The translations under genes and the position numbers were made by a program. This document shows positions 1 to 64,000 of a stretch of 64,000 nt of DNA, in pieces. The DNA is from Pseudomonadota bacterium (GTDB taxonomy: Bacteria > Desulfobacterota > Desulfovibrionia > Desulfovibrionales > Desulfovibrionaceae). The notes beneath the pieces are model-generated. The model saw only the letters and a list, made by a program, of their open reading frames with translations, searched no databases and was not told where the DNA came from. The stretch covers positions 67,694 to 131,693 of the forward strand of contig JAEWKM010000050.1 in the NCBI GenBank assembly GCA_023386035.1, given 5' to 3'. Each line of letters starts with the position of its first letter. Positions within the stretch are counted from its first letter, which is position 1.

Positions 1-615
1 ATCCGCCAGTTGACGGACAAAGAGGTTATGGCTGCCGCGCTTATTGAAAACCTTCAGCGCGAAGACCTTAACCCCATCGAAGAGGCCGAAGCGCTGCAAG
101 CGTTGCGCGAAGCGCTGGATCTTACGCAGGAAGAACTGGCTTCACGTCTGGGCAAAAGCCGGCCGGCTGTAGCCAACGCATTGCGCTTGCTGCAACTGAG
201 TGCTGAAGCCAGGGATGACCTGCAATCGGGCCGCATAAGCGCCGGGCACGCCAGATGCCTGCTTGGCATTGACGGCGCAGACGCCGCCGAAGCTTTGCGC
301 CTGCGCATCCAAAGCCACAACATGACCGTGCGCGAAGCCGAGGAAGCTGCCGCGTTCTGGCGCGGCAACTCCACTCTGCCCTGGCAGGACCCGCAACAAG
401 AAGAAAAGCAAACGGCAACGCCGGTAAACCAAAGAATTTCCCGCAAAAAAAGTCCGGCATTCAAGGTACTACAGAAAAGTCTGAGCACTACCTTGGGATG
501 CGCCGCCAAGATAAGTGGCGATGAAAATGCTGGTCGCATTGCGCTTAACTATAGCAGCAAAGAAGAGCTGGACGCCTTGCTGGAAAAATTCGGGCTTGCC
601 CTTACAAGCGAATAA
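1..615 (+). CDS. parB: ParB/Spo0J chromosome partitioning protein, C-terminal part (5' end outside window)
   Basis: Frame open from base 1. It contains the ParB signature LIENLQREDLNPIEEAEAL plus an HTH-like LTQEELASRLGKSRPAVANALRLL. A bidirectional terminator follows. Confidence 0.9.
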   Translation: MRQLTDKEVMAAALIENLQREDLNPIEEAEALQALREALDLTQEELASRLGKSRPAVANALRLLQLSAEARDDLQSGRISAGHARCLLGIDGADAAEALRLRIQSHNMTVREAEEAAAFWRGNSTLPWQDPQQEEKQTATPVNQRISRKKSPAFKVLQKSLSTTLGCAAKISGDENAGRIALNYSSKEELDALLEKFGLALTSE

Positions 616-771
616 TAGCCCGAACAAATTAAAAAACTGAAACTCCTGCTGCGGCACTTTTGGCCCAACAAACAGCAGCGGCGATAAAACAAGCTGGCGC
701 AGCTGACAATTGAATCCCCAATTTTGATTGCGGAATGACTAAAAAAGCAGGGCCAGAGGAACAGAATAAAT

Positions 772-806
772 AAAAAAGCTGGGTCGCAATGCGATCCAGC
801 TTTTTT
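772..806. terminator. Bidirectional rho-independent terminator between convergent parB and rsmB
   Basis: AAAAAAGCTGG-gtcgcaatgcgat-CCAGCTTTTTT: a stem flanked by an A-tract and a T-tract. Confidence 0.8.
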
Positions 807-859
807 GGGTTCAAATTTTCCGTTCTGAAGTACTTCAGCATGCCTGCATATGGCAAAAA

Positions 860-2551
860 TCAGCCTTCATTTCGCAGCAAAGCCCCGAACATTCCTTCCA
901 GCCACGGGTGTGTGTGGCTCGTCTGCCACTGGCGTACAATTTTTATTTTACTATTTTTTTCAGCAAGATACTCTACCGCTTTTTCATTTTCAGCGGAATT
1001 CAAAGTGCAGGTAATATAGGCAAGTTCCCTGCCGGGCTGCAGCATAGCCGCTAACCTGCACAGCATTGCACGTTGCAACACTTCAAGTTCAGCAAGATGT
1101 TGTGGTTCACGTCTGCGAATATCTGGCCTGCGCGCCAGCACGCCAAGGCCTGAACACGGCGCATCAACCAGAATATGCCCGTGCCATTGCCTCACAGGCG
1201 GTTGGGTGGCGTCAGCAATGCAAATGGCAGGTTGCGGCAGCTTCAGGGTCGCGCATTGAGCAGGCAAGCCGCGCAGCCTGCCCACAGAGCGGTCTGTACA
1301 CAAGCCTACAGGCACGCCCCACTCCATAAGCGCCATACTCTTGCCGCCGTACCCCGCGCAGGCATCCCACACAGGCTCCCGCCACGCGTCGAGGCCAAGC
1401 TCGAGCAAGGCCACTTGCGAACCTGCCGACTGCCAGCTCAACACACCTTGCGACAACCAATGGCGCAGGTCAAAGCCAAGAGCTTCTCGTGGCATTTGCC
1501 CTGCCGCAAAGGCAAGGCCCCATTGGCCTATTTTGACAGGAGTGGCATAACTGCCGTCTGGCAATGGCGCACCCGGCGCAACACATGGTGCAGCGCCCGT
1601 CGCAAGACCTGACACAATGTGCGAGCCAGCAGATTCTGCCACTGCTCCAGAAGAATACTGACGCCCTTCCGAGTTTGCGCCTATAGCCGTTCCTGTGTCC
1701 GCACGAGCGTCTTCTCCTGCAGAGGGCTTACAATCCGCACCCTGCGCTTCGCGGGCAGGCAAATATTTGGCAGCAGCAGAAACCGCCGCATTTTCGGCAG
1801 CAAAAAATTCTGCACCGCGCGCTAAAGCGTCGTACAATTCTCGCGCCCTGGGATGGCCAGCATTTATCCGCAATGCGGAATATGGCCGCTCAAAGGATCG
1901 TTGCAGCAAAGCCAGGGCTGCTTGCTCGCCATAGGCTTTTCGCCACATGTTTCCTATCCACAAGGGCACGGAATAAAAAACACATTGAGCAGAAAAGCTC
2001 TGGCTGTTCGCATCAGATAACTGCGCTTTATTGCTCTTGTTTTTCTCTGCATAAAAGGCCTGCTGCAAAGGCTGTTGCCCTGCGCGCTGCAAAGAGCGCA
2101 ATGCGCCATTGGCAACACGCGACAGCCCTTGGCCAAAAAGCCTCCTGACCTGATCCACTGCCTCGTGAATGACTGCGTGAGCAGGAACTTTGTCCTGAAA
2201 CATCAGGCCATATACTGCAATGGCAAGAATAAGCCTCATGGGCCGGGGCAAATCCTGTGGGCGGCGAAGAACCGTAGACAAGATGAAATCCAGACGAATC
2301 TCGGTACGCAGGCAACCGTACACAAGCTCTGTGCAAAGCGCCCGGTCTTGAGCAGACAAGCCTGCCTGGCCCGCCGTATCTTTAGACGACGGTTCACGCT
2401 TGTGCTCTACCCTGGCATCCAGCACAGACGCCAAAGCCTGCTGCGCGCTTTGCCCCTGATCTGTCAGCAACAAGGCGCGCAGGGCTGCTGTGCGTCCATT
2501 GAAAGGCAAACCACGCAATTGAAAGTCCCGCTGCTTGAACGCCTTGCTCAT
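860..2551 (-). CDS. rsmB: 16S rRNA (cytosine-C5)-methyltransferase RsmB/Sun with an internal low-complexity insertion
   Basis: N-terminal NusB-like region (ALCTELVYGCLRTEIRLDFIL). C-terminal SAM methyltransferase motifs (VWDACAGYGGKS, ILVDAPCSGLGVLARRPDIR). Classical position downstream of fmt. Confidence 0.88.
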   Translation of the reverse strand: MSKAFKQRDFQLRGLPFNGRTAALRALLLTDQGQSAQQALASVLDARVEHKREPSSKDTAGQAGLSAQDRALCTELVYGCLRTEIRLDFILSTVLRRPQDLPRPMRLILAIAVYGLMFQDKVPAHAVIHEAVDQVRRLFGQGLSRVANGALRSLQRAGQQPLQQAFYAEKNKSNKAQLSDANSQSFSAQCVFYSVPLWIGNMWRKAYGEQAALALLQRSFERPYSALRINAGHPRARELYDALARGAEFFAAENAAVSAAAKYLPAREAQGADCKPSAGEDARADTGTAIGANSEGRQYSSGAVAESAGSHIVSGLATGAAPCVAPGAPLPDGSYATPVKIGQWGLAFAAGQMPREALGFDLRHWLSQGVLSWQSAGSQVALLELGLDAWREPVWDACAGYGGKSMALMEWGVPVGLCTDRSVGRLRGLPAQCATLKLPQPAICIADATQPPVRQWHGHILVDAPCSGLGVLARRPDIRRREPQHLAELEVLQRAMLCRLAAMLQPGRELAYITCTLNSAENEKAVEYLAEKNSKIKIVRQWQTSHTHPWLEGMFGALLRNEG

Positions 2552-3423
2552 GCTCTGCCCTTCTCGTCTTTGTGTCCTGTAATGTCAGACATCTTTTCCA
2601 GCGATGCATGCCGCATGGGCAAACTGTCGATCATACCAAGGAATAGCTGAATCACGTCTTCAAGCGCGTCCATTGGAACAAGGGTATCGAGGCACGGCCC
2701 GTTGGGGCGCATGTTCAGCACACCAAACACTGGCAGCGGATAACTGTCCTGTATGCCCGAAGTGAGATCACGCTCACAGGCAACGGCAATAATGCACGAA
2801 GGACGGCTCTGCACCACAATACGCCGAGCAATGGTGCCGCCTGTGGCTATGGCAAACTTGATGCCGTACTTGTCGCGCAGATCCAGCAACGCGCCCACCG
2901 GGCATTGCCCACAGCGCTGGCAGTGGTCAGCATTGTGTACCAACCTGTGCGGGCAGGACGAGCGCTGCACGCAGTGTGGCAACAGTAGCAAAAGCTGATG
3001 CGGCTGCACAGGCTTGCGGCGCGAAAGCACCAGCTCGTTATTCACCTTGATGAAACTGCGCCGTACCTTGCCCCGGTCGATGCCCACAAATTTTGCCAGC
3101 AGCTCCATAAGCGGGAAAAAAAGACGAATGGTCACATGACGCACACTGCGCGCGCCGGGCAAAGCCTTGCCAGTATAGATATGGAACACCAGCATAAGGC
3201 AAAGCCACATGAGTGCGCCAATACAGACCAGCCCGACAACAAGACTCAGATGCTCCAGCCAGACCACGCCATTGAGCGCGTCCGACCAGGGCAGTATAAG
3301 AAACACGGTGAGGCCCAGACAAAGAACCAGACACGATGCCAGCATAAGCCCGATGAAGATGCGCTTGCGCGCGCCACCGTACTGCTCTGGCGGAAGAGAA
3401 AAGGGAGATTTACGCAGTTTCAT
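2548..3423 (-). CDS. DUF116 family membrane protein (Cys-rich)
   Basis: N-terminal TM helices, then LLLLLPHCVQRSSCPHRL...CQRCGQCPVGAL...FAIATGGTIARRIV, typical of DUF116 proteins found between fmt and rsmB. ATGA overlap with rsmB. GAGG RBS. Confidence 0.75.
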   Translation of the reverse strand: MKLRKSPFSLPPEQYGGARKRIFIGLMLASCLVLCLGLTVFLILPWSDALNGVVWLEHLSLVVGLVCIGALMWLCLMLVFHIYTGKALPGARSVRHVTIRLFFPLMELLAKFVGIDRGKVRRSFIKVNNELVLSRRKPVQPHQLLLLLPHCVQRSSCPHRLVHNADHCQRCGQCPVGALLDLRDKYGIKFAIATGGTIARRIVVQSRPSCIIAVACERDLTSGIQDSYPLPVFGVLNMRPNGPCLDTLVPMDALEDVIQLFLGMIDSLPMRHASLEKMSDITGHKDEKGRA

Positions 3424-3811
3424 GAAACCTCATGAGATCACGGCGGGAGAAAAATACAAATATCAGGCCCGAACTGGGGCAAAAAAGGCGCATAGCCAAT
3501 TTTACGCTTCACGCGGCGTCTGCGCAACAAAAGCTGCTGGCCCTGGCAATGATCCAAAAAAGAGAAAAAATAAGCCCAAAACAGCCTCTAATCCGACAGC
3601 TTATGTAGGCTGTGGCATGTCGAACCAGTGCAGATTGCCTTTACGACAATTGCTACAATGAGTGTCTGAAGCAGCAACCCTGAGAACCCCACATCAGGTC
3701 AGGAAACTCCCCGAACGGAGCAAAGCAAAAAGATGGATTCATGAATGGGGGGTGAGAGAGGACCCCTTTTGCATAAGGGGTCTCCTCCACAAAAATTTCA
3801 GACCAAAATTT

Positions 3812-4825
3812 CTATGCAGAAATTTCAGGCTGCCGGGCAGTGCCGCAAAATCCCTCAGGCAGATTTTTCAACCCGCCGTTGAGCAGGTCACGCACGGGCA
3901 TATCCTTACGGCCCTCGGGGCGCACCAGACCAAACATATACCAGCGGTCAGAACAGGCCACGCCAAGTCCGTTACTGTCGTGACGCACGGTGCCGGGCTT
4001 TTCACCCGCAGTGGACTCGCCAATTGTTCCAGGTGAAACAATGAGGGGCAAAACCTGCGCGGCAAAGTCAGCGGCGGCATCAAGATGCAGCACCGTGCGC
4101 GCGCCGGGTTTTGGTGTAACACCACGAATTTGTGCATGAACTTGAGCAGCACTGAGCGTCCAGTCCACAAAACCGTCTTGCTTGCCGATTTTGGCGGCGT
4201 GGGTGGAAAGCTTTTCGTCCTGCTCCACCGCCACTGCCCTGCCCTCAAGGACATCGCCCAGCACTTTCACCAGCAAATCTGCGCCCATTTCTGCCAGGGC
4301 GTCGTGCAGCGTGCCAGAGGTGTGCTCGCCAATGAGCGTATCGCTCATGGCGTAGACAGGCCCGGCATCAAGCCTGCTGCCAATCTGCATAATGGATATG
4401 CCAGCCCGCGATTCAGGCTGCCAGCCTTCCATAACCGCCCGCTGAATGGGCGCTGCCCCGCGCAAGCGCGGCAATATGGAAGCGTGCACGTTGATGGCAC
4501 CAAAACGGGGCATGGCAAGCACTGCGTCAGGTAAAATCAGGCCATAGGCGGCAACGGCCAGCACGTCAGCCTTCAGGGCCGACAGTTCGGCTTGTGCCTC
4601 GGCACCCTTGAGACTGGCTGGCTGATATACGGGAATACCCAGCTCAAGCGCCAATTTTTTTACAGCAGACATGGCCAGCTTGTGCCCGCGGCCAGCAGGG
4701 CGGTCGGGCTGCGTATAAACAGCTACAATGTCCGCACGCGGCCAAGCCGCCAGCTCTTTCAAGCTGGCGGCTGCGAAGTCCGGCGTGCCCATAAAGACTA
4801 TTCGGCAGTCTTTTTCTTGAGCCAT
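3812..4825 (-). CDS. fmt: Methionyl-tRNA formyltransferase
   Basis: RIVFMGTPDFAAASL and GAINVHASILPRLRGAAPIQRAV motifs. Located downstream of def. Confidence 0.95.
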   Translation of the reverse strand: MAQEKDCRIVFMGTPDFAAASLKELAAWPRADIVAVYTQPDRPAGRGHKLAMSAVKKLALELGIPVYQPASLKGAEAQAELSALKADVLAVAAYGLILPDAVLAMPRFGAINVHASILPRLRGAAPIQRAVMEGWQPESRAGISIMQIGSRLDAGPVYAMSDTLIGEHTSGTLHDALAEMGADLLVKVLGDVLEGRAVAVEQDEKLSTHAAKIGKQDGFVDWTLSAAQVHAQIRGVTPKPGARTVLHLDAAADFAAQVLPLIVSPGTIGESTAGEKPGTVRHDSNGLGVACSDRWYMFGLVRPEGRKDMPVRDLLNGGLKNLPEGFCGTARQPEISA

Positions 4826-5316
4826 TTTTTTACCTTGCTGTCGTACAGGCTGCGCCTCAGACGGCTGATTTTGTCGATAAACAGAATTCCGTCCAGATGG
4901 TCAAACTCATGCTGCATGACAATGGCGGGAAACTCTTCCAGATCTTCTTCAATGACATTGCCGTCCAGATCCTGGGCCTTCAGATGAACCTTGCTCATGC
5001 GCTTTACATCTGCGCGGTAGTTCATTGGCACAGAAAGGCAGCCCTCCTGCTCGCTCACCACTTCCTCGCCAGAAAGCGTCAGCACAGGATTAATGAGCAC
5101 ACGCGGGTTTCTTTCGTCCTTCTGCGATGAAGGGTCCATAACCAGCATGCGGATATTGCGGCCCACCTGCGGGGCGGCAAGCCCCACGCCGGGCGCTTCA
5201 TACATGGTTTCGAGCATGTCGGCAGCGAACTGGCGGATTTCGTCCGTCACTTCCCCCACAGGCTCGCACACCTCTTTGAGGCGCGGATCGGGATAGGTAA
5301 CAATATCAAGAATCAT
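4798..5316 (-). CDS. def: Peptide deformylase
   Basis: GVGLAAPQVG, EGCLSVP and QHEFDHLDG motifs. Start set at ATG 5316 (MILDIVTYPDPRL), preceded by AAGGA. The ORF track extends to 5355. Confidence 0.93.
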   Translation of the reverse strand: MILDIVTYPDPRLKEVCEPVGEVTDEIRQFAADMLETMYEAPGVGLAAPQVGRNIRMLVMDPSSQKDERNPRVLINPVLTLSGEEVVSEQEGCLSVPMNYRADVKRMSKVHLKAQDLDGNVIEEDLEEFPAIVMQHEFDHLDGILFIDKISRLRRSLYDSKVKKWLKKKTAE

Positions 5317-5358
5317 GTCTTTTCCTTGAGCCTCGGCAAGGGCCGGGGCTGGCATTCG

Positions 5359-5397
5359 TTAGAGTATTTAAATTTTGAAAAATATTAAATGCTCTAA
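5359..5397. repeat. Solo palindromic copy of the GAGCATTT..TTTGAAA repeat family
   Basis: TTAGAGTATTTAAATTTTGAAAAATATTAAATGCTCTAA: two terminal-repeat-like arms back to back. Confidence 0.6.
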
Positions 5398-5508
5398 CGC
5401 TGCACTCTGGTGCAGCGCGCCGCCACGCGGCTTAAATTCTGCCGAAAGGCACGCCTTTCGGCAGAATGACAGCGTATAAATGTTTAGCATTTAAAATGCT
5501 TATCAGCT

Positions 5509-7401
5509 TTAATCAGCCTTTGTCTCTTCACCGGGTTTGTCGGTCTTGGGCTTATCACCCGGCTGCTCGCGCAGACGCAGGCCCAGTTCACGCAACTGCT
5601 TGGCTGCCACGGGCGCGGGGGCGTCCGTCATAAGGCAGGTAGCTTTTTGCGTTTTGGGGAAGGCAATAACGTCGCGGATGCTGCTTGCGCCTGCTAACAA
5701 CATGATAAGACGGTCAAGGCCGAAGGCAAGGCCGCCGTGCGGCGGAGCGCCCTGCTCCAGAGCCTGAATGAGAAAGCCAAACTGGCTTTCGGCCTGCTCG
5801 GGCGTAAAGCCGAGGGCTTCAAACATGCGGCGTTGCACTTCACCCGAATGAATACGAATGGAACCGCCGCCCACTTCACTGCCGTTGAGCACCATATCAT
5901 AGGCGCGGGCACGGGCCTTGGCCGGATCAGTGGTCATCAGTTCCATATGACCCGGGGCCGGAGCCGTGAAGGGATGGTGGCAGGCCACGTAGCGCTTTTC
6001 CTCGTCATTGTATTCAAACAGGGGAAAGTCCGTGACCCAGAGGAAATTGAAGCTGTCTTCAGGGATAAGCTTGAGGTGGTGGGCCAGATGCACGCGCAGG
6101 TTGCCCAGCGCAGCATTGACCATGCCGGGGTCGCCAGCCTGGAAGAAGACGATGTCGCCCACCTTGAGGTCCAGAGCTTCGGCAATGCCCTTGCGTTCCT
6201 CGTCAGAAAGGAACTTGGCAATGGGCGACTGCCATTCGTCGGCCTTGATCTTGATCCAGGCCAGACCCTGAGCGCCGTAGATTTTCACAAATTCGGTAAA
6301 GGCGTCGATTTCCTTGCGGGTCATGCCTTCGCCGCCGGGAACCTTCATGCCCTTGACCAGGGGCGCGGTGGCAAACAGCTTGAAGCCGGAACCACGCACG
6401 ATCTCGGTGATATTCACCAGTTCAAGCCCAAAACGGGTGTCCGGCTTGTCCACGCCGTAGCGGGCCATTGCTTCGTCCCAGGGCATACGCGGGAAGGGCA
6501 AAGCGATTTCCTTGCCCATAACGTCCTTGAACACGCGGGCCATAAGGCCTTCAGCCATGCCCATGACAGTTTCTTCGTCCGCGAAGCTCATTTCGATGTC
6601 CACCTGAGTGAACTCGGGCTGGCGGTCGGCGCGCAGGTCTTCGTCGCGGAAGCAGCGCACGATCTGGAAATAGCGGTCCATGCCAGCCACCATAAGCAGC
6701 TGTTTGAAGAGTTGGGGCGACTGCGGCAAGGCGTAAAATTCGCCGGAATTCAGGCGGCTGGGCACCAGAAAGTCACGAGCGCCTTCGGGCGTGGACTTGG
6801 TGAGGATGGGGGTTTCCACCTCAATAAAATTGCCCTCGTCCAGATAGTGGCGCACGCACTGGGCCACCTTGTGGCGCAAACGCAGATTGGCCTGCATGCG
6901 CGGGCGGCGCAGATCAAGATAGCGCCAGGCCAGACGCAGGTTTTCACCGGCGTCGCAGCGGTCTTCAATGGCGAAAGGCGGCGTTTTGGAAGTATTGAGC
7001 AGCTTCCATTCCGTTGCCACCACTTCGATCTGGCCCGTGACCATATTGGAATTGATCATGCCATCGGGGCGCGGACGCACCTTGCCCTTGATGGCAAGCA
7101 CATATTCAGAACGCAGAATATGCGCGTTCTCATGCGCGCTGGGAGCCGCATCAGGGCTGAAGACCACCTGGGTAAGGCCCATACGGTCGCGCAGGTCCAC
7201 AAAGATGAGCCCGCCGTGGTCACGGCGGTATTGCACCCAGCCCATAATGCAGACTTCCTGCCCGTCATTGGCAAGCGTCAATTCACCGCAGCTGTGGCTG
7301 CGATGCCACTGGCCAAGGTCGGCGATATACTTCTGATGCTCCTGCTGCACGTCCTGGCCCTGCGCGGGCGTCTGCTCGGCAATCTGGCTTTCTTCAGTCA
7401 T
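5509..7401 (-). CDS. aspS: Aspartate--tRNA ligase
   Basis: Class II aaRS motifs ([35 protein letters not shown]) and an OB-fold N-terminus. Confidence 0.96.
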
Positions 7402-7402
7402 G

Positions 7403-8653
7403 TTAGTTGGTTCCCGTTTGCAAAAAGTGTAGAGCCCCGGACTGCGGCACGGCTGTCTGCTCTCCGCTTTCCAGATTTTTTATGACCACTGTATTCTGAG
7501 CCGCTTCATCCGGCCCGATGATAAGGCAGTAGCGCGCGCCAGACTTGCCCGCCTGACGCATAAGGCTTTTAAAGCCGCCTTCGCTGAAATTCATTTCACC
7601 CTTGAGGCCCGCGCCCCGCAGGCTTTGCGCCAGGGCATAACCCTGCGCCTTGCTTTGCGCGTCCATGCCCACAAGGTAGAAGTCCGCCGGGTTTGCGTCG
7701 CCTTCGCCCATCATGAGGGCCAGACGCTCCATACCGGCAGCAAATCCCACACCGGGGGTGTCGGGGCCGCCAAGGCTCTTTACAAGGTCGTCATAACGGC
7801 CCCCGCCTGCCACAGCCGCCTGCGCGCCAATACTGCCGCTCACAACCTCAAAGGTGGTACGGCAATAGTAATCAAGCCCGCGCACCAGCCTGTGATCCAG
7901 CTCATAGGGCAGCTTTTCGGCAGAGAGCAGGTCGAGCACTGTGTCAAAGTGGGCGCGGCAGTCAGGGCAGTTATAGTCAAGCAGCTTGGGAGCCGCATCC
8001 GTGATGGCGCGGCAGCCGGGCTGCTTGCAGTCCAGCACGCGCAGGGGATTGGTATTGACCCTGCGGGCGCAGTCCGGGCAAAGAGCGGCACTGTCTACAG
8101 TTTGCAGGTAGGCCAGCAGCGCTTCCTTGAACTTGGGGCGGCATTCGCTGCAACCAAGGGAATTGACCTTGAGGGTCAGGTCCGTGAGGCCCAGGGCATC
8201 AAGAAACCGCAGCAGCATGCTGATGAGATCCGCATCGGCATAGGGGCTGTGTGAGCCAAGGCATTCGCAGTTGATCTGGTGGAACTGCCGCATGCGGCCC
8301 TTTTGCGGGCGCTCGTACCGGAACATGGGCCCGGTGGTGAAAAGGCGGCTCACAGGTTCCCGGTTGGCAAGGCCGCTTTCAATATAAGCCCGCATGACGC
8401 CAGCCGTGGCTTCTGGCCGCAGCGTCAGCGACCTGCTTTTGCGGTCGGGAAAGGTGTACATTTCTTTCTGCACCACGTCGGTTTCTTCGCCGATGGAGCG
8501 CTGAAAAAGTTCTGTAAATTCCACAATGGGGGTGCGCAGTTCCACAAAGCCGTAGCGGCTGAAAACAGCGCGCCCCGTATTTTCGATACGGGTGAATACT
8601 TCGCTGTCCGGCGGAAACATATCCGCGAAACCCTTGATGCGTGCGATGCTCAT
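7403..8653 (-). CDS. hisS: Histidine--tRNA ligase
   Basis: [30 protein letters not shown] and GGGRYD motifs. Confidence 0.96.
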
Positions 8654-8715
8654 GTCTTCCTCAATGGGGGCCCGGTAACGGGCGCTTTTTCGGCCTCCTG
8701 GCCGGGGGCCAGAAA

Positions 8716-10119
8716 TTAGCGTGAACCGCAGGAGCCTTCAAGCTTAAACTTGCCGCCACAGTCGTCGCAAGGCACGGGATAGTTCCCGGTAAAGCAGGCC
8801 ATGCAGTAATTCTGCGGCTGCGACACGGAGCCAAGCAAACCCTCAATACTAAGGTAATGCAGCGAATCCACATCCAGCTTGCGCGTTATTTCCGCCAAAT
8901 TGTGCTGGGCGGCAATGAGTTCGCCACGCGATGAAAAATCAATGCCGTAATAGCAGGGAGAAATCACCGGCGGCGAAGAAATGCGGATATGCACTTCCTT
9001 GGCGCCAAGCTCGCGCAGCTTTTTCACGCGGGTCGTCATGGTGGTGCCGCGCACGATGCTGTCGTCAATAATGCAGATACGCTTGCCTTCAATCATTTCG
9101 CGCACGGGATTGATCTTCACACGCACGCCAAAGCTGCGCATGCTCTGCGAAGGCTGAATAAAGGTACGCCCCACATAGTGATTTCGTATCATGGCATGCT
9201 CATACGGCAGGCCCGAGCCTTGCGCGAAACCCAGGGCAGGATAGATGCCCGAGTCGGGAAAAGGCATGACAAAATCTACGTCAGGCGTTGATTCCTTGGC
9301 CAGATTGCAGCCCATTTTTTTGCGGCACAGGTAGACCTGCTCGTCAAAAATATAAGAGTCGGGTCTGGCAAAATAGACCAGTTCAAAAATACACTGGGCC
9401 GGTTTTTCAGGCATGGGGCCAATGAGGGTGTCGCTGCTGACGTTGTTGCCTTCAACAGTGACCACTTCACCCGGTGCGACCGAACGGATAAATTCCGCTT
9501 CAAGCAAGTCGAATGCACAGGTTTCAGAAGCAAAAACGGTGCTGCCGTTCATGCGGCCCAAAGCCAGGGGATGAAAGCCGTGAGGATCGCGCACGGCCAC
9601 CATAATGCCGTCCATCATGACCAGCAGGCAGTATGCGCCGCGTACCCTGTAGCAGGCTTCCTTGACGGCTCCTGGCAAATCGTTGTGGCGCAGGGCGCGC
9701 ACCAGCAGATGCATGAACACTTCCGTGTCATTGCTGGTGGAAAAAATGGCCCCTTCGTTTTCCAGATCTTCACGCAGTTGTCCGGCATTGACCAGGTTGC
9801 CGTTATGGGCCAGCGCTATGGATCTGCCCTTGTAATTGGTCAGAAAAGGCTGGGCATTGCTGGCGGAAGAACTGCCCGTAGTGGAATAGCGCACATGCCC
9901 GATAGCGTTGCGGCCTGTGAGTTTTTGCAGGCTGGCTTCGGTAAAGACGTCGGGCACAAGGCCCATGCCCTTGTGCTCGTGTACGCCGTCAGTGCCAAAG
10001 GTGACGATACCCGCGCTTTCCTGCCCCCGGTGCTGCTGGGCGTAAAGACCGAAGTAGGCCAGACGGGCAGCCTCGTCATGGTCATAAATGCCAAAAACAC
10101 CGCATTCGTGCTTAATCAT
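8716..10119 (-). CDS. purF: Amidophosphoribosyltransferase (glutamine PRPP amidotransferase)
   Basis: MIKHE propeptide, then the CGVFGIY Ntn nucleophile. PRTase motif ICIIDDSIVRGTT. C-terminal Cys ligands (CYYGID, CMACFTGNYP). Confidence 0.95.
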   Translation of the reverse strand: MIKHECGVFGIYDHDEAARLAYFGLYAQQHRGQESAGIVTFGTDGVHEHKGMGLVPDVFTEASLQKLTGRNAIGHVRYSTTGSSSASNAQPFLTNYKGRSIALAHNGNLVNAGQLREDLENEGAIFSTSNDTEVFMHLLVRALRHNDLPGAVKEACYRVRGAYCLLVMMDGIMVAVRDPHGFHPLALGRMNGSTVFASETCAFDLLEAEFIRSVAPGEVVTVEGNNVSSDTLIGPMPEKPAQCIFELVYFARPDSYIFDEQVYLCRKKMGCNLAKESTPDVDFVMPFPDSGIYPALGFAQGSGLPYEHAMIRNHYVGRTFIQPSQSMRSFGVRVKINPVREMIEGKRICIIDDSIVRGTTMTTRVKKLRELGAKEVHIRISSPPVISPCYYGIDFSSRGELIAAQHNLAEITRKLDVDSLHYLSIEGLLGSVSQPQNYCMACFTGNYPVPCDDCGGKFKLEGSCGSR

Positions 10120-10124
10120 AAGCC

Positions 10125-10922
10125 TTACTTCTTCAGTTTTTTGCGCAGATGCGCAATGCGATTGTCGATGACCGACGGATTGGGGTATGCGTCGCGCGCC
10201 AATTCAAATTGTTTCAATGCTTCACTGCTCTTGCCCAGTTGTTCAAGAGCGTCCGCCATCAGATACCCGGCCATGCCCCGCACATTCTGATCGGGGTCGC
10301 TGTCCAGCATCTGTTGCGAAAGATCGGCCACATCCTGCCAGCGTTCCCTGGCCATATTCTGATCCGCCAGATCATACATGCACATGATCTTGTCGTGGTC
10401 TGGCAGTGGCAAAGCCAGACAAAGCTGCAATGTATCTTCGCCAGCGTCAAAACGGCGCAAACTGAACTGCATGGCCGCCAGACGCCTGTACCCTTCAAGC
10501 ACCTGCTGCGCGCTGAGCCCGCCCAGACCGATATAGGCGTTCCAGATGTCCACTGCGCGCTCATAGCGGTGCAGGCTTTCATTCACTTCAGCCATGCGTT
10601 GCAGGATGACGGCGCTGCGGGCATCGTCATCCATATATTCTTCAAGCATGGTTTCAAGATACTCAAGGCTTGCACGGGGTTCCTGCCCTGCGGCATTAAC
10701 CACCACTAGCAACTGCTGCCAGGCTTCCCACCTGCTGTCGGCGTCCTGACTGTCCTGCGCCTCACGCAGATAACGCTCAAGCAGCCTTTCGGCAAGGGAC
10801 CACTGCCGTTGCGAAACGGCTTCCCGCGCCTGCGAAAGGTCGTCGCCCTTCAGGGCCGTGCTGTCACACCCTGTAAGCGCAAAACACAAACAACACATTA
10901 CGCACAGGGCTATCCCACGCAT
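10125..10922 (-). CDS. TPR-repeat lipoprotein
   Basis: Start chosen at MRGIALCVMCCLCFALTGC (signal peptide plus LTGC lipobox); the ORF track extends to 11042. The rest is helical and TPR-like. Confidence 0.7.
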   Translation of the reverse strand: MRGIALCVMCCLCFALTGCDSTALKGDDLSQAREAVSQRQWSLAERLLERYLREAQDSQDADSRWEAWQQLLVVVNAAGQEPRASLEYLETMLEEYMDDDARSAVILQRMAEVNESLHRYERAVDIWNAYIGLGGLSAQQVLEGYRRLAAMQFSLRRFDAGEDTLQLCLALPLPDHDKIMCMYDLADQNMARERWQDVADLSQQMLDSDPDQNVRGMAGYLMADALEQLGKSSEALKQFELARDAYPNPSVIDNRIAHLRKKLKK

Positions 10923-11056
10923 GCGGGCCACTACGCTGGCCAAAGGCCTGCCATATGCCAGCCCCGCACCCCGTGAGCTTGCGGGCGACCAGGGGGGCAC
11001 AGCCGCCCCCCTGAAATCCTGTTTTTCAACAATGAAAAACATTATGCAAGCCCTTA

Positions 11057-13630
11057 TCAGGCATCGTTCTGCTGTTCGTCATCTTCTGGTTCGTCATTCT
11101 GTGCCGGCTGGGCATCAGCCGGAGCTGTAACCGCAGGAGCTTCGCCCCCTTCAACGGTCTCATCAGACATTATTTCGTCCAGTTCTTCATTCACATAACG
11201 GCCCGTCTGGCCGCCCTCGTCCACACGGTCAAAGCCCACAACGTGGCCGCCTTCGTCCAGACGCACCAGCATGACGCCCATAGTGGCGCGGCCCTTGGTG
11301 CGCACTTCGTCCACACTGATGCGCACGATCTTGTTGGCCGAAGTCAGCAGGATAAGGCCGTCATTGTCGCGCACAGGCATGGCCCCAACCACAGGCCCGG
11401 TTTTGCCCGTGACCTTGAAGTTGATGATGCCCTTGCCGCCGCGCGATTGCAGGCGGTAAAGCTCGACACTGGTGCGCTTTCCGTAGCCATTGGCCGAAAT
11501 GGACATGATTTCCGTGGTCTGGTCCGTTTCCTTCATGATAACGCCAGCAACCACAAAGTCCTGCCTGCGCAGGGCAATGCCCTTGACGCCCGTGGCCACG
11601 CGGCCCATAGGCCGCACATCCCGGCAGGAGAAACGTATGGCTATGCCGTCTGCCGTGGCCAGCACGATATGGCTGTCTTCACGGATGGGACGCACTACCA
11701 CCAGTTCGTCGTCTTCACGCAGACCCACGGCCATGAGGCCCGTCTTGCGGCAACGCGCATAGAGCGAAGCCGAGGAACGCTTGACCATGCCGCGCTTGGT
11801 GACGAAGAGGAAATACTTGTCCTCGGCAAATTCGCGCAGGGCCAGCACGGTGGTGACCCACTCGTTATCCTCAAGCGGCAGCAGGTTGTTGATGTGCACG
11901 CCCTTGGCCGTACGGCTGCCCTCCGGCACCTGATGCACCTTGAGCTGGTGCATGCGCCCCTTGTTGGTGAAGAGGCAGAGGTACTGGTGGTTGGTTGTGC
12001 TCAAAAATTCCTGCACATAGTCATCGTCAGAAGTGTGCAGGGCCGCAATGCCCTTGCCGCCGCGCTTCTGCTGCTGATAGTTTTCAAGCCCGGTGCGCTT
12101 CATGTAGCCACGGCGCGACAGGGTGATGACCACTTCTTCATCAGGAATGAGGTCTTCAATATCTATATCCGTAAGAGCTTCGCGCAAGACCTCGGTACGG
12201 CGGGGCGTTGCAAAAGTTTCGCGGATCTCGCTGATTTCGCGTCTGAGTTCGTTGCGCAGCACTTCGGAATTTTCCAGAATGGAGCGGTAGAATTCGATCT
12301 TTTGCAGCAGGTCCTTGTATTCGGCCATAAGCTCTTCACGCTGCAGGCCCGTAAGGCGCTGCAAGCGCATTTCAAGAATGGCCTTGGCCTGAATTTCAGT
12401 GAATTCAAAGCGCTTCATAAGGGCGTTGCGGGCTTCTTCCGGGTTCGCAGACGCACGGATAAGAGCCACAACTTCGTCAATATTGTCGATGGCAACGCGC
12501 AGGCCTTCAAGAATGTGGGCGCGGGCCTCGGCCTTCTCAAGATCATAGCGCGTGCGGCGAATGACCACTTCACGCCTGTGATCCACAAAGCAGGTCAGGG
12601 CCGTCTTGAGGTTCAGCAGCTGCGGGCGGTTGTCCACCACGGCCAACATGTTGATGCCAAAGCTGGTTTCCAGCGGCGTGAACTTGTACAAGCCGTTGAT
12701 GACTATATCAGGAATGGTGCCGCGCTTGAGGTCGATAACCACGCGGATGCCCTTGCGGTCAGATTCGTCGCGCAGGTCGGTGATGCCGTCGATCTTGCGG
12801 TCGTTGACCAGAGCCGCGATTTTTTCCACCAGGGAAGACTTGTTGAGCCCGTAGGGAATTTCTCTGATAACAATGGATTGAAAACCCTTCTTGCGCTCTT
12901 CAATTTCCATACGGCCACGCACCTTAACGGTGCCGCGCCCGGTGTGATAGGCGTCGTAAAGTCCCTTGCCAGCATAAACAAAACCGCTGGTGGGAAAGTC
13001 CGGACCTTTCACATGCTCCATAAGATCGTCAACGCTGCACTGGGGATTGTCCAGCAGCACCTGCAGGGCATCGCACAGTTCGCCCAGGTTGTGGGGCGGA
13101 ATATTGGTGGCCATACCAACGGCAATACCGGAGCTGCCATTGACCAGCAGGTTGGGCACCTTGCTGGGCATAACCGTGGGTTCCTGCAAGGTATTGTCAT
13201 AGTTGGGCCGGAAATCTACGGTGTTTTTGTCCAGGTCGCCCAGAAATTCCTGGGCCAGCTTGGACATGCGCACTTCGGTGTAACGCATGGCCGCCGGGGC
13301 GTCGCCGTCGATGGAGCCAAAGTTGCCCTGCCCGTCCACCAGAGGATCGCGCATGGAAAATTCCTGCGCCATACGCACCAGGGCGTCATACACCGCCGAG
13401 TCACCGTGGGGGTGATACTTACCGATAACGTCACCGACCACGCGGGCGGATTTTTTATGCGGGCGGTTGTAGTTGTTGGCAAGCTCGTACTGAGCGAACA
13501 TGATGCGCCTGTGTACGGGCTTCAGGCCGTCACGCGCGTCGGGAATGGCGCGCCCGATGATGACCGAAAGGGAATACTCCAAGTACGACTTGCGGAGTTC
13601 TGTTTCTATGCTTATCTGCGGCTGCTGCAT
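11057..13630 (-). CDS. gyrA: DNA gyrase subunit A (alternative GTG start at 13651)
   Basis: [46 protein letters not shown] and the active-site region AAMRYTEVR. Acidic C-terminal tail. Confidence 0.96.
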
Positions 13631-13864
13631 TTCTGCCACTGCGGGCCTCACTGCTTTTTTTGAGGGGTAGTTGGGTGACCGCCCCTGGGCGGTCGGGGCA
13701 TAACGCCCCGAAACCCCTTTTCAAATGTTACTTGCGAAAACACCCGGTTGACGGTCAATATTTTCGCATCACACAAAATAAATCTCTGCCGGAAGGCGTG
13801 AAAAAGAGGCGCCAGTACAACAGGGGCCTCCCCTCACAGCGCATGCTTCCAGCATACTATTCCA

Positions 13865-17424
<3,560 letters not shown>

Positions 17425-17572
17425 AAATTCTTTCCTTAACTATTATTAGCCCTGTTTCTTTGTTCGTAATTTATAAAACACTTTGTAAAGATTGAACTTT
17501 TTAGGGAACATTTCAACGTGCTTTTAGGGAACGTCAGTAACAACCGCCAAGCCTGCTGGCCAATTTGGACGG

Positions 17573-18958
17573 TCAGGGTGTTTTCATTTCAAACTCTGTC
17601 ACTAACTTCTGTACCCTTTTGTCACTAACTAGAAGTTTGTTAATCTTTTTAATGGCATGGATGACTGTACTATGGTCTCTTCCGCCAAAAGCTCTGCCCA
17701 ATTCCGGGTAGGAAAGTCCCAGTTTCTGGCGGCATACATACATGGCTATTTGCCTTGCCAGCACAAGGTCTGGCCGCCGTTTGCCACCAAGTACGTCGTC
17801 AGGCTTGAGGTTGAGACCTTTTGCCACTTCGGTGAGAATTTCTCTGCAGCCCGGCATTTTTTCAGCAACGCCAGTACGCACAATATTTTCAAGGTCGGTT
17901 TGGGTCAGATTAAGCCCTTTGACCGCGCAATATGCCCCCACCTTGAGAATAAGACCCTGCAAAAGGCGAAACTGCGAACAACGCTGTGCAAGAAAAAGCA
18001 GCTGTTCCCTTGTGAGGGGCAGGCGGCGTTCTTTGCACATGAGCTGCAGGTAACGCAGACGCACATCCAGGTCAGGCTCCATCAATTCCACCACAAGGCC
18101 GCTCTCGAGCCGGGAACGCAGGCGTTCGTCCAGTGTTCTGAGAGCTTGTGTCTGCCCGGAGCAGGCAAAAATCATACGCGGGGTGGCTCTTCCCTTTTTA
18201 TTGTGAAAAGCCATCGTGGCTGCCGCTGAAGCCGCGTCCTGGCGGTCAAGCGACGGAGTATTCTCCTGCCTGCCGGGGCAGGCGTCCATACAGGCCACAA
18301 GTTTGTTCTGCCAGCTGCTGTTGCCGGACATGTCCTGTATGTCATCAAGTACAAGCACGTCATAACGCTGCCAGAAAAGCTCGGGGCTTTTGGCCCAGGC
18401 AGTGTCGTCGGAAAAAAAGCGGACAGAATTGGTGCAGACCATACGCGCTGCATCCGTTGTGCGCGCCAGCATGGTTGCCATTGACTGTAAAAGAAGGCTT
18501 TTGCCAGTACCGCTTCGCCCACAGACCAGAAAAGGATTGTAGGCCGTGGTATTGGTGTTTCCGGAAATTTCTTTGGCTGTAGCGAGAGGAAAGGTGTTTT
18601 TGCCGTTAAAAATAAACCCGGCAAAAGGATCGTTCTGCGGGCCCTCGTTTTCAGCGCTGCGCGAAAGGGAACTGCGGCTTGCGGGCATGACGGTTGCCAC
18701 GTCCGGGGCGCTGGCAGAAGTGCGCTCGTAAATTATCTGCGGCGCCGGGCCTGCCTGCTGCTCATTAAAGTGGCGGCTAATGGCTTCTTCAAAGGCGGCG
18801 CGTTTGTGCCTGCTGAACCAGGCCGCAAAATACATGTGCGGAAAAATCACTTTCAGGGTGTTTTCTTCCTGGCGCAGTGTAAGGCTGTCCAGCCAGGATG
18901 TTTCTCCTGTAATGGTCTGGTTTTCGGCCAGTATATCCCGCAACTCGTTTTTAAGCAT
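17573..18958 (-). CDS. dnaA: Chromosomal replication initiator DnaA
   Basis: Walker A GRSGTGKSLLL. Sensor and box VII regions. C-terminal DNA-binding signature ARQIAMYVCRQKLGLSYPELGRAFGGRDHSTVIHAIKK. Start set at MLKNELRDIL; the longer ORF to 19222 runs through DnaA boxes. Confidence 0.93.
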   Translation of the reverse strand: MLKNELRDILAENQTITGETSWLDSLTLRQEENTLKVIFPHMYFAAWFSRHKRAAFEEAISRHFNEQQAGPAPQIIYERTSASAPDVATVMPASRSSLSRSAENEGPQNDPFAGFIFNGKNTFPLATAKEISGNTNTTAYNPFLVCGRSGTGKSLLLQSMATMLARTTDAARMVCTNSVRFFSDDTAWAKSPELFWQRYDVLVLDDIQDMSGNSSWQNKLVACMDACPGRQENTPSLDRQDAASAAATMAFHNKKGRATPRMIFACSGQTQALRTLDERLRSRLESGLVVELMEPDLDVRLRYLQLMCKERRLPLTREQLLFLAQRCSQFRLLQGLILKVGAYCAVKGLNLTQTDLENIVRTGVAEKMPGCREILTEVAKGLNLKPDDVLGGKRRPDLVLARQIAMYVCRQKLGLSYPELGRAFGGRDHSTVIHAIKKINKLLVSDKRVQKLVTEFEMKTP

Positions 18959-18993
18959 AGCTCTGTGGTTCAGTGTCCACTCAGGGCGTACCC

Positions 18994-19002
18994 TGTGGAT
19001 AA
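18994..19002. promoter_or_regulatory. Perfect DnaA box TGTGGATAA (complement TTATCCACA)
   Basis: Exact 9-mer, 36 nt upstream of the proposed dnaA start. Confidence 0.75.
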
Positions 19003-19128
19003 AGACTTTTCCGCGGCCCTTCGCTGGCCCGTTTTTTTCGGCTTTCGCCGTACAGGAACAAGGGGTATTCATAACACAAAAGATGAACGCAAACAAGAGG
19101 TCCGTCATGGCCTGCAAACAGCGATCCT

Positions 19129-19147
19129 TGTGGACAACTGTGGAAAA
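19129..19147. promoter_or_regulatory. Two adjacent one-mismatch DnaA boxes (TGTGGACAA, TGTGGAAAA)
   Basis: cTTGTGGACAActgTGGAAAActg; same orientation as the perfect box. Confidence 0.6.
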
Positions 19148-19233
19148 CTGCACCGTTTTTGTGTGCGAAGACTGATTTAACCAAGAATGTGATTTGGTGT
19201 GTCTGGTTGTGGGAAAGTACATGCGGGAGCAGA

Positions 19234-19300
19234 CAAATAATAAATATAAAATAATAGTTATGATTATTAAATAATATAGACAAAATAATTATCAAAAAGA
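19234..19300. other. Candidate DNA-unwinding element of oriC (67 nt, 7 G/C)
   Basis: caaataataaatataaaataatagttatgattattaaataatatagacaaaataattatcaaaaaga, with four AAATAAT repeats at 19235, 19249, 19269 and 19283. It lies at the switch of gene orientation next to dnaA. Confidence 0.6.
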
Positions 19301-19362
19301 GGATACTGCAGGCCAAACTTGCAGAACTGGACAAGGCAGGTCCCCATGCGTATAAGCTTCTA

Positions 19363-20925
19363 ATGGGGTTCACGATGAAAAGACTATGGTTGGTAGGGGT
19401 CTTGCTTTTGGCGGTGCTGGGCTTTGTTTTGGCGCGCCATACGGGGTTGTTTGACATAACATCCGGCAGCAGCCCGGAGCAGCAGCAAACCACTGAGGCA
19501 AGGCCAGACACTACAGACAGCGCTGGCGAAAATTCCGCCAGTACGGGCACGTCCCAATCTTCCACTTCTGAAGCTGCAGGCTCCACTGCCACAGATTCTA
19601 CATCCGCCGATTCTTCCACTTCTGAAAATTCAGACGCTACTACAGATACTGCCACAGAGCATGTTGCAAGCCAAAGCACCGACGGCGCAGACGCTGCCAA
19701 TGCTGATGCCGCTGCCGACGCTGCTGATGAAGGTGTTGCCCCAGGCGAAGCCGTTACCAAGGGAACCTTTGAAAAAGGCGATACCGTCAGCAAGGTTTTG
19801 GAAAACGCCGGGGGACAAGGGATACTTCAGTACGTCAGTGCCGCGCGGCAGGTTTTTTCCATGCGGTCCTTCCGCGAAGGACAGCCCTATATTGTCGTGA
19901 CAGACAAGGAAACCGGGCAGGTAAAACGCTTTGAATACGAAATAGACAGCCGCCGCCGTCTTGTGGTTGAGGGAACGGAAACCCCCGCCGCACGGGTGGA
20001 GCCCATTGAATATGTCGTGTTGCTGGCTTCTGTTGAAGGCACCATTAATGACAACCTTTTTCAGGCAGTGGCCGACATTGGCGAAAATCCGCAAATGGCG
20101 CTCAAGCTGGCAGATCTTTTTGGCTCTGAAGTGAACTTTATTCGCGATCTTCAGCCAGGCGATTCTTTTTCCGTCCTGGTGGAAAAACGCTACCGCGACA
20201 GCGAGTACAAGGGCTATGGCCGCATTTTGGCCGCCCACTTCACCAACAAGGGAAAAACCTACGAAGCTTACCTGTTTCGCGACGGCAGCCAAAGGGCTGA
20301 ATATTACAACCGCAAAGGCGAAAACCTGCGTAAAACCTTGTTGCAGGCTCCTCTTGCCTTCACGCGCATAAGCTCGCGCTTTACAAACAGCCGTTTGCAC
20401 CCCATATTAAACTATAGACGGGCTCATCATGGCGTTGACTATGCCGCGCCAACAGGCACGCCCGTAAAGGCCGTAGGCGACGGCCTGGTTACGCAGCGCG
20501 GCTGGTCCGGCGGCTACGGAAACCAGATAATCGTCAAGCATGTGGCCGGGCTGGAATCTATGTATGCCCACCTTTCAGGGTACGCGCGGGGTCTGGCAAC
20601 GGGGCAGCGTGTACGGCAGGGCCAGGTTATAGGATTCGTGGGCAGCACTGGTTTGGCCACAGGGCCACATCTGGATTTCAGGCTGCGTCAGAATGGCAAG
20701 TTTATTGATCCCACCAAAGCCATCAACCCGCGTGGTGAGCCAGTTGCCCGCAAGGCGATGGCAGAGTTTGAAAAGATAATGGCTCTTGAGATGGCCTATC
20801 TCAAGGGTGAGAAAAACCTTTCCGAGTATGAGGTTGACAGTCTGGTGCCGGATGTGCCGGTTACCGCTCCTGAAAAGCCTGTGGAAAAGGAAAAAAAGAA
20901 ACCCGCCCAGAAGGGTCGGCGCTGA
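19363..20925 (+). CDS. M23 family peptidoglycan metalloendopeptidase (MepM/Csd3-like) with an S/T/D/A-rich N-terminal linker
   Basis: N-terminal TM/signal segment and a low-complexity region. M23 motifs AHHGVDYAAPTGTPV, GYGNQIIVKH and STGLATGPHLDFR. Confidence 0.88.
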   Translation: MGFTMKRLWLVGVLLLAVLGFVLARHTGLFDITSGSSPEQQQTTEARPDTTDSAGENSASTGTSQSSTSEAAGSTATDSTSADSSTSENSDATTDTATEHVASQSTDGADAANADAAADAADEGVAPGEAVTKGTFEKGDTVSKVLENAGGQGILQYVSAARQVFSMRSFREGQPYIVVTDKETGQVKRFEYEIDSRRRLVVEGTETPAARVEPIEYVVLLASVEGTINDNLFQAVADIGENPQMALKLADLFGSEVNFIRDLQPGDSFSVLVEKRYRDSEYKGYGRILAAHFTNKGKTYEAYLFRDGSQRAEYYNRKGENLRKTLLQAPLAFTRISSRFTNSRLHPILNYRRAHHGVDYAAPTGTPVKAVGDGLVTQRGWSGGYGNQIIVKHVAGLESMYAHLSGYARGLATGQRVRQGQVIGFVGSTGLATGPHLDFRLRQNGKFIDPTKAINPRGEPVARKAMAEFEKIMALEMAYLKGEKNLSEYEVDSLVPDVPVTAPEKPVEKEKKKPAQKGRR

Positions 20926-20956
20926 TATTGACGCCGCCCCCGCAAGGAGGGCTGCC

Positions 20957-21181
20957 ATGATGTACTTCGAACCCATGTCTGGTCTGGCTGTGGTGGTTCA
21001 GAACACCCCGCCCGATACAACAGATGTTACTTCCTATGCGCCTTCTGTCATAATTGACGGAACAGCTGCTGCGGATCAGCTTTTGTCGAAGGAAAGCGCC
21101 CAGTCTTTCATGCAGACGCAATTCAGAATGGCGACCGCCAACATGCTTGGGCTGGGAGCCGTTACCAGCGGCTGGGCCTGA
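20957..21181 (+). CDS. Small hypothetical protein (74 aa)
   Basis: AAGGAGG sits 6 nt upstream of ATG 20957. An intrinsic terminator follows. No recognisable family. Confidence 0.55.
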   Translation: MMYFEPMSGLAVVVQNTPPDTTDVTSYAPSVIIDGTAAADQLLSKESAQSFMQTQFRMATANMLGLGAVTSGWA

Positions 21182-21209
21182 TTTTTTACAAAAAACCTAA
21201 TTTTATGAA

Positions 21210-21259
21210 CTTGCCGTAGTTTTCAGCCTGAAAAGGTTGATGATTACGGCAAGTTTTTT
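21210..21259 (+). terminator. Rho-independent terminator
   Basis: CTTGCCGTA...(inner TTTTCAG-C-CTGAAAA)...TACGGCAAG followed by TTTTTT. Confidence 0.7.
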
Positions 21260-21265
21260 GTGCTG

Positions 21266-21373
21266 TTAGAGCATTTCAACTTTGAAATGTTCAGGTGTCT
21301 GCTCACGCAGACACCCGCCGTAACGAGCGTGTATTAAACTTTGAAAATATACATTTTAAAAGTTAATATGCTC
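21266..21373 (+). repeat. MITE-like element, copy A (108 nt)
   Basis: Imperfect terminal inverted repeats (TTAGAGCATTTCAACTTTGAAATG ... CATTTTAAAAGTTAATATGCTC). Central hairpin GGTGTCTGC-TCAC-GCAGACACC. Near-identical ends in copy B at 52650-52847. Confidence 0.7.
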
Positions 21374-21473
21374 AAAAAAGAGCAGCACTGTTATGCGCTT
21401 TTTGTCCTGACACGGCACGAAAATACATTTCAAGGATGTGGACTCTACGCCCTGCTTCACGCAGCCAGGGAGC

Positions 21474-21498
21474 AAAAAAATGCCCGTCTTGCGGGCAT
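21474..21498 (-). terminator. Rho-independent terminator on the minus strand
   Basis: Minus strand reads ATGCCCG-caaga-CGGGCAT followed by TTTTTTT. It lies about 150 nt downstream of the larB stop. Confidence 0.65.
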
Positions 21499-21646
21499 TT
21501 ATCTGGCAGTAAAAGGCTGCATATATTGTTAATAACTAATATAACTATTTTATATTATTAAGTAATTTTTTACGGTGTCTGTGTTGCCATATTTGCATGG
21601 CACTCTTCAAAAACAGCAGTATGCCCTGCCAGATGGAGTCGATTTT

Positions 21647-22420
21647 TTATCCCTTGTTGAGCAGCTTGGCGGCAAAGGCCGCAGCGCCAAAGCCGTTATC
21701 GATATTGAGGGTGGCCACGCCGGGCACGCAGGTACTGAGCATGGTTGAAAGCGCCGCAAAGCCCCCAGCCCCGATGCCATAGCCCACAGAGGTGGGCACC
21801 GCCAGAACCGGGCAAGACACAAGTCCTGCCAGCACCCCGGGCAATGCGCCTTCCATACCGGCCACAGCGATGATGATACGCGCCTTGCGCAGGGCTTCCA
21901 CGTGGGTTGTAAGCCTGTCGAGGCCAGCCACGCCCACATCGGTTATCAAAGCGCATTCCTTGCCCCAGAACGCGAGAGAACAGTATGCTTCAAGCGCAAC
22001 AGGAAGATCCGCCGCGCCTGCGGTAACTACTATTACTTCGCCAGCAAGTGGCCAGGGAGCCTTCATGGCCTTGGCAAAACCTGACGCGCCGCCCAGGGAA
22101 AACAGGCGGGCATCGGGCCAGTACTGACCCACTGAAAAACGTTCTTCAAGCAGTGCCGCCTGCGCAGGAGTCACCCGGCTGACCAGCACCTCTCCGTGCT
22201 GGGCCAGACCTTCAACAGCCGCCATCAGCGCGTCGTCGCTCTTGCCCTGGGCCAGAACAACCTCGGAAAGGCTGGTGCGCAGCGCACGTTGCGGGTCAAG
22301 GGTAAGGCCATGCAGCGTGTTACGCACAGCTTGCGTCCCCAGAAGGTCCAGAGCTGTTTCAGGCTTCAACCCGCCAGCGGCCACTTGTTCCAGAATTTTC
22401 AGTAATTGGATGTTGGACAT
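21647..22420 (-). CDS. larB: Nickel-pincer cofactor biosynthesis protein LarB (PurE/AIR-carboxylase-like)
   Basis: N-terminal LarB region (TLDPQRALRTSLSEVVLAQGKS) and C-terminal PurE-like fold (IIIAVAGMEGALPGVLAGLVSCPVLAVPTSVGYG). Start set at MSNIQLLKIL. Confidence 0.8.
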   Translation of the reverse strand: MSNIQLLKILEQVAAGGLKPETALDLLGTQAVRNTLHGLTLDPQRALRTSLSEVVLAQGKSDDALMAAVEGLAQHGEVLVSRVTPAQAALLEERFSVGQYWPDARLFSLGGASGFAKAMKAPWPLAGEVIVVTAGAADLPVALEAYCSLAFWGKECALITDVGVAGLDRLTTHVEALRKARIIIAVAGMEGALPGVLAGLVSCPVLAVPTSVGYGIGAGGFAALSTMLSTCVPGVATLNIDNGFGAAAFAAKLLNKG

Positions 22421-22667
22421 GTATTTCTGTATACGGCACGCTTCGGATATTGTCAGCATTGTTGTATGGTCATTTCTGGAGCATTTTCAGAGGCAACCAG
22501 TGCTTGCAGAGCCAGCAGGTTTGCCGTGCATGACGGCCCGTTTCACAGGCGTGAAAACAAAAACTGTATGTCCGTGACAGCTCTGCCGTATTGCAAACCT
22601 GTACAGTTTTAATGTCTTTTGGCGTCAGTTGGTTGCATTGTATCGCGCTACACGGTAAGAAAAATTC

Positions 22668-24200
22668 ATGTTGACGCGCCGTCTGCTATTTCTCACCCCT
22701 GCCCAGGCTGTAACCACGGTCTTTCCTGCCCTGCGTGATGCCGGGTACGAACTTGGTATTGCTGAAAATCTCAAGGGCGCTTCTGTTTTTGTCCGCAAAT
22801 CCGGCCCGGGGATTATTTTTGCGCGTCCTTCCCTGCCCGGCTTTCGGGTGGAAGATCTTCTGGCCGTGGGAGCCGAAGATCCCAATTTTCCTCCGGTGAT
22901 CGTTATTACAGACAAGGGCACAGCCGAAGAAGCCGAGCGCCTTATGAGTCTTGGTGCTCAGGATTACTGGCTGGAGCCTCTTGATGTGGAACGCATTGTG
23001 GCTGTTGCCCGTTCCTTGGGCAATGGCGCGGCATCCCGCAAGGCGGCAGCACCTTCCACGTCCACCCTGGGCGGGCGAAAACCCCACTATGTGAACGCAA
23101 CCGGGCCGCGCATTGTGGGCAGGCATCCGGCTATGACCAGGGTGCTGCAACTGGCGCGTCAGGTCGCCGGTTCAAAAGCCACGGTGCTTATTACCGGTGA
23201 ATCGGGCACGGGCAAGGAAATGTTCGCCCGCTACCTGCACGCCATGAGCAAGCGCGGCGACAAGGCCTTTGTGGCGGTCAACTGCGCTGCCCTGCCGGAA
23301 CATCTTCTTGAAAGCGAGCTTTTCGGTCATGAAAAGGGCGCTTTTACCGGGGCCATAGCCCGCAAGCCCGGCAAATTTGAGCTGGCTGACGGCGGCACCC
23401 TGCTGCTGGACGAAATTTCTGAAATGGATATGGCTTTGCAGGCCAAGCTGTTGCGCGTGCTTCAGGAGGGCGAGGTGGACCGCGTGGGCGGCACGGAAAC
23501 GCTCAAGGTGGATGTGCGCGTGCTGGCCACCACCAACCGCGATCTTGAAGATTGGGTCAAGCAGGGCAAGTTCCGTCAGGACCTCTATTTCAGGCTCAAT
23601 GTCATTCCCTTGCGCCTGCCCTCATTGCGCGAACGCTGTGATGACGTGCTTGAGCTGGCCCATTTTTTTATGGATATGTATGTGCGCGAATACCAGTTGC
23701 CTCAGGCTGCCCTGTCTCAGAGCGCCGTTGACTGGATGCGCGGCTATGATTTTCCCGGTAACGTGCGTGAGTTACAGAATTTGATGGAACGCGCCGTGCT
23801 TTTGGCCAACGGCCGCCCCATAGAACCGCGCCACTTTTTGCTGGAAAATGACGACTGGCCCTTGTTTGAAGAAGATGAGGCGGAATTTGTTGCTGATGAG
23901 ACGCCAGTGGATGCAGCCGAATTTGGCGCAACACGGCCTGTTCTGAACACGGAACATTCGTCTGGTGCGGCAGATACGCATGACGTTCGAGAGGGCGTAT
24001 ATGCCACGCCACAGGCCTCTGCAAACGTATCCGGCGGTGCTGTGATACCTTTGCACGAAATGGAGCGCATAATGATCCTCAAGGGCCTGGAAGCCACATC
24101 GGGCAACCGGACCCAGGCAGCCGACCTTTTGGGCATTTCCGTACGCACCCTGCGCAACAAGCTCAACGAATACCGCGCCGCAGGGCACCCCATCGACTAA
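22668..24200 (+). CDS. Sigma54-dependent Fis-family transcriptional activator with a receiver-like N-terminal domain
   Basis: AAA+ core (GESGTGKE, GAFTGA, LLLDEI, RVLATTN) and a C-terminal Fis HTH (NRTQAADLLGISVRTLRNKL). The N-terminal roughly 120 aa are receiver-like but lack the acidic pocket. Confidence 0.92.
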   Translation: MLTRRLLFLTPAQAVTTVFPALRDAGYELGIAENLKGASVFVRKSGPGIIFARPSLPGFRVEDLLAVGAEDPNFPPVIVITDKGTAEEAERLMSLGAQDYWLEPLDVERIVAVARSLGNGAASRKAAAPSTSTLGGRKPHYVNATGPRIVGRHPAMTRVLQLARQVAGSKATVLITGESGTGKEMFARYLHAMSKRGDKAFVAVNCAALPEHLLESELFGHEKGAFTGAIARKPGKFELADGGTLLLDEISEMDMALQAKLLRVLQEGEVDRVGGTETLKVDVRVLATTNRDLEDWVKQGKFRQDLYFRLNVIPLRLPSLRERCDDVLELAHFFMDMYVREYQLPQAALSQSAVDWMRGYDFPGNVRELQNLMERAVLLANGRPIEPRHFLLENDDWPLFEEDEAEFVADETPVDAAEFGATRPVLNTEHSSGAADTHDVREGVYATPQASANVSGGAVIPLHEMERIMILKGLEATSGNRTQAADLLGISVRTLRNKLNEYRAAGHPID

Positions 24201-24222
24201 CGCCCCATTTGCATAAAAATAA

Positions 24223-24250
24223 AGAAACCCCGGTTTAACCGGGGTTTCTT
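24223..24250 (+). terminator. Rho-independent terminator
   Basis: AGAAACCCCGG-tttaa-CCGGGGTTTCT followed by T. Confidence 0.7.
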
Positions 24251-24483
24251 GCCTCTGGCGAATCAGCGCCGCATCATTGCCGTATCTGCCAGTGCTTTCT
24301 TTGGGATATGGATAAAAGGGCAATGATAAGGAGCGCGGCGTTAAGGGCCGGAAGAGTGCCTCTTTTCAGAAAATTGTTCACTGCGGCCTGCGCCGTAAGT
24401 TTGCCAGTGTTTTGTGGTTAACGCCTGTTGCCAAACGCCGGGCCATTGCCCTTTTCTTGCGCCACTTCCCGAAAATCTAAATT

Positions 24484-25160
24484 CTAGCAGCCGTTGTTGA
24501 TGGTGCAGCAGGATTTTTTGAGTTTTTCGTACAGCCAGGTGAAATCCAGGGTGCCCCGCTCTTCAATCCGGCGCAGTTTTTCCAGTCCATCGGCAGTGAT
24601 TTTTTCAGCCTGCGCAGCCAGTTCTTCAGCTTCTTCGGCGCGCACGGCCACGATGCCGTCGTCATCAGCCACAATTATGTCGCCGGGGTTTATGACCACG
24701 TTACCAATACTGATGGGCACGTTTATTTCGCCGCAGGTGTCCTTGTAAGGACCGTTTGGCGAGACGGGCGGGCGTATACGGGAAAGGGCAGCTCTTTCAG
24801 CGCACGCGCGTCCCGCACGGCTCCGTCGATAACAAATCCGGCCAGACCACGCTTCATGGCCAGATTGGCCATTATTTCTCCGCAGACAGCGCGTTCATCA
24901 TACGCGCCGCACGACACCACAAGCACGTCGCCGGGATTGGCATTGTCGACCGCATAATACAGCAACAGATTTTCGCTGGCAGGCAGGTTCACCGTGTAGG
25001 CCGAACCAACTATGCGGCTGACGCCCAGGGGTTTGAGGGCTGACGGAAAGGCAGCGTTACGGCCCAGGGCATCGCAGATGTCGGCAACCGCGAGGTTGGC
25101 ATACTGATTTATTATGGCAACAGGCAGGCGGTCGAGCTGGCGGTTGATGACAAAACGCAT
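24484..25160 (-). pseudogene. RraA-family protein (RraA / HMG-CHA aldolase / oxaloacetate decarboxylase family) interrupted by a frameshift
   Basis: ORFs 24723-25160 and 24484-24720 are the N- and C-terminal halves of one RraA-like protein. The second frame reads ..VSPNGPYKDTCGEINVPISIGNVVINPGDIIVADDDGIV upstream of its nominal start. The frames join at the GGG run at 24766-24768. Confidence 0.75.
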
Positions 25161-25266
25161 GAATGAGCCTTAGCGGAGCTTTTGTTGAAAATTTTGCGCC
25201 CATCCGTCGGTATGGCGAACGATGACGGATGGGCGCACTCAATTGGGCATGGAGGAGTGAGTTGCC

Positions 25267-26607
25267 CTACTTGCCAGGTTGCGGCGCGGCAACCGGGGAA
25301 GCATTGTCGATGACGTCGAGATCCACGTCCTTGTCCAGCAGATCTTCCACATCAACCTTGCCACTGAGCACGAGGTTGGCGCGGTCAAGATCGATGGACT
25401 TTTCCCAGCGGCCGATGGCCACGGTGGCCACACAGTTACCGATGAGGTTAACCACGGCGCGCATTTCGTTAAGAATGCGGTCAATACCGATAACCAGGGT
25501 CATACCGACCACAGGAATGATATTGGTGGCCGACAAGGTAGCTGCCAGGGCGATAAGAGCCGCGCCAGCAACACCTGCGCCACCTTTGGAGGTCAACAGC
25601 AGGACGAGCATCAGCGTGATCTGGTGCTGGAGATCCAGATGGATGTCCATAGCCTGGGCGATGAAGGAAGCGGCCATGGTAAGATAGATGGCAGCGCCGT
25701 CAAGGTTGAAGGAGTAGCCAGTGGGGAACACGAGGCCCACAACGGACTTCTTGATGCCGAGGGCTTCCATCTTTTCCATGCTGCGGGGCAGAACGGCTTC
25801 AGTGCTGGCAGTACCAAGGGTAATGAAGATTTCTTCCTTCATGTACTTGATAAGCTGCCAGATATTGATGCCGGAGAATTTGCAGACAAGGCCCAGAATA
25901 ATGATAACGAAGAGCGCGCTTGTAATGTAAAGGCAGGCCACAAGCTTGCCCAGTGAGGCCAGAGCGCCCACGCCGTACTTGCCGATGGTAAACGTGATAG
26001 CGCCGAATGCACCGATAGGCGCAAGCTTCATGATCAGGTTAACCACACCGAGGAAGGCGTTGCTGAAACGGTCAAGCGTGCCGAGAATGGCCATCTTGGG
26101 CTTTTCGCCCATGTGGGAAAGGCTCATGCCGAAGAGCACGGAGAACAAGAGCACCTGGAGGAGATTACCTTCAGCAAAGGCACCCACCACGCTGTGGGGG
26201 ATGATGCCCATGAGAAATTCCTGGGTGGTCTGCTGTTTGGCATGCGCGAACTTGCCCAGAGCAGAGGCGTCCATAGTGGCGGGGTCGGCATGAATGCCGG
26301 CGCCGGGCTGGACGAAATGCACAACAACAAGGCCGATAAGCAGTGCAAGAGTCGTGACAATTTCAAAATAAAGCAGTGTTTTACCGCCAACTCGACCTAC
26401 AGCCTTAAGGCTTTCCATACGGGCAATGCCTACGGCAACCGTACAGAAGATAACGGGCGTAATGATCATCTTGATCAAATTGATGAAGACGTCGCCAAGC
26501 GGTTTGAGTTTTACGGCAATATCAGGCTGAATGAAACCAAACGCAATGCCGAGGACAATACCCAAAAGCACCTTGAAATAAAGAGAAGAAAATACTTTCT
26601 TTGACAT
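25267..26607 (-). CDS. dctA: Dicarboxylate/amino acid:cation symporter (DctA/GltP family)
   Basis: Typical DAACS sequence (SLYFKVLLGIVLGI, GTASTEAVLP, MNEMRAVVNLIGN). Start at MSKKVF with a GAGG RBS. Confidence 0.88.
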   Translation of the reverse strand: MSKKVFSSLYFKVLLGIVLGIAFGFIQPDIAVKLKPLGDVFINLIKMIITPVIFCTVAVGIARMESLKAVGRVGGKTLLYFEIVTTLALLIGLVVVHFVQPGAGIHADPATMDASALGKFAHAKQQTTQEFLMGIIPHSVVGAFAEGNLLQVLLFSVLFGMSLSHMGEKPKMAILGTLDRFSNAFLGVVNLIMKLAPIGAFGAITFTIGKYGVGALASLGKLVACLYITSALFVIIILGLVCKFSGINIWQLIKYMKEEIFITLGTASTEAVLPRSMEKMEALGIKKSVVGLVFPTGYSFNLDGAAIYLTMAASFIAQAMDIHLDLQHQITLMLVLLLTSKGGAGVAGAALIALAATLSATNIIPVVGMTLVIGIDRILNEMRAVVNLIGNCVATVAIGRWEKSIDLDRANLVLSGKVDVEDLLDKDVDLDVIDNASPVAAPQPGK

Positions 26608-26736
26608 AGTTACCTCAAACACAGGTAGTGTATGGGGGGGGCGCTACCAGCTTGCGGCATTGCATTTGGCGTTGCGCCCGAAAGGACGAAGGGCCGACGC
26701 CGGGTTTTTTACCGGCGTCGGCTCTTAAGTAATCCT

Positions 26737-27897
26737 TTATGCGCTTTCGTACAGACGGGTCATGATAAATTCGCGATGACCCAGAGCTTCAGCGGCGGTG
26801 TTACGGCCGTTGCAGGTGCGAACGAGCATTTCAAGCAGCATGTCGCCAGCCTGATCCATGTTGATTTCGCGGCGCAGCAGGCCGGAAACGTCCACGTCGA
26901 CGTGTTCGTTCATGGTGCGCACGGTGCGGGGGTTGGCCGACAGTTTGATCACGGGCAGGATGGGGTTGCCGATGATGTTGCCCTGGCCAGTGGGGAAGAA
27001 GTGGGCCACAAATCCGGAAGCAGCGCACAGGGTAACCATTTCGGCCGCGGCGGAAGAGGAGTCCATGAACCACAGGCCGGGGCCGGTGGGGGTTTCGGCC
27101 TTGTCGAGGCAGCCGATGACCGGAGCCTTGCGGCCGATCTTCTGGATGTTGCCAAGAGCTTTTTCTTCGATGGTGGTCAGGCCGCCTTCGATGTTGCCCT
27201 TGGTGGGCTGGGAGTCGCAAAGGTCGTTGGTCTTGTTGTCGTCAACAAGCTTGGCGTAGCGGTCAAAGAAAGCCTTAAACTTGGAGCGCACGTCGTCATT
27301 GGCACAGCGGGCCATGACCAGGTGTTCGCCGCCCGTGATTTCGGTGGTTTCACCGAACAGGGTGGTGGCGCCGGCTTCCCACAGTTTGTCGAAAGCGTTG
27401 CCAACGGTGGGGTTGGCGGCAATACCGGAAGTGGTGTCGGATTCGCCGCACTTGGTGGAAACCCACAGTTCGTCAAGGCTGCATTCGGTGCGCTGCAGTT
27501 CGGTGGCGTAGTGGACAAATTCTTTGGCTTTGAGGGAAGCGGCGCGGATGGTTTCCAGGTCGCCGTGCTGCTCAATGCCGAAGCCCACAACAGGCTTGCC
27601 GGTTTTGGCAATGCCGTCAACCACGCGCTGGGTCCACACGGGCTCGATGCCGATAACGACAACGGCGGCCACGTTGGGGTTGCTACCCGTGCCGATCAGG
27701 GTGCGGAAATGCAGGTCGAGGTCTTCACCGAACTGCAGGCGGCCGTAAGCGTGGGGCAGGGCCATGGTGCCCTTGATGTTGTTGGCAACGGCTTCGCAAG
27801 CGGCGTTGGAAAGGTCGTCCAAAGGCAGAATGATCACATGGTTACGAATGCCCACGCGGCCATTTTCGCGGCGGTAGCCCATAATTGTCTTATTCAT
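26737..27897 (-). CDS. UxaA/GarD-family dehydratase/lyase, large subunit (SuyB-like architecture)
   Basis: [23 protein letters not shown]...[17 protein letters not shown] matches the catalytic domain of the altronate/galactarate dehydratase family. It is encoded separately from the SAF domain. GAGGTGG RBS. Confidence 0.8.
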
Positions 27898-27901
27898 TGG
27901 T

Positions 27902-28186
27902 TTACCACCTCTTGGTTTTGACGTTGTGCACATGCAGGTGCTCGCCACGCTTGATGGGCTTGACCACCTTGCCGATGTCGGTGCCGTATTTGATAACGGT
28001 GTCGCCTTCAGCAAGATCCTGAAGGGCAATCTTGTGACCGATCGGAATGTCGCTCAGAGTTTCAAACACCAAGGTGGTGTCGCCGTCCATTACCCAGCCG
28101 TTGAGTTGGTCGCCCTTCTTGACGCCTTCAACCACGACCACGCCGACGCTGTCGCCGGGTTCATGCACCACAAAGTGGGTTGTCAT
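27902..28186 (-). CDS. SAF-domain small subunit of a split UxaA-family enzyme (SuyA-like architecture)
   Basis: 94 aa. [27 protein letters not shown] is typical of the SAF/UxaA N-terminal domain. AAGGAG RBS. The stop lies 4 nt before the large-subunit start. Confidence 0.78.
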
Positions 28187-28367
28187 ACTTGTCTCCTTGG
28201 ATAGTATGGTAGTAATAAAACGTAAATTGATGTACAAGAGATCTCTAAATTGCATACTTTTTATGCGTAAATGCATTTGCTGTGTAGTTAAATACAAGAC
28301 AAAATTCTTGTATTACACCGCATATGCAATTTGATCACTTGTTGTACCCTAGTCTTGACCAGGTATA

Positions 28368-28383
28368 AGCAAGGTGCATGCCA
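28368..28383 (-). promoter_or_regulatory. Sigma54 (-24/-12) promoter
   Basis: Minus strand reads TGGCATGCACCTTGCT. GG and GC have canonical spacing (consensus TGGCAC-N5-TTGCW). It points toward the SAF/UxaA-like genes and lies between them and the divergent sigma54 activator gene. Confidence 0.75.
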
Positions 28384-28526
28384 AAATAGTAGGAAGGTGG
28401 GTAATCAGCGCCATATAAGGATTTTTTTTCACAATGTTGATTGGTTAACCAACTAATAATGCCCATTTTGTGTAAAACTGCTTGTATTTGGGCAATAGAA
28501 TGATTAAATGTGGGCAGAGGTGAGTT

Positions 28527-30176
28527 ATGCCCTACGAGATTTCCGCAGATGGTTTGAGTAATCCTTCCCAGACAGTAGGCCAGGTTGTGCATCATCTGGC
28601 CCGGCTGGTTGTGGGAAAAATGGACCGTAATGCTTTTTTTCGCATGCTATCAAAACAGCTGCGCGTTTTGTTTCACTATGACCGTTTCTGTATCAACCTT
28701 TATGATGCCGAAAGGGAATTTCTCAATCTTTTTACGGCAGCCGACGGCACCGTGGTGGAATCGCTCTCCAACACACGCATTGCCCAGAACACAGTGGCCG
28801 GGCTTGCCATTGCCTCGCGCAAGCCCGTGGTCATCAATGACCTGGCAAATCACGACTTTGGCGACTCCCCCATGCCCCTTTCTACGGTAGGGCTCAATTC
28901 CACCATTGCCCTGCCCCTGATTATCAGTGGCGAAGTTATAGGCACGCTGCACGTCTCTTTTGTGAAGCCGCCGGAAAACATCGTGCAGATTCTCAATGTT
29001 CTTCTGGAGTTGAGCCCGGTGTTGTCCAGTTTTCTTTTTGCCGTGCTGTCTGAAGAACGCCTTGAAAAGGCCCGTGCCGCGCACGCTACCCTGCCGCAAG
29101 CGCCCGACGTCGACACCACGGGCAGTATCCTGCTGTCGTCCAATCTGCTTGAAACTCCTGACATGCACAGGCTTATGGCCCTGGCCCGCAAGGTGGCCAA
29201 ACTGCATATATCGGTAATGATTGTGGGCGAAACGGGCACAGGCAAAAGTATGATGGCCCGCTGGCTGCATCGTCACAGCCCTCGCCGGGGAAGCAATTTT
29301 GTGAAGGTCAACTGCCCTTCCCTGCCCCCTACCCTGTTTGAAAGCGAAATGTTCGGCTATGCCAAGGGTGCTTTTACCGGGGCCACCAGCAAACGCATGG
29401 GCCGTGTGGAGCTGGCGCAGGGCGGGACGCTTTTTCTGGACGAGATAGGCGAACTTGCGCCCGAAATGCAGAGCAAGCTTTTGCAGGTGCTTGAAGAAAA
29501 CTCTTTTGAGCGTGTGGGCGAAGCTTCGCCCATTGGCGTTGATATCCGCGTCATGTCTGCCACCAATATAGATCTTGGGGCAGCTATGGACGAAGGCCGC
29601 CTGCGCCGTGACCTGTATTATCGCCTGGGATCAGTCGTGCTGCGCATGCCGCCACTTCGTGAAAGAAAGAACGATATACCCCTGTTTGTTGAGCATTTTG
29701 TGCAGCAATTTGCCAAAGAATACGAAATAACGCCGCCGAAGCTCTCCCGTTCAGTTATGGAATCCCTGTATGAGCACCGCTGGCCCGGCAACACGCGTGA
29801 ACTGCGCAACGTGGTAAGCCGTCTGCTGCTGCAAACTCTGGACGGCCCCATTACCGACAGTTTTGTGGCAGAAGCACTGCATCTTTGGAAAATTCCGGCA
29901 GAAGGCATTGTGCCAGGCCCAACGGTTCCGGCGGTCGCCACCCTTCCTGGCCCACCGTCCGGCGGCTGGCAGGTACCGATTATGCCCCAGCCAGCAACAG
30001 ATAATATTGGTGGCTTGTCGGCTTTGCCCACGCTTGAAGAAAATGAAAAAGCGCATATTGAAAAGGCGTTGCGCCTTAGCGGGGGCAAGCTTTCCGGCCC
30101 TGGCGGCGCTGCCACGCTGCTTGATGTGCCGCGCTCGACCTTGCAGCACCGTATGCGCAAACTGGGCATACAATAA
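28527..30176 (+). CDS. Sigma54-dependent Fis-family activator with an N-terminal GAF-like sensor domain
   Basis: GAF-like N-terminus. AAA+ core (GETGTGKS, GAFTGA, LFLDEI). C-terminal HTH (AATLLDVPRSTLQHRMRKLGI). Confidence 0.9.
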   Translation: MPYEISADGLSNPSQTVGQVVHHLARLVVGKMDRNAFFRMLSKQLRVLFHYDRFCINLYDAEREFLNLFTAADGTVVESLSNTRIAQNTVAGLAIASRKPVVINDLANHDFGDSPMPLSTVGLNSTIALPLIISGEVIGTLHVSFVKPPENIVQILNVLLELSPVLSSFLFAVLSEERLEKARAAHATLPQAPDVDTTGSILLSSNLLETPDMHRLMALARKVAKLHISVMIVGETGTGKSMMARWLHRHSPRRGSNFVKVNCPSLPPTLFESEMFGYAKGAFTGATSKRMGRVELAQGGTLFLDEIGELAPEMQSKLLQVLEENSFERVGEASPIGVDIRVMSATNIDLGAAMDEGRLRRDLYYRLGSVVLRMPPLRERKNDIPLFVEHFVQQFAKEYEITPPKLSRSVMESLYEHRWPGNTRELRNVVSRLLLQTLDGPITDSFVAEALHLWKIPAEGIVPGPTVPAVATLPGPPSGGWQVPIMPQPATDNIGGLSALPTLEENEKAHIEKALRLSGGKLSGPGGAATLLDVPRSTLQHRMRKLGIQ

Positions 30177-30439
30177 GGGAAACGCTGATTTATTCCGTTT
30201 GGCGGCGTTGCTTCCTTTTTTTGAAACAGTCGAGGACGGAAGAGTCCACTCTTGCTTCAAAAAAAGATCGGGCCTTGCCAAACGAAATAACTGCGCGTTT
30301 ACAGGAGGCTCTTTAATCAGTGCTTCCTAAGACGAGCAGAAGCCTTTTCCGGCGATTGCTCAGTCTTTCTTGAGTTTCCACCAGATTGCGCATATGATGC
30401 CGCTCTACGTCAAAAGCAATTATGCATTCCGGAGTCCGC

Positions 30440-32359
30440 ATGCTTGAGTATATCCGCGATAAATCACAGTCCTTGGGCGTCAAACTGGCCTTTGTGCTCA
30501 TTATCCTCGTCTTTGTTTTCTGGGGCGTGGGCAATTTTAACGACCGCAGCGCGGGCACCCTTGTGGCCGTGGTCAATGGCGATGCCATTACCATGCGTGA
30601 ATTTGAATCTGCCTACCGCAATGCCGAAGAAAATCTGCTGCGCAACGACCCCTCGCTTACCCGCGAGCAGCTGAAGGAACAGCAGCTGGGCCGTCAGGTG
30701 CTGCGTGACCTTGTCACGCAGGTGTTGCTTTCGCAGGAAGCGGTTCGCACGGGCGTAACAATTACGCCTCTGGAACTGCGCATGGCCATTGGCGGCATCA
30801 AGAGCTTCCAGAACGAAAACGGGCAGTTTGATCCCAACGTCTATACCCGCGTGCTGGCGACACAGCGTATTGCCCCTGCACAGTTTGAGCACGATACCTC
30901 GCGCGACATGCTGCGGCAGAAGATTTACGCTATGGTGACGGCTCCTGCTTGGGCTGACCCCGCCGAAGCGCAGAAGCGTTTTGAATTTTTGCGCGAAAAG
31001 CGTGACGTGGACTACATTTTTATAGATTCCGCAGAGTTTGCCCCTTCCATCAAGCCTACTGAAGAGGAAGTGGCCGACTTCTACGAAAGCAATAAGGCGC
31101 AATTCGCCGTGCCCGCCAAGGCAGATATCTCCTATGTTCTGGTCAATCCTCAGGATTTGGTAAAAGCCAGCAGCATCAGCTCTGCCGACGCGCAAAAATG
31201 GTATGAAGGCAACGCTGCCCGTTTTGAGCAGAAAGAAGAAGTTAAGGTCGCCCATATTCTTGTGCCGCTGGCTGAAGACGCGTCTGCAGCCGAAGTGAAA
31301 AAGGCCGAGGATCAGGTTGCCAAGATTGAAGCTGAAATCAAATCCGGCAAAAGCTTTGCCGCAGTGGCCGATGAGCACAATGGCCCCAACGCTGCCGGCC
31401 CTGGTGGCGAGCTTGGCTGGGTCAAACGCAGCATGACGGTCAAGCCCTTTGAAGACGCCGCTTTTGCGCTTGACGCGGGCAAGGTTTCTGCCCCGGTGCG
31501 TACCCAGTTTGGCCTGCACATCATCAAGGTTGAAGAAAAGAAGGCTGGCGGGCTGCCGCCCTTCAAGCAGGTTGAAGCCCAAGTGCTGGCGGCCATGACT
31601 CAGGAACAGGGCGTGGACAAGCTGCACGACGTGGTCGACAGCCTTGTTGAAGACAATATTCTTGGCCGTCCTCTGAAGCAGGGCGCGGAAAAGTACGGCC
31701 TCAAATGGGGTGATACCGGCCTGCTTTCAGCCGCTGAACTTGAAAAAACGCTGGGCGTTACCGCCGCTGGCGCGGCCATTCTTGTGGGCACCCCGGCTGG
31801 CAACCCTGTAGATACGGCCCTTGAGGCCGGAAAGTCCTATGTGGTCGCCCGCGTGCTCAAATCAGAACCCGCAACAACAGCTCCCCTTGAATCTGTGAAG
31901 GGCCAGATCGTTAAGGCCCTTGTTGCGCAGAAGGCGCTTGTGGCAGCTATGGACGCGGCCGCGCAGCTGCGCAAGGAACTGGATGCCGCTCCTCTTGGCG
32001 CGGCGGGCCTCAAGGGCCGCGAAATCAAAAACATCAAGGGTGTGGAGCGCAACGGCGGCCTGGCCAGCTTTGCTCCCGATCCGGAAATGACCGCAGCCCT
32101 GTTTGAAGCCAAGGCCGGGCAATGGCTGCCCGTGGCCTACGCTGTTGAGGGCGATAACGGCGCTGGCGCTGTTCTGGTGCGTGTTAAAGGCGTGCAGGCT
32201 CCCGACGCTGGCGAATGGGACATGGTCAAGGACATCATGGGCAACGCCGTTACCCGTGACCGTGCTGACGGCCTGTTTGAAATGTTTATGCAGCGCCTTG
32301 TTTCCGGTGCCAAGATCGAAGTGTATAACGAAGATTTTGTTGACCGGAAGAACATGTAA
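30440..32359 (+). CDS. ppiD: Periplasmic chaperone / peptidyl-prolyl isomerase PpiD-like (SurA N-domain plus parvulin domain)
   Basis: MLEYIRDKSQSLGVKLAFVLIILVFVFWGV membrane anchor. Parvulin-like HILV...GGELGWV...FGLHIIKV. GGAG RBS. Confidence 0.85.
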   Translation: MLEYIRDKSQSLGVKLAFVLIILVFVFWGVGNFNDRSAGTLVAVVNGDAITMREFESAYRNAEENLLRNDPSLTREQLKEQQLGRQVLRDLVTQVLLSQEAVRTGVTITPLELRMAIGGIKSFQNENGQFDPNVYTRVLATQRIAPAQFEHDTSRDMLRQKIYAMVTAPAWADPAEAQKRFEFLREKRDVDYIFIDSAEFAPSIKPTEEEVADFYESNKAQFAVPAKADISYVLVNPQDLVKASSISSADAQKWYEGNAARFEQKEEVKVAHILVPLAEDASAAEVKKAEDQVAKIEAEIKSGKSFAAVADEHNGPNAAGPGGELGWVKRSMTVKPFEDAAFALDAGKVSAPVRTQFGLHIIKVEEKKAGGLPPFKQVEAQVLAAMTQEQGVDKLHDVVDSLVEDNILGRPLKQGAEKYGLKWGDTGLLSAAELEKTLGVTAAGAAILVGTPAGNPVDTALEAGKSYVVARVLKSEPATTAPLESVKGQIVKALVAQKALVAAMDAAAQLRKELDAAPLGAAGLKGREIKNIKGVERNGGLASFAPDPEMTAALFEAKAGQWLPVAYAVEGDNGAGAVLVRVKGVQAPDAGEWDMVKDIMGNAVTRDRADGLFEMFMQRLVSGAKIEVYNEDFVDRKNM

Positions 32360-32466
32360 TAAAGTTTCGACTGTCTGACAGAGGATATTTGCGTGCGGAT
32401 AAAATACCGTAGTATCCCTGACAGGCTTGAAAAAAAAGGCTTTCGCGCCTGATCCTGGAATATTCT

Positions 32467-32500
32467 GGCCGGAGCCGCTTGACGGCTCCGGCCTTGTTTG
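32467..32500 (+). terminator. Rho-independent terminator
   Basis: GGCCGGAGCC-gcttgac-GGCTCCGGCC followed by TTGTTTG. Confidence 0.75.
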
Positions 32501-32633
32501 TCAGAGCAAGGCATGTTGTCATGATTGGCCGGGCCAAACAGGCCCTGACAAAGAACGGCAATGACGTTTGAGCGCCGCGGATTTTCGCGGTGCCGGAGGC
32601 ACGGTCTTCCGGCGGTATATAAGGAGGCACGTT

Positions 32634-34460
32634 ATGTGCGGCATTATCGGTTACGCAGGACACAGACCAGCTGTTCCCGTTGTTGTGGAAGGGCTGCGCA
32701 GGCTTGAATATCGCGGCTATGACTCCGCTGGCGTGGCCTTTGTGCGCCAGGACAACATCCATGTGGTGCGTGCTATGGGCAAACTGGCGGCGCTGGAAGA
32801 AAAGCTCGCCCACGAGTCCGTTACCACGCCCACCTGCGCCATGGGGCATACCCGCTGGGCCACGCACGGCGTGCCCGCCGAGCGCAACGCGCACCCCCAT
32901 TGCAGCAACGACGGCTCCCTGGCCATTGTCCACAACGGCATCATCGAAAATTATCAGGCGATCAAGGCGGAATTGACGGGCAAGGGCTACACCTTCACTT
33001 CAGAAACAGACACAGAAGTGCTGGTCAACCTTATTGCCGAGCGCCGCAAAACTTCGCCCGACCTGTTGCACGCCTTTGCCACTGCCCTGCGGGAGGCCCA
33101 CGGCGCTTACGCTGTGTGTCTTATGGACAAGGACGAACCCGGCGTCATCTACGCCGCGCGCATGTCTGCCCCGCTGATCTTCGGTCAGGGAACAGGCGAA
33201 AATTTTGTTGCTTCGGATATTCCCGCCTTCCTGCCCTACACGCGGAAGGTGGTTTTTCTTCAGGACGGCGATCTGGTGCGCGCCACGGCCAGCAGCTACG
33301 AAATCTTGCGTCTTGAAGATCTGAGCCCTGTAAGCCACGAAACCCAGACCATCCAGTGGGACATGCAGGCTGCCCAAAAGGGCGGCTACCGCCACTTTAT
33401 GCTCAAAGAGATCTTTGAGCAGCCGCGCGTCATTTCTGACGGCCTTACGGGCCGTATGAACGATGATAAGAGCATGGTGCGCCTTGCAGAGCTGGATGAC
33501 CTGCCCGTGCCCAAACGCCTGCACATCGTGGCCTGCGGCACGTCCTACCATTCTGGCCTGTGGGGACGCCTCTTGCTGGAGCATTGGGCGCGCGTGCCCG
33601 TGCAGGTGGAAATAGCCTCGGAGTTTCGCTATCGCGACACTCTGCTGCTGGACAAGGACGACATGGTGCTTGTCATCAGCCAGAGCGGCGAAACCGCCGA
33701 CACTCTGGCGGCCCTGCGTATTGCAAAGCAGAACGGCGTGACCGTGCTTGGCCTGTGCAACGTGGTGGGCTCGTCCATTGCGCGCGAAGCTTCAGCCGTG
33801 CTCTACACGCAGGCCGGGCCGGAAATCAGCGTGGCCTCCACCAAGGCCATGTGCAGCCAGATGCTCATGCTGACCCTTATGGCTCTGTACTGGGGCACGC
33901 GTAAGGGCTGCCTGTCTGTGGAAGAAAGCCGCAACAATCTGCAAATGCTGGAAAACCTGCCCGCCCTGCTGGACGGCAGTTTGCCCGCAATGCATGAACG
34001 TGCCAAAGAAATCTCGCGCAAATACGCCCAGGTACACAACTTCTTCTATCTGGGCCGTGGGCATTGCTATCCTTTGGCTCTGGAAGGCGCGCTCAAGCTT
34101 AAAGAGCTTTCCTACATTCATGCCGAAGGATATGCGGCAGGCGAAATGAAGCACGGCCCCATCGCGCTTATTGACCCGAGCTTCCCCACGTTTGCCCTGG
34201 CGCTGGACGATGCCCTGCTGCCCAAGGTGAAATCCAATATGGTCGAGGTTCAGGCCCGGCAAGGACAGGTCATAGCCCTGACCAACAAGGGTGTGGAACT
34301 GGACGCCGAGGACCGCTGGGATATTCCTGCGCTGCCTGGCCCGCTTTCGGCTTTTCTGGCGCTTCCTGCGCTGCAGCTGTTCAGCTACGAAACTGCGGAC
34401 TATCTTGGCAAGGACGTGGACCAGCCGCGCAACCTGGCCAAGAGCGTGACCGTCGAGTAA
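32634..34460 (+). CDS. glmS: Glutamine--fructose-6-phosphate aminotransferase
   Basis: Starts MCGIIGY (Ntn Cys) behind AAGGAGG. Two SIS domains. Ends KSVTVE. Confidence 0.97.
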   Translation: MCGIIGYAGHRPAVPVVVEGLRRLEYRGYDSAGVAFVRQDNIHVVRAMGKLAALEEKLAHESVTTPTCAMGHTRWATHGVPAERNAHPHCSNDGSLAIVHNGIIENYQAIKAELTGKGYTFTSETDTEVLVNLIAERRKTSPDLLHAFATALREAHGAYAVCLMDKDEPGVIYAARMSAPLIFGQGTGENFVASDIPAFLPYTRKVVFLQDGDLVRATASSYEILRLEDLSPVSHETQTIQWDMQAAQKGGYRHFMLKEIFEQPRVISDGLTGRMNDDKSMVRLAELDDLPVPKRLHIVACGTSYHSGLWGRLLLEHWARVPVQVEIASEFRYRDTLLLDKDDMVLVISQSGETADTLAALRIAKQNGVTVLGLCNVVGSSIAREASAVLYTQAGPEISVASTKAMCSQMLMLTLMALYWGTRKGCLSVEESRNNLQMLENLPALLDGSLPAMHERAKEISRKYAQVHNFFYLGRGHCYPLALEGALKLKELSYIHAEGYAAGEMKHGPIALIDPSFPTFALALDDALLPKVKSNMVEVQARQGQVIALTNKGVELDAEDRWDIPALPGPLSAFLALPALQLFSYETADYLGKDVDQPRNLAKSVTVE

Positions 34461-34486
34461 TTTGCAGTTACCATTGACGCATTGTG

Positions 34487-34515
34487 AGGCCCCTGTTTCA
34501 GGGGCTTCTTTTTTA
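34487..34515 (+). terminator. Rho-independent terminator
   Basis: GCCCCT-gtttc-AGGGGC followed by TTCTTTTTT. Confidence 0.8.
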
Positions 34516-34667
34516 TGGAGAAATGCAAAAATTATGAAAAACAGGAAATACGAAGGAGTTCTTTTAAATAAAAAAGTCTTTTGCTAGGATGCCATAAAGC
34601 TTTTCTGCACTTGTTGCGAAAAGTTATAGAGAGGATGTAAAGGCGCTGCCGTCAGCAAGGTTACAGA

Positions 34668-36338
34668 ATGGAAAAGCTGGCCAAAAGAAAAATTCGCATA
34701 TTCTATTACGTAACGGGGTTTCTGGCGCTGTTGGCCCTTTCTGTGGCGCTGTCGGTGCCCTACTTCATTTCGGTGCGAAAGCAGTTTGATATGATGGTCG
34801 GCGAATCCAGGGCGCGTATATTCAAGGAAAAAAAAGACACCCTCGCAGAAAGGGTCGAAAGGGTTGTGGCCGAAATAGAAGCCATACGCCTGACTGTGTA
34901 CAAGGAATACCAGACCCTGGCCGAAGCCCAGTGCGCCATGCTGTCTACCCTTAAAATGAGCACACAGGACATTATAAACGGCTTTGATCCCAGAGTGACA
35001 AAACGTACCGCCCGGTTCGTTTTGCACAACACGGGCATTGGTCTGGCCGTTTATGACCGTGAAAGCCAGGAAATTCTGTGGACAGACGAAGATGCCCTTG
35101 TGCCCCAGCTGCTTGTTGAGTTCAAGCGCTCGCAGCAGGGGCCGTCGGAGGATTTTCCTGTATGGTCTTCCTGTAATCTTGGCGATAACCGTATGGTTGC
35201 CATTTTTGCTGTCAGGGAGGCCATAGACAATATCGCCAAAAGCCGCAGCATCGCCATTGTGCGCAGCCTGCGGTTTTCACTTAATCAGTACATTTGGATT
35301 AACGGAGTTCGTAACTACAACGGCGGGCCAGACTATGCCGTTCGCGTCGTGCACCCGTCGCTGGTCGGTGATGAAGAGGTGCTGCTGTCCACTGAAACCG
35401 CCGACCCCGCGGGCAATCTGCCCTACAAGGAAGAGCTGGAGGGCGTGCTCAAGCACGGGAGCGTCTATTTTACCTACCAGTTCAATAAAATCCATTCGGA
35501 CGAAGTGACTGAAAAACTCGCCTACGCCCAGCTGTACAAGCCCTTTGACTGGATTATATGCACGGGCATCCACACTGACGATATGGTGTCTCTGGTGGCA
35601 AAGCGCGAGGCTGATTTCAATAGGGCTTTCAAGAATCAAATATCTTCCTACGCCAAAATAATTTCCATCATCAGCCTGCTGTACATAGGCATGATGGTTC
35701 TTTTCGAGCGCAGGCTCACCAGCATGGTCAATATTTTCATCGTCAAACTCAAGGAAGACGAGGCCGAGCTGAGGAAGGAAAAAAACAAGCTGGATGAAGC
35801 CTATCGTGAATTGCAGCGTGTAGCCTACAGTGATTTTCTCACCGGCCTGCTCAACCGCCGGGCCATGTACGAAAGGCTGGAAGAGGAGTTTTCGCGTGCT
35901 CAGCGGGACGGGCTTCAGTTCTGCCTCGTACTGGCAGACATTGACCACTTCAAGTCCGTCAATGACACCTACGGCCATAATACGGGCGACGTGGTGCTGA
36001 AGGCCATTGCCGAGATTTTTCGCCAGAATATTCACCCCGAAGACAGCGCCTCGCGCTGGGGCGGCGAAGAGTTTCTTATTCTTGCCCTTTCAAGCTCCCT
36101 GAAAGAAGGCCTTGTTCTGGCGGAAACCCTGCGTCAAACAGTGGAAAGCACGACGATTCACGATGGCGATATCGCCATTAACGCGACCATCACTTTGGGA
36201 GTGGTGGAGTATGCTCCGGGTAAATCTTTCGACGCTCTCATCAAGGAAGCGGATTTTTACCTTTATGCGGGTAAAAAGCGGCAAAGAAACTGCGTCATGT
36301 CCAGTGAAAGTTCAGGCGAAGCTCCACTAAAAATATGA
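34668..36338 (+). CDS. Cache-type sensor diguanylate cyclase (GGDEF)
   Basis: N-terminal TM, a periplasmic Cache-like region and a second TM. GGDEF domain (DFLTGLLNRR, DIDHFKSVNDTYGH, RWGGEEFLIL). Confidence 0.88.
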   Translation: MEKLAKRKIRIFYYVTGFLALLALSVALSVPYFISVRKQFDMMVGESRARIFKEKKDTLAERVERVVAEIEAIRLTVYKEYQTLAEAQCAMLSTLKMSTQDIINGFDPRVTKRTARFVLHNTGIGLAVYDRESQEILWTDEDALVPQLLVEFKRSQQGPSEDFPVWSSCNLGDNRMVAIFAVREAIDNIAKSRSIAIVRSLRFSLNQYIWINGVRNYNGGPDYAVRVVHPSLVGDEEVLLSTETADPAGNLPYKEELEGVLKHGSVYFTYQFNKIHSDEVTEKLAYAQLYKPFDWIICTGIHTDDMVSLVAKREADFNRAFKNQISSYAKIISIISLLYIGMMVLFERRLTSMVNIFIVKLKEDEAELRKEKNKLDEAYRELQRVAYSDFLTGLLNRRAMYERLEEEFSRAQRDGLQFCLVLADIDHFKSVNDTYGHNTGDVVLKAIAEIFRQNIHPEDSASRWGGEEFLILALSSSLKEGLVLAETLRQTVESTTIHDGDIAINATITLGVVEYAPGKSFDALIKEADFYLYAGKKRQRNCVMSSESSGEAPLKI

Positions 36339-36382
36339 TAGTTATGCATAGGTAAACGCGACATTTCAAAAGAAGCGCAGAG

Positions 36383-36424
36383 CCAGACAAAACAGCCCGG
36401 AAACTTCCGGGCTGTTTTGTCTGG
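36383..36424. terminator. Bidirectional terminator hairpin between convergent genes
   Basis: CCAGACAAAACAGCCCGGAA-ac-TTCCGGGCTGTTTTGTCTGG: a long, perfect stem. Confidence 0.75.
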
Positions 36425-36473
36425 CATAAAATGCGTTGTGTAAAAGCGGGCAGGGTTCCTACAAGGGCGGTTC

Positions 36474-37892
36474 CTACAAGTATGGTGAAAAAATCCAGCA
36501 GGCGGCGTTGCGCAGTCTGACGGGCAGCGACAGTTTTTTCAGGTCTGCAGCAGTAATTTCTGTGCTCTGGGCGATGGTCGCGTCGATATGTGACGCGACC
36601 TGCTTGCAAAACTGCGGATCAAACACTTCCATATTCAGTTCAAAATTGAGGCGCAAACTGCGAGTGTCCAGGTTGGCCGAACCCACCTGGCTGTAATAAT
36701 AGTCCACGGTGAGCAGCTTGGTGTGGGCAAAGGGCGGCGGCTGATACCACACGCGCACGCCAGCTTCGATCAGCGTGGGCAGCAGGCGAAATTGCGCCCA
36801 GTGCACATAAAACAGGTTGTTTTTGGCTGGCAGCACCACGCTTACGTCCACACCTCGCTGCGCCGCGCTGCGCAGGGCCGACACAAGGCCGTGCGAGGGC
36901 AGAAAATAGGGCGTCATGATGCGGACAGACTGGCGGGCGGCATTGACCACACCGCAGTAAATGTCGTTGAGCACATCCGCTTCTGAGCCGGGGCCGTCCA
37001 TAATGATGCGGCAATGGCTTTCGCCAGCGGGCAGGGTGCTGGCCGGGGGAAGCGGCGTGTACTTGCCCGTGCAGAAACCCCAGTTGAGCAGGAAGGCCCG
37101 GCGTAGCTGGTCCACAATGGGGCCCTGGCAATGAAAGTGCATGTCCTGAACGTACTTGGTCTTTCCGGCTGCGATATTGTCGTCGGAAATATTCATGCCG
37201 CCCGTAAAGGCAGTATTGTCGCAAACAAGCATTTTGCGGTGGTTACGCAGGTTGATGCTGAAATTGGGCGGAAAGAGGCGCGGCGGCAGAAACATTGCCA
37301 CCTGAACACCGTGTTCTGCCAGATTTTTCCAGGGTTTGCGCCAGGAATACAGCATGCCGATGCCGTCTACCAGCAAACGCACATCAACGCCGCGCTGCGC
37401 CGCTTCGGTCAGGGCCTCGCCAAACTCCGTGGCGACCTTGCCCGCGTTGAAAATATAGGTGCAGAGAAAAACCTGCTTTTTGGCTTCACGGATGGCCTTG
37501 AGCATAAGCGGGTACGCTTCGTCGCCGTTGTGCAGGGGCGTGAGGCTGTTGCCGACGGACAGATGCTGCTCCGTCAGGTGGCGGCCAATTTTTTCCATAC
37601 TGATGATGTAATCGGGCAGCCCTTCCGGCGGTGTCTTGGGAAAAGGCGGATGGGCATAGTCTGGTTCAAGCGGTTCCTGACGCCGCATTATGCGGCTGGC
37701 GTGGCTCTCTGCCCGGCTGATGCCAAAGGTCGCGTACAAAAGGGGACCCACCAGCGGCAGAAGCAGGGCCGTCACGGTCCATCCCAGAGCCGCACGGGGA
37801 TCGTGCTTGGTCAGCAACGCGTGGCAGACGGCAATCCATGACAAGATGTGTACGGCCAGCAAAGCCAGTGTTTCCAACACTCCTATGATCAT
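36474..37892 (-). CDS. cls: Cardiolipin synthase (phospholipase D family)
   Basis: Two HKD motifs (NHRKMLVCD, HTKLLTVD...GSANLD). N-terminal TM helices. Start at MIIGVLETL with an AAGGA RBS. Confidence 0.9.
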   Translation of the reverse strand: MIIGVLETLALLAVHILSWIAVCHALLTKHDPRAALGWTVTALLLPLVGPLLYATFGISRAESHASRIMRRQEPLEPDYAHPPFPKTPPEGLPDYIISMEKIGRHLTEQHLSVGNSLTPLHNGDEAYPLMLKAIREAKKQVFLCTYIFNAGKVATEFGEALTEAAQRGVDVRLLVDGIGMLYSWRKPWKNLAEHGVQVAMFLPPRLFPPNFSINLRNHRKMLVCDNTAFTGGMNISDDNIAAGKTKYVQDMHFHCQGPIVDQLRRAFLLNWGFCTGKYTPLPPASTLPAGESHCRIIMDGPGSEADVLNDIYCGVVNAARQSVRIMTPYFLPSHGLVSALRSAAQRGVDVSVVLPAKNNLFYVHWAQFRLLPTLIEAGVRVWYQPPPFAHTKLLTVDYYYSQVGSANLDTRSLRLNFELNMEVFDPQFCKQVASHIDATIAQSTEITAADLKKLSLPVRLRNAACWIFSPYL

Positions 37893-38030
37893 GCCATATC
37901 CTTTGCGAGGGGTGGTTCTAGTACTGCAATTCGCCGGGCGCACGCCAAAAGGGGGCAGAACGGCCAGGTGCCGTGTTGAAAAGGGATTTTCTGTCCCGGT
38001 TTTAGGCAATTGCAGGTTGGAAAATGTACG

Positions 38031-38076
38031 CCAGAATCGGGCCGCCCGCGGTATCCGGCTGACGGCCCGATTCTGG
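38031..38076 (-). terminator. Possible terminator hairpin after the giant sensor gene
   Basis: CCAGAATCGGGCCG ... CGGCCCGATTCTGG (14-bp arms). On the minus strand a short T-run follows a few nt later. Confidence 0.45.
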
Positions 38077-38087
38077 ATAAATTCATG

Positions 38088-41000
38088 CTATCGGCCCTGA
38101 TGGCGCGGGTTGAGCGCAATGCGGTTGCGTTCAACAGCTACGGACAGTTCGGGCAAGAGATCGCGCAGGGCGTTCATGTCGTTGGCCTTGGCAGCTCGTT
38201 CCACGCAGCGGGCCATGCGCGCCAGCACACGGAAACCGAATGCGTCGGAATCGTTGGCAATGCGTCCGGCAGCTTCGCCAACGCCGTGGCAACTGCGCCC
38301 TTTGTATGCCCGTTGGGCGTCTTCCATTGCCTCATCCAGACGGTGTACCAGCTGTATGAGGGTTTTATCCTCCTGAACTGGCGGCGTCGCCATAACTGGT
38401 GCTGTTGCCTGCGGCACGGGCTGTGCCTGCGCCTCTTCCTGCCGTCTCATTGAGGGCTGTTGCTCAGGAGCCTGGGGTGCTGCGCCTTGCCCTGCGGGCG
38501 GCGGAGTTGCACCTGCGATAAAGTCCACAAACGAAGGTTCGCTGTCGGTTCCCTGCCTTGTGGCGGCAGTGCGCGAGGCACCGGACGGCTTTTCAAGGCC
38601 TGCCGGGGCAGAGGCAGAGGACGGAGCAACGGGTTCGGGTGCTGATTCGGAAGCAGCCACGTTGCCCAGAAGCTTCAGTATGAGCCTGCCTGTGGCCGTG
38701 CGAGGCAACTCCCGGGGCTTCTGGGCTGCTGCCACGGGTTCCTGAGCGGGCACAGCCGTTGAAGTCGCCGCTCCCTTGCCTTCTGTTTCAGAAAGATTCG
38801 GACCGGGCCAGGGAATGGCGCGCAAAGGCTTGGCAGGCGCATCTGACGTCGCAGCGTCTGTGCCGGGCAGGCTGGCATTCTGCGCCGTTGGCGTTGCCAG
38901 CGATCTTGCCTGCGCGGGGCGCTCTGCGCTTTCAGCAGAGGCGCTTTTGGTCATGGGCATGGGTTCGCCCACCCATTCGCCGGAACCAGACATGCTGGGG
39001 CTCACATAGGAGCGGGATTCCGTCCTGTCTTTTGAGGTTTGGGAGGCTGTGGATGTTGCAGGAGCGTTAACGCTTGCGGTACGCACGCTTGTGGAAGGCG
39101 GCGTGCCGATGGGCATGGGTTCGCCCACCCACTCATCGCCCTGCAGGCTGTCGTGCTGCGCTGCGTCAGATCCGGGAAAATTGCGGTCCAGGTATTCCTC
39201 AGGGCTTGTAGCCTGGGCTGTCTCTGCCGTGCCCGCGACGCGAACTTCCGGCTGGGCCTGAGGCTGTTCTGCCTTTACATCTTCCCCGGTGTGCGAGGTG
39301 TTCGACTGCGGGGCGCTGGGCGCAAAAGACGTAGCAGGCGCGTTGACTGGCCGCAGTACGGCTTCACCAATTTTACCCTGAATCGTAATGACGGGCTGGC
39401 CCGCATGCGCGGTGGAGTTGCTTATGGCTGCGGCCAGACTGGCCGCAGGAGAACCTGTTTCGTCCGCACGGGATTCCGGCGCGGCGTCCACACCAGAAGT
39501 GGGGTCTGTAAAAGCGGTATGTTCAGAAGTACCGTCATTGGCCGGCTGACTGCTGGTGGGGTCTGCCTCTGTTGTTGAAAGCTCTTCAGGCCGCACTTCT
39601 GCTGGCATTTCTGCCGCATCAGAACTTTCGGTCAGGTATTCTCCCTCAACGGCCACAACATCTTCTGTGGCGGCTTCTTCGTCAATGTCTTCGCTGTGCT
39701 GTTGGGCAGGTTCCTTCTGGCTTTGCTCTGGCCGGGTTGTCTCAGACTGGGCTGGCCCTGCTTGTACAGGCACGGGCTGACCCAGAGAATCCTGATCTTC
39801 CATAGGGGTGGATGCATCAGGCTGGTCCTCAGAAAAATGAGAAGGCTGCTGCGTTGCATCCTCATGCGGCATGGCTTGTTCTGGGCCGGAAAGGGAGTTT
39901 TCAGGCGCAGTGGCATCAGCAGGGGACTCGGGTGCCGAAATGCTTTCAGTGTCCCACTGAGGGCCTTCCAGCCCCGCAGCGGCAATGAAGTCGGCAGCGT
40001 CTAAAGATGCATCAAGACCGTCGTGTTCAGAAGCGTCGTGCGCTGTGTCAGCATCCAGAGCGTCGTCAGGCGTCACAAAGGATTCAGCTTCGGGCAGAAC
40101 GCTGCTGAATTCGCCCTGCGCGTTCTCCTGTTTCGGTTGTTCGGGCATGCCCTCGGCGGCCAACTCTTCCACAGGCTTTGCATGGGCTTGCGGCGTCGCG
40201 TCAGTCGTGTCGTCTTCAATCAGGTTCTGACCGTCGCCATCTTCAAGGCCAGCGGAAGCGGCGGCCTCACTGGAAGCATCAGAGTCAATGGAGTTATCCG
40301 TGGACCCTGAGGAGTCCGGGAAATCCGTGGAGCCGAGGGTATCCGTCGCGTCGGCACCATCAAGCATGTCTGCGGCATCGCTTGCGTCAGCGTCGGTGGT
40401 GGCTTCTGAAGCGGCAAGAGATTCAAAGCTCAGATCAGCGGAGAGTTCTTCATTGCTTTCGGCGACGTCATTCACGGCGCTGTTTTCGGGCATGCCCGGC
40501 AAAGGCAGTTGCAGGGATTCCAGATTGGAAAGATCCGGCATATCGGGGTCATTGGGATCTTCCGGCTGTTCCGGCAGGGGAGCCATGTGGGGCAAAAGCA
40601 CCCCGGCATCCGCAACCATAGTCGCCTCTGTGGCGTCAAGATGGGCGTCCGCGTCTTCATGCGGCTCCATTGCGGCATCAGGGCCAGAAGTGGCGGAATC
40701 AGAAGCCTCGGGCCACGGCAGCGTTGTTTCGCGCATCTGATCGGTCATGCCGAGAATTTGCGGCAGGGCTGTAAGGTCGGGCAGACGCATGCTGCTTGCA
40801 TCGTGGGGTGTCCAGGGAGAACTTGCGCCAAAAAGGTCGGGCAGCTCTGAAAGAGAACCCTCTGCCGTGCCGGGCGCACTGCCTTGGGCTTCTTCTGTAT
40901 GACTTTGCCCATCAACAGTTTCAGCAGCCGTTGCGGCAGTTTCAGCATCAACCTGGGCATCTCCGGTCTCGGGCGCTTGCTGCACGTCTTGCGCATTGAG

Positions 41001-43649
41001 GGAAGGCAAGGAAAATCCTGCCTCTTCAAATACTTCGCGCAAGGTCACGGCAAAAGCGGCCCGGTCTACCGGCTCCAGCAGGGCGTGGGTATAGCCAGAC
41101 TCCGCCAGGGCGTCCCAGCGGCTGTCGTCGGCAGTGATGGCCAATGCCTTGAAAAAGGGCAGACCTGCGTCAAGCGCCTGATTTCTGAAGCGGTCCAGCG
41201 CGTCGGTTTCAGCGGGGCCGTCCATAGGCGAATGCACCACCAGCAGAAGGGCCGGAGCTTCCTTGTTGAGCTCCAGAGCTTCGCGCATGGTGCGGGCTTC
41301 TGTGCTTTGCAGGCCTTGGGCGGCGGTCAGGTGCGCCAGATCCTGACGCTCCACGGCTCTGTCGGCCACAATGGTCACATGGGCTTCACGCGGTTCTGGC
41401 GCGGCGGCTTCATGTTCCAGCGGTTTGAGGCGCAGTGTGAAAGAAATGGTTGTGCCGTGGGGGCCGCATTCCACATTGAGATAACAGTTGTTGGTTCCGG
41501 CGAGTTCCCAGGCCCGTGTGAGGGCAAGGGTAGAGCGGCTGCGCGGGGGAATGCCAGCGCCCGTATCCGTTACCGTAAAGAGCAGGTGGCCAGGGTCGGC
41601 GCTTTCCGGCACTCGCCGGACAGAAAGGTGTACGGCCCCGCGCGTGGTGGCGCGTACCGCGCTTTCCAGCAGCAGGCAAAGAGTTTCGCGCAGGGTTTGG
41701 GCCTGCCCTTCATACATGTGTCCAAGCAGGGGCGGCATGTACCAGGCCAGCCCTATGCCTGCGTTTTCGGCAGTGGTGCTGACGGCGTCGTGAGCCTCGC
41801 GCACCATGTGCTGCAGGTTGAAAGCGCTGCGGGGCTCGCCGATGGCGCTGTGGTCCAGGCTTTTACCGGGATTGTCGACGGCATGCGCCAGATCGGTGGC
41901 AGCCTCAAGCATGTTTTCAGCGTACTGCCGCACAGCCGGAGGCAGCGAGCAGTTGTTCAGGGCCGCACCTTCACGCATAAGACGGTCAAGAGGCGCGCGC
42001 AGGGCGTTTTCCCACAGGCAGGGATCAGCACCCGCAAACGCTGACGGGGTAGCCCGGTTCGCGGCACTTGTTTGCGCAGGCGCACCTTCGGGGCTGTTGT
42101 CGCCGCCCCAGGAAAGTGTGGACTGCAAAGGCGTGCCCAGCGGCGCCTCTGCACCGCGCTTCCAGGCATTGCCGCTGCTGGCGGTGGGTGATGGCGGCAA
42201 AAGGCGCAGATTGGGGTCGTCCAGCGGTTGATCCAGATTAATGGCCCCGTCTTCCATCATAAGGGCTGCATCGGCATCACCGATGCCTCTGCCCGCCATA
42301 TCGGACATGCCGGGCCCGCCAAGGCCTTCCAGACCGGGCAATGATTTGCCTTTTTTCTTGCCTTTTTGTTTTTTGTCGTCAGCGCTGTTCTGGGCCATGT
42401 CGCGCGGGGCTCCGGTGCCCGCAATGATAAGCGCGCTCAGGGCCGTGCCCCACAGAGGGGCGGACGCCATAAGATTGGCGGCATAGCCGCTGTCGACACC
42501 AAGAACTCCGGCAACCACAAAGGCAGGCGGCAGCAGGCAGCCCAGCAAAAAGCGCCTTGCCCCGCCAAGGCCCATAACGGCTCCGCCGATGGCGCTTGGT
42601 ACAAAAATAAGAGTGCATATGGGCCACAGGGCCAGATAGCGAATAATCCAGCTGAAGCCCGGCATGAGGGGCAGCAGCGCCAAGGCTGCGCCCGGCAGGG
42701 AAAGCAGCACGAACTGCGCGTCCAGCAGGCGGGAGCGTTGTTTGGTGCGCAAAAGGTGACGGCCCACATGCGGCAGCAGCATAAGCGCCACGCCGGGGCT
42801 TATCACGGCGGCAGCCTCCAGCATTGTGATATGCCCGGAACCGTAGCCGGGCATACCCATAACGGCCTGCGCCAAGGCGGCGGCCACATACAGGGCTGTC
42901 CAGACGCGCCACTGGCCTTTTTCAGAAAGGCCGCGCAAAAGGCAGAGCAGCATGACCACGCCCATAGCCAGAATTGCCGCTGTTCCCGCAAGGCTGCCCC
43001 AGTTGTTGGCAGCGTCCTGCGGGGTGCGCAGCATGGGTTCAAACCACAGGCCGGGCACGCCGTCGAGGCGAATATAGCAGGTCAGCGGTTCGCTGGTAGC
43101 CTCGGGCAGCAGAAGCACGTCACGCTGGGTTGGAACAATCTCTCTCCATTCCACACTATCAGTGAGAGGATTGACGTGCGGTTCGTAAAGAACAGGGCCG
43201 TCGGGCACGCTGGCCCCCATATCAAGCAGCATGGTTCCCGCTTTTGCGCCCTGGGGCAGCGGGGCAAGCGTAAAGCGCAGCCACATGATGCCCACGGCGC
43301 GCGGCAGGGTTTTCATGTTCAGCGGCTGAAAGGCACTGGCATTGGCCGGGGTTGCCACTTCCTCCACGTCCATAGTGCCTGTCTGGTCAATGAAATACTG
43401 AAGCCGGGGCAGCAAGGGGGCGCTTGAAGCGGACAGGGCGGGAGGCACCATGCTTTTCTGAATGCTGACGGGAGGCGGCGAAAGTAGCGCCTCTGTGGGC
43501 GCAGCCCTGAGCGCGCCCGGAAGTGCGGCCAGAAAAATCAGGCACAGCAGCGTGGCGCTCAAGCGCGCAGCCGCGTTGCAACCACGCCGGAGCTGACGAG
43601 CCTCGGTGTGATTTTTGCCGGAATGGGGGCCGGTATGGATATATGTCAT
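38088..43649 (-). CDS. Giant (1853 aa) 7TM-DISM-type membrane sensor with kinase-like, receiver-like, long disordered and HPt-like regions
   Basis: Signal peptide, a periplasmic domain and seven predicted TM helices (about aa 215-412). HATPase-like region with VTDTGAGIP. Receiver-like region (aa ~757-875). About 860 aa rich in D/E/S/T/A/P. C-terminal helical region with a CHGVGEAAG HPt-like motif. Confidence 0.85.
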   Translation of the reverse strand: MTYIHTGPHSGKNHTEARQLRRGCNAAARLSATLLCLIFLAALPGALRAAPTEALLSPPPVSIQKSMVPPALSASSAPLLPRLQYFIDQTGTMDVEEVATPANASAFQPLNMKTLPRAVGIMWLRFTLAPLPQGAKAGTMLLDMGASVPDGPVLYEPHVNPLTDSVEWREIVPTQRDVLLLPEATSEPLTCYIRLDGVPGLWFEPMLRTPQDAANNWGSLAGTAAILAMGVVMLLCLLRGLSEKGQWRVWTALYVAAALAQAVMGMPGYGSGHITMLEAAAVISPGVALMLLPHVGRHLLRTKQRSRLLDAQFVLLSLPGAALALLPLMPGFSWIIRYLALWPICTLIFVPSAIGGAVMGLGGARRFLLGCLLPPAFVVAGVLGVDSGYAANLMASAPLWGTALSALIIAGTGAPRDMAQNSADDKKQKGKKKGKSLPGLEGLGGPGMSDMAGRGIGDADAALMMEDGAINLDQPLDDPNLRLLPPSPTASSGNAWKRGAEAPLGTPLQSTLSWGGDNSPEGAPAQTSAANRATPSAFAGADPCLWENALRAPLDRLMREGAALNNCSLPPAVRQYAENMLEAATDLAHAVDNPGKSLDHSAIGEPRSAFNLQHMVREAHDAVSTTAENAGIGLAWYMPPLLGHMYEGQAQTLRETLCLLLESAVRATTRGAVHLSVRRVPESADPGHLLFTVTDTGAGIPPRSRSTLALTRAWELAGTNNCYLNVECGPHGTTISFTLRLKPLEHEAAAPEPREAHVTIVADRAVERQDLAHLTAAQGLQSTEARTMREALELNKEAPALLLVVHSPMDGPAETDALDRFRNQALDAGLPFFKALAITADDSRWDALAESGYTHALLEPVDRAAFAVTLREVFEEAGFSLPSLNAQDVQQAPETGDAQVDAETAATAAETVDGQSHTEEAQGSAPGTAEGSLSELPDLFGASSPWTPHDASSMRLPDLTALPQILGMTDQMRETTLPWPEASDSATSGPDAAMEPHEDADAHLDATEATMVADAGVLLPHMAPLPEQPEDPNDPDMPDLSNLESLQLPLPGMPENSAVNDVAESNEELSADLSFESLAASEATTDADASDAADMLDGADATDTLGSTDFPDSSGSTDNSIDSDASSEAAASAGLEDGDGQNLIEDDTTDATPQAHAKPVEELAAEGMPEQPKQENAQGEFSSVLPEAESFVTPDDALDADTAHDASEHDGLDASLDAADFIAAAGLEGPQWDTESISAPESPADATAPENSLSGPEQAMPHEDATQQPSHFSEDQPDASTPMEDQDSLGQPVPVQAGPAQSETTRPEQSQKEPAQQHSEDIDEEAATEDVVAVEGEYLTESSDAAEMPAEVRPEELSTTEADPTSSQPANDGTSEHTAFTDPTSGVDAAPESRADETGSPAASLAAAISNSTAHAGQPVITIQGKIGEAVLRPVNAPATSFAPSAPQSNTSHTGEDVKAEQPQAQPEVRVAGTAETAQATSPEEYLDRNFPGSDAAQHDSLQGDEWVGEPMPIGTPPSTSVRTASVNAPATSTASQTSKDRTESRSYVSPSMSGSGEWVGEPMPMTKSASAESAERPAQARSLATPTAQNASLPGTDAATSDAPAKPLRAIPWPGPNLSETEGKGAATSTAVPAQEPVAAAQKPRELPRTATGRLILKLLGNVAASESAPEPVAPSSASAPAGLEKPSGASRTAATRQGTDSEPSFVDFIAGATPPPAGQGAAPQAPEQQPSMRRQEEAQAQPVPQATAPVMATPPVQEDKTLIQLVHRLDEAMEDAQRAYKGRSCHGVGEAAGRIANDSDAFGFRVLARMARCVERAAKANDMNALRDLLPELSVAVERNRIALNPRHQGR

Positions 43650-43746
43650 GATAATTCCGCCTGTATCCTCTGGCTGTATGCGGCAAAGCCCCGGTAAAGG
43701 GCGTATTTTGAAGCCGGAGGCGCGGCAGCAAGCCGCGCCTTCAGTT

Positions 43747-44526
43747 TTAATGCAGGTGCTCCATCAGTTCGGAAACGGGCTTGCCGTCCGGGGCGCGCGC
43801 GGCGGGATTCACCTGTAAAAGGCGCTTCCAGGCGGCCTCGGCTTCGTCCTTGCGCTTGAGGTCGTAGTACAACACGACGCCTTCATTGAACATGGCGTTT
43901 TCAAGGTCGGGCTGTAGTGACGAAGCCTTGCGGAAGCTGGCTACGGCCTTGTCGAACTGGCCAAGCTCGCGCTGCATGATGCCAAGGTCGGTGAGCACGT
44001 GCGCGTTGCCGGGTTCGATGGACAAGGAGCGCTCGTAGGCGGATATGGCCTTTTGGGGCTGCCCGGTGTCAAAATAGAGATTGCCCAGGCTGGCCCAGCG
44101 TGAAGCGTCGCGGGGATTATCCAGCACGGCCTTTTCCAGCTCACCTATGCGCGCCGACAGTTCGGGCGTAACTTGCGGCATTCCGGCTTGCGGGGCGGGG
44201 CGCGCATTTTCAGGAGCCTGCGCCGATGAAGCCGGAGCAGCCGCCTGCTGCTGGGGCATGGACTGAGAAGGGGAATCGTGCAGCATGGATGGAATCAGGC
44301 TGCCCACATACAGGCCGAGAACCAGGGCCACGGCCACACTCATGATATATGTGCCTTTGCGCACGGTGCCAGCCGGGGCTGCCTCAGGCTGATCGTGCCT
44401 GACGGAAGCCTTGGAAGCTGGCTGCGACACGGGCTGAGTGCCGGGGGCCACACTGCTGGGCGTGGTGGGAGAAGGCTTTTGCCCTTGTTCCGAGCCGGGG
44501 GAATTTTTGCTTTTACGACGGGCCAT
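43747..44526 (-). CDS. Membrane-anchored TPR protein (NrfG/CcmI-like TPR region)
   Basis: Single TM (IMSVAVALVLGLYVGSLIPSML). TPRs with NPRDASRWASLGNLYFDTGQPQKAISAYERSLSIEPGN resemble the CcmI/NrfG apocytochrome-chaperone TPR pattern. GAGG RBS. Confidence 0.75.
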   Translation of the reverse strand: MARRKSKNSPGSEQGQKPSPTTPSSVAPGTQPVSQPASKASVRHDQPEAAPAGTVRKGTYIMSVAVALVLGLYVGSLIPSMLHDSPSQSMPQQQAAAPASSAQAPENARPAPQAGMPQVTPELSARIGELEKAVLDNPRDASRWASLGNLYFDTGQPQKAISAYERSLSIEPGNAHVLTDLGIMQRELGQFDKAVASFRKASSLQPDLENAMFNEGVVLYYDLKRKDEAEAAWKRLLQVNPAARAPDGKPVSELMEHLH

Positions 44527-44724
44527 GAAGTCCTCTTGGAGTATTTTCGCGCCGGGGCTGTAAGTTCCCGCAGCGTTGCATACGCCGATGCGGCGTTTTA
44601 AAGCGTTTCACATTTGTAATGCCCGCAAGAATATGGGCACAAATTTTTGCCGCGAAGCACATTGCGGGCCTTGCTTGCTGTTGAGCGCCTGCTGCACGCG
44701 GGCGCTGCGTTGGAGCAGATTACA

Positions 44725-44744
44725 TTGAGAATGTGTATTCTCAA
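44725..44744. promoter_or_regulatory. 20-bp palindrome TTGAGAAT-GTGT-ATTCTCAA (candidate operator)
   Basis: Perfect 8-bp arms. The half-site GTGTATTCTCA recurs at 44851-44861. Confidence 0.4.
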
Positions 44745-44990
44745 AATTTGCGGTACGCCTGTTATGGCGTTTGCCCGCGCAAATACCTGACCGGACAACG
44801 GCTGCTGCTGCGTGTATGCCATATGGCTGGCGCTGTTTACACCGCCGTTTGTGTATTCTCACCTGAGTGCACTACACGGATAAAAGCGCGCGTTTGCCGA
44901 TGCGCCTTCAATGCTGGCGGTATTTTGCCCGCTGGCTATGGTTGTTGAGGTCTCGGGGCCGCAATCTTTGCGGTAAAAGGTACAACCAGT

Positions 44991-45038
44991 AAAAAAAAGA
45001 GGCAAGCCCGCAGCTTGTGTAAGCGCTGCGGGCTTGCC
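44991..45038 (-). terminator. Rho-independent terminator of the ccm operon
   Basis: Minus strand: GGCAAGCCCGCAGC-gcttacacaa-GCTGCGGGCTTGCC, then CTCTTTTTTTT. Confidence 0.85.
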
Positions 45039-45155
45039 CGTATTTCTGGCCTGCATCCTGCCCTCATATCGGGCATGGCCGGGAAACTGCTCATTCTGGT
45101 TCAACGCCCGGGTGTTCCGTCCGGGCCAACCCGGATGGAGCAGGCAGCCGCCAAC

Positions 45156-45836
45156 TTATTTTGCATTTCCGGCGGGAGCCTTGGCTTTTGCGGCCTTGTC
45201 AGCGCTTTTGTTTTCAGGCCTGGCGCTCTGTTCTGCCCCAGATTTGGCGTCCTGCTGTGGCTGCTGCGCCTTTTCCAGTTCCTGCACCATGGCCTTTTTA
45301 AGCTCTTCAGCGGCCTTGGGGTCATTAAGGCCAGCGCTCAGATGTTCCACGCCCTTGGCCGGATTTTCAAGAAAATAGATGTACAGCACGCCAAGGCTGT
45401 AACGAACGGAAGCTTCGTCCTTGATAGCGAGCACTTTTTCAAGCGCTTCGGCGGCTTCCTTGTTGCGTCCCTGATTGTGCATGATGACGCCAAGCAGGTA
45501 GAGAGGCTTGGAGTTGCCCGTGTCCAGCGTTACGGCGCGCTGGGCAAAGGTTTCGGCTGCATCCCAGTTCTGGGCGCTCACAAGGTGCTCGACCAGATGG
45601 ATCATGGCGGTGCTGTCGTTGGGATTTTCCGCCACCTGACGCATGAGCTTGCCTATTTGCTGGGCATCGTCGTCCTGCCCGCCAGCCTGAGCCGCCGAGC
45701 CGGGCCGCCGCTGTTCGGTAAGCGAAGGCTTTTCAAAACGTTCCTTGAGCGAAGCGGCCAGCATGATTACAAGGCCCAGAGCCAGTACAATGATAAGCGC
45801 GCGCGAAGAAGTTGTGCGCTTGGGGCTGTCAGTCAT
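45156..45836 (-). CDS. Membrane-anchored TPR protein at the end of the ccm operon (CcmI-like candidate)
   Basis: Start at MTDSPKRTTSSRALIIVLALGLVIML (TM) behind GGGAG. TPR-like helices. The start overlaps the ccmD stop (ATGACTGA). Confidence 0.7.
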   Translation of the reverse strand: MTDSPKRTTSSRALIIVLALGLVIMLAASLKERFEKPSLTEQRRPGSAAQAGGQDDDAQQIGKLMRQVAENPNDSTAMIHLVEHLVSAQNWDAAETFAQRAVTLDTGNSKPLYLLGVIMHNQGRNKEAAEALEKVLAIKDEASVRYSLGVLYIYFLENPAKGVEHLSAGLNDPKAAEELKKAMVQELEKAQQPQQDAKSGAEQSARPENKSADKAAKAKAPAGNAK

Positions 45837-45966
45837 GATTAATAATCTCCCATTGGGCAAGGCGTGCGGCAAGAGCGCGCTGGCGCGCCCCCATAAAGGC
45901 CAGGTAAGCGCCAAGGCCAATCCATACGGCGGCGTTGGCCATGATGATCCAGGTCAGGGTGTCCAT
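45829..45966 (-). CDS. ccmD: Heme exporter protein CcmD (45 aa; below the ORF-track cutoff)
   Basis: Hand translation gives MDTLTWIIMANAAVWIGLGAYLAFMGARQRALAARLAQWEIINHD. Single TM plus a basic tail. GGAGG RBS. Position between ccmC and the TPR gene. Confidence 0.75.
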   Translation of the reverse strand: MDTLTWIIMANAAVWIGLGAYLAFMGARQRALAARLAQWEIINHD

Positions 45967-46044
45967 ATGTCCTCCGTAGCAAGCCCGCCTCGCGTCCGTT
46001 CGCTCCGGTGGGGAGCGCGCGAGGTTTTGGGCCGTGCGATGCGG

Positions 46045-46737
46045 TTACAGTCCTTCTTGCATCAGCCTGTTCTGTTGCAGCGTATCAAGGCGGGCAGCCA
46101 GATCAAGCTGGCGTTTGCGCATCCAGACCAGCCCGGCCCACAAAAAACCGAAGGATATTACGCAGGCTATTACCGTGAGGCGCATTTCCGGCTCCAGCCC
46201 GCCGCCCTTGCTGCCAAAGACAGCCGGATGGATAGAGCGCCATATGCGTGCCGACAAAAAGACCAGCGGCACGTCAAGAAAGGCCACAATGCCAACCACG
46301 GCGCATACTACGTTGCGGCGCAGCGGCGGCAGGTCAAGCCCGCGCAGTACCAGATAGCCCGCATAGATAAACCACATGATAAGTGTGGTGGTCAGGCGCG
46401 GATCCCACGTCCACCAGACGCCCCACGAGCGCCGCGCCCACAGCATACCCGTGACGAGCGCCAGAGCGCTCAAAAGCACGCCCACTTCGGCGGCTGCGGC
46501 ACACAGGCGGTCGGCACCGGGATTGCGCCGCCACAAATAGGCCACGGAGCCAAGAAAAACCACAAAGAAGCTCATGAGTGCCCACCAGGCCAGGGGCAGG
46601 TGGATGTAGAAAATTTTCTGCGGCAGGCCCAAAGTTTGCTCAATTGGAGCATAAGCATAAATGAGCCACTGGCAGGCGGCAAAGGCCAGGCCGCCCGTGA
46701 GGGCCAGCAACTGCGGCAGCGGCGAAAGCTTTGGCAT
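46045..46737 (-). CDS. ccmC: Heme exporter protein CcmC
   Basis: WWD-type motif WGVWWTWDPRLTTTL and multiple TMs. TAATG overlap with ccmB. Confidence 0.92.
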   Translation of the reverse strand: MPKLSPLPQLLALTGGLAFAACQWLIYAYAPIEQTLGLPQKIFYIHLPLAWWALMSFFVVFLGSVAYLWRRNPGADRLCAAAAEVGVLLSALALVTGMLWARRSWGVWWTWDPRLTTTLIMWFIYAGYLVLRGLDLPPLRRNVVCAVVGIVAFLDVPLVFLSARIWRSIHPAVFGSKGGGLEPEMRLTVIACVISFGFLWAGLVWMRKRQLDLAARLDTLQQNRLMQEGL

Positions 46738-47414
46738 TATTCGTCTCCTGCGTAGATATGGCCGAACAGCAGAAGCCCGGCTCCAAGAAATACAGCGTCA
46801 AAAGCTGCGGCCACGCCAAGCCACACACCGGGGCCATCGGCACTGGGCGCGCCAAGGGCTTGCGCCCCAACGCTTATGCCCGCCAGCAAAAGAGGGGTCA
46901 GCAGAGGAAACAGCACAATACTCAGCAGCGACTCGCGCGCGGCCTGCCCCTGGGCCAGAGCGCCCAGCAGCGAGCCCATAGCGCACATGCCCACATCAGT
47001 AAGCGCCAGCGCAGCCAGCGCCTGCGGCAGCGGGCCGCTCAACTCCTGACCAAGAAAAACCACACCTGCGGGAAGAAATATGACTTGCGCCAGCAGCAGC
47101 AAAACCAGTCCCGCGCAGCCCTTGCCAAGCCAGACGGCCTGAATGGGCGCAGGGCAGAGCAGCAGCCCCAGGCGGGCGTTATTGGCTTCTTCAAGCGCAT
47201 AAAGCTGATTGAAAATCAGCACCTGACAGAAGGCGGAACTGAGCCAGAACACAGCCGCCGCGCTTTGCGGCGTCATGCGCTCGCCCACACCCTGAGACAG
47301 GCTGAAAACAAAGAGCAACAGCAGGCCAAGCAGCAATGCCTGTACCAGACCGCTGCCGCGCGCCAGCGTCAGGGAAAGATCCTTACGGGCCATAGCCAGG
47401 GTCAGGCGCAGCAC
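46737..47414 (-). CDS. ccmB: Heme exporter permease CcmB
   Basis: Six-TM hydrophobic protein in the canonical position between ccmA and ccmC. Confidence 0.88.
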   Translation of the reverse strand: MLRLTLAMARKDLSLTLARGSGLVQALLLGLLLLFVFSLSQGVGERMTPQSAAAVFWLSSAFCQVLIFNQLYALEEANNARLGLLLCPAPIQAVWLGKGCAGLVLLLLAQVIFLPAGVVFLGQELSGPLPQALAALALTDVGMCAMGSLLGALAQGQAARESLLSIVLFPLLTPLLLAGISVGAQALGAPSADGPGVWLGVAAAFDAVFLGAGLLLFGHIYAGDE

Positions 47415-48205
47415 TGTGGGCCTCCCTGCGAGCCTTCACCGTTTTGTCCAGAAGTCTGTTTGCAGCCGCCATTGTCTTCAGGGCCTTTAGGGGCATCTGA
47501 CGTACTGTCTGCAATTGCATCACTGGTTTCAGCCGTGGCGTTGCTTGCAGCCGTGGCATTGGACGCAGCTGCCGCTCCGGGCAGGTATCTTGACGGAGCG
47601 CCGTCGTAGGCCAGTTTGCGGCCTTCCAGAGCCAGCAGGCGGTCGGCCAGGGGCGCGTCGCCTGCCAGATCATGACTGATAAGTATGACGCAGGCGTCAC
47701 GAGCGCGGGCATCGAGCACTTCACGGCGCAGAAGGGCCAAAGAGCTGGCGTCAAGCCCTGTGCCCGGTTCGTCCAGCAACAACAAATTGGGTGCCTGCAT
47801 GAGCACGCGGGCCAGGTTCAGGCGCTGCGCCATACCGCGCGAGAATACCCCGGCCCGTTCATGCGCGTGGGCTTCAAGCCCCACGCGCTCAAGAGCGGCC
47901 ATGAGATCCTGGCTGGAATGCGCAAGCCCGCAGGCAGAGCGCCAGAAGCTGAGGTTTTCCAGCGCCGTAAGGCCGGGATACAGAAACGTGGCATGACCGA
48001 GGTAGCCCACGCGGGCGTTTTCGGCCAATCGTGATTCGCCAGCGCTGGGGCGTGAAAGCCCCGCCATAATACGCATGAGCGTGCTTTTGCCCGCGCCGTT
48101 GCCCCCAACCAGCATGGTCACGCTGGCGGGCGCAAAGGCGCAGCTCACATCCTTGAAGATGACCTTGACCCCGTAGGTCTTGGCAACACGCACAAGTTCC
48201 AGCAC
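47402..48205 (-). CDS. ccmA: Heme ABC exporter ATP-binding protein CcmA with a 65-aa low-complexity C-terminal tail
   Basis: Walker A GGNGAGKST, signature FSRGMAQRL, Walker B LLLLDEP. The tail contains ASNATAASNATA. Confidence 0.9.
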   Translation of the reverse strand: MLELVRVAKTYGVKVIFKDVSCAFAPASVTMLVGGNGAGKSTLMRIMAGLSRPSAGESRLAENARVGYLGHATFLYPGLTALENLSFWRSACGLAHSSQDLMAALERVGLEAHAHERAGVFSRGMAQRLNLARVLMQAPNLLLLDEPGTGLDASSLALLRREVLDARARDACVILISHDLAGDAPLADRLLALEGRKLAYDGAPSRYLPGAAAASNATAASNATAETSDAIADSTSDAPKGPEDNGGCKQTSGQNGEGSQGGPQCCA

Positions 48206-48223
48206 TGGCGGCTCTCCGGCGGG

Positions 48224-50188
48224 CTAGGCCGCTCCGTTCCTGCGGTTGGCTCCGGCTTCTTCGCTGTCATCGTCGTCGGCCAGTTCTGCGGCCTCGGCGG
48301 CGCTGGCCTGCTTGCGGCGGCGCAGTCCGATCAGGGGCACGATGCTCATGATGGTGCCGCCAATCCACAGCCAGTTGACCATCGGTTCCACACTGAGCTT
48401 GACCACAACGTGCGAATCTTCGTCCAGACCAAGCAGCGAGGCGTATATTTCGTTACCAAAGCTGGGTATTACGTCCACTTCAGAGAACTGCATGCTGCCG
48501 AATTTTTCGTACAAACGGCGCTCGGGAGCCACAATGCCAAGGTCTTTGCCGTCTTTGTCGGTAATACGAACGCGCGCGGCAATATAATCGTAACCGGGGC
48601 GGGTGCCTTCATTCAGCTCCAGCAGCGTTGCGGTGTAGCCAGCCAGCTTCTGGGATTGACCTACGGTAAAGTGCAGGTCGCTTTCCTGCTTGTAGGGGCC
48701 GGAAAAGGCGATGCCCAGGGCCATGAGGGCCATGCCGAGGTGCGCGCCAAGAGCGCCAAGGCTGTTGGGCTGCCTGCGCACGGACTTGTCGGCCAGCTGA
48801 AAGAGTATACCCGTGAGGATGGCGATGGCAGAGGCCGCGCCCAGCAGAGCGGTGGGCTGGCGGAAGCCCATAAACCAGATGGCCGCGCCGCTGGCCACAA
48901 AGACGGCCACCACGGCAAAGAAGGCGTTTTTGTTACGCAAACCGCCGCCCCAGCCGAGCCAGGGGCAGGCCGCCATCATGAGCATGAGCAGCGCGCCCAG
49001 GGGCAGGCAGACGCGGTTGTAAAAGTTGGCATCAAGCCCGCGCGGGGCAGAAGCCCAAAGTTTGCTGATAACGGGCCACATTGTGGCCACAAGAATGATG
49101 GCCGCCAGAGCCAGCAGCACCCAGGCCACCAGAGTCAGGAAGCCTTCGCGGCTGTCCAGACCAGCCAGGGGGCGGCCCTGCTTGGGAGCCATAAGGGGCA
49201 CCCAGAGGGAGATCACAAGGCCAGCGATGATGAACCATGTGAGGGGCGTACCCACGCCGCCGTCGCCAAAGGCGTGCACAGAGTCAATAACGCCGCTGCG
49301 CACAAGGTAGGTGGCAAAAAAGGCAGAAACCGTGGTCAGGGCCATCATGGCCACGTTGACGCGGCCAAGCTTGTTGCGGCGGTCTTCAATAATCAGGGTG
49401 TGCAGTGCCGCGGAACCGATGAGCCAGGGGATGAGAGAGGCGTTTTCCACCGGGTCCCATGCCCAGTAACCGCCCCAGCCAAGTTCCATATAGGCCCACC
49501 ACGCGCCAAGCACGATGCCCGAGGTCAGGAACAGCCATGCGAGAATGATGACCGGGCGCGAAATGCGGTACCACGCGCCTTCAGTGGACGCCTGACCCGA
49601 AAGGGCCTGGGCCAGCGCCAGACATGCGGGAATGGTAAAGCCGCCGTAGCCCAGAAAGAGCAGGGGCGGATGAAAAATCATGCCGGGGTTCTGCAGCAGG
49701 GGGTTCAGACCGTTGCCGTCCGCCGGGGCGGGGCTTTGCAGAATAAAGGGATTGCTCCAGCTGGTAAGAATAAGGGCAAAGAAGCCCATGATGGAGTAGA
49801 AAAATGTCCAGTACCACAGGCGTGTGGAACCGCTCAGGTTTTTATAGGCGCGCGTACATGCGAAAAGGGAACCGCTAACGCCCACGGCCAGCGCCCAGAA
49901 CAGCATGGAGCCGGGCTGCCCGGCCCAGAATGCGGTCAGGCGGTAGAAGACCGGAAGAATGCGGTCGGTATAGCTGGCCACATACTGCACCTGAAAATCG
50001 TACCAGAACAGGGCGTGCAGCAAGATGGCGGAAGAAAGCAGCAGTGCGCCGCTGATGACTACATGGGCTTTTTCGACAATTCGCAGGGAGTCTTCGCGTC
50101 CTTGCCACAATTGCAGCAGGGCCAGGCCGCCGCCGCCCAGAGATGCGAGCAGGGCCAACAGAAGGAGAGCAAAGGCAAAAACGTACAT
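48224..50188 (-). CDS. ccmF: Cytochrome c-type biogenesis protein CcmF (heme lyase component)
   Basis: WWD motif WGGYWAWDPVENASLIPW. About 15 TM segments. Typical size. Confidence 0.93.
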   Translation of the reverse strand: MYVFAFALLLLALLASLGGGGLALLQLWQGREDSLRIVEKAHVVISGALLLSSAILLHALFWYDFQVQYVASYTDRILPVFYRLTAFWAGQPGSMLFWALAVGVSGSLFACTRAYKNLSGSTRLWYWTFFYSIMGFFALILTSWSNPFILQSPAPADGNGLNPLLQNPGMIFHPPLLFLGYGGFTIPACLALAQALSGQASTEGAWYRISRPVIILAWLFLTSGIVLGAWWAYMELGWGGYWAWDPVENASLIPWLIGSAALHTLIIEDRRNKLGRVNVAMMALTTVSAFFATYLVRSGVIDSVHAFGDGGVGTPLTWFIIAGLVISLWVPLMAPKQGRPLAGLDSREGFLTLVAWVLLALAAIILVATMWPVISKLWASAPRGLDANFYNRVCLPLGALLMLMMAACPWLGWGGGLRNKNAFFAVVAVFVASGAAIWFMGFRQPTALLGAASAIAILTGILFQLADKSVRRQPNSLGALGAHLGMALMALGIAFSGPYKQESDLHFTVGQSQKLAGYTATLLELNEGTRPGYDYIAARVRITDKDGKDLGIVAPERRLYEKFGSMQFSEVDVIPSFGNEIYASLLGLDEDSHVVVKLSVEPMVNWLWIGGTIMSIVPLIGLRRRKQASAAEAAELADDDDSEEAGANRRNGAA

Positions 50189-50353
50189 GGGACTCCTTTT
50201 ACAAGGCCTTGAGGCCGTGGTGCGGGGCCGCGCGCCGCCTTATGCGGAAGGGCTGCCCCCATGCGCAAGATGTCCGGCGATGCGCCGGGCCAGGGAACTG
50301 TCAAACCAATTGCACAGCGATGCCGTCTCCATCAAGGCCATTGCATCACCTGG

Positions 50354-50383
50354 GGCATTTTTACTTTGAAATATTTGTCTCAC
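50354..50383 (+). repeat. Partial copy of the GAGCATTT..ACTTTGAAA repeat
   Basis: GGCATTTTTACTTTGAAATATTTGTCTCAC resembles the left end of element copy A. Confidence 0.5.
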
Positions 50384-50542
50384 GGCCAAGTATCGTTGCT
50401 CTGGCCGTAGCAGTTGCCCGCCATTGTGGCGCAAGTGCAGTTTCAGTTGTCTCACACAGGCTCTGCGTGAAGACAGCGCTGCCATTTCTTTACGCTGTTA
50501 AGCGCTGGAGTGAGCGTAGTAAATCTGTTTTGCAAGCTGGCG

Positions 50543-50956
50543 TCAGCTTTGCCGATTTTCTTTCTCGTACTTGGACGGACACTTGGTCATGAGCGTTTTG
50601 GCCACAAAACTGCCCTGAGCGTCCATGCCGCCTTCAACAATAACTTCCGCGCCTGCCTTAAAGGTGTCGGGCACGGTGCCGCTGTAGCGCACGGCTATGG
50701 TCTGGCTGGCATTGTCCTTGTCTTCAAGCAGAAAATTTACGCCCGATCCGGCCGAAGCTTTTTCAATGCCATCAGACGCAACGGTTCCGAAAAGCCGGGC
50801 AGAGGTCAATTTTTCAGGGGTAGCGGCTCTGGCTTCAGAAACGTTCAAGAAGTAAACGCTGTTTTCCGAAAAGCCCGAATAGGTCAGATAGCCGACGCCG
50901 CCAAGAAAAAGCAGCAGGGCTACTATATAGACACCAGTGTTTTTTTTGCGGGCCAT
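50543..50956 (-). CDS. ccmE: Cytochrome c maturation heme chaperone CcmE, CXXXY variant
   Basis: N-terminal TM and an OB-fold region. The C-terminal motif is KCPSKY in place of the usual HxxxY. Start at MARKKNTG with a GAGG RBS. Confidence 0.9.
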   Translation of the reverse strand: MARKKNTGVYIVALLLFLGGVGYLTYSGFSENSVYFLNVSEARAATPEKLTSARLFGTVASDGIEKASAGSGVNFLLEDKDNASQTIAVRYSGTVPDTFKAGAEVIVEGGMDAQGSFVAKTLMTKCPSKYEKENRQS

Positions 50957-51500
50957 GAGTACCTCATTTCTTCGGTATGCGCGGTTTGTCGCCAATCGGA
51001 AACCACGCCGTGGCAGGCGTGCCCCGCAGGTGAACCATAGCCCGTAACGTGGTGGGCCCATATGCGCGTCTGTACGGGAAACAACCTAGACCATTTCCAC
51101 CTCTCTGACAAGGTGAGAATAATTATTGTTAGAAGGGCCAGGCGGGCAGCAGCGCGGATTTTGTGATTCAGACACACAGGGCAACCGCACGCCATTTCCC
51201 ATCACAAAACTAGGCAAGTGATTAATTACTTAAATAAATTCCACAGCGGCACGAGAATCTATACTCACAAAAAATGGGCGCGTCAGTCGCCTGCATGACA
51301 GTTTCAGGGGATTATGGCAGGCAAAAACTTTTTTTGCGTAGCCGGGTGCTGGCGTCATTTTTGTCACTTGGCGGGCTGTTTTGTTCGCGGGCAGGAAAAG
51401 GGCGGGCGTTCTATGCAGAAAAATGAAGTCTTGCTGTCGGTGCTGCCAGGTTATGGCCAACGGGGCAGCCCGGTTTGAAAGGCTGCCCCGCGTTGCTGGC

Positions 51501-52043
51501 TTACATGTTTTTGATAAAGGTCACATAGTCTTTGGCGTTCTGGGCTACGCGGGGCAGGTATTCCGTGCCCTCGTCCTCAGCCCGCTCTGTGCCGTAAAAG
51601 GCGAAAAATGAGCGATAGTCGGCATGGCAGTAGGAAAAGCTCAGTTCAAAGGGCCGTAGAATTTCGGTCAGGGTATAGTGGTATCTGCCAGTGGGTGAGT
51701 AGTCATTGGCGTCAACGCCAGCGCTTACGGCCAGGGCGACCTTGCGGTTTTGCAGCTTTTTGCCCTGGGAACCATAGGCCCATCCGTAGGTAAGAACCTC
51801 ATCAAGCCATTTTTTCATCATGGGCGGGCAATTGAACCAGTACAGGGGAAATTGCAGCACCAGTTTGCCGTGCTGCTCCACGAGGGCCTGCTCGGCAGCG
51901 GCAGCAATGACGCTGTTGGGGTAGATTGTTTCAAGGTGGCGCACTGTGAACTGATCAGGGTGGTTTTTCAGTTCCTGAGCCCAGCTTTTGTTGATTACCG
52001 ATTTTTCCAAGCTCGGGTGCGAAAGTATAACAAGGGTTTTCAT
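51501..52043 (-). CDS. NAD(P)H-dependent oxidoreductase, flavodoxin-like fold (NQO/KefG/YwrO-like)
   Basis: MKTLVILSHPSLEKSVINK ... LQFPLYWFNCPPMMKKWLDEVL is typical of the Flavodoxin_2 quinone reductase family. Confidence 0.85.
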   Translation of the reverse strand: MKTLVILSHPSLEKSVINKSWAQELKNHPDQFTVRHLETIYPNSVIAAAAEQALVEQHGKLVLQFPLYWFNCPPMMKKWLDEVLTYGWAYGSQGKKLQNRKVALAVSAGVDANDYSPTGRYHYTLTEILRPFELSFSYCHADYRSFFAFYGTERAEDEGTEYLPRVAQNAKDYVTFIKNM

Positions 52044-52218
52044 GAGGCATTCTCCCAGCGCTGCTTATAAGAGCGCATGTGTTTCAATTTCGGAATGGCC
52101 GCTTGCCCGGGCGGGTGCTTCCATAAAGAGCAGCCACACCATAGAGAGTTGTATGCCTGTAGGTATTTTTGTAAAGTATGCACATTTATAACACATACTA
52201 ACCTTTAGGAGAGTGTGT

Positions 52219-52581
52219 ATGGAAGAAGATACGCAGCTTTGTTGCCTCACGGGCGTCAACATAAAGGATACGGGCTTCGACTATACGCTTTCCCTCATTG
52301 GGGGAAAGTACAAGATGACGATTCTCTACTGGCTGGCCGGGAAAAAGGTGCTGCGGCACAATGAACTTAAGCGGGCCATTGGCGGCATTTCGTTCAAGAC
52401 ATTGAGCGTCATGCTCAAGGAACTTGAAGGGGACGGCCTTGTGCTGCGCCGCGAGTATCCCCAGGTGCCGCCCAAGGTGGAATACTCCCTGACGGAACGC
52501 GGGCTTTCGCTTATCCCTGTGCTGGATGCCATGTGCTACTGGGGTGAAAAAAACAGGCCGGATCAGCCCGTAAAGGCATGA
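52219..52581 (+). CDS. HxlR-family winged-helix transcriptional regulator
   Basis: GGKYKMTILYWL...LRHNELKRAIGGISFKTLSVMLKELEGDGLVLRREYPQVPPKVEYSLTERG. Divergent from the oxidoreductase. AGGAG RBS. Confidence 0.88.
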   Translation: MEEDTQLCCLTGVNIKDTGFDYTLSLIGGKYKMTILYWLAGKKVLRHNELKRAIGGISFKTLSVMLKELEGDGLVLRREYPQVPPKVEYSLTERGLSLIPVLDAMCYWGEKNRPDQPVKA

Positions 52582-52649
52582 TCCGACCCGTATTATTGTG
52601 ATGTTGCCGTGCACCGTTGGCGGTTTTATTCGAGGTCAGGGGTTGCTTC

Positions 52650-52847
52650 TAGAGCAGATTAACTTTGAAAATACGTATTTTCAAAGTTTAATACACGCTC
52701 ATTACGGCGTTTAATCGCGCAAATAAATAGCGGTGCTGTCTTCATCCGTAGCTTCCTACGTCGCAACCGCTGAAGCTGCGCTTACGCCTCCATGGCGGGC
52801 GTCTGCTCACGCAGTCACCTTGGCATTTCAAAGTTGAAATGCTCTAA
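52650..52847 (-). repeat. MITE-like element, copy B (198 nt, about 88-nt internal insertion relative to copy A)
   Basis: The reverse complement aligns with copy A at both ends (TTAGAGCATTTCAACTTTGAAATG...; ...GAGCGTGTATTAAACTTTGAAAATA...TTTCAAAGTTAATCTGCTC) and at the central hairpin. Confidence 0.7.
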
Positions 52848-52905
52848 ACGGAGAGCACTTGCCCCAAGGGTAAGAGAAGGCCCTTTGACGCAGCCAATTG
52901 AGCCC

Positions 52906-53841
52906 CTAAGGAATATCCCGAAAAGAAGGGGCCGGGGGCCGTCGGGATTGATCTGCCCCGCCGTGAAAGCACATGTGCCTGATGATGCCGTCCACCAGGC
53001 CCACCTTGGGAATAACGAATCTGCCCGCGCCGGATCTGGCCGCCACGCTAAGGAATATCTCCAGAGCTGGCACAATGACGTCTGCCCTGTATTCGTTGAG
53101 GCGATAGCGGGCCATGCGTTCGGCATAGGGCAGGGTGCGCAGATCTTCATACAGGGCCTGCAACTCGGCGCGGCTGGTGGCTTTGCCTTCTTTTTTATCC
53201 AGAAGCTTTGCGGCCTTGTTGATGTTGCCGCCCGAGGCAATGATCTGGCGCGGCCTGTAGATTTCGGCCATGCGCGCCAGATGGGCATCCAGACGCAGCC
53301 GTTCTTCCTGCGCCACAACCTTGGCCAGCATGCGCAGCGTACCCACCTGAAAGGACTGAGCCTCCAGCAGGGCGTTGTTTCTTACGGCGATGATCTCGGT
53401 ACTGCCGCCGCCCACATCCACATAAAGCGCTGTTTCGTCCGAATCAACCCAGCCGGAAAAGACATTGGCCTCAAAAAGAATTTCTGCTTCTTCAACACCG
53501 GAGATGATGGAAATTTCCAGCCCGGTGGCCCGCCCCGCGCTGTTGATAAGTTCCGGCCCGTTGACGGCGTCGCGCATGGCGCTGGTGGCGCAGATGCGGT
53601 AGTGGTCCACGTCATAGGCCCGCATAAGGTGCACAAAGGCCGTCATGGCTTCCATAAATTGATGCTGCCTGGTATCCGAAATGCGGCCACTGGTGAAAAC
53701 ATCGGCCCCAAGCCGTACAGGAATACGCAGATAGGCGTTTTTTTTGACGGATTTATCCGGGCTCAGGCCTGTGACGTCACTGATAAGACAGCGGATGGCA
53801 TTGGAACCCACATCCATAGCGGCAACGGTTTGCAGTTTCAT
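52906..53841 (-). CDS. ppx: Ppx/GppA-family exopolyphosphatase (short, N-terminal ASKHA domains only)
   Basis: AAMDVGSNAIRCLI, VDVGGGSTEI and IASGGN motifs. The start lies 1 nt after the ppk stop (TAGTATG). Confidence 0.88.
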   Translation of the reverse strand: MKLQTVAAMDVGSNAIRCLISDVTGLSPDKSVKKNAYLRIPVRLGADVFTSGRISDTRQHQFMEAMTAFVHLMRAYDVDHYRICATSAMRDAVNGPELINSAGRATGLEISIISGVEEAEILFEANVFSGWVDSDETALYVDVGGGSTEIIAVRNNALLEAQSFQVGTLRMLAKVVAQEERLRLDAHLARMAEIYRPRQIIASGGNINKAAKLLDKKEGKATSRAELQALYEDLRTLPYAERMARYRLNEYRADVIVPALEIFLSVAARSGAGRFVIPKVGLVDGIIRHMCFHGGADQSRRPPAPSFRDIP

Positions 53842-53842
53842 A

Positions 53843-56029
53843 CTACTCTCCGCACGAAGCCGGGGCGGTGGCTCTGGTTGCCTGGGCCGCGGCAACGGTA
53901 GCGGCAGAGGATGCCGGGCGCGCTTTCAGAGAAGACGCCGCAGCCTGCGGCGCGGGTTTGCCGCCGCTGTGCAAATGGGCCTTGTGCCGATAGTAGTCGT
54001 GCAACATGATCTGCGAACGGCAGGGAATGGACGCAAGCCCCGTATGGTAGCTGTTGGCGCAGGTGTCGGTAAGCACGCGGGCCTTAATGTTGTCTGACCA
54101 CTGGATGGCAAAAATATCCCTGAGGGTCTGGGCCAGTTGCGGACAGTATACGGGGGCGGCCACCTCAAGCCGTCTATCGAGATTTCTGGGCATCCAGTCT
54201 GCACTGGAAATAAAGACTTTTTCCGCGTCATTGTTGCAGAAGATCATGATTCGCGCGTGTTCCAGAAACTTGTCCACAATGCTGATGGCCCAGATGTTGT
54301 CGCTCAGGCCCGGCTGCTGTGGTTTGAGACAGCAAGCGCCGCGCACAATAAGACGCACCTCCACCCCGGCCTTGCCTGCCCTGTAGAGCAGATTAATCAT
54401 GCTTTCGTCGGTCAGGCTGTTGAGCTTGGCATAAATGTAGGCAGGCTTGCCAGCCCGGGCGTTCTTTATTTCCGCCTCGATATGCCGTGAAAAAACGCTG
54501 CGCATGTTGTGCGGAGCCACCACCAATTCCTTGCTGGTCATAGGTTTGTGCGATGCCCCAAGAAAGCTGAAGATGTTGCGCGCGTCTTCGGCAAAGTTCT
54601 GGTTAGCGCTCAGCAGGCCCACATCACTGTAAAGGCGGGCCGTGTCTTCATTAAAATTGCCTGTGCCTATGTAGACATAGCCCGTTTTTTTGTGTCCTTC
54701 TGTGCGTTCCACCAGCACCAGTTTGCAGTGCACCTTGAGATCCCTGAGTCCGTGGATGATGCGCACCCCCGCCTGGTGCAGGACGTCTATGGTCTTGACG
54801 TTGCGCTCCTCGTCAAAGCGGGCCATCAGTTCGACAAAGACTGTGACCTTCTTGCCGTTCTGGGCCGCGTTGACCAGCGCGTTGATAACGCGCGAATGGT
54901 CTGCCGTGCGGTAGAGGCTTATGGAAATGTCTGTAACCTTGGGATCAATGGCGGCCTCGCCAAGAAAATCCACCACATGATTGAAGGTGTGGTAGGGAAA
55001 GTGCAGCAAGATATCCTTTTTTTTCACTACCTTGATGATGCTCGAAAAAGGTTTGATGTCAGGGTGTTCCAGTGGCGGCATGACGCGGTTTTCAAGGTCG
55101 GGCCGCACGCGGGGAAAGTTCATGAGGCTGCGCATCATATGGTAGCGCGCGCCGGGATCAAGTTCGCCGCTCTTGAGACTGAGTTTGGAGGCCAGCAGGT
55201 TCAGCAAATCCTGCGGCATGGCCTGATCGTAGATGAGGCGCACGGGGCGGCCACGTAACCTATGCTCCAGGCCTTCTTCCATCTTTTCAATGAGGCTTTT
55301 GGACACGTCGTCGTCAAGCGTCAGTTCGGCGTCGCGCATGACCTTGAAGGTGTATGCCGAAATGGCAGCGTAGTTGAACATGAAGAAAATATCGTTGAGG
55401 CAAAGGCGGATGATGTCGTCAACAAAGATGATGTCGCTGCACCCTGCGGGCGAGGGCATTTCCACAAAGCGCGGGCATTCGGCGCTGACTGGAATGCGTA
55501 TGATGGCATAGCGGTTTTTTGTGCCGCTGGCTGGCTGCATTTTAACGGCGTGGTAAATGTGGCTGTCTTGCAGAAAGGGCAGGTTGGCGCTTTTGTTGAG
55601 CATGAGGGGAACCAGCTGCGGGTTGATTACCTGGGCGAAATAGTCGCGGCAGAATTTTTCCTGCCCGGGCGTGAGCTGGGTTTCATTGCGCACGCGAATG
55701 CCCTGTTCCTGCATGGCGGCAAGGATGCTCTCGTACGTTTCGCGAAAGGCGGTCTGCGCCTTACCCACCTTGCTGTTGACGCGTTGCAGGGCCTCCTGTG
55801 GGCTGAGGCCGCCCATAAGCACGATTTTTTTGGGGTCACGGCTGCGTGAAAGGCGCGCCAGCGATGCAACACGCACCTTGATGAATTCGTCCTGATTGCT
55901 GGAGAAAATTCCAAGAAAACGCAGCCGCTGTACGAGGGGATTGGAGGCATCGCGAGCCTCTTGAAGTATGCGCTCGTTAAAGCACAACCAGCTCAATTCC
56001 CTGTTGTTCATCTTGGCACTGTCTTTCAT
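53843..56029 (-). CDS. ppk: Polyphosphate kinase 1
   Basis: NRELSWLCFNERILQEA N-terminus. Two PLD-like HKD regions (HCKLVLVER, HARIMIF). Start at MKDSAK behind GGAG. A/S-rich C-terminal tail. Confidence 0.93.
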   Translation of the reverse strand: MKDSAKMNNRELSWLCFNERILQEARDASNPLVQRLRFLGIFSSNQDEFIKVRVASLARLSRSRDPKKIVLMGGLSPQEALQRVNSKVGKAQTAFRETYESILAAMQEQGIRVRNETQLTPGQEKFCRDYFAQVINPQLVPLMLNKSANLPFLQDSHIYHAVKMQPASGTKNRYAIIRIPVSAECPRFVEMPSPAGCSDIIFVDDIIRLCLNDIFFMFNYAAISAYTFKVMRDAELTLDDDVSKSLIEKMEEGLEHRLRGRPVRLIYDQAMPQDLLNLLASKLSLKSGELDPGARYHMMRSLMNFPRVRPDLENRVMPPLEHPDIKPFSSIIKVVKKKDILLHFPYHTFNHVVDFLGEAAIDPKVTDISISLYRTADHSRVINALVNAAQNGKKVTVFVELMARFDEERNVKTIDVLHQAGVRIIHGLRDLKVHCKLVLVERTEGHKKTGYVYIGTGNFNEDTARLYSDVGLLSANQNFAEDARNIFSFLGASHKPMTSKELVVAPHNMRSVFSRHIEAEIKNARAGKPAYIYAKLNSLTDESMINLLYRAGKAGVEVRLIVRGACCLKPQQPGLSDNIWAISIVDKFLEHARIMIFCNNDAEKVFISSADWMPRNLDRRLEVAAPVYCPQLAQTLRDIFAIQWSDNIKARVLTDTCANSYHTGLASIPCRSQIMLHDYYRHKAHLHSGGKPAPQAAASSLKARPASSAATVAAAQATRATAPASCGE

Positions 56030-56286
56030 GGTCAAAGCTCCAGGCTCCGCGATATGTTGTGGTTGCCTGTGCATGTACTATTTCTATGTGAAGATCATGT
56101 GACAAAGAGAACGAAACGTTATTTTTGAACTTCTGCGCGATGGAATGTCTGTGGCGGCAGTGAAGGCCGCGAACAGCAAAAAGCCGCATACGCACTTGCA
56201 GCTTTTGCGCAAAAGACCTGTGAAATGCAGGTGGTGAGGCAATTATGTGGGGTGGGGGAATGAGTCGCCACGGGATTAGGGCACAT

Positions 56287-56313
56287 TAGTTTTTCAAAGT
56301 TACCTTGCGCTAA
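56287..56313 (-). repeat. Degenerate terminal-repeat-like motif of the repeat family
   Basis: TAGTTTTTCAAAGTTACCTTGCGCTAA compared with CATTTCAAAGTTGAAATGCTCTAA. Confidence 0.45.
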
Positions 56314-56334
56314 TCGTACCCTTCTTGAGCTCAA

Positions 56335-56368
56335 GCCAAAACAAGAAAGCCCGCAAACGCGGGCTTTC
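56335..56368 (-). terminator. Rho-independent terminator of the SPFH gene
   Basis: Minus strand: GAAAGCCCGC-gttt-GCGGGCTTTC followed by TTGTTTTGG. Confidence 0.8.
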
Positions 56369-56384
56369 TGTTCTGTGTGGTAAA

Positions 56385-56410
56385 CCTTTTTCAAAGTAAA
56401 AATGCTCTAG
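56385..56410 (-). repeat. Terminal-repeat-like motif overlapping the SPFH stop codon
   Basis: CCTTTTTCAAAGTAAAAATGCTCTAG. The CTA at 56407-56409 is the TAG stop of the SPFH gene. Confidence 0.5.
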
Positions 56411-57354
56411 CCGCGGCTGCCGCCTTTGCCCAAGCCTTCGCCGGGTTTGATGATCTTGCTCATAGCTGCAACCATGCCTGCCGCATCGGCGATATCCGCA
56501 GGAATAATAAGGCTGTTGCCCTGTTTGGCGATGTGCCCGAATTGGGTGATGTACGATTCGGCCAGGCGCAGTTGCGCAGCAGCCACGGCGTCGTTGCCAA
56601 GCTGTTCGCCAACAATGCGCAATCCCTCAGCCGTGGCCATTGCGACCGTGCGGATCTGGGCGGCTTCGCCGTCAGCATTGTTTATTACAGCCTGCTTGTC
56701 GCCTTCGGACTGAGCAATGGCCGCAGCTTTTGCGCCTTCGGCCAGATTGATGCGCGACTGCATTTCACCTTCGGACTGGGCAATAACGGCGCGCTTTTCG
56801 CGTTCGGCGCGCATCTGCTTTTCCATTGCTTCCATCACCGTGATGGGGGGCGTGATGTCGCGAATTTCATAGCGCAACACCTTGACGCCCCAGGGGGAGG
56901 TGGCGGCGTCCAGAGCTTCCACAACTTCCTGGTTGATGCGTGTGCGTTCTTCAAAAGTGCGGTCAAGCTCAAGCGTGCCTATGACGGAACGCAGCGAAGT
57001 CTGGGCAAGCTGAATAGCGCCCCATTCGTAGTCTGAAATGCCATAGGCGGATTTGTCGGGAGTGATAATTTGCAGGTAAAGCACGCCGTCAATGTCCACA
57101 CTCACGTTATCGCGGGTGATGCAGGTCTGCTTGGGCACATCCAGCACTTGTTCCTTGAGGCTGCGCTTGTAGGCGATCACGTCCACAAAGGGCACCAGAA
57201 TGTGAAAGCCCGCGTACAGAACCTTGCTGAATTTGCCGAGTCTTTCCACAACGTAGGCAGACTGGTTGGGCACAACAACGGCGGTTTTGATAAGAACGAT
57301 GATAACCAATACGGCCAACAGAAAAAGCCATCCGAAGCTATTCATAAATTCCAT
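56407..57354 (-). CDS. SPFH/Band-7 (stomatin/paraslipin-like) membrane protein
   Basis: N-terminal TM, then VVPNQSAYVVERLGKF... and an Ala/Glu-rich coiled region (AEREKRAVIAQSEGE). GAGGTAACTATG start context. Confidence 0.9.
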   Translation of the reverse strand: MEFMNSFGWLFLLAVLVIIVLIKTAVVVPNQSAYVVERLGKFSKVLYAGFHILVPFVDVIAYKRSLKEQVLDVPKQTCITRDNVSVDIDGVLYLQIITPDKSAYGISDYEWGAIQLAQTSLRSVIGTLELDRTFEERTRINQEVVEALDAATSPWGVKVLRYEIRDITPPITVMEAMEKQMRAEREKRAVIAQSEGEMQSRINLAEGAKAAAIAQSEGDKQAVINNADGEAAQIRTVAMATAEGLRIVGEQLGNDAVAAAQLRLAESYITQFGHIAKQGNSLIIPADIADAAGMVAAMSKIIKPGEGLGKGGSRG

Positions 57355-57730
57355 AGTTACCTCATGCATGATTATAAGCGTGGCGGCACGGCCTGACGGC
57401 GGCCCGTGCCCTGATGAAATACCGTTGTGCCGGGCAGATGCCCGGCAGCCGGATTTTGCGTGCCCGGTTTAGCGCGGCTGTTATGTGGCGTTGCCGCACG
57501 GGCTGTTATTGAAGCCGACCCCGGTTTTCACCGGGAAGAAGCCGGGCCTGTTGCACCCGCAGTGAGGGTGCCGTGCTCTTGTGCCCAGGCTGCTGGCGCA
57601 TTGTAGCTTTGAAATTGTCGCCTGACAGCGGGTCAGGTCCGCCAGTGTCGATTTTACCGCAAGGGCTTAACAGTGACCCCTTGCAGGCAGATGCACTTTT
57701 TCAAAAGCAATCTGCCTTATAGCGCAGATA

Positions 57731-58207
57731 TCAGGATTTGACCACAGGTTGCACCCGCAACACAAGGGCGTCGTCAGGTTCGGCCCCCAGAATGCGCACC
57801 GGGCTGCCTTCTGCAATTTCTTCGTGGGCAACGGCGCGCCAAAAGCTGCCGTCTATGCTGACTTCACCCACTTCGCCGGGGCGAAGAGGCTTGCTGAGGA
57901 TTCCCTGCCTGCCTGTAAGCGGGTGGGGGGCGCAATGCTCTTCATCGTGCCCGTTACAGCTTTCAGAAGCCACATTACGGGCGCGGCCGCCGAAAACCGC
58001 CCGCAAGCGGCGGCGCAGAAAAAGCAGTGTAAGAAGGGAAATGCAGATGAAGGTGATGATCTGCCATGCGAGGTCCATGCCCAGCAGCGCGGCCAGAGCT
58101 GAAGCCCAGGCTCCCACGCCGAAAAAGAGCAGCACCATTGCCGGGGTCATAAGCTCGGCCAGAAAAAAGGCCACACCCACAATAAACCAGAGAAGAGGCG
58201 CGTTCAT
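57731..58207 (-). CDS. NfeD-family membrane protein
   Basis: Three TM helices (LLWFIVGVAFFLAELMTPAMVLLFFGVGAW..) and a C-terminal OB-like region (GEVSIDGSFWRAVA...VRILG). Confidence 0.85.
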   Translation of the reverse strand: MNAPLLWFIVGVAFFLAELMTPAMVLLFFGVGAWASALAALLGMDLAWQIITFICISLLTLLFLRRRLRAVFGGRARNVASESCNGHDEEHCAPHPLTGRQGILSKPLRPGEVGEVSIDGSFWRAVAHEEIAEGSPVRILGAEPDDALVLRVQPVVKS

Positions 58208-58311
58208 GATTGCATCCGTGCGGTCTGCCGTGTGCGCCGGGCCGGACTGCCGCTATTTGGGCGGCGCGGAGGTTTGCCCCTCCGCGCGCACCCTGTGAAA
58301 GCATCGGGCCG

Positions 58312-59259
58312 CTATTGCTGCGGGCCCTCATCAATGTCGATAATACGGCCCTGAAGCCAGATGTAGGCATCAATAGCCTGTCCCACTTCTGGTTCCAGAT
58401 CGCCCAGGACCATCTTTGACGCATAGATGACCAGACGCAAAGGCTCGCGGTTTTCAAACGGAAAAGTGACGAACAAAGCCTTAACAGGCATTTTGTCCAG
58501 CTGGCAGTCCTGTACCTCTTCAATGACGGCACGCATCTGATATTCACAGAAGTTGCGGCCAGGCATAATCATGTGGCGGTCGCTCACATCCACCTGCAGA
58601 GGGGGCACATCCAGGCGGCTCTTGCCGGGGTTGGCTTCAAGCCATTGTTCGGCATAGGCCTCGTACTGCGGTCCCTGCGTGATGGTCATCTGGTCCAGCA
58701 GGGCCTTGCGGATGGCAAAGGCCAGACCAGCAACCAAAAAGGTGTGGGTGACGCCAGGGGTAAGGTCTGTTCTGTCGCGGCCATAAAGCGGGTCAAAGAA
58801 CCACATGGGGTTCTTGCCCTCGATCATGCTGACGGCCACGTTAGCGCCCATGCCGTTTTCCCACAGATGCACGCCTTCGACCATAAGGTCATTGGGCAGG
58901 CCGTCCAGCAGGGGCACAGCGGTAACAGGGGTCAGCTTTTCGCCTTCTTCGCCCATTACCAGCACTGCGGCGCGCAGGGGTTGATCCTGAGGCCATGCCA
59001 TCATGATATGGTCTGTGCTGCCGCGCTTCCACTGCCACGAAGGACGCGTGCCGCCTTCATGCAAAACGGTGCTCACAACCTGGTCCATAATTGCGGCCGG
59101 GTTCTGGCCCGTCAGCACAGCCCAGGCATCGCCCAGAGCTTCAGTGTGCACGCGGTTCTTGCCTTCGGCAGCGGCCTGCGCTTCTTTGTGCGCCTGGGCT
59201 TCGGCAGAATCGTTATTTTCAGCGGTTTCAGGTTCGGTATTTTTGCTTTTTTTGGACAT
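58312..59259 (-). CDS. Hypothetical protein (315 aa), no family recognised
   Basis: Long ORF with host-like codon usage. Charged, disordered N-terminal roughly 45 aa followed by an apparently globular region. No TM. Confidence 0.7.
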   Translation of the reverse strand: MSKKSKNTEPETAENNDSAEAQAHKEAQAAAEGKNRVHTEALGDAWAVLTGQNPAAIMDQVVSTVLHEGGTRPSWQWKRGSTDHIMMAWPQDQPLRAAVLVMGEEGEKLTPVTAVPLLDGLPNDLMVEGVHLWENGMGANVAVSMIEGKNPMWFFDPLYGRDRTDLTPGVTHTFLVAGLAFAIRKALLDQMTITQGPQYEAYAEQWLEANPGKSRLDVPPLQVDVSDRHMIMPGRNFCEYQMRAVIEEVQDCQLDKMPVKALFVTFPFENREPLRLVIYASKMVLGDLEPEVGQAIDAYIWLQGRIIDIDEGPQQ

Positions 59260-59288
59260 GGGAACTTCCTTTACTGCTCTTTCAGCGG

Positions 59289-59319
59289 CCCGGTCAGGCG
59301 TGTAGTGCGCCTGACCGGG
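59289..59319 (-). terminator. Stem-loop downstream of pnp (possible terminator or 3' stabiliser)
   Basis: CCCGGTCAGGCG-tgtagtg-CGCCTGACCGGG. No clear U-tract. Confidence 0.45.
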
Positions 59320-59374
59320 AATGCTTCAACTCAGGCCTCAGCAACGCTGCGCGTTGAGGACGTCCGTCAGGCGT

Positions 59375-61624
59375 TTAGCGCCTGTCGCCACGGCCACCAC
59401 GGTCACGGCCACCACGGTCGCGGTCGCCACGTCCCCTGTCGCCACGGTCACCCCTGTCGCCACGGTCAGTGCGCGGGGGGCGGGCAGTGTCTTCGGGATT
59501 CCAGGGATGGCCCTGTTCTTCCAGCAACACGGCCTTGCGGCTGGCGCGGATGCGGTCGCCATTGATTTCAATGACTTTGACCACCATATCTTCGCCAAGG
59601 CGAGCTACGTCGCCGGGCTGTTCCACGCGGTTCACGTCAAGCTGAGAAACATGCACAAGGGCTTCCACGTTGGGCAGAACTTCAACAATGGCGCCGATTT
59701 CCATGATTTTACGCACCTTGGCAGTGTAGTTCTTGCCAATGTCGGGGCGCTGGTCGTAGTAGGAAACCATTTCACGGGCCTTTTCAAGGGCTTCAGCCGT
59801 GGGGGCGAAGATGGACACGCGGCCCGAATCTTCGATGTCCACAGAAGCGCCAGTGGCCGCAGTGATGGCTTTGATGTTCTTGCCGCCGGGGCCGATGATG
59901 AGGCGGATGATGTCGGGGTTCACAAAAACTTCGGCATGCTGCGGGGCGTAGCGCGAAAGTTCCTTGCGCGGAGAAGCGATGGCCTTGGCCATTTCTTCCA
60001 GAATGTGCATACGGCCCTGGCGGGCTTGCTGCATGGCTGTGCGCATGACTTCAGTGGTAAGGCCCGTAATCTTGATGTCCATCTGCACGCCGGTGATGCC
60101 TTCAGCGGTACCGGCGATCTTGAAGTCCATATCGCCCAGGGCGTCTTCGTCACCAAGAATGTCGGTGAGCACGATGAACTTGTCGCCTTCCTTGATGAGG
60201 CCCATGGCCACACCGGCCACAGGGGAGCTCACAGGCACGCCCGCGTCCATGAGGGAGAGCGAACCGCCGCACACGGCAGCCATAGACGAGGAACCGTTGG
60301 ATTCCATCGTTTCGGACACAACGCGCAGGGTGAAGGGGAATTCCGCGCCGGTGGGCAGCACGGGGCGCAGGGATCTTTCAGCCAGAGCGCCGTGGCCGAT
60401 TTCGCGGCGGGATACACGCACGGGCTTCACTTCACCCACAGAGAAGGGCGGGAAGTTGTAGTGCAGCATAAAGCGCTTGGTCACGTCGCCCGTGAGGGAG
60501 TCCATGCGCTGTTCGTCGGTGGAAGAACCAAGGGTGGCAACAACCAGCGACTTGGTTTCGCCACGGCGGAACAGGGCGGAACCGTGAGCGCGGGGCAGCA
60601 GGCCGGTCTGGATCTGGATGGGGCGCACCGTGGTGGTGTCGCGTCCGTCAATGCGCGTGCCTTCGTTAAGAATGCGGGCGCGCACCAGCTTCTTTTCAAG
60701 ACCGGACAGGATGTCGCCCACAGCCTTGAGAGCAGCTTCGTTTTCAGCCCAGGCGGCGTCGGCCTTGAGGGCTTCCATAACCTTGACTTTCACAGCCTTG
60801 CGGGCGTCTTTGCGGGCCATTTTTTCAGGCACGCGCAGGGCTTCTTCAATGCCATTGGCAAGGGCCAGCTCATGCACGCGGGCCACAAGGGCCGCGTCGT
60901 CTTCGTGCGGGGTGAAGGCCATTTTGGCCTTGCCGCAAAGCTCGCGCAGCTTGTGCTGGGCTTCCACCAGCGGAAGAATCTGCTGGCGGCCCCATTCAAG
61001 GGCTTCAATGATAACTTCTTCGGGCACGAACAGGGCTTCGCCTTCCACCATCGTGAGGGCGTCGCCGGAAGCGGCGAAAACGATGTTGAAATCGCTCAGC
61101 GCCTGCTGTTCGAAGGTGGGGTTGAGCACGAACTGACCGTTGACGCGGCCAATGCGGCCACCGGCCACAGGGCCTTCAAAGGGCAGGGGCGACAGCATGA
61201 TGGCTGCCGAAGCGCCCGTGAGGGCCAGCACGTCGGATTCGTTTTCCTGATCAGCGGAGATAACGCTGGCAAGTACCTGAACGTCTTCGTTCAGGCCCTT
61301 GGGGAAAAGCGGACGGATGGGGCGGTCGATCAGGCGTGAAACCAGGGTTTCACGTTCGGAAGGACGGCCAATTTCACGGCGGAAAAAGCTGCCGGGAATG
61401 CGCCCTGCGGCGTACATTTTTTCGGAGTATTCAACGGTGAGGGGAAAGAAGCCCTTGTCGAATTCCAGGGGCTGGGAGCAGACGGTGACGAGCACCACGG
61501 TGCCGCCGCACTGGATCCAGACTTCGCCGTGAGCCTGATTGGCCATGCGGCCTGTTTCCAGAATAACTTCCTTGCCGCCCACCTGGCAGGTGACGCGGGT
61601 GGGATTGAAAATATCTTGTAACAT
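59375..61624 (-). CDS. pnp: Polyribonucleotide nucleotidyltransferase (PNPase) with an Arg/Gly/Asp-rich C-terminal tail
   Basis: Two RNase PH domains, KH (IGPGGKNIK) and S1 (VEVLPNVEALVHVSQL). The tail is RTDRGDRGDRGDRGRGDRDRGGRDRGGRGDRR. Confidence 0.96.
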   Translation of the reverse strand: MLQDIFNPTRVTCQVGGKEVILETGRMANQAHGEVWIQCGGTVVLVTVCSQPLEFDKGFFPLTVEYSEKMYAAGRIPGSFFRREIGRPSERETLVSRLIDRPIRPLFPKGLNEDVQVLASVISADQENESDVLALTGASAAIMLSPLPFEGPVAGGRIGRVNGQFVLNPTFEQQALSDFNIVFAASGDALTMVEGEALFVPEEVIIEALEWGRQQILPLVEAQHKLRELCGKAKMAFTPHEDDAALVARVHELALANGIEEALRVPEKMARKDARKAVKVKVMEALKADAAWAENEAALKAVGDILSGLEKKLVRARILNEGTRIDGRDTTTVRPIQIQTGLLPRAHGSALFRRGETKSLVVATLGSSTDEQRMDSLTGDVTKRFMLHYNFPPFSVGEVKPVRVSRREIGHGALAERSLRPVLPTGAEFPFTLRVVSETMESNGSSSMAAVCGGSLSLMDAGVPVSSPVAGVAMGLIKEGDKFIVLTDILGDEDALGDMDFKIAGTAEGITGVQMDIKITGLTTEVMRTAMQQARQGRMHILEEMAKAIASPRKELSRYAPQHAEVFVNPDIIRLIIGPGGKNIKAITAATGASVDIEDSGRVSIFAPTAEALEKAREMVSYYDQRPDIGKNYTAKVRKIMEIGAIVEVLPNVEALVHVSQLDVNRVEQPGDVARLGEDMVVKVIEINGDRIRASRKAVLLEEQGHPWNPEDTARPPRTDRGDRGDRGDRGRGDRDRGGRDRGGRGDRR

Positions 61625-61750
61625 GCAGATTTCCTTTGCATAGGCGAAGGGGATTCCGGCAAAAGCGGGCAGAGCCGCGTGTCCCTGCCTGATTTTCCCG
61701 GACCCCCCTTCTCGCGTTGCGCCCCATCGGGGGCTTTGAGTTTATAAGTG

Positions 61751-61781
61751 GCAAGGGGGAAGCCTCAGGCCCCCCCCTTGC
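61751..61781 (-). terminator. rpsO terminator/attenuator hairpin in the rpsO-pnp spacer
   Basis: GCAAGGGGG-...-CCCCCTTGC immediately downstream of rpsO on the minus strand. A second hairpin, GCCCC-atc-GGGGC, lies at about 61719-61732. Confidence 0.6.
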
Positions 61782-61792
61782 AGCCAAAAGCC

Positions 61793-62062
61793 TTACTTGC
61801 GCAGGCCGAGCTTTTCGATCAATGCGCGATAGCGCTGAACGTCCGTCTTCTTCAGGTAGTTCAGAATGTTGCGGCGACGGCCAACAAGCTTCAGCAGACC
61901 CGTGCGGGAGTGAAAGTCCTTCTTGTGCTCTTTGAAGTGACCGGTGAGGTCTTCAATACGGGCAGTAAGCAGGGCAACCTGCACTTCGGGGGATCCGGTG
62001 TCGCCTTCGTGTTTGGCGTGGGCGTCAATAACCGCTTTCTTCTGATTTACATCCATTACCAC
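61793..62062 (-). CDS. rpsO: 30S ribosomal protein S15
   Basis: 89 aa. [43 protein letters not shown]. Confidence 0.97.
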
Positions 62063-62105
62063 AGCAATTCTCCTTGAGTAAGGCTGTTACGGGCGTTGAA
62101 CGCCC

Positions 62106-63152
62106 TTAGTTCCAAAGTCCCCGCAATACGGCCCAACAAGGCCCGGCAGCTGTGGCTTCGCGTTGTGCAAGAGCCAGGGCATGGCCCTGTTCCATCAAAA
62201 ACGCGAGGTCTTCACCGTTGCCGGTATCAGCCTGTGACGCACGGCAAGGCACTGCCATGCCGTTACGCACGCGAGCGGCTTCTTCCGGCGTAAGATCCAC
62301 CCTGGGCCAGTGGGGCAGCGCATCCGCAACCGGAATAACGCAGCCTGGCAACAGGGAGGGATCAGCCGTGAAGTCCGCTGGCTCGCGGGCCACATCAAGG
62401 CCGAAGGGGTGACTGTACTCTCGAGTCAGTTCCGTGAGCACGGCTCCGCAACCAAGGCGACTCCCCAAGCTGTGGGCCAGGGAGCGTATATAGGTGCCGG
62501 AACTGCATGCGACCCGAAAGCGCACAAGCGGCAAGCTTATTTCAAGCACGTCCGCCTGTGAAATTTCCATACGTTTGATCTTTTGCGGGGCATCAAGCCC
62601 CTTGCGGGCCAGTTTGTACAAAGGCTGGCCCTCATGTTTTGCGGCGGAATAGGACGGAACAGGCTGTTCCGTCAGGTCAAGCCATGCCGAAACTTCACGC
62701 CTCACGTCTTCTTCGCTGATATGCTGCCAGGGAGCCTCATCAAGCACCCGGCCCTCGATGTCCCAGGTGTCGGTGGTTTGTCCAAGGCGCAATTCACCGC
62801 TGTAAACCTTGCCGCCTCCGGCCAGAAGGTGCCCGGAAAGCTTGGTGGCCTGCCCCAGCAATACCAACAGCACGCCGGAAGCCAGTGGGTCCAGCGTGCC
62901 GGCATGGCCGATCTTTTTCTGCCCGAGCCGTTTAATGGCTGTGAGGCAGCGGGCCGAGGTGGGCCCGGAAGGCTTGTTAAGCACGAGCACGCCGTGCTGC
63001 TGCGGCAGTGCGGCGTAAACTTTGCCATTGGGCTCCGGCATGGAGTTGCCGGGCCCTGAACCCAGGGCGCTTTCCGGTGTGTCGGAAGGCGAATCCTGAA
63101 GATCCTGAGGGGGGCAGAGTTGTACTAATGTATCTTTTTTAACCATACGCAA
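62106..63152 (-). CDS. truB: tRNA pseudouridine(55) synthase TruB (start uncertain; possible N-terminal extension)
   Basis: GVLVLNKPSGPTSARCL and KIGHAGTLDPLASGVLLVLLG (catalytic Asp), plus a PUA-like C-terminus. Candidate starts at 63152 (TTG), 63146 and 63041. Confidence 0.9.
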   Translation of the reverse strand: MRMVKKDTLVQLCPPQDLQDSPSDTPESALGSGPGNSMPEPNGKVYAALPQQHGVLVLNKPSGPTSARCLTAIKRLGQKKIGHAGTLDPLASGVLLVLLGQATKLSGHLLAGGGKVYSGELRLGQTTDTWDIEGRVLDEAPWQHISEEDVRREVSAWLDLTEQPVPSYSAAKHEGQPLYKLARKGLDAPQKIKRMEISQADVLEISLPLVRFRVACSSGTYIRSLAHSLGSRLGCGAVLTELTREYSHPFGLDVAREPADFTADPSLLPGCVIPVADALPHWPRVDLTPEEAARVRNGMAVPCRASQADTGNGEDLAFLMEQGHALALAQREATAAGPCWAVLRGLWN

Positions 63153-63210
63153 GGAGGAACCATATCCTCAGCTGTGCTATAAGTCAAAAGTTATGGCTCG
63201 CAATACCGGG

Positions 63211-64000
63211 TTATTTTGGTTTGGCGCGGCTTTTTGTCTGTTTTTTTTCCTGTGGAGCAGGCTTTGTGCTTTGCGCCTTTTTTCCGGCATCCGCTTTCTG
63301 GCTGTTCAGGTAGAGGCTGATGTGACGCAGCAGTTCCTGTCCCGCTTTTTCAAGGGGCATGCGCAGGGTGCCTCCCGCAGCGTTAAAGTGTCCGCCGCCG
63401 CTCATTGCCGCGGCAATGGAGCGAACGTCTATGTCGCCGTAAGAGCGCAGGCTGAACTTGCACAGCTGGGGGCTGTCTTCACGCAGCATTGCCGCAACCT
63501 TGACGTCACGCAGACGGCGCAGCTGTTCCACAAAGCCTTCCAGGTCTTCCTTGAGGGCCTGACAGCTGCGAATATCTTCCAGGCTCACCTGGCAGAAGCC
63601 CACCTGCCCTTCCTGCTCAACGCGGGATTTCTCCATAAGCAGACCCCATAGACGCCAACGGCCAAGGCTCCAGCTATTGTCCAGCTGTTCGCGCAGCCAT
63701 GAGAGCTTGCAACCGTTTTCTACCAGGTGCGAGGCCAAAGCCAGAACCGCCGCGCTGGTATTGCCGTGGCAGAAGCCGCCTGTGTCTGTTATCAGGCCCA
63801 GGGCCACAGCCAGCGCCAGGTCGCCAGTGAGGGGCAGGTCTGCCGCCATTGACAGGTAGGCGACAAGCTGGGCCGTAGCCGCTGCCTCAGTGGCTACCCA
63901 GTTGGCTCTGTTGCCCATACCGTCGCCGCCAAGGTGATGGTCAATGTTCACGCTATCAAGATACGGCAGCAGTTCTGCCAGTTCGGAACCAAGGCGGTCA
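63211..64000 (-). CDS. DHH-family phosphoesterase (NrnA-like), 5' end outside window
   Basis: The reading frame stays open to the window edge. NIDHHLGG (DHH motif) and GGGH in the DHHA1 region. Canonical position upstream of truB. Confidence 0.85.
   Translation of the reverse strand, partial: DRLGSELAELLPYLDSVNIDHHLGGDGMGNRANWVATEAAATAQLVAYLSMAADLPLTGDLALAVALGLITDTGGFCHGNTSAAVLALASHLVENGCKLSWLREQLDNSWSLGRWRLWGLLMEKSRVEQEGQVGFCQVSLEDIRSCQALKEDLEGFVEQLRRLRDVKVAAMLREDSPQLCKFSLRSYGDIDVRSIAAAMSGGGHFNAAGGTLRMPLEKAGQELLRHISLYLNSQKADAGKKAQSTKPAPQEKKQTKSRAKPK

Follow-up and report, generated by a model that had tools for sequence, protein, structure and literature searches.

Gene organization of the locus

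The window, that is, the whole stretch of DNA that was analysed, covers 64 kb of a Desulfovibrio genome. The split lyase genes, DctA carrier, divergent activator and promoter of the original prediction were all recovered at the positions in Table 1. The genes suyA and suyB lie in tandem with a gap of 4 nt (27898-27901), and the start of dctA is the ATG used by the gene callers in identical contigs, giving a protein of 446 aa. The terminator at the end of the unit is shared with a convergent activator gene. A 1-nt deletion, visible in the sequence between 24768 and 24767, breaks the reading frame of the RraA-like gene; against a locus with 99.6% identity (L005), which encodes an intact protein of 225 aa, a single T is missing. 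No sulfolactate racemase (LarA or SlcC/ComC), dehydrogenase or sulfite-handling gene was found within the 64-kb window.

Table 1. Features of the suyAB-dctA locus in the 64-kb window
Feature	Position	Strand	Details and evidence
suyA, small SAF-domain sulfo-lyase subunit	27902..28186	-	94 aa; ORF, AAGGAG RBS, Pfam SAF
suyB, large catalytic subunit, SuyB clade	26737..27897	-	386 aa; Pfam, tblastn, NJ tree, signature residues
dctA, DAACS-family carrier, proposed 3-sulfolactate importer	25267..26607	-	446 aa; NF002461, linkage to suyAB
RraA-like / HMG-CHA-aldolase-like gene, frameshifted	24484..25160	-	Pfam RraA-like; frame break
Sigma-54 (-24/-12) promoter TGGCATGCACCTTGCT	28368..28383	-	197 nt upstream of suyA
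Two candidate activator-binding sites TGCCCACATTTAATCA and TGCCCAAATACAAGCA	28479..28516	-	Conserved in alignment; binding inferred
Third half-site TGGGCA	28460..28465	-	82 nt upstream of -24 element; weak
Divergent GAF + AAA+ (GAFTGA) + HTH_8 sigma-54 enhancer-binding protein	28527..30176	+	549 aa; Pfam, NCBIfam
11-bp GC-rich stem-loop between suyB and dctA, no T tract	26693..26722	-	Read from sequence
13-bp stem-loop just after dctA, then AAAATTTT	25196..25236	-	Read from sequence
Strong intrinsic terminator, end of suyAB-dctA-rraA unit	24222..24250	-	13-pair stem + T tract

Phylogenetic placement of the two-subunit lyase

The small protein matched Pfam SAF (22.9 bits, cut-off 21), and the large protein matched GD_AH_second (118 bits) and GD_AH_C (284 bits). 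Pfam and NCBIfam recognize only generic altronate/galactarate dehydratase domains, and the public labels are 'UxaA family hydrolase' or 'D-galactarate dehydratase', as would be expected of a UxaA/GarD-family enzyme that dehydrates sugar acids or other hydroxy acids, with water rather than sulfite as its product. The split into a SAF gene and a catalytic gene, which had been taken as a mark of SuyAB, does not decide the matter, because split UxaA pairs at 39-40% identity also occur in a Bacillus fucose/sugar-acid cluster and a Variovorax hydroxy-acid cluster; the architecture is therefore not diagnostic, and membership of the clade decides.

The clade was anchored by syntenic loci in sister strains of P. 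pantotrophus NKNCYSA and Desulfovibrio sp. DF1, whose enzymes are biochemically characterised, and by the identity thresholds quoted in PMC6278857. The window SuyB falls inside a tight SuyB clade, in which 93 relatives are 69-100% identical to it, and in an NJ tree that included SuyB, UxaA and GarD relatives this clade was separated by a long branch from the other split UxaA enzymes and from UxaA/GarD. A tblastn search with SuyB against 72,556 plasmids gave a bimodal result, in which 13 records showed 65-77% identity and the remainder 40% or less. The best of these matches (77%) lies in an annotated hpsN-hpsO-MFS-hpsP-suyAB cluster of Cupriavidus pinatubonensis, and a match of 68.5% in Paracoccus versutus belongs to a GntR / suyAB / 'putative sulfate exporter' locus of the suyAB-suyZ type, the layout described for P. 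pantotrophus. The window SuyA is 62-64% identical to the small subunits of the C. pinatubonensis and Paracoccus suyAB loci and 66-100% identical to those of Desulfovibrionaceae loci. All 37 clade-signature residues are present in the window SuyB, as are 35 family-core residues, including the C-G-x-S-D motif. It has been demonstrated that recombinant SuyAB of Desulfovibrio sp. DF1 converts sulfolactate to pyruvate and sulfite, and homologs more than 70% identical to it occur in D. fairfieldensis and D. desulfuricans (PMC6278857), so that the original prediction was right to cite SuyAB-dependent sulfolactate/DHPS degradation in a Desulfovibrio isolate; the window SuyB is 85% identical to a protein whose source record names D. 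fairfieldensis and 89% identical to one whose source record names D. desulfuricans.

In contrast, the window SuyB is only 28-30% identical to E. coli UxaA/GarD and no more than 40% identical to other split UxaA enzymes; with the GarD equivalog model it scores 141.6, where the cut-off is 730.85. Four residues that are invariant in every outgroup are replaced across the whole SuyB clade (G->S147, G->E152, P->K233 and R->Q305). In addition, SuyB is 76-95% identical to the window protein in 79 loci of species-representative genomes, and no recurrent sugar-acid gene family was found among these loci; the recurrent neighbours are sulfonate genes (ComC (Ldh_2), HpsN/O/P, HIBADH, ALDH, TTT/TRAP/ABC transporters, SorAB and TauE). 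These findings make a dehydratase extremely unlikely, and the earlier view that the substrate could not be inferred and that a sugar-acid dehydratase was an equally valid reading finds no support here. By sequence, suyA and suyB together encode a two-subunit enzyme inside the (2R)-3-sulfolactate sulfo-lyase clade (SuyAB, EC 4.4.1.24), and the SuyAB reading of the original prediction thus has firmer sequence support than the prediction itself had allowed for.

Linkage of the carrier and the RraA-like gene to suyAB

The window DctA scored 592.7 bits against NCBIfam NF002461 'C4-dicarboxylate transporter DctA' (cut-off 513) and is about 58-60% identical to DctA of Burkholderiales, so that by sequence it is an ordinary member of the DctA subfamily. 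The closest solved relative of the RraA-like protein is 3NOJ, an HMG/CHA aldolase/oxaloacetate decarboxylase. Both results would suit a dctA-rraA module that merely adjoins suyAB, in which DctA imports malate, fumarate or succinate, the RraA-like enzyme decarboxylates oxaloacetate to pyruvate, and sulfolactate enters by another transporter; the hairpin between suyB and dctA and the fumarate-reductase-like and fumarase-like genes of the D. fairfieldensis locus point the same way. However, in every context that could be examined (L100/101, L103, L104 and L105), suyAB is directly followed by a DctA homolog of 65-79% identity, and another lies within the suyAB operon of D. desulfuricans (L089). 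The suyAB-linked carriers occupy four different chromosomal settings, with a sigma-54 activator in some and a GntR regulator in others, and two of the clusters are minimal, consisting of a regulator, suyAB and dctA, with no other transporter and no RraA-like gene. In addition, the RraA-like clade also ends a D. legallii suyAB operon that has a TTT transporter and no DctA, and the region upstream of dctA gave neither a -24/-12 match nor any other match to a promoter of its own. An independent C4-dicarboxylate module is thus unlikely. 3-Sulfolactate is a sulfonate isostere of malate. Because its homologs adjoin suyAB wherever this can be examined and two clusters are minimal, the window DctA is probably a sulfolactate importer, in line with the original prediction of an importer for a C3/C4 acid, a substrate assignment drawn from gene linkage; a literature search found no paper naming both sulfolactate and DctA.

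The RraA-like gene had been thought to fit a sugar-acid pathway, but in four Desulfovibrio architectures its close homologs stand at the end of suyAB operons, and not of sugar-acid clusters. Such a conserved partner has no role in a scheme built on sulfolactate and counts against it. It would gain one if the operon served a C4 sulfonated dicarboxylate, with DctA importing 3-sulfomalate or an acid derived from sulfosuccinate, SuyAB forming oxaloacetate by elimination of sulfite and the RraA-like enzyme forming pyruvate by decarboxylation. Every gene would then have a role and the choice of a C4-dicarboxylate carrier would be explained; the RraA-like clade is moreover confined to suyAB operons, and paralogs resembling succinate dehydrogenase and fumarase flank suyAB in two phyla. 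Nevertheless, the window SuyB is 94.6% identical to that of a DHPS-type cluster (L011; LarA, SDR, ABC, ALDH, HIBADH) and 89% identical to that of an hpsNOP cluster (L090), and the SuyB tree tracks taxonomy and not gene context. The RraA-like gene is absent from the minimal suyAB-dctA operons and broken in the window, and the Sdh/Fum paralogs fit a route from 3-sulfopropionate through sulfoacrylate to sulfolactate at least equally well, with the specificity of SuyAB unchanged. A literature search for papers naming both sulfosuccinate and a sulfo-lyase found none, which also counts against a C4 sulfonate, and we regard this reading as very unlikely. On comparative grounds, the RraA-like gene is a lineage-specific accessory that is not essential to the suyAB module.

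Conservation of the regulatory region

A clear -24/-12 promoter and a divergent GAF-domain sigma-54 activator had been predicted upstream of suyA, and both were borne out. TGGCATGCACCTTGCT is the one place in the 64-kb window that matches TGGCAY-N5-TTGCW exactly, against about 0.47 expected by chance on both strands, and it lies in the correct intergenic region and orientation for suyA. Apart from the window, 19 related loci keep TGGCAY-N5-TTGCT ahead of suyA, with its GG/GC elements conserved and a spacer that varies freely. The activator combines a GAF domain, a sigma-54 AAA+ domain with an intact GAFTGA motif, and HTH_8; activators that adjoin suyAB loci with five different sets of cargo genes share its GAF domain at 64-100% identity, and those of about 20 further suyAB loci at 29-49%. 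TGCCCACATTTAATCA and TGCCCAAATACAAGCA are separated by 22 nt and lie 111-133 nt upstream of the -24 element, and sites of this type occur at equal distance from the promoter in six loci (L003, L010, L011, L014, L021 and L089); a stricter pattern occurred once in the window against 0.17 expected. A half-site TGGGCA has counterparts at nearly the same place in L003 and L021, although this evidence is weak. As judged from these alignments, Desulfovibrionaceae suyAB loci share the activator, the promoter and the upstream TGCCCA sites irrespective of which accessory genes they carry, and we propose that the activator responds to sulfolactate.

The GC-rich hairpin between suyB and dctA weakens the case for a single unit, in which dctA would be co-transcribed. 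It was absent from the terminator-scan output, and it is possible that it acts as an attenuator or stabiliser.

Proposed function

Taken together, the locus is likely to be a compact operon for the use of sulfolactate in a Desulfovibrio that belongs to the D. desulfuricans group (probability roughly 0.78). The DctA-type cation symporter would take up 3-sulfolactate, and SuyAB with Fe(II) would remove the C2 proton and eliminate sulfite from C3, giving enol-pyruvate and then pyruvate. Pyruvate would be oxidised to acetate with formation of ATP, and sulfite would be reduced to H2S by a dissimilatory sulfite reductase encoded elsewhere. The GAF domain may sense a shared pathway intermediate, most likely sulfolactate, upon which the activator would bind at the TGCCCA-type sites, some 110-130 bp upstream, and open the -24/-12 promoter. 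Since there is no racemase in the window, the module as encoded should be restricted to the (R)-isomer, unless another locus supplies a racemase. If this scheme is true, one sulfonate supplies both food, as pyruvate, and an electron acceptor, as sulfite that becomes hydrogen sulfide. SuyAB in gut Desulfovibrio was published in 2018; what is new here is limited to details of the transporter and regulator.

Comparison with known systems

The window pair shares with SuyAB of P. pantotrophus NKNCYSA, C. pinatubonensis JMP134 and Desulfovibrio sp. DF1 the arrangement of a SAF gene of about 94 aa and a catalytic gene of about 386-393 aa, and its SuyB belongs to the same sequence clade as those of the C. 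pinatubonensis hps cluster (77%) and the Paracoccus suyAB-suyZ locus (68.5%). Its predicted role in a sulfite reducer is that of DF1 SuyAB (PMC6278857). As in the published gut bacterium of the Desulfovibrionaceae, it would catalyse the desulfonating step in sulfolactate respiration or assimilation; induction by sulfolactate was demonstrated in that published system. Known suyAB loci differ in having DHPS-oxidising genes (hpsNOP or dhpA/slaB) or a SuyZ/TauE exporter, none of which adjoins the window pair. The HIBADH and ALDH genes near suyAB in the clade have their counterparts in DhpA and SlaB of strain DF1. In the published Desulfovibrionaceae clusters, import is by TTT (SlcHFG) or TRAP (DctPQM) systems and a SlcC/ComC dehydrogenase pair serves as racemase, whereas the window encodes a DctA (DAACS) carrier but no racemase; proteobacterial suyAB loci have GntR or LacI regulators, whereas the window has a sigma-54 GAF activator.

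E. coli UxaA/GarD (PDB 6U7L) shares the superfamily, the SAF, GD_AH_second and GD_AH_C domains, the 35 core residues and C-G-x-S-D; however, in these enzymes, which are 28-30% identical, the domains are fused in one chain of 495-523 aa and the leaving group is water. A DctA-type secondary carrier also sets the window apart from known SuyAB systems. It resembles the DctA C4-dicarboxylate:cation symporters (DAACS) in passing the curated threshold and in its 58-60% identity to Burkholderiales DctA, but unlike ordinary DctA it belongs to a sub-branch (at least 65% identity) that is linked to suyAB wherever the context is readable, and its proposed substrate would be the sulfonate analogue of malate.

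Organization of the suyAB operon

On the minus strand, suyA, suyB, dctA and an RraA-like gene follow one another in a single row, and every detail of the structure first described from the sequence was borne out, from the reading frames and their domains to the gap between the two subunit genes, the promoter and the divergent activator. GC-rich stem-loops without T tracts sit after suyB and after dctA. A separate dctA promoter was considered and rejected, as neither a -24/-12 match nor a convincing sigma-70 match was present ahead of this gene.

Features of the suyAB operon and its divergent activator (window positions)
Feature	Position	Strand	Basis and remarks
suyA, 94 aa	27902..28186	-	ORF, AAGGAG ahead; SAF domain match
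suyB, 386 aa	26737..27897	-	ORF, 4 nt after suyA; GD_AH_second and GD_AH_C (altronate/galactarate dehydratase domains)
dctA, 446 aa	25267..26607	-	ORF; full-length SDF carrier
RraA-like ORF	24484..25160	-	frame broken
activator, 549 aa	28527..30176	+ (divergent)	GAF, sigma-54 AAA+ with intact GAFTGA, HTH_8
sigma-54 promoter TGGCATGCACCTTGCT	28368..28383	-	in 340-nt intergenic region
strong terminator ending the unit	24222..24250		terminator scan

The 64-kb window was searched by tblastn with representatives of LarA, ComC, 2-hydroxyacid dehydrogenase, HpsN/O/P, HIBADH, ALDH, TauE, DASS, SdhA, FumA/B, TctA/C, DctM, PALP and SorA, and no match to any other sulfonate gene was obtained. The sulfolactate/DHPS dehydrogenase and sulfite-handling genes that the original prediction had proposed to look for are absent from these 64 kb, and the companions of suyAB in the window are a transporter and a regulator.

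The operon lies approximately 6 kb from dnaA-dnaN-gyrB-gyrA (11057..19222), near the presumed chromosomal replication origin. Pfam identified dnaA and dnaN in identical contigs, and gyrB and gyrA were recognised by translation only. In addition, a second sigma-54 activator with a receiver-like N-terminus, AAA+ and HTH_8 was observed at 22668..24200 (+). It is convergent with the rraA-like gene, the terminator is common to both, and its position is kept in relatives.

Identity of the SuyAB pair

The division of a UxaA-type enzyme into a SAF subunit and a catalytic subunit had been noted as the arrangement known for SuyAB. This architecture is present here, but it is not decisive because split pairs with 39-40% identity to the window enzyme also occur elsewhere: one in a Bacillus cluster rich in genes for fucose and sugar acids, another in a Variovorax cluster that includes hydroxy-acid dehydrogenases. 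A distinct split UxaA pair, with a SuyB identity of only 39%, is found on plasmid 3 of Variovorax sp. PBL-E5 (L093, 4702-6149). Its neighbours encode a GntR regulator and a TctC binding protein as well as a hydroxy-acid dehydrogenase and an Ldh_2 (ComC-like) oxidoreductase; its layout recalls sulfolactate clusters, yet the pair falls outside the SuyB clade.

The results of a tblastn search against 72,556 plasmids were bimodal, with 13 records at 65-77% identity and all of the remaining ones at 40% or less. The Paracoccus versutus match (68.5%) has a GntR regulator on one side and a gene annotated 'putative sulfate exporter family' on the other, which is the suyAB-suyZ arrangement of P. pantotrophus. 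The top match (77%) is a pair that follows hpsN, hpsO, an MFS gene and hpsP on a megaplasmid of Cupriavidus pinatubonensis; SuyAB was defined in this hps-suyAB cluster, which encodes the DHPS pathway (PMC6278857, PMC12890257). A scan of one genome per species revealed 79 loci at 76-95% identity, distributed among Desulfovibrionaceae, Beta- and Gammaproteobacteria, Acidobacteriota and others.

In an unbootstrapped neighbor-joining tree, the window SuyB fell inside a tight SuyB clade, anchored by syntenic loci in sister strains rather than by the exact purified proteins, and a long branch sets this clade apart from the other split enzymes as well as from UxaA and GarD of E. coli. Its identity was 69-100% to members of this clade, 39-40% to other split enzymes and 28-30% to UxaA/GarD. 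The small subunit showed 62% and 64% identity to its counterparts in L001 and L002, the suyAB loci of C. pinatubonensis and Paracoccus, and is thus homologous to SuyA. For the large subunit, the phylogenetic placement that the original prediction had called for came out on the side of SuyAB.

Residue comparisons agreed with the tree. All 35 family-invariant residues were present in the window SuyB, as were all 37 signature residues, defined by a conservation of at least 98% within the SuyB clade and by absence from every outgroup (three further split UxaA enzymes, together with UxaA and GarD). Four clade-wide replacements, S147, E152, K233 and Q305, occupy positions that are invariant (G, G, P and R) in the outgroups; S147 and E152 flank the C-G-x-S-D motif, and Q305 lies within T-G-Q-G. 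These four residues are candidate determinants of the elimination of sulfite versus water.

The recurrent neighbours of the SuyB-clade genes are sulfonate genes, including those for ComC-type Ldh_2, HpsN/O/P, HIBADH plus ALDH, TauE and the sulfite dehydrogenase SorAB, and the transporters that recur beside them are of the TTT, TRAP and ABC types. The window SuyB shares 85% identity with the protein named for D. fairfieldensis and 89% with the one named for D. desulfuricans. Recombinant SuyAB of Desulfovibrio sp. DF1 converts sulfolactate to pyruvate and sulfite, and its homologs, with >70% identity, have been reported in both of these species (Burrichter et al., PMC6278857). From the clade membership, the sulfonate neighbours of other clade members, the activity of the DF1 enzyme and the 85% and 89% identities, we filed the pair as SuyAB, with a predicted Fe(II)-dependent cleavage of (2R)-3-sulfolactate.

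A sugar-acid dehydratase of the UxaA/GarD kind had originally been held to be an equally valid reading, and membership in the SuyB clade speaks against it. The score against the GarD equivalog TIGR03248 was 141.6 bits, far from the cut-off of 730.85, and identity to GarD was 28%. Moreover, enzymes of the UxaA/GarD type are fused SAF and catalytic polypeptides of approximately 500 aa, whereas the window subunits are split, so that the pair departs from this type in both equivalog score and form. We consider a sugar-acid dehydratase extremely improbable and treat the pair as SuyAB below.

The DctA carrier

The carrier scored 592.7 bits against NF002461 (cut-off 513), and PF00375 spans residues 14-406, which places it in the DctA subfamily of DAACS. 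By sequence it is ordinary, with 58-60% identity to the DctA proteins of Burkholderiales. The gene contexts of homologs at 76, 72, 70, 65 and 65% identity were looked up, one of which lies at a contig end and is uninformative. All four informative homologs are encoded directly 3' of suyAB genes of the SuyB clade (75-90% identity to the window SuyB), in four different chromosomal settings. Two of these four clusters are minimal, comprising a regulator, suyAB, dctA and nothing else. The regulator is a GAF sigma-54 activator at two loci and a GntR protein at the third, and the fourth has a GntR gene downstream together with a divergent ComC gene. The order in D. desulfuricans is suyAB-MFS-larA-dctA-rraA.

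3-Sulfolactate is the sulfonate isostere of malate, which makes a carrier of the DctA type a natural candidate for its import. The linkage to suyAB in all of the informative contexts suggests that the window DctA, already named as a candidate importer in the original prediction, is probably a sulfolactate importer. The sulfolactate importers described thus far are TTT and TRAP systems (PMC10507020), and our literature search found no paper pairing sulfolactate with DctA.

The RraA-like gene

The adjacent RraA/aldolase-like gene mentioned in the original prediction proved to be frameshifted in the window. Its frame breaks after approximately 131 in-frame codons (the ORF runs to 145), and the remainder lies in another frame. 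Compared with L005, a contig with the same SuyB that is 99.6% identical over the stretch, one T is missing between 24768 and 24767, and the RraA-like copy in L005 is intact (225 aa). The break is either a fresh pseudogene or an assembly indel error. The intact ortholog falls below the cut-offs of TIGR02798 (148.9 vs 304.5), NF006731 (164.7 vs 179) and NF004850 (212.3 vs 231) and misses all curated equivalog thresholds, including LigK/PcmE. Its closest solved relative is the HMG/CHA aldolase/oxaloacetate decarboxylase of P. putida (3NOJ), and because its V-R-D stretch aligns with that of 3NOJ, it is plausible that the intact copies are catalytically competent.

Members of the RraA-like clade (at least 64% identity) were seen solely at the 3' end of suyAB operons, which have four different layouts, and the next relatives (at most 51% identity) lie in unrelated contexts. 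The possibility that the gene is a mere backbone neighbour was rejected, since it also ends a suyAB operon in D. legallii, where suyAB-tctCAB-larA-rraA occupies another chromosomal site. The minimal suyAB-dctA operons carry no RraA-like gene. The gene was observed in D. legallii (L096/L097), the D. fairfieldensis region (L008), D. desulfuricans (L089) and the window, and it has no obvious part in sulfolactate cleavage. It might represent a true third catalytic step peculiar to this Desulfovibrio group, with SuyAB acting also, or instead, on a carboxylated analog such as 3-sulfomalate, brought in by the C4-dicarboxylate-type carrier, to yield sulfite and oxaloacetate, the latter then being decarboxylated to pyruvate by the RraA-like enzyme. 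We regard this as quite unlikely; if true, it would constitute an undescribed gut route for the respiration of C4 sulfonates, such as those derived from sulfosuccinate.

Promoter and regulation of the operon

The promoter TGGCATGCACCTTGCT is the sole exact match to TGGCAY-N5-TTGCW in the window, where 0.47 matches are expected by chance on both strands. Beyond the window, 19 related loci keep the -24/-12 element 5' of suyA, with invariant TGGCAY and TTGCT and a freely variable 5-nt spacer. Thus, the -24/-12 promoter recognised earlier has no second exact copy in the window and is retained at orthologous loci. At 109-134 nt upstream of the -24 element, an alignment of the upstream regions also revealed conserved TGCCCA-N4-xxxGCA sites. 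The window has two such TGCCCA-type sites, 22 nt apart (28479..28516), the first of which lies 11 nt from the activator start codon.

In agreement with its initial description as a GAF sigma-54 activator, the divergent protein matched PF00158 (212 bits), GAF/GAF_2 and HTH_8, and GAFTGA was seen in its translation. It therefore shows the features of a bEBP, namely a sensor, an AAA+ domain with GAFTGA, HTH_8 and a -24/-12 promoter at the target, and is predicted to activate the operon. Its GAF domain (residues approximately 30-160) is 64-100% identical beside suyAB loci with wholly different downstream cargo, which comprises DctA-RraA; LarA-SDR-ABC-ALDH-HIBADH; HpsNOP-ABC-TTT; TTT with ComC or a 2-hydroxyacid dehydrogenase; and Sdh/Fum-like genes. 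In approximately 20 further suyAB loci of Desulfovibrionaceae, the identity is 29-49%. Because all of these cargo pathways have sulfolactate in common, we infer it to be the likeliest effector, at roughly even odds.

A perfect 9-bp inverted repeat, AATACAAGA-N6-TCTTGTATT, is located at 28290..28318 (-) in the suyA leader, 3' of the sigma-54 promoter. The leader, including this repeat, shows no conservation between species, and the repeat might serve as an operator particular to this strain or form an RNA hairpin. The idea that the 170-nt suyA leader contains a riboswitch or another leader RNA was rejected, as an Rfam search of 24000-30500 at E<=1 returned only weak sub-threshold terminator-hairpin matches (24.2 kb).

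suyAB loci in related genomes

Context maps of the related loci, which are approximate and based on genes called with a GC3-weighted caller, revealed a constant frame in the D. desulfuricans group: glmS-ppiD, activator, suyAB ... rraA, second activator-larB-M23 peptidase-dnaA. The stretch between suyB and rraA varies within this group, and the window version is the shortest. Assemblies GCA_014202345.1 and GCA_023400155.1 carry an operon identical to that of the window.

Of the 79 surveyed loci, 15 have a LarA-family gene (Lar_N plus LarA_C, with the fold of a nickel-pincer hydroxy-acid racemase) next to suyAB (for example, L011, L017, L019, L021, L022, L030, L031 and L037). Such a gene also accompanies suyAB in D. 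desulfuricans (L089:12657-13913) and D. legallii (L096:5716-6966). Loci of this kind often lack SlcC/ComC. The window contains larB, for cofactor synthesis, at 21647..22459 (-) and no LarA. The LarA-family protein is a candidate one-enzyme sulfolactate racemase; our literature search for papers pairing LarA with sulfolactate returned only incidental matches.

In both Desulfovibrionaceae and Burkholderiaceae, suyAB is flanked by paralogs of succinate dehydrogenase (Sdh)/fumarate reductase (flavoprotein, Fe-S subunit, and a membrane or cytochrome b component) and of a class I fumarase with two subunits (L007-L009, which are the D. fairfieldensis CP014229.1 region, L018, L027 and L038; L058-L060, L063, L065, L066, L074, L082 and L088). 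The loci of Desulfovibrionaceae carry TauE and a DASS carrier, whereas those of Burkholderiaceae carry TctC and SorAB. By analogy with succinate, fumarate and malate, these paralogs could convert 3-sulfopropionate via sulfoacrylate to sulfolactate, in agreement with the route cited in PMC11489063. A pathway from sulfosuccinate via sulfomalate to oxaloacetate was meant to explain the Sdh/Fum-like and RraA-like genes together. We demoted it because the SuyB sequences show no split by context in the tree and because the 3-sulfopropionate analogy explains the same genes with the specificity of SuyAB unchanged. The 3-sulfopropionate route in sulfite reducers was stated to be unknown as of 2024-2026 (PMC11489063, PMC12890257), and the Sdh/Fum-like module may bear on it.

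Predicted pathway and comparison with known systems

Dietary sulfoquinovose, DHPS and cysteate are broken down to sulfolactate. When sulfite-reducing bacteria of the gut desulfonate this compound, they produce H2S, a product of relevance to gut health. In the proposed scheme, the GAF activator would respond to its putative effector by turning on transcription at the sigma-54 promoter, with the genes in the row presumably co-transcribed. Sulfolactate would be imported by DctA, and SuyAB would release sulfite by beta-elimination to give pyruvate. The pyruvate would be oxidised to acetate, and the sulfite would be respired to H2S by Dsr, encoded elsewhere.

Three predictions appear to be unpublished: that a sub-branch of DctA is devoted to sulfolactate uptake; that a family of GAF sigma-54 activators with a defined promoter and sites governs suyAB across Desulfovibrionaceae; and that suyAB and the activator form a fixed core taking varied feeder modules. 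The modules seen are DHPS oxidation, a LarA-type racemase, uptake by TTT, ABC, TRAP or DctA systems, and Sdh/Fum-like genes. All three predictions are new but incremental, and the most interesting items, the LarA-type racemase candidates and the Sdh/Fum-like paralogs, belong to related loci rather than to the window. The enzyme itself and its occurrence in gut Desulfovibrio have already been published, SuyAB of the D. desulfuricans/D. fairfieldensis type having been noted in 2018, and the HIBADH and ALDH encoded near suyAB genes of the clade are of the DhpA and SlaB types, as in Desulfovibrio sp. DF1.

Follow-up and report, generated by a model that had tools for sequence, protein, structure and literature searches.

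The gene and its neighbourhood

One open reading frame on the minus strand of the window (the whole stretch of 64,000 nucleotides that was analysed) encodes a protein of 1853 amino acids, referred to below as the sensor. The frame starts with ATG, has no internal stop and ends with the stop codon at 38088-38090. The features of this gene and of its surroundings are given below with coordinates, strand and, in parentheses, the evidence used for the assignment.

36474..38009, minus strand: cardiolipin synthase gene (cls), frequent downstream neighbour (gene calls, synteny)
38088..43649, minus strand: whole gene, 1853-aa 7TMR-DISM pseudo-phosphorelay protein (ORF list and translation)
43503..43649, minus strand: aa 1-49, basic stretch and hydrophobic signal peptide or anchor, ..LLCLIFLAALPGALRA/AP.. 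(hydropathy, conservation in L001)
43005..43502, minus strand: aa 50-215, periplasmic 7TMR-DISMED2 beta-sandwich sensor domain (Pfam, homolog model)
42405..43004, minus strand: aa 216-415, seven transmembrane helices (hydropathy, P0094 model)
42015..42404, minus strand: aa 416-545, low-complexity juxtamembrane linker with a KKQKGKKKGK patch (composition, sequence)
42201-42227, minus strand: aa 475-483, conserved PLDDPNLRL island inside the juxtamembrane linker (conservation)
41415..42014, minus strand: aa 546-745, degenerate histidine-kinase core, DHp hairpin and CA domain (Pfam/NCBIfam, BLASTP, homolog model)
41010..41387, minus strand: aa 755-880, degenerate receiver domain (alignment to the P0213 receiver, homolog model)
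38370..41009, minus strand: aa 881-1760, disordered acidic linker (composition, homolog model)
39108..39134, minus strand: aa 1506-1514, motif copy 1, EWVGEPMPI (motif search, logo)
38952..38978, minus strand: aa 1558-1566, motif copy 2, EWVGEPMPM (motif search, logo)
38091..38369, minus strand: aa 1761-1853, HPt-like four-helix bundle without phospho-His (AlphaFold, Foldseek, hhalign, alignment columns)
43716..43742, no strand assigned: 11-bp GC-rich hairpin between the TPR gene and the sensor gene (sequence analysis)
43747..44526, minus strand: upstream partner gene, 259-aa bitopic TPR protein (Pfam/NCBIfam, hydropathy, synteny)

By our own arithmetic a stop-free run of 1853 codons at about 61% G+C has a chance probability of approximately 1e-25, and exactly the same protein is encoded by three contigs (NCBI, Logan and ENA), which represent three independent assemblies. 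The sister species L001 has an 1861-aa ortholog, in which the N-terminus is also conserved. The frame was unbroken over 1448-1861 codons in all eight related genomes checked, one of them a complete D. desulfuricans chromosome, and Desulfovibrio sp. 86 carries full-length family members on a 3.46-Mb contig. Tandem Repeats Finder detected no DNA repeats in the sensor gene, thus its long linker is neither a recent repeat expansion nor an assembly stutter. The ORF is real and intact. The first-pass annotation, made from the sequence alone, had described it as single and uninterrupted, and had named a lack of domain matches and an artefactual or frameshift-split ORF as findings that would speak against its description; neither was observed, because the frame is intact in independent assemblies and related genomes and the domain homologies hold.

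Comparison with the L001 ortholog gave dN/dS values of 0.11 (aa 1-880), 0.40 (linker) and 0.07 (C-terminal domain), and amino acid identities of 94%, 74% and 96%, respectively. Dozens of residues are invariant across members whose overall identity is just 38-55%. Judged from the sequence comparisons, all folds of the sensor are under strong purifying selection despite the lost phosphorylation sites described below. A protein in which all catalytic residues are gone, and whose linker evolves fast and with many indels, might be taken for a decaying relic, or for an annotation or assembly artefact, without function. Against this stand the frame that is intact in eight genomes, the identical protein in three assemblies, the invariant residues and the dN/dS of 0.07-0.11 in the folded parts as compared to 0.40 in the linker; these conservation data effectively refute an explanation that we find hardly credible.

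In the window the sensor gene closes a cluster of ccmF-A-B-C and two TPR genes and lies just upstream of cls. The gap to the adjacent TPR gene is 97 nt, and the hairpin located there has no T-run on the coding strand. The TPR protein has a basic cytoplasmic N-tail, one transmembrane helix (aa 58-83) and a TPR domain that is predicted, on the basis of the positive-inside rule, to be periplasmic. The TPR gene was found directly upstream of the sensor gene in 67 of 71 loci, and it also adjoins the sensor gene of P0213, a relative with a live kinase. Upstream sequence of 6 kb or more was available for 57 loci, 18 of which have the TPR gene and lack ccmF/B/C. In D. desulfuricans SFAD67 the TPR gene adjoins the sensor gene, and mutY, a serine dehydratase gene and an MFS transporter gene follow further upstream. 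Related loci were also searched for a neighbouring response regulator or kinase gene that is conserved, and none was found.

The neighbour had been annotated as a CcmI/NrfG-like TPR protein. A TPR membrane protein does lie directly upstream, but a CcmI/NrfG identity is doubtful: the Pfam TPR_CcmH_CycH match is borderline (42.7 vs 42 bits), the NCBIfam matches are generic TPR matches only (NrfG, E 1.5e-4), and 18 loci are free of upstream ccm genes. Because the TPR gene stays beside the sensor gene where no ccm genes are near, its product is better seen as a dedicated partner of the sensor.

These observations bear on an explanation in which the sensor is an accessory or regulator of envelope biogenesis, serving cytochrome c maturation through a CcmI-like TPR protein or cardiolipin synthesis through cls. 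It would sense, for example, periplasmic haem, apocytochrome or the state of the membrane lipids and act directly on these machines. Such a role would fit the position of the gene between the ccm-TPR cluster and cls, the presence of cls downstream in 43 of 58 loci and the TPR_CcmH_CycH score just over the cut-off, and the Arg-rich C-terminal bundle could in principle bind anionic lipid. However, the ccm linkage is not conserved, as the ccm-free loci and the unrelated upstream genes in D. desulfuricans show, the TPR partner has generic NCBIfam matches only, and the other TPR gene of the cluster (45156-45920), which directly follows ccmC, is the better CcmI candidate. Moreover, cls is missing downstream in about one quarter of the loci, and also at the locus of the live relative P0213. 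We therefore consider this role distinctly improbable.

The membrane receptor and its degenerate kinase and receiver domains

The N-terminal hydrophobic segment, which could be a signal peptide or an anchor, spans aa 24-52 by hydropathy. It is followed by the domain that characterizes 7TMR-DISM receptors: Pfam PF07696 (7TMR-DISMED2) matches aa 81-196 with an E-value of 3.7e-5 and 24.1 bits (gathering cut-off 22), and is also found in relatives of the sensor. AlphaFold modelled the equivalent region of the full-length homolog P0094 as all-beta, at a pLDDT of more than 90. The membrane block is hydrophobic from aa 217 to about 413, and the P0094 model has seven confident helices at residues 185-377. 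Pfam PF07695, the seven-helix membrane module, had no match in the sensor and gave weak, sub-threshold matches in the relatives P0213 and P0221. The KKQKGKKKGK basic patch comes after the last transmembrane helix. Within the PLDDPNLRL island, conservation in the family reaches 90% or more at P475, D478, P479, L481 and R482. The DISMED2 domain and the seven-helix block are the most conserved parts of the sensor and contain many invariant residues. AlphaFold pLDDT values above 90 were obtained for the beta-sandwich, the seven transmembrane helices, the DHp, CA and receiver domains and the four-helix bundle.

The first-pass annotation had recognized a kinase-core-like and a receiver-like region, and their homology was borne out. 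BLASTP with aa 540-885 matched P0213, which has Pfam-significant HisKA, HATPase_c and Response_reg domains, with an E-value of 7e-34. In the sensor the HATPase_c match (aa 650-706) is partial and below threshold, at 22.6 bits against a gathering value of 26.4, and the kinase-like core gave weak matches to TorS/RcsD/BarA and RetS/GacS. Among NCBIfam models TorS, BarA and ArcB were the best matches, with RcsD second-best. In structural comparison the kinase-like region of the P0094 model matched ShkA, DivL, GacS, RetS and HK853, DivL being second-best. The BLASTP match to P0213 and the homolog model indicate that the DHp helical hairpin and the alpha/beta fold of the CA domain are present. The receiver-like segment (aa 755-880) aligns to the receiver of P0213, and the P0094 model gives it a (beta/alpha)5 fold; Response_reg is found by Pfam in less degenerate relatives. 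In the sensor itself Pfam Hpt, HisKA and Response_reg all remained below threshold.

The residues on which phosphotransfer depends are replaced. The H-box His is Asn549, in the sequence WENALRAPL that corresponds to SHDLRTPL in live relatives, and across the family this column is Glu, Ser or Asn. The N-box Asn is Ser (LLESAVRAT), and a deletion of 20 residues falls where P0213 carries the ATP lid (F/G2) with GGAGLGL. The G1 box is kept (DTGAG; DTGxG is conserved), which may allow some nucleotide binding. In the receiver-like domain His stands in place of the phospho-acceptor Asp, A-D in place of the acidic pair and Glu in place of the conserved Lys; all of these sites vary within the core family. 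As read from the alignments, the kinase-like and receiver-like regions lack every residue for making, accepting or passing a phosphoryl group, and a phosphorelay interpretation of the module order fails in both of them.

The family comprises hundreds of members at 50% clustering, in Desulfovibrio and other Desulfovibrionaceae; databases list them under generic names, for example '7TM-DISM domain-containing protein' or 'response regulator'. The rare relatives P0213, P0221 and P0217 share the N-terminal sensor part and the same C-terminal domain, have a short linker, and keep the SHDLRTPL, N, G1 and G2 boxes as well as the DD/D/S/K residues of the receiver. Intermediate members keep just the receiver Asp and/or Lys, and the core family, to which the 1853-aa sensor belongs, has lost all phospho-residues of both domains. 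Because these rare relatives retain a live kinase and receiver, the sensor can be assigned to a lineage of degenerated 7TMR-DISM hybrid kinases of the Desulfovibrionaceae. This unusually clean natural series, from live kinase through dead kinase with live receiver to a fully dead protein, offers a model for the conversion of a two-component protein into a pseudo-enzyme.

The C-terminal bundle, the acidic linker and the EWVGEP motif

AlphaFold predicts the C-terminal ~93 aa as a four-helix bundle with a mean pLDDT of 90.5. Its top structural match in the PDB was HptB (7c1i; TMq 0.86, rmsd 1.9 A) and many other HPt domains were among the matches, with Foldseek E-values above 0.01 for what is a common fold. 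A PDB profile search with this domain retrieved nothing but designed helical-repeat proteins, so that no HPt domain was found at the sequence level, and a single-sequence PDB search with the C-terminus gave nothing meaningful. Pfam Hpt matched weakly and below threshold in 27 of 43 family members. The link to HPt domains is made on these sub-threshold matches, the hhalign alignment and the fold match. In the hhalign alignment ArcB His717 falls on Gly1795, a column that holds Ala, Gly or Glu in the family; the Lys at +3 is Ala. His occurs there in 4 of 246 members, leaving 242 without it, and the HPt His is absent even in P0213 and P0221. Helix 2 of the bundle has no conserved His anywhere among the 246 members. 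The first-pass annotation had singled out His1788 as HPt-like. The bundle with HPt topology stands, but His1788 is neither equivalent to the HPt His nor conserved, being His in 16 of 246 relatives. With the HPt His missing from the live relatives too, a classical His-Asp-His relay has probably at no time passed through this domain in the lineage.

A working phosphorelay has nevertheless to be considered, either through non-canonical residues (His1788 or other His and Asp residues) or by relaying the phosphate of another kinase in the manner of RcsD. In its favour, the order of kinase, receiver and HPt domains is that of unorthodox kinases and of RcsD, and His1788, seven residues before the canonical HPt position, would lie on the same helix face. 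The scarcity of His in both columns and in helix 2 as a whole, the family-wide loss of the H-box His, N-box Asn, ATP lid and receiver Asp and Lys, and the sub-threshold Pfam Hpt, HisKA and Response_reg scores speak against it. With every phospho-residue lost the sensor cannot work as a phosphorelay, and we give this explanation very little credence.

The long acidic disordered segment reported in the first pass was confirmed. Between aa 881 and 1760 there are 157 Asp and Glu and 33 Lys and Arg residues, with a net charge of -124, and the composition is rich in A/P/S/E/D/T; the first ~480 aa are hyper-acidic, whereas the last ~300 aa are near-neutral and Pro-rich. The equivalent region of the P0094 model has a pLDDT of about 35. 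Linker lengths, measured by HMM in 190 members, range from 44 to 878 aa, and that of the 1853-aa sensor is the longest. The complete module order was thereby substantiated: 7TMR-DISMED2, seven transmembrane helices, kinase-like and receiver-like domains, the ~880-aa acidic disordered linker and the HPt-like bundle.

The linker carries one to three copies of an almost invariant motif, EWVGEPxP[IV]. The logo of 313 copies reads (in per cent) E93 W100 V99 G100 E97 P100 x P98 [IVLM]. The distance from the motif to the C-terminal domain is fairly fixed (median 183 aa), while the length of the acidic spacer varies. Of 120 close homologs 92 contain EWVGEP, as do 143 of the 190 dead-kinase members; its absence from the other 47 shows that the motif is not essential to the core function of the family. 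None of the three members with a live H-box contains it. Searches of the window and of ~1.2 Mb of DNA flanking 80 related loci found no copy other than those inside the sensor gene. At the motifs the full-length monomer model of P0094 has neither a confidence bump nor secondary structure. This agrees with binding of a partner in trans. A near-invariant short motif in an 880-aa acidic disordered linker is a rare combination in bacterial signalling proteins.

Two candidate binders of the motif were considered. For docking onto the sensor's own domains the P0094 model gave no support and no hint of a docking site, as judged by its confidence values and secondary structure. The upstream TPR protein was ruled out, its TPR domain being predicted to be periplasmic and the motif cytoplasmic.

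A FimV/HubP-like polar localization had been suggested as a possibility in the first-pass annotation. A linker of this kind raises the question of whether the protein is a structural hub or landmark like FimV, HubP or PsmA, in which sensing is secondary or absent: the N-terminal anchor would set the position at the pole or septum, and the acidic linker and C-terminal domain would gather clients. The hyper-acidic linker (44-878 aa in the family) ending in a small conserved helical domain and the short motifs repeated within it are what such a hub might look like, and a hybrid-kinase-like pseudokinase in a polar complex provides a precedent (PMC12963549). However, the DISMED2 domain and the transmembrane block are the most conserved parts, implying that input sensing still matters, and whole-protein Pfam and NCBIfam scans found neither a LysM domain nor the FimV C-terminal motif. 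We regard a mainly structural role as rather unlikely. A hub function and a pseudokinase receptor are not mutually exclusive.

Proposed mode of action and comparison with known systems

Of the explanations considered we favour, as the probable one, a pseudokinase receptor or scaffold whose signal is carried by contacts between proteins and is free of phosphotransfer. The protein is descended from an 'unorthodox' 7TMR-DISM hybrid histidine kinase (DISMED2, 7TM, HisKA, HATPase_c, receiver and HPt-like domain). The periplasmic DISMED2 domain would detect an envelope or extracellular cue, probably together with the co-encoded membrane-anchored TPR protein; contact between the two is suggested by synteny and topology. 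The 7TM bundle would then relay the change to a dimeric pseudo-kinase module, whose output would consist of protein-protein contacts and involve no catalysis. The dead DHp/CA and receiver domains and the basic His-less HPt-like bundle may dock or sequester bona fide two-component proteins, an output modelled on RetS, DivL and the plant pseudo-HPt AHP6. EWVGEPxP[IV], ~180 aa before the C-terminal bundle and behind the variable hyper-acidic spacer, would recruit a partner in trans. Elements of this scheme have parallels: dimerisation of GacS is disrupted by RetS (PMC8498467), PsmA, a hybrid-kinase-like pseudokinase, binds DivIVA (PMC12963549), and pseudo-HPt proteins without the conserved His have been described in plants (PMC7402358).

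A more specific proposal, which we put forward tentatively, is that the receptor has abandoned phosphotransfer altogether and that its long, tunable, hyper-acidic tether, the EWVGEPxP[IV] motif and the His-less HPt domain, acting as a 'decoy', recruit or sequester partners, with the TPR protein as the co-receptor for input. The partners could be, for example, response-regulator receivers, and the periplasmic co-receptor would be dedicated to the sensor. Signalling of this kind is usually associated with eukaryotes, and the sensor would be a bacterial example. If true, gut and rumen Desulfovibrio would possess a signalling module that is new and specific to them.

Desulfovibrio are the main sulfate reducers and H2S producers of the human and animal gut, and to our knowledge almost nothing is known about how they sense their environment there. 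The family is conserved across the genus and is built on the DISMED2 sensor chassis known from RetS and LadS. The pipeline labels 'response regulator' and 'sensor histidine kinase' given to its members mislead regulon prediction. Literature searches on 7TMR-DISM in Desulfovibrio, on DISMED2 and on the EWVGEP string returned no paper describing the family; in this respect the first-pass impression that the combination is not a described system is supported, but with hundreds of members it is not unique.

Among known systems RetS and LadS of Pseudomonas, like the sensor, combine a periplasmic 7TMR-DISMED2 domain with a 7TM block and have a receiver after the kinase core; the RetS kinase region was among the best sequence and structure matches. 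In RetS the H-box His is retained, two receivers are present and an HPt-like domain is lacking. The sensor does not have this layout of a kinase core with two tandem receivers and no HPt: it has one degenerate receiver-like domain, the 880-aa motif-bearing disordered linker and a His-less HPt-like end, it is devoid of any phospho-acceptor, and it is encoded next to a TPR partner gene. RetS also resembles our proposal in acting largely by binding another kinase instead of by a linear phosphorelay (PMC8498467).

RcsD likewise combines a His-less kinase-like domain, an Asp-less receiver-like domain and an HPt-type bundle. RcsD probably receives its signal by way of IgaA, a second protein of the inner membrane, a further likeness to the scheme proposed here. 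The dead kinase and receiver-like domains of this type are present in the sensor, but the live HPt His is absent, whereas RcsD has retained the phospho-His of its HPt, which is a genuine phosphotransferase. RcsD also differs in its periplasmic and membrane parts, and it has no long disordered linker. With the unorthodox kinases (BarA/GacS, TorS, ArcB, EvgS) the sensor shares the order of kinase, receiver and HPt; its live relatives P0213 and P0221 resemble kinases of this type built on a 7TMR-DISM chassis, whereas the sensor misses all three phosphorylation sites.

DivL of Caulobacter and PsmA of Streptomyces are, like the sensor, kinase-like proteins without a catalytic His; they work by protein-protein contacts, as is proposed for the sensor. 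Neither is known to us to carry a 7TMR-DISM input, and they lack an HPt-like domain, a giant acidic linker and the EWVGEP motif. The plant pseudo-HPt proteins of the AHP6 type have, like the C-terminal bundle of the sensor, an HPt fold minus the phospho-accepting His, and AHP6 probably acts through partner competition. AHP6 is eukaryotic and stands alone, whereas in the sensor a disordered linker connects the domain to a membrane receptor; the literature searched yielded no bacterial pseudo-HPt counterpart.

Like the sensor, FimV and HubP are anchored in the membrane, have a very long acidic stretch of low complexity in the cytoplasm whose length varies, and end in a small conserved domain. 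In contrast to them, the sensor has no LysM domain or FimV C-terminal motif, and its N-terminal half is a full sensor-kinase chassis. In chemoreceptors the NWETF pentapeptide, a short invariant motif on a flexible tether, recruits CheR and CheB. The likeness to EWVGEP is conceptual only, with no sequence relationship between the two; unlike NWETF, EWVGEP is internal, occurs in one to three copies and is a candidate recruitment motif.

Intact frame and domain layout of the sensor

The 7TMR-DISM sensor is encoded on the (-) strand at 38088-43649 by 1853 codons, beginning with ATG and containing zero internal stops, in agreement with the single uninterrupted ORF of the first-pass annotation. GC content by codon position in its folded parts is similar to that of the neighbouring genes. 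The possibility of an assembly artefact was checked, and the ORF proved not to be one: the identical 1853-aa protein is present on three contigs (NCBI, Logan and ENA assemblies; longest contig 147 kb), and related genomes carry intact orthologs. The closest locus, L001 (MAG Desulfovibrio sp. 3M006, neighbour proteins 88-99% identical), has an intact ortholog of 1861 aa, and intact long versions were found in D. falkowii (1731 aa), the complete chromosome of D. desulfuricans (1632 aa) and D. piger ATCC 29098 (1448 aa). A 1777-aa member lies on a 3.46 Mb contig of Desulfovibrio sp. 86, and the sensor's 90% cluster also includes members of 1866 and 1882 aa. The best match of the word-indexed homology search was only 66% identical, and this cluster (1853, 1866, 1882 aa) was not listed there. 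The first-pass annotation had proposed a comparison of distribution and linker length. When each species was represented by a single genome, 80 related loci were found, almost all of them carrying the label Desulfovibrio or Desulfovibrionaceae. In 190 full-length members the linker is acidic in all, with lengths of 44-878 aa (median 464), that of the sensor being the longest measured.

Amino-acid identity between the sensor and its L001 ortholog is 94.1% in aa 1-880, 74.2% in the linker (40 gap columns) and 95.7% in the C-terminal domain; the corresponding dN/dS values (Nei-Gojobori) are 0.11, 0.40 and 0.07. These values indicate that the entire frame is translated and under selection, with relaxed constraint on the linker and very strong constraint on the two ends. 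That the protein is a relic without function is scarcely credible.

The following features were located in the N-terminal part:

aa 24-52, hydrophobic signal or anchor segment (hydropathy)
aa 81-196, 7TMR-DISMED2 domain (Pfam, score above gathering)
aa 217 to about 413, membrane block (hydropathy)
after the last TM helix, KKQKGKKKGK patch, followed by a low-complexity juxtamembrane linker that includes a PLDDPNLRL island

PLDDPNLRL (window 42201-42227, aa 475-483) is a second conserved island inside the otherwise low-complexity linker, and its P475, D478, P479, L481 and R482 are each at least 90% conserved in 60 homologs.

A full-length AlphaFold model was built for the 1073-aa homolog P0094 from a 67-sequence alignment. 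Six elements of it reach pLDDT above 90: a periplasmic domain made entirely of beta structure, the seven TM helices, the helical hairpin of a DHp domain, a CA domain of alpha/beta type, a receiver with the (beta/alpha)5 fold and, at the C-terminus, a four-helix bundle. From receiver to bundle pLDDT is about 35. Structure matches of its cytoplasmic part include the hybrid kinase ShkA, the pseudokinase DivL, GacS, RetS and HK853. Pfam, hydropathy and this model together bear out the proposed module order (DISMED2, 7TM, kinase-like, receiver-like, disordered, HPt-like).

Loss of the phosphorelay residues

The nearest sequence matches of the kinase-like core are the unorthodox kinases TorS, BarA and ArcB together with RcsD; it also matches the kinase regions of RetS and GacS. 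HATPase_c is matched only partially and below the Pfam threshold. In two relatives, P0213 and P0221, both among the 427 proteins found with the C-terminal domain (see below), the shared DISMED2/7TM chassis carries HisKA, HATPase_c and Response_reg domains that are significant by Pfam. The alignment of sensor aa 540-885 with P0213 (BLASTP, E 7e-34) is strong enough for the homology of the two to be judged secure. The residues that distinguish the live relatives from the sensor and its core family are listed below.

Motifs of live relatives and their state in the sensor/core family
H-box: SHDLRTPL in live relatives; WENALRAPL in sensor/core family (His to Asn; Glu or Ser in relatives)
N-box: Asn in live relatives; Ser in sensor/core family
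F/G2 ATP lid: about 20 residues including GGAGLGL in live relatives; deleted in sensor/core family
Receiver acidic pair: D-D in live relatives; A-D in sensor/core family
Receiver phospho-Asp: Asp in live relatives; His in sensor/core family
Receiver conserved Lys: Lys in live relatives; Glu in sensor/core family

The sole surviving kinase motif is the G1 box. The relatives form a graded series: P0213, P0221 and P0217 are fully live; in P0247, P0240 and P0232 the kinase is dead, with receiver Asp and Lys retained; P0236 retains only the Lys (Asp to Asn) and P0223 only the Asp; and all these residues are gone from the core Desulfovibrio clade. Ancestry and loss of function can be regarded as demonstrated. 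Live relatives are rare; the three come from Logan assemblies (P0213 on the contig of locus L081) and combine intact kinase and receiver with a linker of 44-107 aa, no EWVGEP motif and the same His-less C-terminal bundle. In P0223 and P0232 (Desulfovibrionaceae MAGs, 1750-1800 aa) the kinase-like and receiver domains are at about 1080-1410, so that the long insertion appears to lie between membrane block and kinase core, not after the receiver.

When 1.84 billion representatives were searched with a profile of the C-terminal domain, 427 proteins were found, in which the domain is always at the extreme C-terminus of hosts of about 900-1800 aa; it is kept in 117 of 120 close homologs. It was modelled as a four-helix bundle (AlphaFold, mean pLDDT 90.5), whose best PDB match is P. 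aeruginosa HptB (TMq 0.86, rmsd 1.9 A), followed by many HPt domains, all with Foldseek E-values above 0.01. Pfam Hpt gave sub-threshold matches in 27 of 43 members (best E 1.3e-4), and no HPt domain came out of a sequence-profile search of the PDB. When the ArcB HPt sequence (identical to PDB entry 1a0b) was aligned with hhalign, ArcB His717 fell on Gly1795, and the downstream G-[FL]-R-x-L corresponded to ArcB G-L-R-H-L. In an alignment of 246 members, Ala, Gly or Glu occupies column 1795, with His in only four, and the Lys(+3) of the HPt motif is Ala. His1788, previously taken for the HPt-like His, is shared by only 16 of the 246, and that assignment had to be abandoned. The HPt His is also missing from P0213 and P0221. 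Nearly all members, live relatives included, thus lack it, which indicates that the domain is an HPt-like bundle that was probably never a phospho-carrier anywhere in the lineage. Its conservation is highest in helices 3 and 4, which are rich in Arg (FG[FL]RxLARMARCVERAA...DLLPEL..AVERNR). Cys1815 (window 38205-38207), in helix 3 (ARCVERAA), is nearly invariant (112 of 120 homologs).

As judged from these residues, the sensor has no canonical route to autophosphorylate, accept or relay phosphate, and every fold is under purifying selection. A residual, non-canonical phosphorelay is very improbable.

Acidic linker and gene neighbourhood

The linker (aa 881-1760) has 157 acidic and 33 basic residues (net charge -124); positive charge is almost nil in its first ~480 residues, and the last ~300 are Pro-rich and near-neutral. 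Tandem Repeats Finder detected no DNA tandem repeats in the sensor gene. The linker carries a motif, EWVGEPxP[IV], in two copies:

aa 1506-1514, EWVGEPxP[IV], first copy
aa 1558-1566, EWVGEPxP[IV], second copy

One to three copies occur in 92 of 120 close homologs; the logo of 313 copies is E 93%, W 100%, V 99%, G 100%, E 97%, P 100%, x, P 98%, [IVLM]. Of 190 members with a dead kinase, 143 have the motif; the three whose H-box is live do not, and linkers shorter than 150 aa lack it. Its distance to the C-terminal bundle is fairly constant (median 183 aa, interquartile range 136-210), and it is the acidic spacer upstream that varies. Outside the sensor gene it was absent from every frame and gene of the window and the 80 loci, and in the P0094 monomer model it brought no gain in confidence.

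On the (-) strand the gene order is ccmF, ccmA, ccmB, ccmC, TPR gene, second TPR gene, sensor, cardiolipin synthase (cls). The surrounding features are:

45156-45920 (-), first TPR membrane protein gene, directly after ccmC
44608-45104 (-), two small ORFs (84 and 81 aa) between the TPR genes, no NCBIfam match
43747-44526 (-), second TPR gene
43716-43742, 11-bp GC-rich hairpin with 9 G-C pairs, in the 97-nt gap between TPR stop and sensor start
about 38037-38082 (-), long inverted repeat CCAGAATCGGGCCG ... CGGCCCGATTCTGG right after the sensor stop codon, then CGTACATTTTCC
34668-36338 (+), dCache-GGDEF diguanylate cyclase gene, divergent, adjoining cls

The sensor gene is thus flanked on both sides by hairpins. 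No T-run follows the upstream one on the coding (-) strand, and for this reason it does not qualify as a terminator of the canonical type; a function in processing or stability is possible. The downstream inverted repeat may be a terminator between sensor and cls. Only L001 and L002, the closest two genomes, share the dCache-GGDEF gene as a neighbour.

In the second TPR protein a basic N-tail is followed by a single TM helix and then by the TPR domain, predicted by the positive-inside rule to be periplasmic. Of 71 loci with enough upstream sequence, 67 have a homolog that ends less than 900 nt before the sensor. Contrary to its earlier description as a CcmI/NrfG-like neighbour, it keeps its place beside the sensor in 18 loci that lack ccmF/B/C, out of 57 with 6 kb or more of sequence upstream. 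The genes before it in D. desulfuricans are mutY, serine dehydratase and an MFS transporter, and the same TPR gene lies directly upstream of P0213. These observations argue that it is a long-standing partner of the sensor and not a chance-adjacent ccm component; the first TPR gene is the more plausible CcmI. At 43 of 58 loci the gene that follows the sensor is cls. A role connected with the maturation of cytochrome c or the synthesis of cardiolipin is doubtful.

Proposed binding output and known systems

The sensor is probably a pseudokinase receptor with output via binding. As to partners, signal and linker, we infer that the DISMED2 domain would sense a cue, probably with the periplasmic TPR protein as its partner, that output would pass through binding surfaces, and that the tethered EWVGEP motifs would act as recruitment sites. 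A structural hub of the FimV/HubP/PsmA type, a reading compatible with the pseudokinase receptor, is less likely but conceivable.

The building blocks are all known, and pseudo-histidine-kinases are an established concept. Public databases already list family members, under names that are generic and in part misleading. No account of the family, the triple phospho-site loss, the EWVGEP motif or the TPR pairing was found in the literature that could be searched, in keeping with the initial impression that the combination is not a described system. The family is unusual and readily testable.

DivL and the His-less plant pseudo-HPts are precedents for output through binding. The proposed input by DISMED2 and TPR partner would be analogous to the RcsD-IgaA pair, and recruitment by the EWVGEP motifs may be likened to the NWETF tether of chemoreceptors. 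Further precedents for output through binding are RetS, which acts on GacS (PMC8498467), and PsmA, which binds DivIVA (PMC12963549).
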